Shown one piece after another: positions 1 through 64,000 of a DNA stretch of 64,000 nucleotides; positions within the stretch are counted from its first letter, which is position 1, and the number at the start of each line of letters is the position of its first letter. The notes beneath the pieces were generated by a model, which was not told the origin of the DNA, did not search any database, and worked only from the letters and a program-made list of their open reading frames with translations. Origin of the DNA: Schmidtea nova (taxonomy: Eukaryota); contig CM097883.1 in assembly GCA_044892505.1 (NCBI GenBank), forward strand, positions 275,342,001-275,406,000, in the 5' to 3' direction. The position numbers and the translations under genes were made by a program.

Positions 1-470
1 TTATTTAGAATTATTGTTAATGAATAAAAATATAAAAATTACAAAAATGCTGTAAATAAATGTTCGATTATTAACAAATATAAAAAAGATAAAAAAATTA
101 TAAAAAATTCTGTAAATAACTGGCTGATTATTTTATTATTTATTTAGAAAATGTCAAATATTATTGAATATAAAAAATATAAAAATCATAAAAATCATAA
201 AAATTTACAAAAAATTCTCGGTAAATAAATGTTTGATTATTTATTATTTATTTTGAATAAATGGCTGATTATTATTATTATTTGAAAAATGTCGATTATT
301 GATAAATACAAAAATACAAAATTTTATGGTCGATAAATGGCTGAATATGTTATTATTGATAATTTCGAAAAAATATAAAAATACAAAAATTGTGTATATA
401 AATATCTGAGTATTTTATTATTATTTATTTTATTGGAAAGTTAATAAATGGTCAACTTATTTTGATTAGA
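1..470. repeat. Degenerate AT-rich tandem sub-repeat region (recurring aaatggctgattatt / aaatgtcgattatt plus A-rich spacers)
   Basis: Variants of 'aaat(g/gg)(c/t)(t/c)gattatt' recur about every 55-60 nt, separated by 'ataaaaa' runs. Confidence 0.55.
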
Positions 471-525
471 TAACCGTAAATAAGAATTAGAAAATTATAA
501 AAATTGGTCATTACTAATATTTTAG

Positions 526-1008
526 ATGGAATCGACTGAACAGATTTTAGAACGAATCGAGTTGTTTTTCGAGTTTAAAAATCACCCATTGGAGGTATTG
601 AGCGAGAAACTTGAGCGGGTAAACGAAATAAGAGACGAATTATTATTGAAACCTAGGCCTCAATCTGAGAATTTAGTTGTGATTGTTGGAATCGCAGGAG
701 TAGCAAATGATATTTCGCTAGAGACGATTTACGAATTTCAACGATTACGACTGAAAAATCCGATCTTCAACGTTAAAATACGAAAATGGATCGATAAAAT
801 CGATAAAATTATGGACGAGTTAGAAAAATTGATAAATCAACAAGTCGAGACGTTCGAAAAATGTTATATTTGTCGCCAAAAAGAAGCGAATGTTTTGTTC
901 ATGCCATGTGGGCATTTGTGCTACTGCCAGGAGTGTTCTGGTGAATTGAGTAGATGTGTAATCTGTAAACAAACAGTAAATGAAAAAGTTGTTGTATATT
1001 ATTCGTAA
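526..1008 (+). CDS. 160-aa protein with C-terminal C3HC4 RING finger (IAP/MDM2-type); single exon in this window
   Basis: CYIC...VLFMPCGHLCYCQECSGELSRCVICKQ has RING cysteine/histidine spacing and the PCGH motif; 'attttag' acceptor abuts the ATG. Confidence 0.8.
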   Translation: MESTEQILERIELFFEFKNHPLEVLSEKLERVNEIRDELLLKPRPQSENLVVIVGIAGVANDISLETIYEFQRLRLKNPIFNVKIRKWIDKIDKIMDELEKLINQQVETFEKCYICRQKEANVLFMPCGHLCYCQECSGELSRCVICKQTVNEKVVVYYS

Positions 1009-1432
1009 AGACTGTCATTAAAAAATAAATGTCTTGAGCCTTGTCGAACTTCGTTGAGCGTCCAGTCATCGTGAACCATTAACTAAACATAAAAACTTTA
1101 GGATATTAATGATTGAGAAAAATCGTCGAACATAACAAGAAACGGCTAATGCCAAAAAATCAAACACTAGGAAAATGGGGAAATGTGACAGGGTTTTCTT
1201 TTCTTTTAGCTTTTTCGTTTAAAAATTTCTTGTATCATTATTATAAAGTTTCCTTATCATTATTATATTGATTTTATTTGATTAAGTAATAGAACGAGAG
1301 ACGAGTTTTATTACCAGAACGTTGATTTTGATAAGGGGGAAATGAGTAAAAACTAAGAGAGAAATAAGCTTAGGAGTAGAGCACAAGAAGGTAGTACGCG
1401 AAATAGATATCTGCAATTAAATTGTGTAAGAA

Positions 1433-1666
1433 GGGACAAAATGGGCATTAAACCTTCTATCGGTAGCCCTTGGACCCAGGAGTTATTCGGTCAATCATAG
1501 TTTCGAATTTTCGACGCTTACTGATTGCGAATACCCACCCATTTGTTGCATTACCAACGTTACATTGTGACGAGCAACAAGATGGTTATTCTAATGTTTT
1601 ATGTGTTGAGTTGTTGATGAGAGCCATAGCAACGTCAAGGTCATATTGACGATCAACAACCCACCA
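1433..1666 (-). ncRNA. Copy A of an unidentified ~234-nt structured repeat
   Basis: Reverse complement aligns end to end (TGGTGGG...GTCCC) with 7096-7329, 49630-49866 and 53367-53592; several stems visible by eye. Confidence 0.6.
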
Positions 1667-3487
1667 GTTTTCAATATGGTAACAATTTGTTATCTAATAC
1701 AATATTGATTTTTGAATTTAACTGGAATTTCTGAAATTTCACGTTTGCTATCAGGTAAATTTGATGATTTTATATTTCGTTTTTTATATTCATTAGCCTG
1801 CAGTCGACATCATCTACATTCCTCCCAGTCACTCTTCAGCAACTGTTTCAGGATCAACTACCATAGAGTTCCTAATGATTTCGAGATTCTTCTCCGACAG
1901 TGAGTTACTTAAGTATTTCATTTTCACTTTTATGTTTTTATCCCTCTTTTAGTGAACAGACACACCACTATTCATCTCCAACTGCTTTATCGTGTAGATT
2001 CCTGTGCTCATCAATCTCGTGGATTTATTTTTGAAAATATTTTGTGGTCGTCTATCCATCAACTCTGGAATTTATTTCTGAATTCAAATTGCTTTCTCGC
2101 TCTATGGAATTTTTCAAGAGGGAATTTTATTTTTTCGAAAATGCTTGTGATCGAGTTTTGTTGTGATAAGCTTGTGAATAAACTTGGTCTTACTTATTTT
2201 GATTTTCAAGGTTAATAGATTTTGATGATAGCGTATTTTATTCGTTAGTATAACAAATTTTCTAATAATTAACTTGACAAAATTCTTAATAATATTTCGA
2301 TCTAGGAAGGTTTTTCATGTAGATCATTGAAAAATAAAAGGGTCTAAATATAAAGCACTTCTTAAACAATAAAATACATAATGACATAACGGTAATAAAA
2401 TAGATTAATGACATAATAGTAATATAATGATATAATGATAATATAACAAATACCATATAATAATTTCATGAGAGGCTTACAAATATCATCATTTAAACTA
2501 TATGGTTAGAAATCTAGGGGAAATTAGGTTACTATAACGATAGGGTGTTGCATTTGCAAGTAAGATGAGTGTAGGATGTTGATGAATGAATTAATGTAAT
2601 CTGAATGCAGTTATGGATGTACGGAGAAAATAGAGTCCCATGGGTGATGCATTGGGTGTGGATGTAGATTGCTGAGTGGATTTAATTAATTTATATCTAG
2701 GGATGTTGTTTGATGTAAATAAATTATGGTAATGGATATTGGGCTATGTAAGTATTTGATTTATGAAATTATGTGATTTGAAATGAATTGTAACATAGGT
2801 CGTTGTGATTTAAGGTGAATTGATGATCTTGGATGTAGCAGTTGAAAATTAATAAGTATACATATTTTCTAAATAAAATGAAGAACTCTAACTGTGATAA
2901 TTTGAATATAGAATACGCTGTTATATGAGATGGATGTGAATGAGTGAGTATTAATGAGAATTTCCTGGATGTGTTTAGCTGATGGATGTTATCGAATGAA
3001 ATGATGTAGTATGTGTGTCGGTAAATGAATGGATTGTCTGGTGGGGTATTAATATAGATAGTGTTAATGAATGATATGGATGTAATATATTGCAAAATAT
3101 AATCATTCCGTGATATCGTGAGGGGTATTTTACAATATATATAAAAAATAATTTTAAAAGTAAAATAATAATTGTAATGCTTTAATGTTAATATTTGTTA
3201 ATAAGAACCTGTAGAGCCCGAGAGAGTCTTCCAAAAAAACGAATCGTGTGGAGACACTCGGGGTGTGTGCTTGTATAATGTTGGGTTCTACAACAATTCA
3301 AAATCTGAAAATGAATAACAAAATTTAAATAATAAACTATATTTTTTTTACAAAAACCGTATTTAGGAAAAATCAAAATTCTAAAACCACGAAACATTAC
3401 TTTAATTCGGTGGAATTATTTCTTAGGGTATTGTCTTAGCAATTTACTTTCTGATCCTCTTTGATAAATATCAGATTTTTAATTGAA

Positions 3488-3690
3488 TCTTTAATATCGA
3501 TGGAAATATTTTTTTTGGGGGATTGACTTGATGCATAACTGATTCGTAAATCTTTAATATCGGTGGAAATATTTCTTTGTGGATTGTCTTGATGAATAGC
3601 GGATTCGTAAATCTTTAATATCGGTGGAAATATTTCTTTGTGGATTGTCTTGGTGAATAACGGATTCGTAAATCTTTAATATCGGTGGAA
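3488..3690. repeat. 61-bp tandem repeat, about 3.3 copies, with a degenerate copy near 3400
   Basis: 'tctttaatatcg(g/a)tggaa' starts at 3488, 3551, 3612 and 3673. Confidence 0.9.
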
Positions 3691-4914
3691 TGGAAAATAA
3701 TAGATAATTGGTTGTAGGACTGGAGCCCAGTAAGAAAATTTATTTCCCAAATTCCTGGAATAGAATATTTTTTTAATTCTATAAAGTTATCCTAAAAGGA
3801 ATTGCCAGAAACTTTCATTTATTAGCATTATCATGATAATAATTTTTTTTGTGGGTATTGATTTTTTTATATTTGTTAATTTGGCTTACTATAGCAATTT
3901 TCTATAGCAAGCCAAATTTGAATTTAAAATTGAAATAAAAAAAATAATTCCCAAACACAATTCCCCTAAATAATAAAAGGGGGCTCCGATATCCACAATA
4001 CTATCCACAATAACAATAACCCCAACAATACCAATCATTCCTGAACACAAAAATAATTATAATATAATTTTTCTACATAAAACTAAATTTGGAGTTCCGT
4101 AAAATTTATATAATAATAAAAAATTTTGATTTACAATTATTATTTTCTAATAATTCAAGCTAAATTTTTACATATTATATTATTTATAAAAGTAAATTTT
4201 ATGTTTTACAAAAGTTTATTCCGATTTTATATGAACTTTCAAAATAAAATATATATAAAATTTCAAGACGGTTCTTTTGGCGATCTCGAATACTCAAAAT
4301 TTTAGATGCAATATTTAGAAAAATTTTTATCAATAATGTTTACGATTTAGAATAAAATTCACGGAATATCATTAAGCATAATCTGTAAGCATAATTCGAT
4401 ATAACATTTCTATTACTCTTTCGGTTATTATTTATGAGCTTTTTATACATTTGACTTTCTAAATGATTCTGTGAATTTTTTGATAATGAAGTAAAGACGA
4501 CGTTCATTGAGTGAAGTCGATTTATGAGATAATACATATTTTCGATTTATCTTTATTATGTAAGAATTTTTATGTAGCTATAAGAGTTATACAATTCGAT
4601 ATAAATAAGTATAAATACAATACTATAAATACAATATTCATTTGCGTCTTTGAATACCGTATCGCACTTTAATAAAAATGTATTATGATTCTAGACGTTA
4701 ATTATTTTGAACAGACCTTGTGCTTGGTCAAGCCACTACTCCTCATATAGCCAGGTATGAGATGAAGCTTTATTGGATGTTTGCGCTCACTTCAATGAAA
4801 ATATGAATCAGAACACTGAAACGACTCCAGCGAACTGATGATTCACCAAAGCGACTAATGAAGGTACAACGACTAGGTGAACCATCATTAGACGTATGTA
4901 AATACTTTTAATGA

Positions 4915-4989
<75 letters not shown>

Positions 4990-4991
<2 letters not shown>

Positions 4992-5789
4992 GGTGTCCAA
5001 ATGTACTCATTTACTGAGTTTTGTACTCTTTTTTTCGCAAACCGTACTCTTTTCAAATCCTGTACTCTGAAAGTACTCATTTGTATTTCTAAAACATTTT
5101 GAAAGGGTATTTTTACTGGGGAATGGTTATTGGAGCAGTGAGAAGTCGCAACTTTCAGTAAAAACATTATCTGCCGTCTTAACAGTCAAATTTAATATGC
5201 AAAATGAAAGTTGTTTTGATGTGGCTACTTTATTAGACGAACATCCTCATTTAGCAAAAAAAATCCACTCCGAAGAAAAATATGTTTTTAAAAGAAAATA
5301 AAGTTTTGTCGTTTTTTCTTCTTTTTTTTCACCTATGAAATACTTGCAAAGTATACTCTTTTTGAACAAAAAATAGTTGGTCACCTTAGTTAAGACGGCA
5401 GATAATGTTTTTACTGAAAGTTGCGACTTCTCACTGCTCCAATAATCATTCCCCAATGAAAATACCCTTTCAAAATGTTTTAGAAATACAAATGAGTACT
5501 TTCAGAGTACAGGATTTGAAAAGAGTACGGTTTGCGAAAAAAGAGTACAAAACTCAGTAAATGAGTACAGATGGACACCTTATCTTAACAGTCAAATTTA
5601 ATATGCAAAATGAAAGTTGTTTTGATGTGGCTACTTTATTAGACGAACATCCTCATTTAGCAAAAAAAATCCACTCCGAAGAAAAATATGTTTTTAAAAG
5701 AAAATAAAGTTTTGTCGTTTTTTCTTCTTCTTTTTTCACCTATGAAATACTTGCAAAGTGTACTCTTTTTGAACAAAAAATAGTTGGTC

Positions 5790-5794
<5 letters not shown>
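4990..5794. mobile_element. Rearranged MITE between (TA)n tracts; short TIR AAGGTG(T/A)CC; layout arm-core-inverted arm-core
   Basis: ~4990-5183 is the reverse complement of ~5388-5582; the ~200-bp core (agtcaaattt...ggtcacctt) occurs at ~5184-5387 and ~5589-5794. Confidence 0.75.
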
Positions 5795-5854
<60 letters not shown>

Positions 5855-6891
5855 GAATAACAATATAATGATGTTAGTTTGTGAGAAAATGTGACCAAAG
5901 TAAAAAAAAATTTAAATAGAAAATTATAATTTTTCAAAGAATAATAAATACATATTTAACCATACGAAAACACATTACTAAATTTCAAATAAAATTGAAA
6001 TCAATCAAAATACCTACGGCAGAGTAACGAAAGCATGATTCACTATGATTCAAGATCCTTACATAAACACTCATATAGATTCTCCGTTCGGTTCGGATGT
6101 GGTTTAAAGTAAATTGGATTGTATTCGTCCGAGATCACGAATGCGAGTCTTGGATTTTCGCAAAACATCCGGATTCTGTAAGTCAAAAATTGATTGACCG
6201 TTTCTGGAAATCTTCCGAGAGGTTCACTTTCACCCAAATTTATTTTCGAGCAAATTTTTTCTTAAAATTGTACTGCTAAAAACGATTTAAAATTTTTGGC
6301 AAAAATTTTCTTGCAATTCATTCTGACTTCCATTTTGATGGCGGTATATATATTTATTTCAAACTGTTATTATCGTTGATGCATTAAAACAAATTGTTCT
6401 AAAAGGAATTTTCGATTATTTCAAAATTAATTTTAATAATTTTAAACAAAATTTAATTATTATTTTTGCAATCGTATTTTAAGTTTACTTCGTGCACACT
6501 CTCTACATGCTGTATTACCGCGTTATTTAAACAAAATTCAGTTTTCGCCCAACACAACATTACCCTGTTTTTTGGTTATAAGGTACTACTCCCTACTAAG
6601 GTACGATATTATTAAAGTTTTTGGAAGCCCACGATTTTTGTACTATCTTTACAAAGGTACCACTTTTACTAAGGTACTAATTCTACGTTATAATATTTAT
6701 TAAAATATTTTTTAAAAAATTAAGATACTAATAATAAATCAATAATTTTTGTAGTGCCTCCGTCACATATATGTTTATTTATATTTTAACTAATTTTAAT
6801 ATATATTTTAATTATATATACATATCTACATTAAATTAAAAATATAGATATTTATAAAAAAAAGTTTGTTTAAAAGAACAGAAAAGAGATC

Positions 6892-7035
6892 CGATTTGAA
6901 ATCCAAACGCAAGCATTTTACAATAAATTTGAAATCCAAACGCAAGAAATTTACAATAAATTTGAAATCCAAAACGCAAGAAATTTATAATTGATTAGAA
7001 ATCCCAAACGCAAGAAATTTATAAACGCAAAAAAA
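6892..7035. repeat. ~33-bp tandem repeat (aatttgaaatccaaacgcaagaaatttacaata), 4-5 copies
   Basis: Repeated 'aatccaaacgcaag' units directly upstream of structured repeat copy B. Confidence 0.85.
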
Positions 7036-7095
7036 TGGAAAACTCAGAAACGAAGATATTTTTTAAATAAATGTTTATTGAATATTTCTTCTTGT

Positions 7096-7329
7096 TGGTG
7101 GATTGTTGATAGTCAATATGACCTTGACATTGCTATAGCTCTCATCAACAACTCAACACATAAAACATTGAATTAACCATCTTGTTGCCCGTCACAATGT
7201 AACGTTGGTAATTCAACAAATTTGTGGGTATTCGCAATCAGTGAGCGTCGAAAATTCGAAACTATGATTGACCGAATATCTCCTGGGTCCAAGGGCTACC
7301 GATATAAGGTTTAATGCCCATTTTGTCCC
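7096..7329 (+). ncRNA. Copy B of the ~234-nt structured repeat
   Basis: End-to-end similarity to copies A, C and D; flanks unrelated. Confidence 0.6.
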
Positions 7330-8590
7330 TTTGTGCACCATTTAATTTCCGATTCCAAAGTTTGTAAAAATCAAAAGCTTTATCGAGTTAAATTTACTAA
7401 GAAGTCTCAGTTGATTCCCTTCACGTTTGTTCTCCCTTGAATAATAATTTTTGGTTTTCTATCGATTTTTAGTATATTAAAATTACCAAGTAGTTTGAAC
7501 TATGTACTAGGTAGCGTTGATGGTCGATTTTGGGAGAGGAAATTTTGGTTTCGGGGTTTATTTAGGAGCTATTATGGGTTAATTATTATCTTAGGGGTCT
7601 TTGTTGAGTTTTTTAGGTTACTAATGGGTACATATCAAAACCGATTTGGTCAAAGTGAATTATAATCGAATTTGTATGGATGTGGGCGTGTTGTGGTTCG
7701 GTGAGGTAAATTGAAATAAGTTCAGAGGTGTATATGTATATTCTATCGTAAGTTTGAAATGGATGCTCTATTTTTATGATTTTATGTGACTGTGTGTGTT
7801 TGTAAGTTGGGAATGATACTACTGCAATAGGCGATAAACAATGGATGTGATTGTACTAATACTTATGGGGGTTGCCTGGATGTACGATGCTAGTGGATAC
7901 TGTTAGATGAAATCACGTTGTATATGTTGGTGAGTGGGTATGTTGTTTATTGTATTATCTAGTATAGGAGATCCGGCGACGCTCTAGTATAGGGGGCAAT
8001 ATAAATATAAATAAAAAATTAATATAACTTTGTAGATGCCAAAAACTTTTAATGAAAATCTTGATGACATTTTAACATCACACCAAATATAAATAAATTT
8101 TTATTTATATTTATATTGCCCNNNNNNNNNNNNNNNNNNNNNNNNNNNNNNNNNNNNNNNNNNNNNNNNNNNNNNNNNNNNNNNNNNNNNNNNNNNNNNN
8201 NNNNNNNNNNNNNNNNNNNNNNNNNNNNNNNNNNNNNNNNNNNNNNNNNNNNNNNNNNNNNNNNNNNNNNNNNNNNNNNNNNNNNNNNNNNNNNNNNNNN
8301 NNNNNNNNNNNNNNNNNNNNNNNNNNNNNNNNNNNNNNNNNNNNNNNNNNNNNNNNNNNNNNNNNNNNNNNNNATATATAATTTATTTTTAGCAATTTTC
8401 AATCTATATTTAGCGATTCTAAATAGCTAAAACTAATATTTTAAATTAATATCTAAAATTAGCGTTGAGGTTTAAGGGTCTATCCCTAACAGATGTGTGG
8501 CCATTTTACTTTGCATTATCGTTTAATTTAAAAAAAAATTACAAAGGTTAGGATTCAACATTTTAATAACAAATTATTTTTGTTCAATAG

Positions 8591-8884
8591 TCTTTTTCTG
8601 GAGAAAACTTTGTAAACGGTAAATTAAATTTTTTGGAATTTAAATTATTCTTGTATTTTAGATAAAATCAGCAATAACAATGACGATAAAGATGATATAA
8701 TGAGACAATTTGTTGTAAACTTTTTTATTGAAAAGACATTACGGTGAGTTGGGTTAGTTTCCAACCCTTTATTTAAATAAATATATTTTTACTGTGAGAT
8801 ATTTGTAATCCAATCTAATGGAAGGTTTATGTAAAGTTTTGTTTCAGTTATAAGTTACTAAATAGCAATGATAGTGGACTTTAA
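8591..8884 (+). CDS. Possible 3' end of an unidentified spliced gene (exons 8591-8618, 8662-8743, 8848-8884)
   Basis: GT-AG sites with compatible phases give ...SFSGENFVNDKISNNNDDKDDIMRQFVVNFFIEKTLRYKLLNSNDSGL*; no upstream exon fits cleanly and no family recognised. Confidence 0.3.
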
Positions 8885-9430
8885 CTGACTTATATGTGAA
8901 ACATGTATGTCTCGTGTGCGTTAATAGTTCATTAACTTGATAATGGTTGTGCTGAAATATTAGAACTTGTAAAAAAATATTTTTTGATCTAAAGTCATCC
9001 TATTATGAAAATTATTGATAAAAATAAAGAAATCAAAAGAGAAACAAAAAGATAATTATTATACATTGTTTAGTTTATTATCGAGAATAATCTTTATTTG
9101 AAGCAAAACCATGACGTGCCAAGCTTAATTATTTACATAACATGACACAGTTTAAATGATATCAAACTTCAATGATGTAGATATTGTGATTTTATACCGA
9201 AATCTAAATATATTAGACACTTTGACCTTATTTTAGGGATGAAATAATCGTTATATCTTACTTATAATAATAATAGTAAAAGTATCTTCACTCGTAATGT
9301 AAATTATATTTAAAAACAATGCTTCACTTTTTTTAATAGTTAATATTAAAACAATATTATTATTTTAATATTGACACATTTCATAACTATAATAAATTAA
9401 TAAAATTTTACTGCTTAAAGTTTAATTATG

Positions 9431-9434
<4 letters not shown>

Positions 9435-9494
<60 letters not shown>

Positions 9495-9495
9495 T
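9435..9495. repeat. (AAT)n microsatellite; long (TA)n tracts also at ~4918-4988, 5795-5850, 10815-10871, 21216-21287, 33857-33925, 44543-44614, 60868-60947 and 61960-62010
   Basis: Directly visible. Confidence 0.97.
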
Positions 9496-9648
9496 TAAGT
9501 TCAACACAGCTCATAAATCGAAGAAAATTTATAATATTAAGATGTATAGTTTAAGTACCTTGTTTGCTTAATTACTATGGTTACAGTTGCTATGTCGATT
9601 TCAATTTCATAAACTGAATAGGTTTCAAAATTTGTATTTTTCTCGAAA

Positions 9649-10809
9649 ATGTCTCTTATTTCTGAACCAGGTAAGATTATAAAAATTTGCTGAAAAAGAT
9701 AACCAGTAGTCTTTTAGTTGCTAGAAGTTGTGAAAAATCTCAAGACGAACCTGGTGAAGTTTTAGTAATAATATTATTCGATGCAACTCTTACAAAATCA
9801 TTTTGTAACACAATGATAAAGGAAAAGAATATTATTAGAAATTATGGAAATGGACAAATGGTTGGATTTGGTGAAGAAGTAGGCAGATTAAATTACTTTA
9901 TATTTATCATAATCGCGTTCAAGATATATACTGTTTATAAGAGACTGCATATCTAAATTTTGTATGCTAAAAATAAAAAAATTAATAATTTCTTTAATTA
10001 ATTTAGAACATTTTTTGACAAAATTTGATCTAGTCTTTATATAAATAAGTAAATGAAAATTAATTAAATATACAAAAAGAGATAAAAATGTCACCAAATA
10101 TATATAACTTGAACTTTTTATTAAATTGAAATGAATTTTTTAAATAAAAAATCGGTTTTTGTCAAATTCTACGATAAACAAGCTCATAACGTCGGTAATC
10201 ATTCAGTGTGTAATTTTTTGTGCGAAATTTTAGTTTGAAAAATTAATATTTGAAGAATATAATTTTAATACGAATGATGATATTTTATAATGATAGTTTT
10301 ATAATTGTCGGCCCACTATACCTGCGAAAAAAAGTGTTTCAGTTTGCGTTTTCGTTTAAATTATTTTATTTTTATATTTTACAAATAATAAAATTTTAAT
10401 GTATTTACCTAAATTTTGTTAACTAGTTGATAAATGTTTACTTTCTCATTAACTAATGGATATTTCCAAATAGAAAAACATTTCAAATAGTATGCCTATT
10501 TTTATTTTTTGGGTTATAGTTAAATTAAAGAATAGCTGTCAAATAATGATCAGAAATTGGTTGATGCTCCTGAAAAACCTACTGATGAGTTTGATTTAGC
10601 TGATAAAAAAATTTTTCGTGAAAAGCTTTAATTTTAAGATGTCAATTATAATTGTAACAAATTTATGAAAATATATAAATCAAACACACTTGAAAAAGGC
10701 TGTATCGAAAATTTGAGTCCCATTTTTGAAAAATAATTTTATTTAGTCTTTAAAAAATGAAAATTTTTGAAATAGAAATGAAATAATCAAAGGTGAAAAT
10801 AAGAAATAA

Positions 10810-10875
<66 letters not shown>

Positions 10876-11647
10876 CTTCTTATTACTTACATATTTGAAG
10901 CGTCCAAATAATAAGTCTATTTTTAATTAATATTGGTCATATTATTGAACAGTATAGGTTAAATATATTAAATATAATTGGATATATCCGTCAGAAAAAT
11001 ATTTTCAACATATTGTAAATTTTTTTGATTTATAATTCAAAATCAATAAAAGGATTTTTCCAAAATTTCGTGTTAAATAAAAAAAATAAAATATTGATTG
11101 ATAGTCTGAAAATAAATGAAAAAAGAATTTGAAAATGAAAACTGATTAATGACGAAAAAGTTGAAATATTTTACTTCATCTCTAATTTTCTAGATTAAAC
11201 ATATTGATGGAAATTGGCCTCAGAAATATACGATTGGATTATTAAGATTCGATACAATAAAAGATGCCAAGAAATGGAATTTTAGTGATCCTTTAACAAA
11301 GCAACAAGACTGGCTAGATCAAGTGGAAATTTATGTAATCCCAACGCTTAAACCTTTCCCGAAAAGTAAATTAAAGTCTGCGAAATATTTTATTTTAAAA
11401 ATTAGAAGAATATCAGGTTATGGAACTTTTCAACTGCGATATAATCAACGAGGAACAATTTTACAGCAAATTTCTAGCTTCATATAAATCTGCAATTGAT
11501 GCAAATGGATGCGATAACTTCATTGCATGTACTGATAAAGTAGAAAGATGGCGTGGTCGCCATAATTTCTGCCATGTTATGATTTCCCTTTGGCCATCGT
11601 TAGATGATTATATGAACTGGAGGAATTCGGGTAATTTCAAAAAATAA
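9649..11647 (+). CDS. Tandem DUF1330-like (dimeric alpha-beta barrel) protein, about 198 aa; exons 9649-9670, 9718-9878, 11194-11365, 11406-11647
   Basis: All splice phases match (introns 47, 1315 and 40 nt). The spliced product reads IRNYGNGQMVGFGEE|IKHIDGNWPQKYTIGLLRFDTIKDAKKW and DKVERWRG...VMISLWPSLDDYMNWRNS, each resembling the DUF1330 pattern (Y)GG...LEGxW...VIEFPS..A..WY.S. The last exon could instead use a donor at ~11632. Confidence 0.7.
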
Positions 11648-11797
11648 GAACAATTTTACTAGGCACAAAACCATTTGGACAATTCCACTCGGTACAATTT
11701 TACTAGTAGAATTGTATCTAACAATTTACAATTAACTTAATTCCACTTGGAAATATTTGAATTATAATCTATCATTTGATTGGCAACCCTCTCTGAC

Positions 11798-12454
11798 CAG
11801 GGCTGACTCTAACATTAGTAGCGCCTCCATGCAAAACTCATTTTAGAAGCCTATTTTCTATGAGTATTATTTTATTGGTTGTTTTGGACCTACGTAATTC
11901 AATTGGCAATGTTAAATTTGTAAAAAAAACATTAAGAAATTACTTCTAAACTAGAAGTAAAGATAAAAATAATTAAATAATACCCACCGAATAATAATTC
12001 AATTCCGCAAAATAACTAAACATGTACTGAACACTTTTACTATGAAATTTTAATATAAAGTTTTTCTTTATTAGTGAAATATGTTTGCACTTATTGAACA
12101 GATTAAAAACTGAATATAACTGGTAGACTTTTAAAACAATTTTTTTAGGAAATACATATAGCATTAATTTTTTTAATCGAAATAACTAAACTTAATATAA
12201 TAGTCTATTTCATAATAAATTTGTACATGTATAATTGATTTTTTTGCGAAATAACTAAACAATTCTTAAACATTTTGAAAACTAATAGGTGCGTAGTTTT
12301 TCATTAAAATTTTATTTTAAAAAAATTGTTTTAAAAATTTTTTAGTGGTTTTTTATATATTAAATAAAGACTAAAATTCTACTTTTAAAAGCGTCCTTTG
12401 TAAGAGGTCCCCCTGTTGATTTGCATCCATCGCTTCCAGCTATAACCGGTACTG
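11798..12454. mobile_element. hAT-type MITE
   Basis: Degenerate TIRs CAGGGCTGACTCTA / CAGTACCGGTTATA; 8-bp TSD tctctgac / actctgac (7/8). Confidence 0.65.
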
Positions 12455-13754
12455 ACTCTGACCTAAATAACTTTAATAATTACGATTCATTTGAATACAT
12501 GAAGGCTATCGGGTCAATAATTTGAATTGATTTTTTCAAATAAATATTTTCATTTTGTTGTAAATTGTTAGAAATGATTCTCCTAATTAAATTTTACATA
12601 ATAAAATAGTCCGAGTGGAATTATTCTTGTGGAATCGGTCGGTTACGAAAAATTGTGTATGAATTAATGGGTGTTTTTCACATTTTAGAAGATTTTAATA
12701 ATATACGAATTTTACAAGAAGAAATCTGTGTCGGTGAAACTATGATAGTCGAATTGAAAACAAAAGTGTAAATCCAAATATTTGAAAATATTTATCTTTA
12801 TGATCCTATTATTTAAAATATTTAAATTTCATTATTCTTTGTTATAATTCAAATAAATCTTATCTATTTTATTTTTATGTTTCCTATATCAATATTTATC
12901 ATCAGAGTTGATAGGAATTCAGAATTAAATATGCAATTCCCGCTCTTTTATCTTTTGATGTTGTTGTGACCAACATTATAAATAATAATAATATCTGGTA
13001 ATAATAATTATTATTATTAATTAAAATAATGACTCATTGTATTATTTAAATTCAATAAATAACCACTCACAACGCATACTGAAATTCAATTTCTATTTTG
13101 AAAAGATATAGTTGTAATCTAGAACAGAAATATTTACTAAAAATACTTAATAAAAATACTTATCTAATTAATTAAAATTAATCAATACTTATATTGAGTA
13201 TTCATCGTCACATCAGGTATAACTCCATCATTCATAATATTTTCATTACTAAGAGGCTTAGTTTGAAGGTAAGTTTGCTCATTCGTATTTGCATCATCTA
13301 AATTAATATCTAAATAAATCAATAATTGAAAATAGTTTACCCATTGTAATCTTAGTTTCATCTATATAATTCAGAGATTGGAATATTCTCACTTGTATTT
13401 ACTAAATTAACAATTAATATAATAATAATGAAAATAAATATATACCATCTTCTTTGTCATTTGGTTCTCCATTCAAAAAATTAATTTTTATGAAGCTCAT
13501 TTTGAAAGTTTTGCAACTGTTGAAAGTGAATGATGAATTAAATATTACTGTATTTTGCAGAAAATTACAATCGTTTCAGTGGGACTTTTATCTATTCGAT
13601 CCTGATTAATAATGTAATAAATTATTGTGAATTTATGATTTAAGGAATATCAAATTGGTATGACCTGTAAAGGAGTTTTAAAAAGAATTTAATTGTTTGA
13701 GTTGTTAAAGGATTTGATTTTTCTGGTTGAATTTAATCTTTCGTTGATACTTTA

Positions 13755-16700
13755 TGAAGTCTAACGCACAAGATAACTTTATTTAAATACTCAAAAAATT
13801 CGCAATCACGTTTTTAACATTATTTAAACAAATATAATAATCAATTATCACATTCCCCCGTGATGTCAACATCATCGTCAAGCGCGTCGTCGCCGAGAAT
13901 ATAATCTTGTAGGTACGCTGGTACGTATCGGCTTCTTTGTTGCCTATCGGTTGACATTTCAGTCGTAAGTTGACCATTATTTTCAATAGTTCGCTCTTCT
14001 CCTGTCGTGTCAGTCGGCTCAACCTGTCTAATGTCAGCTATGGACCTTAGTACACCATCCACCTCGATATTCGTGGACGAGTGAACGTCGGTACCCTCCG
14101 TCCAAACACTTGTACATCTTGCATTCGGCGGCTTATAGAATACCTTGTCTCCTCTAGCATAACGACTCAGAATTTCGTCATTCCCGATTTCCACTTCTTG
14201 CATATCCTTCCAGCCGTATGTAAATAGTTGTCTCGAAGGCGCTTCAAAGTCGGCACTGGAGCTCATGTTGAACCAGTAAACCATGTCAAAGGGGTCCCCT
14301 TCCGTCCATGCCGCCATTCTCTTCACGATGGTCGGTAAGCGCATCGAAAAATACGACCAACACCCCACTTTGCATATAATTCCTATAATTGACGAGACCT
14401 AAATCAACCACCATTATCCATGAACAACTGGCACGGAGGTCCACGTTCTCTGAATATTTGTTCACAGATTCTAGTAATGGTCACAGTATCCTCATTACAC
14501 ATCTCTTTCCATATTGCGAATCTACTCGGTCCGCAGTCGATACACGTCAAATAACGCTTATTCCGGTAGTGAGTCACGCCTAATGCCAATCTGATCCAAT
14601 TACACTTCACCTCCAAATTTTCAATTTTCCATCTTACAGGTGCCGGATCTATCGTTCGACACTTAATTCAGTTTGATATCACACCTGTACCGCTCCACGA
14701 GATACGTTAGAAAGCAACTTCCTGACGAAAAACAGAGTTCGATCCACTCCGAAGTGACGCGCCTCATGGCACTTCCTTATCCTGTCGGATATCGATATAG
14801 TAGAACAACTTACTTGTTTAACTCATGTAAGCCAAGCTTTCTTGACTCTAGTTGACCCTTGTTTTTCTCGGTCGGGACAAACTCCACGGCTATCTTTAAG
14901 TTGTATGCCAGTTGGAGTTCGTGAACAATTTGTAGACGCCTACGAATTAGCATCTCGGAAGATCCATGAGTTTTTACTCGATGACTATCTGTCAGTAATG
15001 ATCTTAGCCAATTTTGGACAGTCGCAGAATCTGATTTCACGATTATCGACGACAGATCCCACTTAATCGCGAAGTTAATTCCTTTAATTACAGCATCGAG
15101 TTCATCCACGTTTATATGCGCTGCGTTGTCTGTCTTTATCAGCCAAGCGGCATCCTCCACTATCTCTCTGTTGATTTCGAGACAAACTCCAAGAGCCAGA
15201 TTGCTTGCATTACACCATACAACTCCATCTTTTGTCGTTGAAACATGCCAAACTATACGAACTGGATCATCTTTCTTAACGAGTTCGATAATTTCAGCTA
15301 TTATGATGGAAGCATAATTTCCAATTGTCTCTTCCCACGTTGAACCGGTACTCTGGCGCTTAACATAACTGCATGCAATCGGCAACCAGCCAGCAACTGG
15401 ATAGTGACCGACCAGCTGACCGATATTCGAGTACTGGTCGTATTTTTCCTTTGTTAGACTGATTAACTGCCATTAATGGTAGCATACCATCAGAGTTTCC
15501 TTTATAAGGCGTTAATCAACTGTTTCAAATCCATTCTGTGATTTCCGCGTCGAATCCATTGCGTAGATCTGGCTTAATCTATATTTAGCACATGTATTAC
15601 CAAGTTCAGGAGGTTGATTTTTCCATTTCCAGCTCACTGTCAAATTGCCGGAAAGGAAATCGGCTTGAAAGTCTTCATCTCTAATTTCCAGAGACTTGGT
15701 ATGTCGTTCGTCTGCCCTCAAGAAATCGCACTTTCTCCCCACGGCACTGGCCAAAGGAAACGATACCCCTTGCCTTGATATATTCACCCCACCGAGCATT
15801 CCTATAACATACATTCCCAAAATTATACCAAAATCTCTTGGAAGGTTTTCCATCACGAGACAGGCTACTCGCAGACTTGTCTTTTTAATAACAATGTTTA
15901 TCTCGATGGTTCCCAAACTCTTGGCCAATGATCCATCAGCCACCAGCATACTGTCGCTCTTCCCATACGGTCCGCTGTCCAACAAGGACAAAATAATAGA
16001 TTGGGTAAAACCTGAATCTATTAAAGCTTTGTAAGTCCTTCCGTTGACAGTTTCAACGACAGTCTGCAGCGTCATTATTACTTTTCCGGAGTGAACACTG
16101 GCGCACGTATTACTCCAATAGCGTTTCCCGTCTGTTTCTTTGGGCAAGATCGCGCGAGGTGGGCTTTATCACCACATATCCAGCATTATTTGTTTTTTCG
16201 GAAACATGTATCTTAATTGTGCCCTTTTTTCCACAAAACAAACACATTTGGTCATTAGGATTGGTAATTCTTCTTTCTTTTACTCCCAGCATACAACTTT
16301 GCTGAGAAACTGCATTACTCAACATAGCTCGAGCTATCTGTACGACCGCATCCATTGCCATTGTTTCAATAATCGGAATAGCCTATAGTGACTGATATAG
16401 ACGCTGGAAGTCCAGTAACGAACAAACATATAATAACGGCATCATTGACCCCAGATAACTTACCCAGAGAGGTTAGTTCGGCCGGATAAACATCGACAGG
16501 CTCGTTCCTCCATGATCGATTCTTCAATTTCTCAAAAGCAATAAACATCGACATAGAGAAGGCTCTCTTCATTGCTGCTTCGGTCTAGATGAAACTTCCT
16601 CTGACTTCATCGCTGAGATGCTGATACACCGCATATGAGTCTCCTTTCATCAGTATCGGCAGAAACATCTCCAGGTTCTCAATCTTTTGCATGAAAGCTA

Positions 16701-16887
16701 TCGTTCTTACTTGGGAGAACCATATCGTCAAGTCACCCCTTTCATCAAATCTTTCAATGTATTTAATAACTTCCATGAATTTAGTCACGATAGCTTGTAG
16801 TCGAACGCACAAGAAAAAAAAAAAAAAAAAAAATTCGCAATCACGTTTTTTACATTATTTAAACAAACATAATAATCAATTATCACA
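13755..16887 (-). mobile_element. Defective Gypsy LTR retrotransposon (gag, protease, RT core deleted, RNase H, integrase) with ~98-bp LTRs
   Basis: LTRs 13755-13852 and 16796-16887 (TG...CA on minus); 5-bp TSD CTTTA at 13750-13754 and 16888-16892; PPT GGGGGAA before the 3' LTR; protease ALIDSGFTQS; RNase H WCNASNLALG...HINVDELDAV; integrase YLTCIDCGPSRFAIW. Confidence 0.92.
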
Positions 16888-18069
16888 CTTTAAAGGAAAC
16901 TTAAGAAATTCTAATCACTTGAATATTAAAGTTTAATTATGTATCAAATTATATGTACTGTCGGAGAATTTATAATTAATGTTCCTTAATGTGATTCTTC
17001 ATTGGGAAATGATTTACTTATAAGTGATATATTATATTTATTATTATATTTATGAATATTTTATGTTTCAGTAGTTTAATTTTCAAGTTTTATTCTTGTT
17101 AGCACTACATTTGCTGAGTGAAAATTTCCAAATGCAGTTAAGTCTAGAAGTATTGAATGACTAAACCTTTGGAAGATTACTGAAGATGGGAGAGGGATGA
17201 ATATTTGAATTATAATTATTTAAGAATTGAGAAGATGTTTAAATATTGTAGTGTAATTGAACATAATTTGAATATGACTGAAAATCTTTATATTTCTTAG
17301 ATATTTATTAAAATATTTCAAATTTCAAATTGAAATACAATTTCATATATAACCTCTTATTGATGGTCGACTCGATTTTTCTAATTATCTAATAAACTTC
17401 ATTTTAGTACCTTCCAAATTTGTGCCTTCAAGCAAAGGTTTGTCATGAAAACATTTAGTTTCATATGATTCCTCATTAAATTCTTAATATGGTAACAGAG
17501 TTTTTAAAAATTTCAAAGAAGTCTACTTTTTTAGATTTTCAAAACTCAAAGATCTTGTTTTCTAAGGCTATTTTCAGTAAAGACAATGCATAGAATTCTT
17601 TTTTAATTACACATGGTTGCATTTTATAATTCCTGTTGTCACTCTTTCGTTTGTTTTAAGCAGACACCTATTATTTTTACTTTATATGGATTTTCTAATT
17701 GTAATGAAACTATTGTTTTTTGAGAGTTTTAGTTTGATAAAGTGAAAATTTCTTTGTACAATATCCTATAAAAAATGCGTCATTTGACATATATGACACC
17801 AATATTTTTTTAATTTGGGGGCTTGTTTATTACTTAATTTATACAGTTTATTTCAATTTGAACCATTGTCAGTGAACTATTTTTGCCCTACTTATATTAT
17901 TATCAAAAATTTTATTTTATATAAATTTTTTCTTTGATTGATTTAATTGAATAATTTAGATTAATTAGCATTGGGTTATGCCACTAATCCGAAAACTAAA
18001 ATTAACATTAGAAGAAATACCAAGCTAAAATTAATTAATATGTAAAACGTGTTTCTCGAATCGGTTGCA

Positions 18070-18225
18070 TTTTTGTTCTATTGAAATTGTTGCTTTGAAT
18101 TGAAATGTTAATTGTTCTATTGGAAATTATTGCTTCTGAATTGTAATATTAAATTGTTCTATTGGAAATTATTGCTTCTGAATTGTAATATTAAAATTGT
18201 TCTATCGGAAATTGTTCGATTGTAA
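18070..18225. repeat. ~42-bp tandem repeat, 3-4 copies
   Basis: 'ttgttctat(t/c)ggaaatt' recurs at ~18112, 18154 and 18197. Confidence 0.8.
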
Positions 18226-18399
18226 ATTGTCTGCTGAAAATTTCTGGTTAGTGAAATAGTTTTCTTTCTCTTGCTTATCAGTTTCAAAAAAGGTGTTCTG
18301 CGTTTTTTCTATTATTAAAACAACGTGCACTAAACATGACCACTATATATATATATGTGTGTGTGTGTGTGTAATTTAATTTACTTTAATTTACTTTAT

Positions 18400-18990
18400 A
18401 TATAAATATTTATAATATGAATATGATGGAGGCACTACATATTATATTAATGTTTATTATTTTTTAACAATTTTTAATATTTAAATATATTAAAATTATA
18501 ACTATTAAAATTCTTGCATTTTGTCATATTCTTTGAATAATTTTTTGTCCTTTTACTATGTCTTATGCTATTTCCGCGCTATGCTTCTTGCATTTGTATA
18601 ATATTATTTAATTTTTGTTTTAATTTATTTAACTAACATGTTTCTACTTATTTATTTTATTTTGTTTGGTATTTATCTCAATCATTTAAAATTCACTTCT
18701 TGTGGCTTTCCTTCGGTTTTCCTACAAAATTTTGGTAAGGTGTAAAACTGTAGTGTTTTTGGAACAAGAAGAAAAAATGAGTATTATTCTTGAAAGTTAA
18801 TTCCGTCGTCTGATGAAACTAACTTCTAAATTTCGAGTCAAGCACTGGAATGTTTGTTAGATGTATCTATCCAAATCAGTTTTACATTGAAATGTTTTTT
18901 TCATTTATGAAATAAGAATGGTCCACCCAGATTTATCACTTTTTACAATACTAAAACTGCTGACACCCTTGAAAGGCTAACCGTGTAATT
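18400..18990 (-). mobile_element. Possible piggyBac relic (decayed C-terminal region)
   Basis: Fragmentary translation (...YYTNARSIARK...) and a CCCTT end at ~18968; heavily decayed. Confidence 0.3.
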
Positions 18991-19237
18991 CGATTATTTA
19001 TCTGTAATGGCTTGACAACTGGCGTCTGATATGCATACAAATGATGCACAACAGTGTACGTATCACCTTTGCAACAGTTGGCATACTGCTCGAGGCTGTT
19101 TCTTAGGAATAAAAGGTTGAAAATAAAACAATAATTATATCATAATTATGTTTTTGTTTCACCTTTGATCTTTTTTATTATTAATATCAATAATTCCCAT
19201 AATGGATGACTATAGATCAAAATTTCCTTAAATAAGT

Positions 19238-19270
19238 ACACAATATTTCGGCACAGCCTTTATCAAGTGT
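19238..19270 (-). ncRNA. Minimal type I hammerhead ribozyme, U3-A8 core variant, within an isolated Penelope-type terminal repeat (~19130-19290)
   Basis: ACAC-UUGAUAA-A-GGC(UGU)GCC-GAAA-UAU-U-GUGU; flanks match the terminal repeat at 61860-61960. Confidence 0.7.
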
Positions 19271-19918
19271 GAAATACACACTATTTTTGAAAATGCATCA
19301 AAAACTTTTAGATATATCAAAGGACATGAGGGAAATTGTTATTATTAAAACATTACGGTACGTATTTTTGCGTTATCTTTGGGACATCTGGTGAAGTTGG
19401 ATCATAATGTATTAGTGGGTACGTCAGTATATTCATTAATGATAACTTGGGTAGTAGGATCTTTCGAAGATATTGGGGGATATCATGAATTTCGTAGTCA
19501 TCATCGATGCTGTATCAGTTTAATTTAAGAGCAACTGTATCATAAGGGCCATTGGAAATCGCATATACATGTCGGGATAAGGGATATTCAGTGGTATATC
19601 ACAACCAAGTCAAGTCAAGACTACAACAATTAAAAGGAAATACATTACACACTTAGGTGGCACATCACTCATCACACACAACGCTCCCAAACCGACAGGC
19701 AGCAGAGGAGACAAGCCCAAATCACAGACATACACAGAAAATGTAACTTCTTGAAATTTTTAGATTGTGATATTTTTGTTATTTTTCTCCGTTTTTAACG
19801 AATAATTTTATTGGTTTAATAATTAAATATGCTAATTTGGTATTTTTATAATTAAAATATCATATTTTTTCTCTTGTAGTCAAGAGTCATGTAATAAATG
19901 TATTTAGCAGACACAAGG

Positions 19919-20065
19919 TTATTATATAGTAACTTCGTTATTATATAGTAACTTCGTTATTATATAGTAACTTCGTTATTATATAGTAACTTCGTTATTA
20001 TATAGTAACTTCGTTATTATATAGTAACTTCGTTATTATATAGAAACTTCGTTATTATATAGTAA
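19919..20065. repeat. 19-bp tandem repeat (ttattatatagtaacttcg), about 7.5 copies
   Basis: Near-perfect head-to-tail units with no spacers. Confidence 0.95.
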
Positions 20066-20388
20066 TAAATAATATAGATAAATTNNNNNNNNNNNNNNNN
20101 NNNNNNNNNNNNNNNNNNNNNNNNNNNNNNNNNNNNNNNNNNNNNNNNNNNNNNNNNNNNNNNNNNNNNNNNNNNNNNNNNNNNNNNNNNNNNNNNNNNN
20201 NNNNNNNNNNNNNNNNNNNNNNNNNNNNNNNNNNNNNNNNNNNNNNNNNNNNNNNNNNNNNNNNNNNNNNNNNNNNNNNNNNNNNNNNNNNNNNNNNNNN
20301 NNNNNNNNNNNNNNNNNNNNNNNNNNNNNNNNNNNNNNNNNNNNNNNNNTAAAAAACTTAAAATTTAATAATGCCAAAAAATATATTT

Positions 20389-21211
20389 TTACAAATCAAT
20401 AATTTTTCCAACACAACATTTACAGTGAATAATTTGATAGTGAAGTAAATCGTCTGAAAATGAACAATTCTCGGAAGTGTAAGGATTATTATCCTCATTA
20501 CACTTGCGGGAAACACTGTCTGATTCAGAGTCCATGTTGCTCCAGTGCCGCAAATCCTCAACTGTTTTTAATATCGTTTCGTAGATTGAAGACCTTAAAC
20601 TATTTTCATAAATATTAGATTGGCATTTTGTGTCGTTATCTAGAGGATTATTATGCTCTTTCAATTCTAGAGAAAAATTAAATTTTATAAATTCTAGTTA
20701 TATATTCATAACCAGGTTGCATTAGAGATTTCAATAGGTTTTCGAGTTCATTTAATTTATTATCTAATAATTGTTTTTTATGCATCAATTTTGACATTAA
20801 TTGGTCTCGAATCCGACATTTGTGCTTGAGCATAGACCTTTGATGTTGATATAGGTGAATATACTCGGCAATTGTGTCAGTTTCACCTTCTAATTGTTCA
20901 ACGATGTGTTCCAAATATTGGTTTTCTTTAATGAGTAATGAATTCCTTACTGAAAGACTGTCGAGCTCTTCAATTGCTTTGTCATTGAACTCCTAAATAA
21001 CAAACATGTAATAGAGACAAAAATCAAACGAAACATTAAAAATGAAAATATGGCTCTATGATTGTTTGTGGACAAATTTTCTTTTTTTAATGTATGTACT
21101 CACGTCATTTCTTTTGATTTTTTTTTAAATTACATAAAGTTAACATATATACTTTAAAACAGGGGTTTCCAAAGTTTTACTTAGGGTGGCAAATTTTAAA
21201 TTCCAAAATTC

Positions 21212-21292
<81 letters not shown>

Positions 21293-24200
21293 CGAGTATA
21301 TGTATATTACAATCTATTATTACTTTTTTAAAAACATTTTTGTATTTTGGTCTGCCAAATATTTTGGAATTTTGGAATTTTGGAATTTTGTATTTGCATT
21401 TTGTATTTACATTTTGTATTTACATTATAATATATGTATATTATAATTATATTAGCTATTAAATAAAACAGTAAAGTTTACTGAAAAATTATATTTTCTA
21501 TTTCTTGAAACTCGTTTTTATATGAATCTTTGAAGTTATAAGTATAAATAAGTTTGCATTTGGCCTGATTTGACTTGAATTGAACTTTTTTTTAAATAAA
21601 AATACAAAACATCACAGGTTTTACTGACCTTATTCTGGCATTTGTTCCCATTGCTGCTCATTATAAACTGTTCATTATAAACTGCAATATGTAAAGAACT
21701 GCCTGACGCGAGACTTTTGGTAGGCCAAGGTATAAATATATGTGTGTGTGTGTAAAAATAATTTAACTACGTTAGTAGTTTTCTAGAAATATTTTCTAAA
21801 CAAAAAAATGCAAATATTTTTATAAGTTTTAATCGATCAGTTTTTAAATAAATTATTTCTAGTAAAACAAATGGCAGTTTGGCTGTAAGCGAAATTATTT
21901 AATTTTGACGTATTTGTAACAGTGATGCCAGGTTTAATTTAAAAATATTCCTACCCAGTAAAGATTAAATCGAACAGTTTTCTTTGCAATATTTTCCTAC
22001 AGCTCCAAAAATATTACAACATAAATTTTCGAAAAAAAATAAATAACTATGTTTTATTATATTATTTGTCAAAATAAAAAAAATTATGGATCAGATATAT
22101 TTTTTAACCCCGGGGTTAAAAAATATAACTATTAATAATTATAATTAAACAAAATAGTAAAAAGATAAATATCAGTAATAATGAATTTCAATAGATCAAT
22201 ATAATTTAAAAAACTTTATAATTAAAATGAATTCATATAATTATGAGAATATGCTTTTAAGATTTTCAAAAAAGGAACTTATTGAATACATTATGATAAA
22301 TAACTTCATAAAAAGAGAATAACACTGCAATACTTGGGAGCTAAAAATGAACTTAGTAGAATACAAAACAATCAAAGATAATTACATTTTTAGATGTATG
22401 AAGAAATTCTGTACTAGTTATAAAACCAGAAGTTCAATAAAAAAGGAAGTTTTTTTGAAAATTTGAACACTGATATTTTAATATTTTTTAAGGTGTTAAT
22501 AAGGTGGTGCAACGACCAACTTCAAAACTCAATGAGGAAAAATCTAAAAATACATCAAAAAACACTACAAAAATCTTTTTAAAGTTATTAGAAAAAATTG
22601 GGCCCGTATGTTTTTCAGAAAACAAATTTGGTGGTCGGGACATAATTATCCAAGCCGATGAAACTATGCTTAATTATAAGACTAAGTCTCATCGGGGAAG
22701 AAGTCCTACCAACAAAACTGATGCCTTAACAATTGTTGAGTTCAAAGACCAAATATCTCGGGCCTTTGCCCGTGTAATCCCGATCAAAAAAGCAGCAACC
22801 ATGCTTCCAATTATTTTCTCTCAGGTGCAATTGTCTGCATTGTCAAGATTCATGGCACTGTGTGGCATAAATACAAATTTGTGGATAAAATAAGGGGCGT
22901 TCATACGCAAGCATTGGAAAGTTTCAACAGTCAATTGAAATTAGAAATTAAAAGAAGAGAGGGTTGAAACAGAATTGATGCAACAATTTCTTAACGAATT
23001 TTACTAGAAATTTAACAATAAGTTATTTAGACTTGAAAAAATAATTGATTTAATTAAAATTTAAGTAGTTACTTATTTTTTATTTGTACTTTTATAATTT
23101 TATTATTTTTCATATTTGGACATAAATATATTTTATATTTTATAATTAATATTTATTTTTCATCAACTTAGATTGGAGTTAAAAAATATATCTGATCTAA
23201 AATTATTATAATTCAAAAAAAAATTTATAAAAGAAATTAAAAAAGTGCATTGATGAAAGTTTTTGGCGGGCCCCTTTTGATATCGGGCCCGGGTGCATCG
23301 CACCCTTTGCACCCCCTTAGACTCAGCCTTGTCAGTCTAAGGGTAAATCCAGGCCTGGTTGCAACTATTGTGATCATAGAAATTGTCAAATTAACAATTA
23401 AAAATGAATGTGATAAAATAAAGTAAAACAATTTTTTGAAATAAAATTTTCTTCAACAATTTTTTTATTACACTAGCAAATACAATTTTAAATACGCTAT
23501 TAATTCTGTTTTATATATTTGCTATGTATTATATTATTTATTATTAAAATATTTCATAAACTTGGTAAATGTTTTGCTAACAAATTTTTACCAAAGAGAG
23601 AGAATATAGAATAAATGTTAACTTTGAAAGAAATTAATTGTAAATGAAAACTAACCTTTAGCGCTTGATATTCTCCAGTAGAAATGATTACGCAATCATT
23701 ATCTTTCGATATTTTCACTTGATTTGAGGTTTCTTGTAGTTGATTTTCTTCTGAATTCGGATTTATATATTTTGTTAACAACTGATCTCTTTCAGCCTTT
23801 ATCTGGCGCAAAGCAAGCAATAGGTTATCATTAGTTTCACTAGATACCTTAAATATTAACTAAATTAATTTAATTTTAACAATTATTAATAAAATTTCAA
23901 CGTAAATGCATTCTATGATTACCTAACAAACAGAAACCAGCTGTTTTGCATTAGTCGTAATAAACGAAATCTTATGCAAAATATAAACTTCTCCAAAAAA
24001 GAAAGGAGTTACCGATGAAGTAAGAAATTAAGAATTTAGTACCTTGGAAGCAATGTATAATGTATTGTTTCTAAATTATTTAATAGCGACAAATATATCG
24101 ACTCTGAGAATGTTATTTAATTCTTTTTTTATGCGCAGTATTGTGTATTTGAGAGAAAATTAGCACATTCTTTATTTAGGCACATCGGACAAAAATAGTT

Positions 24201-27200
24201 TTAAATGTCGGCTGTAACAAAAATTTTTAAAAATATTTACATTTTTCGAATAATTTTTGTGAAAATTTTCATGTTATTATTTGATTATTGGCATTTGATT
24301 ATTGTGACTTTTGGTTATTTTTGTCTAAATAAAATATGTATTTAAACAATAAACAATGATATGTATGTTAAGTAAAACTAATAAAAAATAAATCCACAAC
24401 AACCAATTAATGAAAACTTTTAAAATATCTATGTTGGGAGTACTTTGAACACAAATTTTAATATTTAAAAAACTAATCATAAATCCTTCACAAACAACTT
24501 ATTCCAAATAGCTTTTGATGTTTTTGCTAAAATTTTAAAATCAGACAGGCCTATTTTAATTTTAAAAATATTTTTATTCTCACAAATATTACTCATTCCA
24601 TTAAGATGGCAATGTTCTTGAACTCATACAGAAATAACTGGCATGCTCTCCAATGTATGTAGTCTTAGAACAGCAGTCGGGGAACTGGGGTATATTACCC
24701 CAAATGGGGTAAAAATGAAAATTTTTTGGATAATAGGGAAATTTTTCTAATATTTAAATTGCTATTTCACTATTTTCATGTAACTTTTTTTATAAATAAG
24801 TAAATGTAAATTAATTTAATGTTTATTTAAATTTTACATTGATTGTTTTCTTTTCAGAATGGGGGGGGGATAATATCGACTTACGCAAAAATATTTTGGG
24901 GTAATGGTTAAAAAAGTTCCCCGACCGCTGTCTTAGACCAATTACATGACAATTAATAAATGAGATCAAAATACTGACCAATTAGTATACGAGATTTATT
25001 TACAATGGTACAACTTATATTATATGAGTTAGACATTCTTAATTATTATTTGCACATGGTTTTCATATTATACTTCAAATACATTAATTTTGTTATTCGC
25101 AGCGATTTCTAATGACAGACTAGTTTCGAACTTATTTTGCTCTCATCAGTGCAATGCGAGGAACATGATCCCATCGGAGATCGAAGCCAGTGACTAGATC
25201 CCATTTGATTATATTTATTTAATGACAGCCATCTGATTCCATTACAAAATAACTGTATTTGCGCCTATTTTATGATACAGGAATGATACGAGTTGCTCAT
25301 ATGCATAGTTTGTAAGATATTAAATTTATTTATATACGATTTATCAGAGTAGTAAGAAAACTGTGATTTTCGATAGAACGTATAGGCGAATTTATCAGAT
25401 TCCTGGGTCTGATAAAAAGTCGATGGGTTTGATTGCGGATGAGATCAATTTTCTTGCATGGTACTGATCAGAGCCAAATAAGCTCGAAGTGTGCATGTCA
25501 TTATAAATTCAAAATAATATCACATTAAAATTTTAAATAAATTTTGCTAAAAATAATTAAAATATTTGAGACTCACAGATGTCGGTTATAAATAAATAAT
25601 TCTGATTTAAATATCGTTTAATTAAATAATTTTTAAATATTTATGAATTGTTATTTTCGAAATTTAAACTTTAATTTATAACATAAATTTAATTTATTTC
25701 ATAAAAAATTAAATTTTAATTCCAACAAAAAATATACAAACTTACTTCTGATTTATTTTTACTAATAAACTTTGAAATATTTTGATTCAATTCATAAGTC
25801 AAATTATTGTTTTCTGTTGTTAATTGATTGATTCTTTCCTGTAATGTGACTACATTTAAAATATGCAAAATAACGTCAACAATCGTTTTCAAAAGTTTCT
25901 GACAGAAAATCTGTTTTTCACATACTAAAACTAATAAAAATATGCAAAAGGAAGGAAATTTTNNNNNNNNNNNNNNNNNNNNNNNNNNNNNNNNNNNNNN
26001 NNNNNNNNNNNNNNNNNNNNNNNNNNNNNNNNNNNNNNNNNNNNNNNNNNNNNNNNNNNNNNNNNNNNNNNNNNNNNNNNNNNNNNNNNNNNNNNNNNNC
26101 CAATCCAAAAATATATTCTGCACAATATATTTCGAGAACTTTTTGGCGGGGCCCCCTTTGATATCGGGAAGAGTGAGTAGCACCTGATGAAGAGAATTAA
26201 GTTCTCGAAATATATTGTGCAAAATATATATTTGGTTTGGCGTTTGTTTTTAATTATTTTANNNNNNNNNNNNNNNNNNNNNNNNNNNNNNNNNNNNNNN
26301 NNNNNNNNNNNNNNNNNNNNNNNNNNNNNNNNNNNNNNNNNNNNNNNNNNNNNNNNNNNNNNNNNNNNNNNNNNNNNNNNNNNNNNNNNNNNNNNNNNNN
26401 NNNNNNNNNNNNNNNNNNNNNTGATTTCTTAGTAGCAGCATTAATTAAATATTAAATAATTAATAAATAACAAAATAACAAAATAAGCTTTTTTCACTTT
26501 TGCTATTAAAAATTTCAGTTCAAAATACTAGAGACCCTTTTTGCCATTAGAAATTGTGAGAGTAGAAAATCTTATATAAAGTGATTTAAATCTATTTTAC
26601 TTGTTTAAAATACTTTCATGTCTTTTTATTTACCATAAAAATTATAGTTCAAAATACCACAGTCCATTTTTGCTAGATAAAATCTGAGAGTAGAATATCC
26701 TATACGGAAATACCAGAGACTCTTTTTAGTCTGAGAGTTGAAAATCCCTTACAAAAGATCCATGCCAAAAATCATAGTGGCCCACTGAACCCTTGTACAA
26801 AAGATCTAGGATTATTTTTCAATTCAAAAATAATAGAGACCCTTTTGTCCGACAAAAATCTGAGAGTTGAAAATCCTATAAAAAAGATTCAGGACAAATC
26901 AAATACAAAAAAACCCAGAAAAGTATTTTCTCGTTGACTCAATTTTCCCCGTAAACTCGTTTTTTCTAGGAGGGGGGTTGAGTTAGAAGGTCATTAACTA
27001 CCAACTTTCCGAAATTGATAAAATGCGTAATAATAATGAGATAATAGCATAATAAATATTGGTATATCCCTCCATCCACACACATATACAACTAACACCC
27101 CGATTTACGCGGTACTCTTTTATGTGATTTCGCTTTTTCGCAGTTTTTAAGTTAAAAATAACAAAAAAAACCGTGAAAAGAGAAAGAGCGAAGAGAAAGG

Positions 27201-42900: not shown

Positions 42901-44539
42901 TCGTATTTTAATTAATGAAAATACATTTTGCTACTGATACTCAGTGTTCCACCGCAAACTGTGACTATCTGAACTCCAGCATCCAAGTGAATATTTCTAA
43001 AAATAATATCCATATTCCCTTCGTTCCATTTCACTTCACACATTTATCTTTCAATAATTGAGATTATTTATTTAATTTGCTAAGCAACTGTCTCAAAAAC
43101 AATTTCCTACAAACTTTTTTGCTTTTACTCTTAATATTTGGTTTTCGCAAACTATTTTGAAATCAGTCCTTGAAAGTTTAAGAAAATTATAATTTTAGAA
43201 GGACACCAATTGTAATTTAATTTACAAAAATAATTGTAAAGAAATTGATAAAAACAATTACATAAATGAATCAAAATGCGAAATTTTTGGTATAACGCTC
43301 GGATGGAAATTACAACATTGTGTCTTTGGGGAAGCGGGCAAATAAATTTGGTGTCCATAGGTGTATCATTCTATATCGGATATGGAAGCGGCAACAACCT
43401 TCGAAATTAGCTGGCAACATATTTGTATGAATGTCAGTTCTCACAATTGTGGACGATTATTTTAAAAATTTTGAAAAATAAAAAAACATTCCTTTAAATC
43501 AAAGATAAGAAGTTTATTATTTACATTGAATATACCAAAAAGTAATATATACAACGGATTTTGAAAAAATTGCAACATAAAGTGAAATATTTCTTTTCGA
43601 GTAGAGCTTGGTCTTAAAGCAGAAAATAAAATTGAACGTACTCCTTTTTATATCCACTATATACTTCCTAATGGAGAATTTCGCTACATCTTTCAAAAAC
43701 AGTCCTGTATAAAACTGAAGTCAAGTTTTTGACAGACTTTAGCGGACTAAGGAAAAGAGAAGTAATTTTAAGTCAGGTGTCTCACTCCATCTGCTTCCTT
43801 CACCCAATTAAAATCTTAGTAAAGGATAGATTAAACGGTTAGACAAATACATTCCGTTTATGACGAAGAAATTATCTAAGATACGAAAAACATAAAAACA
43901 AAAATACTGGTATTTGAAGCTATATGCGTTTCATAAACTACAACAAGCAACGCGAAAAAAACTAAATGTCTAGGCTATGCACAACATTAATTACTCTTCT
44001 TATTATGAAACTAAAAACCATTTGTAGAGGCTTTCTATAGTAGGATATGCCCCCGTCAGATATAAATCTACCATACTCCTTTTAGAAAAAGTAGGTCAAC
44101 TTAAATTATTAATTAAGTTTTTGGTTTTCGTCTTAACCGTATGGTTCCTATGATAACCATGAAAGTAAGTCTATATAAGGTCGAACTTGTTATTTAAGGT
44201 CAATTTAAAGTCAGAAAGTAGGTCAAAGTCAATTTAATGACACTTTAATTTCATCTTAAGGTAGTTTAAAGTCAAAATTTAAGTAGACAAATAAAAAAAT
44301 TTAGGTCATACTTAAACATGGTAAAATTTAAGTAGGTCAAATAATATCACATTTAACAGATGACATTCTACTAATATTTTTTAGCAGTTTATGCACGCAT
44401 CCCTCATGGATACGACTCGTCATTATAATGGGTGTGAGGAAAGTTGTTTCATTTCCATCATTTGATGTAGAATGTTATTTTAAATTTAAGTTTTAATGTA
44501 GAAAAAAACATTCTCTTCTCGATTGGGAAGCTGTATATT

Positions 44540-44616
<77 letters not shown>

Positions 44617-45764
44617 ATAAGAGACCCCTTTGGAAGACATATGTGATAATAATGATCATTTCAGTCAAGCTTTCTAATTAATATCGCAAAATTCATAATC
44701 TTTAATTCCATATTTTGGAGGGGCTTTTAGAAATCTATTTTAATTTCATAGGATGCACTTAAAATTTCTTTTCAATTACCTTTTATAATTTTTTTGACTC
44801 CCTAGTATTTTTATTTAGAGCTTAATTAATCCAAGTCTTACTCCTATCACTTATATTACTTGAAAATCACCAATAAGTCTTAACAACAATGTTATCATCT
44901 AGCATCACCTGCATTGCTTATCTAAGTAAAATAAGAATAATGACAAAATAATATAGAATTCTGTCAAGTAAAAACTGCCTGACTCGAAAAAGGAGTTTAA
45001 ACTATTTTAAATAATAAATTTCATCAAAATAACTTTTTCTTTTACAAATTGTCTAACGGAGATTGTTTATTAACTATTACATAGTAGATAATTTGAGTCA
45101 GAATGTAGATCAAAACTTCCCTCTTTAGTAAAAGTAAAGTAAAAAATTATTGGCTGTTGTGGTAATCATAAAAATCAATTTAAGGTTTTAAAAAATCGAT
45201 TTAAGCTAGTCAAAAAAAATAAGAAAATCATTTACTCTTCGATCGTAGAACTAAAAGAATTTGGAGAGGCTTGTTGTGAAGATTTATCTTCAATATCACA
45301 TTTAACATATGAAATCCTACTAATTATTGATAGTTTAAATGATTAATAAATTTAATCATAATAACTTTTTCTCTCGTAAATCACCTATTGAATCTGAAAC
45401 AAACGGTATCTAAAATGAAAAAAAACATGCAAAATAAACATTAAAAATAAAACACAATTCATAACACTGCAAAACCGAGCACTAACAAAGTTAAAGGAAT
45501 TTATTCCAAAATGATTAAAGTTTAAAAAATATAGAAATCTGAGCTTTGAAATTTTTAAAATGAATAAAAAAAATTTATTGTCATACTTTTTTATTGTTTA
45601 TATTTCCTGAAATATCTTCGTTGGTTTTAATTTTACATGATGATTCTTGAAACTTTTTCAACTTCAAAAAAACATAATTCAAACATGTTTGTCAGTGTTT
45701 ATAGAGAGAAAATTACTTTTTTCTTTGCTGCAGCTAATTTTTCATCTCTTGATTTTTCTGACAT
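20389..45764 (-). CDS. GOLGA2: GM130 / golgin subfamily A member 2 orthologue. Supported exons: 45717-45764, 45587-45661, 35813-35883, 35353-35631, 35012-35302, 34753-34938, 34580-34703, 31637-31971, 31491(gap)-31590, 30744-30875, 25746-25849, 23656-23847, 20713-20992, 20389-20666; other exons unresolved or in gaps
   Basis: N-terminus [16 protein letters not shown]|LKKFQ; [20 protein letters not shown]; [20 protein letters not shown]; [34 protein letters not shown]; [26 protein letters not shown]; C-terminus [12 protein letters not shown]. All resemble conserved GM130 blocks; GT-AG phases consistent where consecutive exons could be checked. Confidence 0.92.
22088..23198 (+). mobile_element. 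Merlin (IS1016/ISXO2-like) DNA transposon, decayed, 1111 bp
   Basis: TIR GATCAGATATATTTTTTAAC at both ends; perfect 8-bp TSD AAAATTAT; transposase fragment [10 protein letters not shown]...SHRGRSP...[11 protein letters not shown]. Confidence 0.88.
24671..24930. mobile_element. hAT-type MITE, 260 bp
   Basis: TIR CAGC(A/G)GTCGGGGAACT; 8-bp TSD tcttagaa / tcttagac. Confidence 0.8.
25112..25155 (-). ncRNA. Minimal type I hammerhead ribozyme, canonical core, weakened stem I
   Basis: AUUGCA-CUGAUGA-GAGC(AAAAUAA)GUUC-GAAA-CUAGU-C-UGUCAU; palindromic ACUAGU helix III; GUC cleavage triplet. Confidence 0.65.
26180..26220 (+). ncRNA. Minimal type I hammerhead ribozyme, canonical core, apparently intact
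   Basis: GCAC-CUGAUGA-A-GAGAA(UUAAG)UUCUC-GAAA-UAUAU-U-GUGC; palindromic AUAUAU helix III; inverted 3'-half copy at ~26100-26140. Confidence 0.8.
27089..30568 (+). mobile_element. Tigger/pogo DNA transposon (DDE_1 transposase, decayed) interrupted by a Penelope-like insertion
   Basis: TA-flanked ends with CCCC..TTTAC(G/A)CG; ...[10 protein letters not shown] before the insert; [11 protein letters not shown]...[13 protein letters not shown]...LLMDAPGHP...LLQPLDQG after it. Confidence 0.85.
27245..29345 (-). mobile_element. Penelope-like retroelement relic (RT plus GIY-YIG endonuclease); boundaries approximate
   Basis: LPYSEG...IVYQF...[22 protein letters not shown]; RT-side fragments [12 protein letters not shown] and YKTYVDEIF; decayed hammerhead-like motif at ~27368-27412. 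Confidence 0.8.
32265..32448. mobile_element. Small piggyBac-type MITE
   Basis: TTAA|CCCCTTCACTGC ... GCAGCAAAAGGG|TTGA. Confidence 0.5.
32780..34066. repeat. Direct repeat of a ~130-bp unit at 32780-32908 and 33936-34066 (second copy runs into a gap)
   Basis: Both read gtacttgt...catgggtctacgggtgg...aattgactgtttaactatctgacgt. Confidence 0.85.
33061..36521. repeat. Inverted pair of a ~180-bp intronic repeat (33061-33240 and 36338-36521) flanking five GM130 exons
   Basis: tacctggtc...atggatattgaccatgaaattgaccc...ttcgacccatt...gttgtagg has its reverse complement at 36357-36521. Confidence 0.8.
38541..39560 (-). mobile_element. Mariner transposon relic (spans an N-gap)
   Basis: [15 protein letters not shown] and [25 protein letters not shown] resemble the mariner YSPDLAP.D motif and C-terminus; TIR-like CTACTGCTATCAAAAAGTACCCGG after TA. 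Confidence 0.8.
39865..41089 (-). mobile_element. IS630-Tc1-mariner superfamily relic with TIRs
   Basis: TIR AGGTGCGT(C/A)AAG..TATTT.AGGAC at both ends, TA-flanked; N-terminus [22 protein letters not shown]; [12 protein letters not shown] resembles SPDLNPLDY. Confidence 0.75.
41571..42714. mobile_element. Fold-back non-autonomous DNA element, MULE-like by its 9-10-bp TSD
   Basis: Perfect flanking duplication GGTAAAAACT at 41561-41570 and 42715-42724; inverted subterminal arrays of ACATCGA(C/T). Confidence 0.65.
41720..42221 (+). mobile_element. Internally deleted Merlin element (502 bp) nested in the fold-back element
   Basis: TIR GGTACTT(C/G)TTCATTATCGGGACCCCC; 8-bp TSD caaaaaat / aaaaaaat; [21 protein letters not shown]...[13 protein letters not shown]. 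Confidence 0.9.
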
Positions 45765-46332
45765 TTTTAAAAAAAATGTTATTTCCTTAGTAATTTTTGA
45801 AAACGATAAAAATTTGGATTTTTAGTTTGGATTTTTAGTTTGGATTTTTAAAAGTTAGCTCTAAAAAACAATTACAGAATTAAACAACACGTTGACAATT
45901 ATTTCAAGGTCAATCTGTTGAATTCGTTTAACAAATTTATTATATTTTAAGAAATACATAACAAACCAAGATTTAGTTATAATTTTAAATATATTTTTTA
46001 ATTTTAATAATTTTTCAACTATTTTGAAACTTGTTTAAACCTAAGATAAAGAAATGTTTAATAAAATTTCATTATCTTATGAAATTTTTAAGAAGAAACA
46101 TTTACGGTAACTAAATGTGATTTTGTCCTTACGATTTCTTAAGTGTAGATAAAAAGAGAATGTTTACAGACATCAAGGTTTTAGGTTTAATAAAGTAAAT
46201 ATTAATCATAATTACACTAAGTAGTGACTGGTCACACCCACTTTTAAAAATATTTTTAAAAATAATTAAATAATATTTAAAATAATTAATTGGGAGCTTG
46301 ATTGCTATGAGAGATTGTGGGGCGAGCCTGAA

Positions 46333-46374
46333 GCCGTTAGACCATCTTATCGAAATCTATATAAATATTATATG
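46333..46374 (+). other. Planarian spliced-leader (SL) exon-like sequence, 42 nt, inside the Gypsy LTR
   Basis: GCCGTTAGACCATCTTATCGAAATCTATATAAATATTATATG versus recalled Schmidtea SL1 GCCGTTAGACGGTCTTATCGAAATCTATATAAATCTTATATG (39/42, same length, ends in ATG); not followed by a GT donor. Confidence 0.85.
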
Positions 46375-46543
46375 GACATTGTAACCAAATCAATTAAATA
46401 ATTATTATAAATACCATATGTATTTATAATAATAATATCATTAAACAAAATTTTGTTTTAATATGTAATATAAATAAATATTTACAAATTCGAATATTGT
46501 CTTATTTCTAATATCTTATGATGAACTCCGAAAAAGACAACAT

Positions 46544-46555
46544 TGGTGTCAGAAG
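46544..46555 (+). promoter_or_regulatory. Primer-binding site complementary to a tRNA-Leu 3' end
   Basis: TGGTGTCAGAAG one base after the LTR-terminal CA. Confidence 0.75.
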
Positions 46556-48645
46556 CGTGGCTTATGAAAGTAGTCACATGCAGATGAAGATGCCGATTTT
46601 CTTCGACAACGTGGTAGCGTGGTTCCAGCAGGTTGACGCTGCACTCGAGCTTGCATCAAAAAAATGAAAAGTCAAAATATTTTCATTTGCTCACCAGTTT
46701 ACCACCACGAATCCTCGAAGAATATTCGGATCTATTGGACCCACACGTCAAACTGCCGTATTCGACGTTAAAAGACGCAATCATCGAGGGAGTCAAAAGG
46801 ATCGATAACTGAGGCTGCTAACAAATTACTCCAGAAACAAGAGCTTGGTGATCGAAAACCAAGTCAGCTGCTCAGGGAACTCAAGCGAAATTACAAATTA
46901 ATGGAACCGAATGGAAACCCACAAACAAGCCAGATCCTGAGATTTCAATTTATAAATTACATGCCAATTCACATACAACACTTGTTAGTGTCAAAAGAAG
47001 CAGACATTGATGAGCTGGCAAACATCGCAAACGTGCATATGAGTATCGAAAATCATGTTATATCTCAGGTGGAAAATCTACCACCAACCGAACGCCAGTA
47101 TCAACAGCAAATAGAAAATCTCTAAAATCAAATCAATGCCATAAAATCAAATAACAAATCAAATCAATACAACAAGCTGTCAACATAAAACCCAATATGC
47201 TATTTCCACAGAAGATTTGGAAAAGATGCCCGAAAATGCGAACAGCTATGTCACTGGAATAAGTCATATTCGGGAAAAGGTCAAGGATCTCTTTGATGTC
47301 GACGACAGAGATCCTGAACAACTCTCAGCAGTCGACAAAAATCCACGCCATATTCACTGTGCCAGTTCTTCAGAGCAACAAAACACACAATTTTCTTGTG
47401 GATTCTGGAGCGGATGTCAGCGTCATTCCAGCAAATGCATTTACGCCTGATCTTAGAGACGGGCCTATTAAACTTGTTTCAGCCAACAACTGCAACATCA
47501 AAACGTATGGTTCAAAGGTGCTACACTTCAGGATTGCAGGCATAGAGCAAAACTTTTAATGGAGCTTTGTGGTGGCTGATGTAACCCACCCGATTCTAGG
47601 AGCAGATTTTCTATCCAAACATAAATTTGTAATTGACTGCAGAAATGCTGAGATTTACATCACCGAAAATACGACAGAAGCCAGAGCAACAACTGCTCCT
47701 GACGAAATCAACTCAATTCTTCTTGAGCACGCATTGGAGATAGAGACAGCATGTCTACCGATTGCACAATCAGCTAAGACGGATCGATTCGACCCTGTGG
47801 AGATTACAGACTTTTGAATGCAGCAACAAAGTCAGACAGATACCCATTACCCAGGAAAACCGATATGCTCCATCAACTGGGAAGGAGTCAAATATTCTCA
47901 ACCATCGACTTAGAGAAAGCGTATCATCAAATCCCCATCTCAGTAAATGACATACCAAAAACGGCTATAATCACGCCGTTTGGGTTATATGAATATATAA
48001 AAATGCCATTTGGATTAAAAAATGCATCGCAGACCTTTCAACGGTTCATGGACAAACTTCTACGCCCGTACAGAGAATTTACCAGAGCATACATAGATGA
48101 TATCATCATCTTCTCCAAGTCTATAGAAGAACATCGTAATCACTTATCAAGCATTCGGAAAGTCGTGGAAGACGCAAATTTGTCCATCAATGAGAATAAG
48201 TGCTGCACCACTCAAACAGAAGTAAAATTCCTTGGATTTAACATTTCAGGTTCAGGAATATCACCACAATCAGACAAGATTCAAGCAATTTCATTATGCC
48301 CACGCCCGAACAACAAGAAATATATTCTTACTATTATTGACAGGCATACACAGTGATCCAGAACTTCATCGATATTTGTGCAACTCTAACAAATCTGGGT
48401 ATGGAGAATTATTTGATTTATCGCCACCTATCTATCTCTAATAACGATTATTGGATTTATAACTTTAAGAATTTTTTCGATGGATTTAAAAGAAAGAGTG
48501 ATTTGAATCTTTGTTTAGCTGAACTATTTTTGTTTGTTTTTTTTGAGTTTGTTTCGTTTTCGACTAGGAAGTGGAAACTTTTTGAATTTTTTGAAATTCG
48601 TTGAGTAATTTTTGATATTTGCTTTATAATTTAATAAATTAAAAA

Positions 48646-49232
48646 ATGTCATTGGGCTCGAGTGTTTTTGATCGTTATATGACTATTTTTTCACACGAAG
48701 GCAGATTATTTCAAGTCGCATATGCATTTAAAGCGATTGCGTTAGATGGATTACTTTCTGTTGGTGATCGAGGTAATGATTGTGGCGTAGTTGTTACACA
48801 AAGAAAATTCCCAGATAAAATGATTGAAAAGAGTTCAGCTACAAGATTATTTAATATAACTGAAAGTACAGGTTGCGTTATGACCGGTATGATTTCTGAT
48901 TGCAGATCGCAAGTCTGCCGTGCACAAATGGAAGCTGCACGATTTAAATGCAAAATTAGATGCGAAATGTCCTGTGACATGATTTGTCGATGTATTGCCG
49001 ATATTAATCAATTGTACACTCAATCAGCTGAAATGAGGCTATTAGGCTGTTCAATGATCACATTGTCATATGATAAGGAGATGGATAAGCCACTGTTATT
49101 CAAAACCGATCCAAGTGGATTTGTAGCTGGTCATCGAGCTGTTGCGGTCGGTGGAAAACAGTTGGAAGCTAAAAGCTATTTGGAAAAGAAGCTTCGTAAA
49201 AATACAGAATTTTCAATTGATGAGGAAATAAA
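48646..49232 (+). pseudogene. PSMA6: Intronless, 3'-truncated copy of proteasome subunit alpha type-6
   Basis: FDRYMTIFSHEGRLFQVAYAFKA (conserved form [23 protein letters not shown]), GCVMTGMISDCRSQV, YTQSAEMRLLGCSM, KTDPSG; similarity stops near aa 195 and the ORF runs into unrelated sequence to 49374. Confidence 0.88.
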
Positions 49233-49629
49233 TCGCTGCTGGACGCGGCGAACCAGTGACTTTGAATTACATTTCATTTTAATTTGTAGATATTATATGC
49301 AAGCACATTTATTTTTCAAAATTATAATAATGTATTCTATCATTTATAATTTCTTCGCAAAAAAAATTAAATAAAAAAATTTAACTTTTGAAGATGCCAT
49401 TGAACTTTCATTTAAATAACTCCCGCGTAAAACACCAAATTAGGATTCTAAAACACAATACTTTACTTATTTTGAGCAAAAACTAAATCCAACAGGTTTT
49501 TTTTATTGAAGCAGTAACATAGAATGTAGAGAACGCGTAAGAAGTTAATTTAAATTTTGTAATAAGAAACACCAATTAAAAAACTTAATAACAAAACCAA
49601 CAAAAAAATAAATAAAAGAGCTCACCGAG

Positions 49630-49866
49630 TGGTGGGTTGTTGACAGCAAATATGACCTTGACTTTGCTATGGCTCATCATCAACAACTCATCACATAAAA
49701 CATTATTTGACCATCTTGTTACCCGCTACAATATAACGTTGGTAATGGAACAAATGGTTGGACATCCACAAACAATGAGCGTCGAAAAAACTTGAAACTA
49801 CGATTTGCCGAATGTCGCGGTGGGTTCAAGGCTGACCGATAGAAGCTTCTTTGCCAATTCTGTCCC
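49630..49866 (+). ncRNA. Copy C (most diverged) of the ~234-nt structured repeat
   Basis: End-to-end similarity; compensatory changes GACAU/AUGUC and UUGG/CCAA relative to the other copies. Confidence 0.6.
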
Positions 49867-50009
49867 ATGCCCATTAATTAATCTTAAAGCGCACTTAATA
49901 ATTGCCTTTTCAATAAATAACAGCTAAAAAATCAATTTCATCCATACAAATTTATTAATATATCAAATCAATCATTATGAACAACTGCAGCAATAAATAT
50001 ATCCAAATA

Positions 50010-52338
50010 CACCTAATTCTGTTTTTACGCGATAGGTACGTTCCTCGAAAATTCGCGTAAAAGAAATTCGCGTAAAAAAGATATATTATCTATATAAAAG
50101 TATGGGATTGGTTCCGAATTTTCAAAATCAACCAAAATAATGTGATTAAAATATACAAATTTATATTTTTAGGTGTTTTAAAAATTTTATATTTATTTAA
50201 AGATATATTTATAAGTATATTATTAAAGGACAAACGAAAAAAATGATACAAAATGCTAATTTAACAAAATAAATTCATTATTTAACAAAATATCACAAAA
50301 AAATTCATTTTAATAAAACAAAAAATGGCAAAATATATTATAAAACATATTTTTTAATTGCTGTCACTTCCTGATGATATACGCATTCGTTTATGTGAGA
50401 CTTGAACGTCACTGTCATCACTAGAAATATTTGCAACTTCATTTTCATGTTCAAGTGGTGCTGATGTTTCAGTTGTTTTGAGTTTAGTCACAAATTCAGT
50501 TATCAATCGTTGTGTTCTCGGTTTGATAATGCTGTTATATAATTCAAGATAATTACCCATTAATAATTTCACGTCACGTTCAAATTTCCGAGCTCTTTCC
50601 TCAATATGATCATGCTTGCTAAAATGATCGCTCAATTAAGCTGCTAGTTGCAGTCCTTCTTTGATTTGATCTGGGGTGAGGGTAGGAATCTCTACGTCAT
50701 CTTCACTTATTTCTTGGGCATCAGGCGTTTCAAGCGCAAAACCATTGATTTTATCAGTGCTTGGTCCCTTATCCACTAATAATTCTTCGATATCTGCAGA
50801 CGAGAGATCATCAAAACCTTCTCCGCCTACTTCATGAGCTAAGGCTATAATATTGGTATACTCGACTGTATTAGAAGGCATTGGATCTTTATTTTTGACG
50901 CATTCTGGTCAAAGGGATTTCCAACATGCGTTTAAAGTTGATGGTTTTAGTTCTGATAGTGCTAATCCAGCATGTTTGATGCAGTCATTAATAGAAAATT
51001 TCTTCCACGCGTCCATGACTTTTAAATTTTCATCATTCATTAATTTATCTAAAATGTATCGGAATGTTTGCTTTACATAATAGGTCTTAAAGGTTGCTAC
51101 GATTCCTTGATCCAGTGGTTGTATCAACGAAGTCGTATTAGGCGGCAAAAAACAAAATTCGACATTTGGGTGCTCCATATGGGGATGACCTGGTGCGTTG
51201 TCTATAATGAACAGAAACTTGAATTCGAGACCTTAATCGCTCATATAGCGCCAAACTTCTGGTACAAAATATTTTAAGAATCATTCCTTAAAAGTTTCAG
51301 TAGTTACCCAGGCTTTTTTATTTGCTGTCCAGTGGACTGGCAATCTACTAAAATTTACACCTTTCATTGACCGTGGTTTTAGTGCTCTATTTACAAGTAA
51401 AGGTTTCAGTATTCGATCTCCTGAAGCGTTAGAACAAAATAAAAAGGTCACGCGATCCTTGGCTACTTTAAACTCACTTGCAATTTTCTGGGATTTGGCT
51501 ACGTATGTTCTACTCTGCATTCTTTTCCAGAAAAGACCTGTTTCATCTGCATTCCATACCTGATCCGAAGTGAAGCCACGTTCTTCAATTATTTTAGCCA
51601 CTTTTTTGTGGAAATGCTTTAGCTACATCCTCATCTGCAGATGGAATTTTACCCCTAATTTTTATATTATGATGTGCGTGCCTTTGCAGATAACCTGTCA
51701 TTCAACCTGTACTTGAAGAAAATTCAAATTTTTTATCTTTCTGGCCTGATGTTTGTGTTTCCATTTCTTTCATCTGCTTATAAATTCGTAATGCCATCTG
51801 CTTTATGCCATTTCCGTCAACAGGTATCCGTTTTTGTGAGCAATCCTCCATCCATATTACAAGAGCCTTCTCCATTTTCTCTTTTACATTGTCTCTTGTG
51901 TATGATGTTGTATGAGTACTCATATTTGTTCCAGCAATCACAGATTTTCTGATAGCTTCTTCATTTTTTTTATAGTTCTTATGGTTGATTCTTTTAAATT
52001 AAAATATTTTCCTACAGAAGTGGCACTTTCTCCAGTGGCTAGTCTATCCAAAATTTTGATTTTAATTTCCAAAGAAATAGCTTTTCTATTCGTTTGTTTT
52101 TTAGCTGACATTATTAATTGTAATGAGGTTCCTATAAAAAATTTATTTGCATGTAATAAATGAATGGACTTAAAATTATAAATTACCTTTAACTTTAATT
52201 GAATTTATATTTGAATTTTTTTTGCTAAAAATGAAATTTTTTGCATCGCGTTAAATCAAATCAAATTGCGTAAAAACAGAACGAAATAATTTTGTTGAAT
52301 CACGTTAATTCAAATTCGCATAAAAACAGAATTAGGTA
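50010..52338 (-). mobile_element. Near full-length Tigger/pogo transposon (2329 bp), transposase frameshifted
   Basis: TIR ACCTAATTCTGTTTTTA(C/T)GCG at both ends, TA-flanked; EKALVIWMED, QVWNADETGLFWKRM, DRVTFLFCSNASG, LPPNTTSLIQPLDQG. Confidence 0.93.
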
Positions 52339-53366
52339 TATATATATATATATATATACTACAACCACAGACAAAGCAAGATTATTTCGATCATTTTTCA
52401 ATAAATATCGAGGTTTTCGTGAGGTTCCAGCAAGTTGCTCCTGCTTTTTATTCCACCAGCACTCAATCAGATTGTATGTCGACTTAATCGATCAGCAGCG
52501 TCTTAAAAATAAAAACATGTTTAGTTATCCCGTTAGACTACTATGTTATGCTTCAATCGACGATATACGGGATACCCAAACAGTTTTCACTTTTATCCCA
52601 GACGAGCATCATTCCCCAAACTTAAAACTTTTGTTTTCTAGCACTAAAGTTCTAATCTGAACATGAATATTGTTTAAATTTTTACTTAAAACGGTTAGAA
52701 AAATCTTGTGACTAAAATTGATCGAGATTAGAAGAAATTTTCTGATAGAAGTTTTATGTTCCCAGTTTCCATGATGCTGAACTCAAATCCTTCGCCCACC
52801 TTATCGACTAACCTTATATAAAAAATATATAAATGTAGAATTATATAACAAAACTGTTTCCAAATTGGTGGTCTTAAATCAGAAATAAAGGTATTTTATT
52901 TATTTTTTATACTTTTGTTGGGTGGTATTGGTGTTGTTATAAAAATGATTATTGTCTCTAGGGAATTATACAACCCATAGCTCATCATAAACATTGAACT
53001 ACCTCACTCATGTACCCATAGTTATTCCTTAAAGAACTATATTGGTACTGTACACTGTGGCAAGGATCTACTTCCTATTACCTTATTCTTTCTTAGATCT
53101 ATGCTTATCCATTCCCAAAAAATATGCGATTCACCCTTCTTAATCTCCCTTGGTTTCCTTCGCAACTATGTCCTAAGTTATTTTTACCCATCACCCAAAT
53201 TTAATTCTCAATGAATTTTAGTTATTTCTCATCGCGCCCAAGGAACTCCGAAGAATCCTCAGCAATGTGGCATTCGCCCATCATGGCATTACACCACAAG
53301 GATGCAACTATTTATTTTATGAGCAGAGCTTAATCGGGAATTCCTTAGTCAAAACACGTAATAAAT

Positions 53367-53592
53367 TGGTGGGTTGTTGACCGTCAATATGACCTTGACG
53401 TTATTATGGCTCACATCAACAACTCAACATACAAAACATTAGTTTAACCATCTTGTTGCCCGTCACAAAGTAATGCAACAAATGGGTGGATATTCGCAAT
53501 CAGTAAGCGTCAAAAAATTCGAAACTATGATTGACCGAATATCTAAGTGGGTTCAAGGGCTACCGACAGAAGGTTTCGCGCCCATTTCTCCC
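53367..53592 (+). ncRNA. Copy D of the ~234-nt structured repeat (short deletion in domain 2)
   Basis: End-to-end similarity to copies A-C. Confidence 0.6.
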
Positions 53593-54484
53593 TTATTCAA
53601 CGATTTATTTACAAACATTCAATAAGACTTTAATCAGCAATTCAAAATAAATAATCTACATCAATATAAATTTTATTATTACATCAAAATGGATCATTCC
53701 GAACATCAAAACACTAACAAAGACAATTCATGTAATGATCCATTTAAAATACACATAACAAATTAATATACGCAGAAAAATCATAAAAAATCATATGTCA
53801 CCATCGTATTAGAGTATTCAGGTTATGCAAAATCTGTCCGCGGTTTTATTTCGCGAGCTCTTCCGTCAGATCGAGTATTAAATCAATCGATTTGCAACGT
53901 CTACAAGGGATATTATTTGATTTGGAGTTATTAAAACATTTATTTCAAGTAAGCAAAAGTTATTAATCCCAACAATGCAAGCATTCCTCACAACTTTATT
54001 TATAAAACATCACTCTTCATTGAAAAATCTGATAGCTACTCAATTCGGGGATCAAGGATTCCTTTAAAAATACATATAATCGGGGTATTTAATAACTTTT
54101 ATTTTGGTCTACATAACTATTAATTTTCATGATTTTTTTAAGGTTTTTAAGGTTAAAAATTTAATTAAACTTCATTTATATCCTAATCTTATTGTCTATC
54201 TTGCCTTATATGTTGTATTGAAATTTTGGTTAAAAATTTAACATTTAATTTTTAAATCTTTGCCGAGGCCTTAGCAACGGCTATAAGCATGGAATTTTAC
54301 TATTAATTTTATTTTATCTTGCCAAAAATATCATTAAATTTTCAAGGTAAATTACGGAAAGTATAAATTAATTTCGAAGATTAAATTAATTCCTGGATGG
54401 ATCTTTCCTATGTTTCCCCTACTAGGTTTGTCAATAAAGTATGTTTTGTTTTCTAAGTTTTATTTTGATTGTTACTTCTCCTAG

Positions 54485-54717
54485 CATTTAACTATGTCAG
54501 AAAATGCCTCCCATTATCGCGATCTCATTGTGCAAAATTTTGGGCACATTTGATGGAATTTATTCACGATCAAATTGGAAATTCTCTTTTCGACAGAGGA
54601 TCGGCAACCAGAAACAACTATGTCAAGCTGTCGATGCCCTGTGCTCAAATGCATGATTTGTTCTCGCGTTTTCTTGACTTGAATGATTCTAATGCTAGTG
54701 ATTTATATGATAATTAA
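54485..54717 (+). pseudogene. Orphan terminal-exon-like segment, weakly paralogous to ~63358-63580
   Basis: Pyrimidine tract plus AG at 54483-54484, open frame to TAA; ends FSRFLDLNDSNASDLYDN versus FSNFGLPELMRSMSDFYDI in the other locus. Confidence 0.3.
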
Positions 54718-55413
54718 TTTCACAGGCGACTCAATTATGTAATTGTGGAGTTTGATACCTCTATACCATAATCTATCATTCGAAAGAGTTATTGTGAGAA
54801 TTATTAGAGAGCACCAGTGCTCCAGTTAAATTTTTAGGAAATAAATGATTTTTTCTATTTTTATTTTTTGATCAATGATCAGGTAATTAATATGGATGTT
54901 TGGATAGATAACGAATAAAAATTTGATTATGATCGGTTTAGTTGGTAGTGGTATTTTATATCATATGGGGATGGTTTTATTATTGGGTTACGTTGGTGTT
55001 CTCTTGACGAGATGATTAAAATTTTTCTTTTGTAAGATGACAGATTTGATTTTTTGCTTAACATGCAGTTCGGATTACAGCATAGCGAAATCCGATTTTT
55101 AAGAGTACGCATGATCCGGCCTGTTAGTATGGGAGATTTTATAATATTATATTCACGGAATTTTACAAGATGATAATTAAATTCAGAATTTAGTTTTTAC
55201 GAAATTTTGAGTGAAATTAAACTTATCAATTAATGATTTTTATAAAGTAGTCAATTTTCAGTATGGTGACTTGGTAAAGTATGTTATCGGGTGAATTTGG
55301 TAGCGTCATGACAAATACGAATGAGGGAATTTTTATTGAGAGACTCTGGATGTAGTATGCTGTATATAACATTTCGATGAAGGAATTAATGTAATCTGGA
55401 TGTAAGTATGAAT

Positions 55414-58052
55414 TAGGGCTTCCAATTCCCGACATAAATTCCGATCCCGGGATTTCGGGATTGCATTTTATAAATTCCGGGATCCCGGGATTGACTTCCT
55501 CTTCTGAAAAAAATAATGTAAAGTAAAAACTAATAAAAACTAGCCATTTTTTTATTCAGTATAAAATTATCTTTTTATTTAAATTATTAATAACATATAT
55601 TATACTAGTAATTATTAAATTCATATATTAAGTAATTCATATTAAAATTCTTGATTAAGTCTTTTTTGTTGTTGGAAGTGGCATCTGAGGAAACAGAGCT
55701 TGTCTAGAACCTTATCATCCTAAGAAATTCCTAATTTATTACAAAATAAACTTGCAGAAGAAAAGGCTCTTTAGTTGGTTTTATCGTTTTTAAATATTTA
55801 TATGCACGCTTCAAATAATGGCCATGTGAGCCTCCATTTTCAAATAGAGCCATCTCTTTTTGAAGTTTGGAGACTATCGATTGACATTGATGTGGTATCA
55901 CTTGTGGACATGACATGCCATCATTTATTCCTTTATTAATTTCTTCGGCTGTAGTTAACGGTTGTACAGAAATAACTTAAGCAATTTCCTCATGTACAGA
56001 AACAACTTGAAATTCATCAACTTCCGTAACTATTGTAGAACATCCTGTTATGGAAATTGCATTCAATCTTTCAAGAAGATCTACAATTAATTTACGGCAT
56101 TTAGTTGGTTTTGGTACTATAATGAGCTTTTTGTCGGAGTAAGAGATTTCATTCAAGCCAATTATGTATGTAATATAAAAGTCCGCTTAAATCCATAAGA
56201 CGTTGCTTCAATCGAATAGTTAAAGCTGGTAACAGCTTTTGACTAATAATATTATCCGCGTCTTTCAGTTTCTTCAACGTAAAGCTAATAGCGATATCGG
56301 CCGTAATAAGGTTCACGTCCTGGCGACCAATAGCTTCAACAGTAGCCTTGATAGGTGTTAAAGCACCAACAATTTCAGAAATCGCTTGGATTTCATTTTG
56401 AGAAATATCTATAGATATATTTAATTTTACATCTATAAGAGCTTCCTGGACACAGTTTCTTAATAAGTAAAAACTTTCTAACATAGCCAATAGACTACTC
56501 CATCTAGTCTTGCAATCCTTTACTAACGGAATTTCTTTCCCGAAATCTTCTCGGACATATTTTTGCAAATAATTATTTTCGGTGGGTGAGCGTTTAAACA
56601 AAGATACTATTCTCCGCATTTTCTTTATTAGTGGCCCAAACGAAGCATCATTTACTTCACATGGTGGCAAACAGGTACGATCTGCCAATTCTGCTTCGTC
56701 ATAATAAAGATAAATATAAAGATAAATAAAGATAAATAAAGATAATATCCTTAAGCAAATTTAGTCCATGTTCATTTAACTTTTCTACTAACAATTCAAT
56801 ACACTTTTCTGCAGGCATTGTACCACTAATACGAACAAGACTCAAGCTCCAGAATTTTGATTCTTCAACATGTATGTTTATATTCATGTATCACCGATTC
56901 CGTAACGATGTCCACTCATCGAATGACAGAGAAAATCGTTCTCCTGATTTTCGTTGGAAAGCAATTTCAGCTTTAACCGAATTTTTTATTTCATTAGCGT
57001 AATCTAAAACAATTTTACAATTCGTGCTTGGTGACGAAGGCAGTTTTCCAAATTCCATGGCAGTTAAGGTCTAAAGTTAATATCTAAAGAATGACATAAA
57101 ACATTAAATGAAAGTCTATCTAGTGCAGATAACGTAACAGAGTTACAGGAAGAGATTTTTGCATACGCTCCAAAGAAGGAAAAAAATTAGTTAATTTTGT
57201 GACTCTTTTCTTCAAAGGTTCACCTGCTGTACTTGCGACATCTGAGTCGTTCTTATTCTTCAGTTGAATTTTGTGTATTGAAAATAAGTTAGTGTGTAGA
57301 CCTCTTGTCGTTGCACCACTAATTTTTAAAAGCTTTTTGCAATCGCTCACCTTACACATTGCAGTCTCACCTTTTTCATTGCGTAGGAAATGTTTCCATA
57401 CTGCTGAATTATTTTCTGTGAAATATTCTTTGTAGACAGCCCTTTTAATAAAGCCATAAATATAAAATAATATTAATTAAAAATACCGAATCCAACTAAC
57501 ATAATTTTTTCAATATATTTACTTACAGCGTATTACAATGCAATTTAAAAATACGATTAATTTAGAAATAGTAAACAATATTTTAATTTAAAACACTGAA
57601 ATGCACTTTAAATATAAAATATTATTTCAAAAAATATTAATCATATCGCATTACCTTTGCGATATATTTACGAATTACTATATAATTGCACAAGGAATAC
57701 TTAAAAAGCTATTTTATTTTAAATACAATTTTACTATGTAAATTCGACTTACTTTAACTTTTTGTTCACAAATACGAAAACATTCTAAAAATATTAATAT
57801 TTTCAAAATAATTATTGAAATTTAAAATTTATAAAGTGTAGCAACAAAAATAGTCATGGTTTATTTATCGACAATAATTCTGATTTAACGTTAAAAATTT
57901 TATATTTACAATATTTCGAAAGATAAGAATTCTCATACTATTTGACAAAACTTCGTAAAGTATGTAAATCCCGGGATTTCTGTACCATAATCCCGGGATT
58001 CCGGGATTGCAAAAAACCTCAATATCCCGGGATTCCGTTATTGGAAGCCCTA
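55414..58052 (-). mobile_element. hAT DNA transposon (2639 bp), transposase decayed
   Basis: TIR TAGGGCTTCCAAT; 8-bp TSD gtatgaat / gtatggat; subterminal CCCGGGAT repeats; BED-like CKVSDCKKLL; KDCKTRWSSLLAML; hAT dimerization-like IKPTKEPFLLQ fragment. Confidence 0.92.
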
Positions 58053-58068
58053 GTATGGATGTATCGAG

Positions 58069-58099
58069 AAATAAAGTCATTCTTGTGCGTTCGACTTCA
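58069..58099 (+). repeat. 3'-end remnant of an LTR from the short-LTR Gypsy family
   Basis: AAATAAAGTCATTCTTGTGCGTTCGACTTCA versus AAATAAAGTTATCTTGTGCGTTAGACTTCA at the end of the 13755-13852 LTR (minus strand). Confidence 0.6.
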
Positions 58100-60403
58100 T
58101 CTATTTGACTTGAAGTTTGTTTTTTAATGTTAATTTTATTTAATGTAATGTTAATAAATTTCAATTTTGAATCGTTTTTAAAGGTTTTGATTTTATGTTA
58201 ATAAAGTGTATGTGATATTAATTTAATACAAAATTTTTAATATACTTTTTACTTCAGTTTAGCTGGCTTTCCTCAACGAATATTGCGAATTCGTGCAAAT
58301 ACCAATTTTCACAATCTTCTCAAATGCTGATAAAATTCATTTGGAATAATTTACACTTTTTACGATATTCACTGTAAATGTATATATTCACAAATAAAAT
58401 AATATAAGCTACACAAAATACTAAATGTTTTTATGTCTTTAATTAAATACAAGTATAGATTGTTTGTTAAAAAATCATTGGTTATTTTGTCTACTTAAAA
58501 CTAATTATAACTTTAGAATGGTTTTATTTAGTATTTTTTAAATTAATTTAAATTTTTGAATAAATTAATTTTTTCTTAACCCAATTTTTGGACGAAAAAA
58601 ATTTGGACTATGTGATTTTTGGACAAAATTTTTTTTGACAATGATTTTGGATGAAAAAATTTGGAAGAAAAACATTTGGACGAATTGATAGAGAATCATG
58701 ATGAATAGATTAAATTAATGCAAAATAGAACAATAATAAAATACCTGGCAAGGAACAATAGGGGGAGATGATCGCGATGACTCCCTGTCTATCATCAGAA
58801 TGGTCCTTACGTTTGATGGGTTACTAGCTCGGTGAGAGTCACAGAATATTGATATCAGCAACAGATTCAGAATATATGGTCTTTTATAATTTTTTTTCTT
58901 GATGATGTTTCGGACTTTCTTGCTCGACAGTACATTTTCGAATAATTTTCGTGTATGGGTTCGCCTTTAGAAGTGTTTCAACTTGGAAGTCTCAAAATTC
59001 TGAAAAAGTTGAATTCTATTAGTGTTGTTTACATTAACGCGTTTAAAGAAACTGTTCTAGAACGAATTTTCTATTTTTCCAAAATTAAATTTTTTTACTA
59101 ATTTATTTAAGTTCGCTAAATTTTTATTTAAATCTATTTTCTTTGATATTTTATAAATCTTTAAGATAAAAATCAAAACATTTTTTCTGAAAATGTGCAA
59201 ATCTTTCCTAATTTATAATTTTATTTTGCAATTAATATTTTTATGTTATATTTATTTTTTCAACGTGTATGCTTGATAATTAGTCAGTTGTCAAAAAGCG
59301 CCGAATAGAGTCTTAGAAAAGGTTGTTTGGGGAATGATGTTCGGTTGAGAATAATTTTGGAAATTAGTTTTGTATTTGCTGTCGTTTTGTGGAACAAAAT
59401 AATGCAAAATTGTCAAACGGCGAAATTAAATTTGTTTCTTTGAGAATTAGGATTTTAAAGAGTGAAAATAACGGCGTCCATTTTAAGAAGTTATTCAATA
59501 TATGAGTGATTTGGTTAATAAATTGATTGTGAAGATGATGAATGGGAAAACAAAAATTTAGCAGCCACCAATATGTGTGATATTTGGTCGTTATATCGAT
59601 TTTAATTGTTTTCTTGTAAAATTTAGATGTAACACTCACAACTTTCCTGAGCATTAGCAGTCACGGAGACGCAGCTCATCTTTTACATACATATTCAACC
59701 ACTTGATACAGTGTCAACGTTGCCAAACGAGAAGGATAAAAATTTTTCATGTTTGAGTATTGAAGGTTAGGTGTGAAGCAAGAGTTCATATTATAGTAAT
59801 ATTAAAAATAAGTAATTTATATATACATGAATCTGATTGGCTACACAGACGATGACGAGTATAAATAAGCAAACAAAATTAGTCATAGTCATAAAATGCA
59901 AAATCTTTTCAGTAATGAAAAATTGAGTCTAATTAAAGATTTAGTGAAAATGAAACCAGTTAAGAACAAAATCAAATCAAACCAAACCAAACATGATTTC
60001 AGACCGGTTCAAATGTTTCAGGATTATCTAATGTGTTTCTTAGTAAATGAAATCCCATTCAAGTTCTCATATCCAGTAAAGCTGTCGACTTCGCAATATT
60101 CCAACTTAATTGGTCAACTTTTTTTAATTATTATTTATTTATTTATTATTAATTATTTAAANNNNNNNNNNNNNNNNNNNNNNNNNNNNNNNNNNNNNNN
60201 NNNNNNNNNNNNNNNNNNNNNNNNNNNNNNNNNNNNNNNNNNNNNNNNNNNNNNNNNNNNNNNNNNNNNNNNNNNNNNNNNNNNNNNNNNNNNNNNNNNN
60301 NNNNNNNNNNNNNNNNNNNNNNNNNNCCTTTGATCTTTTTTTATTATTATTATTAATAATTCTCATAATGACTATAGATCAAAATTTTTTTTTATAAACA
60401 ATA

Positions 60404-60436
60404 ACACAATATTTCGGCACAGCCTTTAGCAAGTGT
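60404..60436 (-). ncRNA. Minimal hammerhead, U3-A8 family, with A6C change (probably inactive)
   Basis: ACAC-UUGCUAA-A-GGC(UGU)GCC-GAAA-UAU-U-GUGU. Confidence 0.55.
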
Positions 60437-60864
60437 GTATTTCTATCGTTATATTTAAATAAATATAATTTTAAGGTGCAGCGCATTATTTTGTGTTGTA
60501 TATAGCGTAAGGAGTTTGTAGCTAAATCAAATCTCTATTTAAAAGACGTTTGTTAATTTTTTTAAGGAAGTTGAGCGTAGACATTGAGAGAATAACGCGT
60601 AAGACCTTCTAGTGGCAGCGGGAACCCGTGAAAATAAATGGGGAGTAGTTCCAGCAGTGGAGCTCACCTGCCCATCATTTTTCAACCACCGCGAGCAGTT
60701 CCAACCTAACTAGATAGGGAATAGTTAGGGGCTTGCGAGTGAAACGATTTGTTTTTATGTATGGTTATGGGTGAGGCATCCCTAGTATACTTATTTATGA
60801 TTATTTTTTTAATTATTATTTATTTATTTATTATTAATTATTTAAAACAGACCCATAAACCCAG

Positions 60865-60951
<87 letters not shown>

Positions 60952-61034
60952 CATAATTATCTTTTTTCACCTTTGATCTTTTTTTATTATTATTATTAAT
61001 AATATTATTAATAATAATATTATTAATAACGGAT

Positions 61035-61267
61035 TGTGTTTCTGACGTTTCCTATTGTTGCGTTTATTGTGGTATGGTTCGTTAAGGAAGTGTTTCTTTA
61101 CAAATTCTTCAGGGTATCCATTTTGGAGGAATCGTATTTTGAAGAAACATTAGAAAACTTCAAAATACGATTCCTCCAAAATGGATACCCTGAATAATTT
61201 GTAAAGAAACACTTCCTTAACGAACCATACCACAATAAACGCAACAATAGGAAACGTCAGAAACACA
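61035..61267. repeat. Near-perfect palindrome: 110-bp arms (61035-61144, 61158-61267) with a 13-nt spacer
   Basis: Left arm is the reverse complement of the right arm, one mismatch seen. Confidence 0.93.
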
Positions 61268-61869
61268 ATAACAATAACGAACACACAACATATCTAAGAT
61301 TACCTTTCCTTAATGACACTACAGCCAACAAAATCACCAACATTTTTAATCAAACAGATTTGCCTATCCACATCCGTCAACGTTCATAACCTCCGCACCG
61401 TTAAAATCACAACTCCGAAAGCCACCAATTTCCAACATCTCCAAACATAAATGTCTTTGCCGTTCCACAACCCGATGCTTTTGCTTTTCCAAAAATATAG
61501 TATATAAACTTTCTTGCCAAAAATGTGACGCTACTTTCATAGGAGAAACACATAGAACTTTTCGCACCCGACTTAATCAACACACTAAAATCAAAACCAG
61601 TAATTATTACGAACACTGGGAGAAAGTACATAAAACAACTCCATCTATAGAAGAAACAAAATGCCAGATTCTACAAGAGGGATTCAAAAATTCATTACAA
61701 AGATTAGCTTCCGAGACTTTTTTCATAAAAAAATTCAAACCGTCCATCAACATTCAATTCGCACAAAAAAATTAAAATAAATTTTTTCATCCAATAAAAT
61801 CATTATAAAATATTAAAAAAATAATTAAGGCTACTATTTAGGATTAAGTAAATATAACGATAGAAATAC

Positions 61870-61902
61870 ACACTTGCTAAAGGCTGTGCCGAAATATTGT
61901 GT
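61870..61902 (+). ncRNA. Minimal hammerhead, U3-A8 family, with A6C change
   Basis: Identical to the 60404-60436 copy, in opposite orientation. Confidence 0.55.
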
Positions 61903-61954
61903 TATTGTTTATAAAAAAAAATTTTGATCTATAGTCATTATGAGAATTATTGAT

Positions 61955-62010
<56 letters not shown>

Positions 62011-62014
<4 letters not shown>

Positions 62015-62157
62015 ATCAATAATTCTCATAATGACTATAGATCAAAATTTTTTTTTATAAACAATAACACAATTGATAAAGGCTGTGCCGAAATATTGTG
62101 TTATTGTTTATAAAAAAAAATTTTGATCTATAGTCATTATGAGAATTATTGATAATA
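62011..62157 (+). repeat. Perfect 62-bp-arm hairpin whose loop is a U3-A8 hammerhead core
   Basis: 62011-62072 pairs with 62096-62157; loop TTGATAAAGGCTGTGCCGAAATA. Confidence 0.85.
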
Positions 62158-62926
62158 ATAATAAAAAAAGATCAAAGGNNNNNNNNNNNNNNNNNNNNNN
62201 NNNNNNNNNNNNNNNNNNNNNNNNNNNNNNNNNNNNNNNNNNNNNNNNNNNNNNNNNNNNNNNNNNNNNNNNNNNNNNNNNNNNNNNNNNNNNNNNNNNN
62301 NNNNNNNNNNNNNNNNNNNNNNNNNNNNNNNNNNNNNNNNNTCCTAATTAACTATTTTTTCATGATGTTTCATAAATTGGGGTTCTTATGTTAGAATTTT
62401 AATTAAAACTCATTATTTAAATCTAATATTTAAAATTTTTAAAATTTGCCGAGGCCCTGACAACAGTATCTAAGTGTTTCCTTAATTTTTATAATTTTAT
62501 GATCTAAAGCTATCAAATTTTATTTTTTTTAAATTATTTAAATTTATAATTCTAATTTAAAATTTCTGTAAAAGTTAAATTAAACTTCGTAAAATTATGC
62601 AAAAATTAACTATTATTATTATTACACTATTATTTTAGCATCTTGTTTAAAACGAAATTTAAAAAGAAATCTATTTATTAGCAACTCTCAGGCTGATTGG
62701 TTGAATTTGAAAAGGTTAGGAATTAACGATTCTAACATTTTATTTTTAGGTTACTGGATTCCCACAACTCGTTCCCTACAGATTCCTAAGAATTTGTACC
62801 GTTCTATGCTCTCTTGCAATTCCCCTTATCTCAGTTAAGCAAATCATTCATATTTTCAGGTGGAAGATTTTTCAGGCCAATATCCTCCAGTTTTTGAGTT
62901 TAGCGTTTCAGGCATGACAAGTAAAT

Positions 62927-63303
62927 GGTACTTGTACACAATTCCCCCCACATTTGACATTAATCAAAAATCAAAGATTTATTTTTATTCCTACAATTTT
63001 CATTGATTTTATACAGTAGCAGAACATTTAGTAGCAGAACATTACGACCAGAACATTGGTAGCAGAACATCTTTTGTGATGGTTTTTATGAGCAAAAGTT
63101 CATTACTTGAACATTTATTACTGTTACATTATAGTATGATGATATATGTGATTATTTTGTATGTGTAATGAACTTTTGATGTAAATGTTTTGATTTAAAT
63201 GTTTTAATAATTTTAATAAATGTTTTTTAATTAATGTAAAAGCATGATTTTTTGATTGATTTTTGATTAATGTCAAATGTAGGGGGAATTGTGTACAAGT
63301 GCC
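62927..63303. mobile_element. Merlin-type MITE (377 bp)
   Basis: ~45-bp TIR starting GG(T/C)ACTTGTACACAATTCCCCC; perfect 8-bp TSD AAGTAAAT; internal AGCAGAACATT repeats. Confidence 0.9.
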
Positions 63304-64000
63304 AAGTAAATTAATTTTTTTGCTTACAAATTTTCCTAACTTTCTTGTATTTTCAGACGAATTATATTAGTCAGTGGGAAAACTATAGAGGCTCGACTCC
63401 ATATGGAGGCAATTTCATTTTAATGAATCTTCTCGTGCAAATCGTTATTCGAATTTACCCAAACCTTATCCTGAATCAATCTAGTCTTTATGGGTGGAAT
63501 TTATGATTCTTCTCGAACTTTGGATTGCCAGAACTTATGCGTAGTATGAGCGACTTTTATGATATTTTATCTTTAATTTTTCTTTATGGTAAGATTTTAA
63601 ATAAACCGATGATCTTATTTAATTTTATTTCTTTTTTCAATAAATTTTATATCCTTCAATAATTAGATAAATCGATTTGTGAAATGAATTTTGTTTGAGA
63701 TCTAGGACTATCTTGATTCTACCGAGGGGTTAGATCTAGAGTCTGGTATTCGGGTCACTTTTGTCAAGTATTGCATACATGCGTTTTGTTGGATTGAGGT
63801 CTAAATAATGAACAATATAAATAATAATAATTAGATTTTTATGATTTGTTAGGCTGAAATATTAAGATATTACTTTCGTCACAAAATTATATTGGATATG
63901 AAATGAAGTATTAATTTTTCTGGGTAGCACATTTGATAGCATTTTCTTTTACCGATTGAATCAAAACTTCAATGAAAACCAATTTACGAGTAGTTGAAAT

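What the first reader, a model, noticed from the sequence alone, without database searches (positions are those of the whole stretch)
46316..46560. Spliced-leader exon built into a Gypsy LTR
Seen: a 42-nt block (46333-46374) starts 17 nt after TGTGGGG, inside a 227-bp segment ending in CA that is followed by a tRNA-Leu PBS and gag-pro-RT. It ends in ATG followed by GACATT, not a GT donor, and no clear Sm site follows. Knowledge: planarians trans-splice a 42-nt ATG-ending SL onto mRNAs; the block matches the recalled SL1 at 39/42. Inference: the SL exon entered the LTR at the RNA level. One route is trans-splicing of the element RNA, copying of the SL into minus-strand strong-stop DNA, and fixation at strand transfer. 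If this is family-wide, the retrotransposon would carry its own leader in a nearly U3-less LTR and could mimic host trans-spliced mRNAs. That would be an unusual link between trans-splicing and retrotransposition.
Basis: partly seen in the sequence, partly recalled or inferred. Interest (0 to 1): 0.9.

Follow-up and report, generated by a model that had tools for sequence, protein, structure and literature searches.

The report
Spliced-leader copy beside dead Gypsy fragment
A 42-base copy of a flatworm spliced-leader exon really does sit just upstream of the primer-binding site of a decayed, truncated Gypsy-type retrotransposon, probably left by a trans-spliced element RNA copied back into DNA; this has been reported in flatworms, and here it is one dead copy.

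Summary
The 42-nt block at 46333-46374 ends in ATG, is followed by GA rather than GT, and is unique in the window. It lies 168 nt upstream of a primer-binding site (PBS) whose first 12 nt are complementary to the 3' end of a tRNA-Leu(CAA). Downstream lie decayed gag-like, protease and reverse-transcriptase (RT) sequences.

I could not obtain the published planarian spliced-leader (SL) letters, so "39/42 to SL1" is unverified. Independent evidence exists: two metatranscriptome contigs encoding different proteins start with one shared 42-nt ATG-ending leader. The block matches it at 35 of 42 aligned columns, and 24 of the first 26.

The LTR reading is not established. The element stops inside RT. 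It has no RNase H, no integrase and no 3' LTR, and the window holds no second copy of the 227-bp segment. Family-wide presence could not be tested because no close relative of the element was found in any collection searched.

Most likely the SL was captured at the RNA level and this copy is dead. SL-bearing loci next to LTR and LINE elements in flatworms (PMC12582326) and SL trans-splicing of a Gypsy mRNA (Cer1, PMC3315495) are already published. Interest is moderate to low.

The parts
46290..46332 (+). 43-nt stretch of higher G+C directly upstream of the SL block. Its origin is unknown: a remnant of U3, an SL-gene promoter, or flanking DNA.
   Evidence: GC is 0.51, against 0.17 for 46200-46289. 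No other copy in the window.
46333..46374 (+). Copy of a spliced-leader exon, 42 nt, ending in ATG.
   Evidence: Unique in the window. 35/42 aligned columns, and 24 of the first 26 nt, match the 42-nt leader shared by contigs L004 and L005. blastn-short gives 36.2 bits against a best of 32.2 in 100 shuffles.
46375..46542 (+). 168-nt very A+T-rich spacer between the SL block and the PBS, ending in ACA. It is the putative R/U5 or 5' leader. It contains an A/T palindrome at about 46401-46434 and an AATAAA at 46473.
   Evidence: GC 0.17. Predicted hairpin and fold z-score of -2.9. No GT at the junction and no exact Sm motif.
46544..46561 (+). Primer-binding site of tRNA-Leu type.
   Evidence: The first 12 nt are the reverse complement of the 3' end, CCA included, of tRNA-Leu-CAA-2-1 printed in PMC10359600. 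The string is unique in the window.
46578..47260 (+). gag-like region, broken. It is read in three frames, so it has several frameshifts and stops. The bounds are approximate.
   Evidence: DUF7041 match, E about 1e-5, 26.4 bits, below the 28-bit cut-off.
47206..48353 (+). pol fragment holding the protease and the N-terminal two thirds of reverse transcriptase. It is broken (1 frameshift, 1-2 in-frame stops) and truncated at its 3' side.
   Evidence: PF00078 at 118.6 bits; RVP weak. Homology to relatives ends near 48347, at about residue 400 of roughly 980-residue relatives that continue with RNase H and integrase.
48354..48645 (+). Unassigned sequence after the truncation point. It has no poly(A), no SL and no LTR copy.
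48646..49233 (+). Neighbour, not part of the element: an uninterrupted coding stretch like proteasome subunit alpha-6.
   Evidence: PF00227 and PF10584. Best hits are flatworm alpha-6 subunits at 60-66% identity. It covers residues 1-197 of 247.

Best explanation
The block is a DNA copy of a mature flatworm spliced-leader exon. It sits 168 nt upstream of the tRNA-Leu primer-binding site of a dead, 3'-truncated Ty3/Gypsy-like retrotransposon fragment.

Most likely it arrived through RNA. A transcript containing the element's 5' leader was SL trans-spliced at an acceptor upstream of the PBS. That spliced RNA was then reverse-transcribed and integrated, and the copy has since decayed.

Shown here: the SL homology, whose two edges coincide with the edges of the mature exon; the absence of a donor and an Sm motif; the PBS; the gag-like, protease and RT sequences; and the truncation.

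Inferred, not shown: the trans-splicing event, the route of reverse transcription and integration, and whether 46316-46542 was ever a complete LTR repeated at the 3' end. On present evidence this is a one-off relic, not a working device.
For: Two contigs encoding different proteins (a thiolase and an unrelated 465-residue protein) begin with one identical 42-nt leader ending in ATG and share only 43 nt in all. The window block matches that leader at 24 of the first 26 nt and at the terminal TATG. The similarity begins within 1 nt of the leader's first base and ends at its ATG. It exceeds all 100 shuffles.

The base pair after the ATG is GA, not GT. No exact RAU4-7GR motif follows. No Rfam family matches.

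The PBS is tRNA-Leu type, and gag-like, protease and RT sequences lie downstream.

[quoted passage not shown] They showed only partial leaders, and the authors proposed the same origin (PMC12582326). The Gypsy/Ty3 element Cer1 makes an SL1 trans-spliced mRNA (PMC3315495).
Against: No poly(A) tract and no target-site duplication frame the fragment.

The 43 nt directly upstream of the SL have 51% G+C in a 17% background. A cDNA ending at the cap does not explain this.

The 168-nt spacer has the composition of the surrounding intergenic DNA (17% G+C), not of the element's interior (41%).

Under the established strong-stop transfer model (my knowledge, not tested), a foreign 5' leader without a match at the RNA's 3' end should hinder normal LTR replication. 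An irregular route must therefore be assumed.

Only one copy is available. The host's own SL letters and SL RNA genes were not available.
Confidence: 0.55

Rival explanations
1. The SL exon is a fixed part of the LTR of a whole Gypsy family. Both LTRs carry it, so every transcript has a built-in host-like leader, or the block supplies promoter signals.
For: The segment has TGT...ACA ends, and a PBS follows 1 nt after the ACA. A TATA-like TATATAA lies inside the block at 46358 and an AATAAA lies at 46473. So a 227-bp unit could in principle hold TATA, R and U5. By my inference, a non-homologous first strand transfer could place the leader in both LTRs in one cycle.
Against: There is no second LTR, no solo LTR and no other copy in 64 kb. 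The element is truncated and broken. Seventeen nt of 'U3' cannot hold a promoter. TATA-like and AATAAA strings are commonplace at 17-29% G+C: there are four TATA-like hits in 320 nt. No close relative turned up in the protein collections.
Confidence: 0.12
2. DNA-level juxtaposition. A decayed SL RNA gene or pseudogene (promoter plus exon) lies next to a 5'-truncated Gypsy fragment through insertion or deletion. The GT donor was lost by a point change.
For: The 43-nt G+C-richer stretch directly upstream of the exon could be a proximal promoter. A single substitution would turn GT into the observed GA. Hairpins are predicted downstream. GTAA occurs 7 nt after the ATG.
Against: The 168 nt after the exon are 17% G+C with no exact Sm motif, unlike the structured 3' part of flatworm SL RNAs described in PMC12582326. 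The PBS would be left with at most about 90 nt of LTR. By my rough estimate, the chance that an SL gene lies within 200 nt of a given transposon fragment is very small compared with the tens of SL-tagged mobile-element loci per genome reported in PMC12582326.
Confidence: 0.2
3. Chance resemblance of A+T-rich DNA to a spliced leader.
For: The 3' third of the block is low-complexity A/T, and it is the part that differs from the reference leader.
Against: The 22-base pattern taken from the G+C-containing 5' part matched only two contigs in the whole metagenome collection. Both matches are at the start of an mRNA-like contig. There were none in the genome collection. The window match beats all shuffles.
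Confidence: 0.02

Closest known systems
SL-bearing loci associated with LTR and LINE elements in parasitic flatworms (PMC12582326, Mol Biol Evol 2025)
   Same: A leader sequence without the rest of an SL RNA, lying within 500 bp of a retrotransposon, in the same phylum. The proposed origin is the same: integration of retrotransposon transcripts that had received the SL by trans-splicing.
   Different: Those loci come from cestodes and trematodes. They were used as a filter and are not described in detail, and their leaders are called partial. Here the whole 42-nt exon is present and its position relative to the PBS is known.
Cer1, a Gypsy/Ty3 element of C. elegans with an SL1 trans-spliced 2.4-kb mRNA (PMC3315495)
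   Same: A Ty3/Gypsy element whose RNA is a substrate for SL trans-splicing.
   Different: In Cer1 the SL is seen on RNA only, and the full-length 8-kb RNA is not trans-spliced. Here the SL is in the DNA.
Relict spliced leaders at the 5' end of retrogenes in dinoflagellates (cited in PMC12582326; PMC12014239)
   Same: An SL fixed in genomic DNA as a mark of reverse transcription of a trans-spliced RNA.
   Different: Those are host-gene retrocopies in protists, often with tandem relict SLs. Here it is a retrotransposon fragment in a flatworm with a single SL.
Retrotransposons that insert specifically into SL RNA genes (SLACS, CZAR and CRE in trypanosomatids; NeSL-1 in nematodes); recalled from my own knowledge, not tested
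   Same: Physical neighbourhood of an SL exon and a retroelement.
   Different: Those are non-LTR elements that cut a fixed site inside a working SL gene. Here the element is of LTR type, the junction is at the exon's end, and no SL gene body is recognisable.

Membership tests
Flatworm spliced-leader exon | The same leader of about 40 nt occurs at the 5' end of unrelated mRNAs | tested here: met
   Met for the homologue. L004 and L005 share 42 nt (43 with one coincident base) and then encode different proteins. The window block aligns to it at 35/42 columns.
Flatworm spliced-leader exon | 3'-terminal ATG, stated for all reported flatworm SLs in PMC12582326 | tested here: met
   The block ends in ATG at 46372-46374.
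Flatworm spliced-leader exon | Identity to the host's own published SL1-SL4 | not testable with these tools
No held paper or supplement prints the letters.
SL RNA gene | GT splice donor directly after the exon | tested here: not met
   GA follows the ATG. The nearest GTAA is 7 nt further on.
SL RNA gene | Sm-like site RAU4-7GR downstream of the donor | tested here: not met
   No exact match in 46280-46600.
SL RNA gene | A hairpin holding the donor site and a hairpin before the Sm site | tested here: inconclusive
   Hairpins are predicted, but they are A/T palindromes in 17% G+C DNA.
SL RNA gene | No mobile element within 500 bp (filter used in PMC12582326) | tested here: not met
   The PBS and gag-like region start 170 nt downstream.
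LTR of a Ty3/Gypsy retrotransposon | Two direct copies flanking the internal region | tested here: not met
   No second copy of 46250-46600 in the window. The 3' half of the element is absent.
LTR of a Ty3/Gypsy retrotransposon | TG...CA termini | tested here: inconclusive
   TGT at 46316 and ACA at 46540-46542. The 5' edge has no other support.
LTR of a Ty3/Gypsy retrotransposon | tRNA primer-binding site next to the 3' end of the 5' LTR | tested here: met
   12 nt complementary to the tRNA-Leu(CAA) 3' end, 1 nt after ACA.
LTR of a Ty3/Gypsy retrotransposon | Target-site duplication and polypurine tract | not testable with these tools
   The 3' end of the element is missing from the window.
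Ty3/Gypsy element | Order gag, protease, RT, RNase H, integrase | tested here: inconclusive
   The gag-like region, protease and RT are present in that order. RNase H and integrase are absent here. They follow RT in the nearest relatives.
SL-tagged retrocopy | SL joined to downstream sequence exactly at the exon end | tested here: met
   Similarity to the reference leader ends at the ATG.
SL-tagged retrocopy | Poly(A) tail and flanking duplication | tested here: not met
   Neither was found at 48330-49460.

The most novel reading that the evidence does not exclude
A planarian Gypsy family whose LTRs have permanently taken in the host spliced-leader exon. Every copy would then carry it at the same offset, and the block would serve as a built-in leader or as the LTR's TATA region.
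Probability: 0.1. Interest if true: 0.7.

Novelty: new member of a known kind. Interest (0 to 1): 0.35.

Why it matters
If the RNA route is right, this locus is a physical record that a Gypsy-type RNA in a free-living flatworm was a substrate for SL trans-splicing and was still copied back into the genome. The precise anatomy is informative: a whole exon, 168 nt upstream of the PBS. It says where in the element's leader the acceptor lay.

It also matters practically. Such relics inflate counts of SL RNA genes and must be filtered out, as PMC12582326 already does. Only if the block proved to be family-wide would it bear on how retroelements borrow host mRNA features.

Tried and rejected
1. Published planarian SL letters. 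Zayas 2005 and Rossi 2014 are not held. Full-text searches with fragments of the block, as DNA and as RNA, found nothing relevant. Supplements of three papers held nothing.

2. Rfam. No match at gathering or E-value thresholds. Only insignificant snoRNA and lncRNA hits appeared.

3. Other copies of the element. RT searches in both protein collections gave relatives of at most 61% identity. Three loci fetched for them (L001-L003, unknown hosts) do not contain the block. A repeat scan of L001 found only a 10-bp tandem array.

4. Exact 22-nt pattern from the middle of the block in metagenome contigs: no match. The pattern with two free positions gave the two useful contigs. The same pattern in the GTDB genome collection gave nothing.

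5. Naming the organism behind L004/L005. The thiolase is 65-70% identical to those of many animal phyla, so this was not informative. Related transcripts L009 and L010 carry no leader. L008 likewise.

6. Identifying the source of the window. The proteasome-like ORF is not on record.

7. Target-site duplication or poly(A) around a putative retrocopy: none.

I did not search the viral contig collection, because that could fetch viruses of animals.

Full report
**What is there.**
- TGTGGGG starts at 46316.
- A 42-nt block runs from 46333 to 46374, ends in ATG and is followed by GACATT.
- The segment 46316-46542 ends in ACA.
- After one T comes a TGG-initiated string at 46544.

The block is unique in the 64-kb window at up to 3 mismatches, with no match in 100 shuffles. 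It is still unique at up to 10 substitutions. The runs of N in the window lie far from the finding and were left alone.

**Is the block a spliced leader?** I could not obtain the published planarian SL sequences. The two key papers are not held. No paper or supplement in the library prints a string that overlaps the block.

I tested the claim another way. A 22-base pattern was taken from the window's own letters in the 5' part of the block, with two positions left free.
- It matched only two contigs in the whole metagenome collection, both at the very start of the contig.
- The two contigs (L004 read on its minus strand, L005) begin with one identical 42-nt leader that ends in ATG. They share 43 nt and then diverge.
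- One goes on to encode a thiolase and the other an unrelated 465-residue protein.

An identical leader on two different mRNAs is the signature of a trans-spliced leader. The terminal ATG is the feature that PMC12582326 reports for all flatworm SLs.

The window block aligns to this leader at 35 of 42 columns: 24 of the first 26 nt and the final TATG. The A/T-rich third in between differs. The match at 46333-46358 scores 36.2 bits (E 2.6e-5), above the best of 100 shuffled windows at 32.2 bits. The similarity starts within one base of the leader's first base (the leader has one extra 5' G where the window has A) and stops at its ATG. The pattern is absent from the bacterial and archaeal genome collection. 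The organism behind the two contigs could not be named.

**The surroundings.**
- Positions 46544-46555 are the reverse complement of the last 12 nt, CCA included, of tRNA-Leu-CAA-2-1 as printed in PMC10359600.
- Downstream on the same strand lie three coding remnants: a gag-like region (DUF7041, 26.4 bits, just below its 28-bit cut-off); a weak aspartyl-protease match with a DSGA motif; and a strong reverse-transcriptase match (PF00078, 118.6 bits).
- The nearest relatives carry RT, RNase H and integrase in that order. That is the Ty3/Gypsy arrangement.
- All of these genes are broken. The gag-like part is read in three frames. The protease-RT part has one frameshift and one or two in-frame stops.
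- Homology to relatives ends near 48347, at about residue 400 of roughly 980-residue proteins that continue with RNase H and integrase. Nothing corresponding to these follows.
- The next recognisable feature is an uninterrupted stretch like proteasome subunit alpha-6 at 48646-49233. Its best hits are flatworms at 60-66% identity. With the low G+C of the window, this fits a flatworm host.

**Is 46316-46542 an LTR?** Its 3' edge is well placed by the PBS. Its 5' edge rests only on a TGT.
- There is no second copy of this segment, nor of any part of the element, in the window. The 3' half of the element is missing. Pairing, target-site duplication and a polypurine tract therefore cannot be checked.
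- Composition is uneven.

| Segment | G+C |
|---|---|
| Upstream DNA, 46200-46289 | 17% |
| 43 nt directly before the block, 46290-46332 | 51% |
| SL block, 46333-46374 | 29% |
| 168-nt spacer, 46375-46542 | 17% |
| Element interior, 46543-48350 | 41% |

- A TATA-like string lies inside the block (46358) and an AATAAA lies at 46473. Such strings are common in DNA this A+T-rich.

**Is it an SL RNA gene?** The defining features were tested.
- There is no GT after the exon, though GTAA occurs 7 nt later.
- There is no exact Sm motif.
- There is no Rfam match.
- A mobile element lies within 170 nt.
- Predicted hairpins exist but are A/T palindromes.

A decayed gene copy is not excluded, because one substitution separates GA from GT and the 43-nt G+C-richer stretch upstream is unexplained.

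**Most likely mechanism.** The edges of similarity coincide with those of the mature exon, and no SL gene body is recognisable. The simplest account is therefore that an RNA containing the element's 5' leader was trans-spliced about 168 nt upstream of the PBS. It was then copied into DNA and integrated.

The route is inferred. Normal strong-stop transfer needs matching R sequences (established model, not tested here). Either an irregular transfer or integration by another pathway must therefore be assumed. I found no poly(A) and no flanking duplication that would point to a LINE-type retrocopy.

The sequence does not exclude it, but nothing available here supports it.

**What is known already.**
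[quoted passage not shown] They showed only partial leader sequence. The authors proposed integration of retrotransposon transcripts that had received the SL.
- Cer1, a Gypsy/Ty3 element of C. elegans, makes an SL1 trans-spliced mRNA.
- Relict SLs in dinoflagellate retrogenes are the classic case of the same principle.

This locus is therefore a new member of a known kind. It is notable for the complete exon and for its clear position relative to the PBS.

**Verdict.** Interest is 0.35.

**Slips and limits.**
- None of those letters went into a tool call or into this report as evidence. The tRNA letters used here come from PMC10359600.
- My script printed stop-to-stop segments of the broken element with coordinates and translations. 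That amounts to showing where the breaks are. I noticed this afterwards, used the output only to choose unbroken pieces as queries, built nothing from it, and give only counts here.
- Loci L001-L003 are RT relatives from metagenome assemblies of unknown hosts.

Noticed in passing
window 48646-49233 (+): An uninterrupted coding stretch like proteasome subunit alpha-6, covering residues 1-197 of 247, starts about 300 nt after the truncated RT. The C-terminal 50 residues were not found anywhere in the window. It could be a truncated retrocopy or a long first exon. An A-rich tract lies at about 49365-49380.
   Followed up: partly
window 50357-51998 (-) and 29363-29818 (+): Broken remains of pogo/Tc5-type DNA transposases (DDE_1, HTH_Tnp_Tc5).
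   Followed up: partly
window 13841-16147 (-): A second, different retroelement remnant in the G+C-richest part of the window (0.44). It has aspartyl protease, RNase H-like (RVT_3) and a weak integrase-like match at 14329-14616. It carries no SL block.
   Followed up: partly
window 49630-49859 and 53367-53586 (+): Two direct repeats about 230 nt long, 75-87% identical and 3.7 kb apart, bracket the transposase remnant.
   Followed up: no
window 60345-60410, 61868-62160: Nearly identical short repeats (98%) in direct and inverted arrangement around (AT)n microsatellites, resembling a miniature inverted-repeat element.
   Followed up: no
window 46401-46434 (+): An almost perfect A/T palindrome inside the 168-nt spacer. 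The 118-nt stretch from the SL block onward folds better than all 200 shuffles (z = -2.9).
   Followed up: partly
L004 1524-1565 (-) and L005 1-42 (+): An unidentified animal in JGI metatranscriptome 3300030569 uses a 42-nt ATG-ending spliced leader closely related to the window block. In L004 the leader's own ATG is in frame with the coding sequence.
   Followed up: partly
window 526-1005 (+): ORF with a C3HC4 RING finger, probably a host exon.
   Followed up: no
window 46142-46218 (-): Weak C/D-box snoRNA-like matches (E above 1), far below the gathering scores. Probably chance.
   Followed up: no
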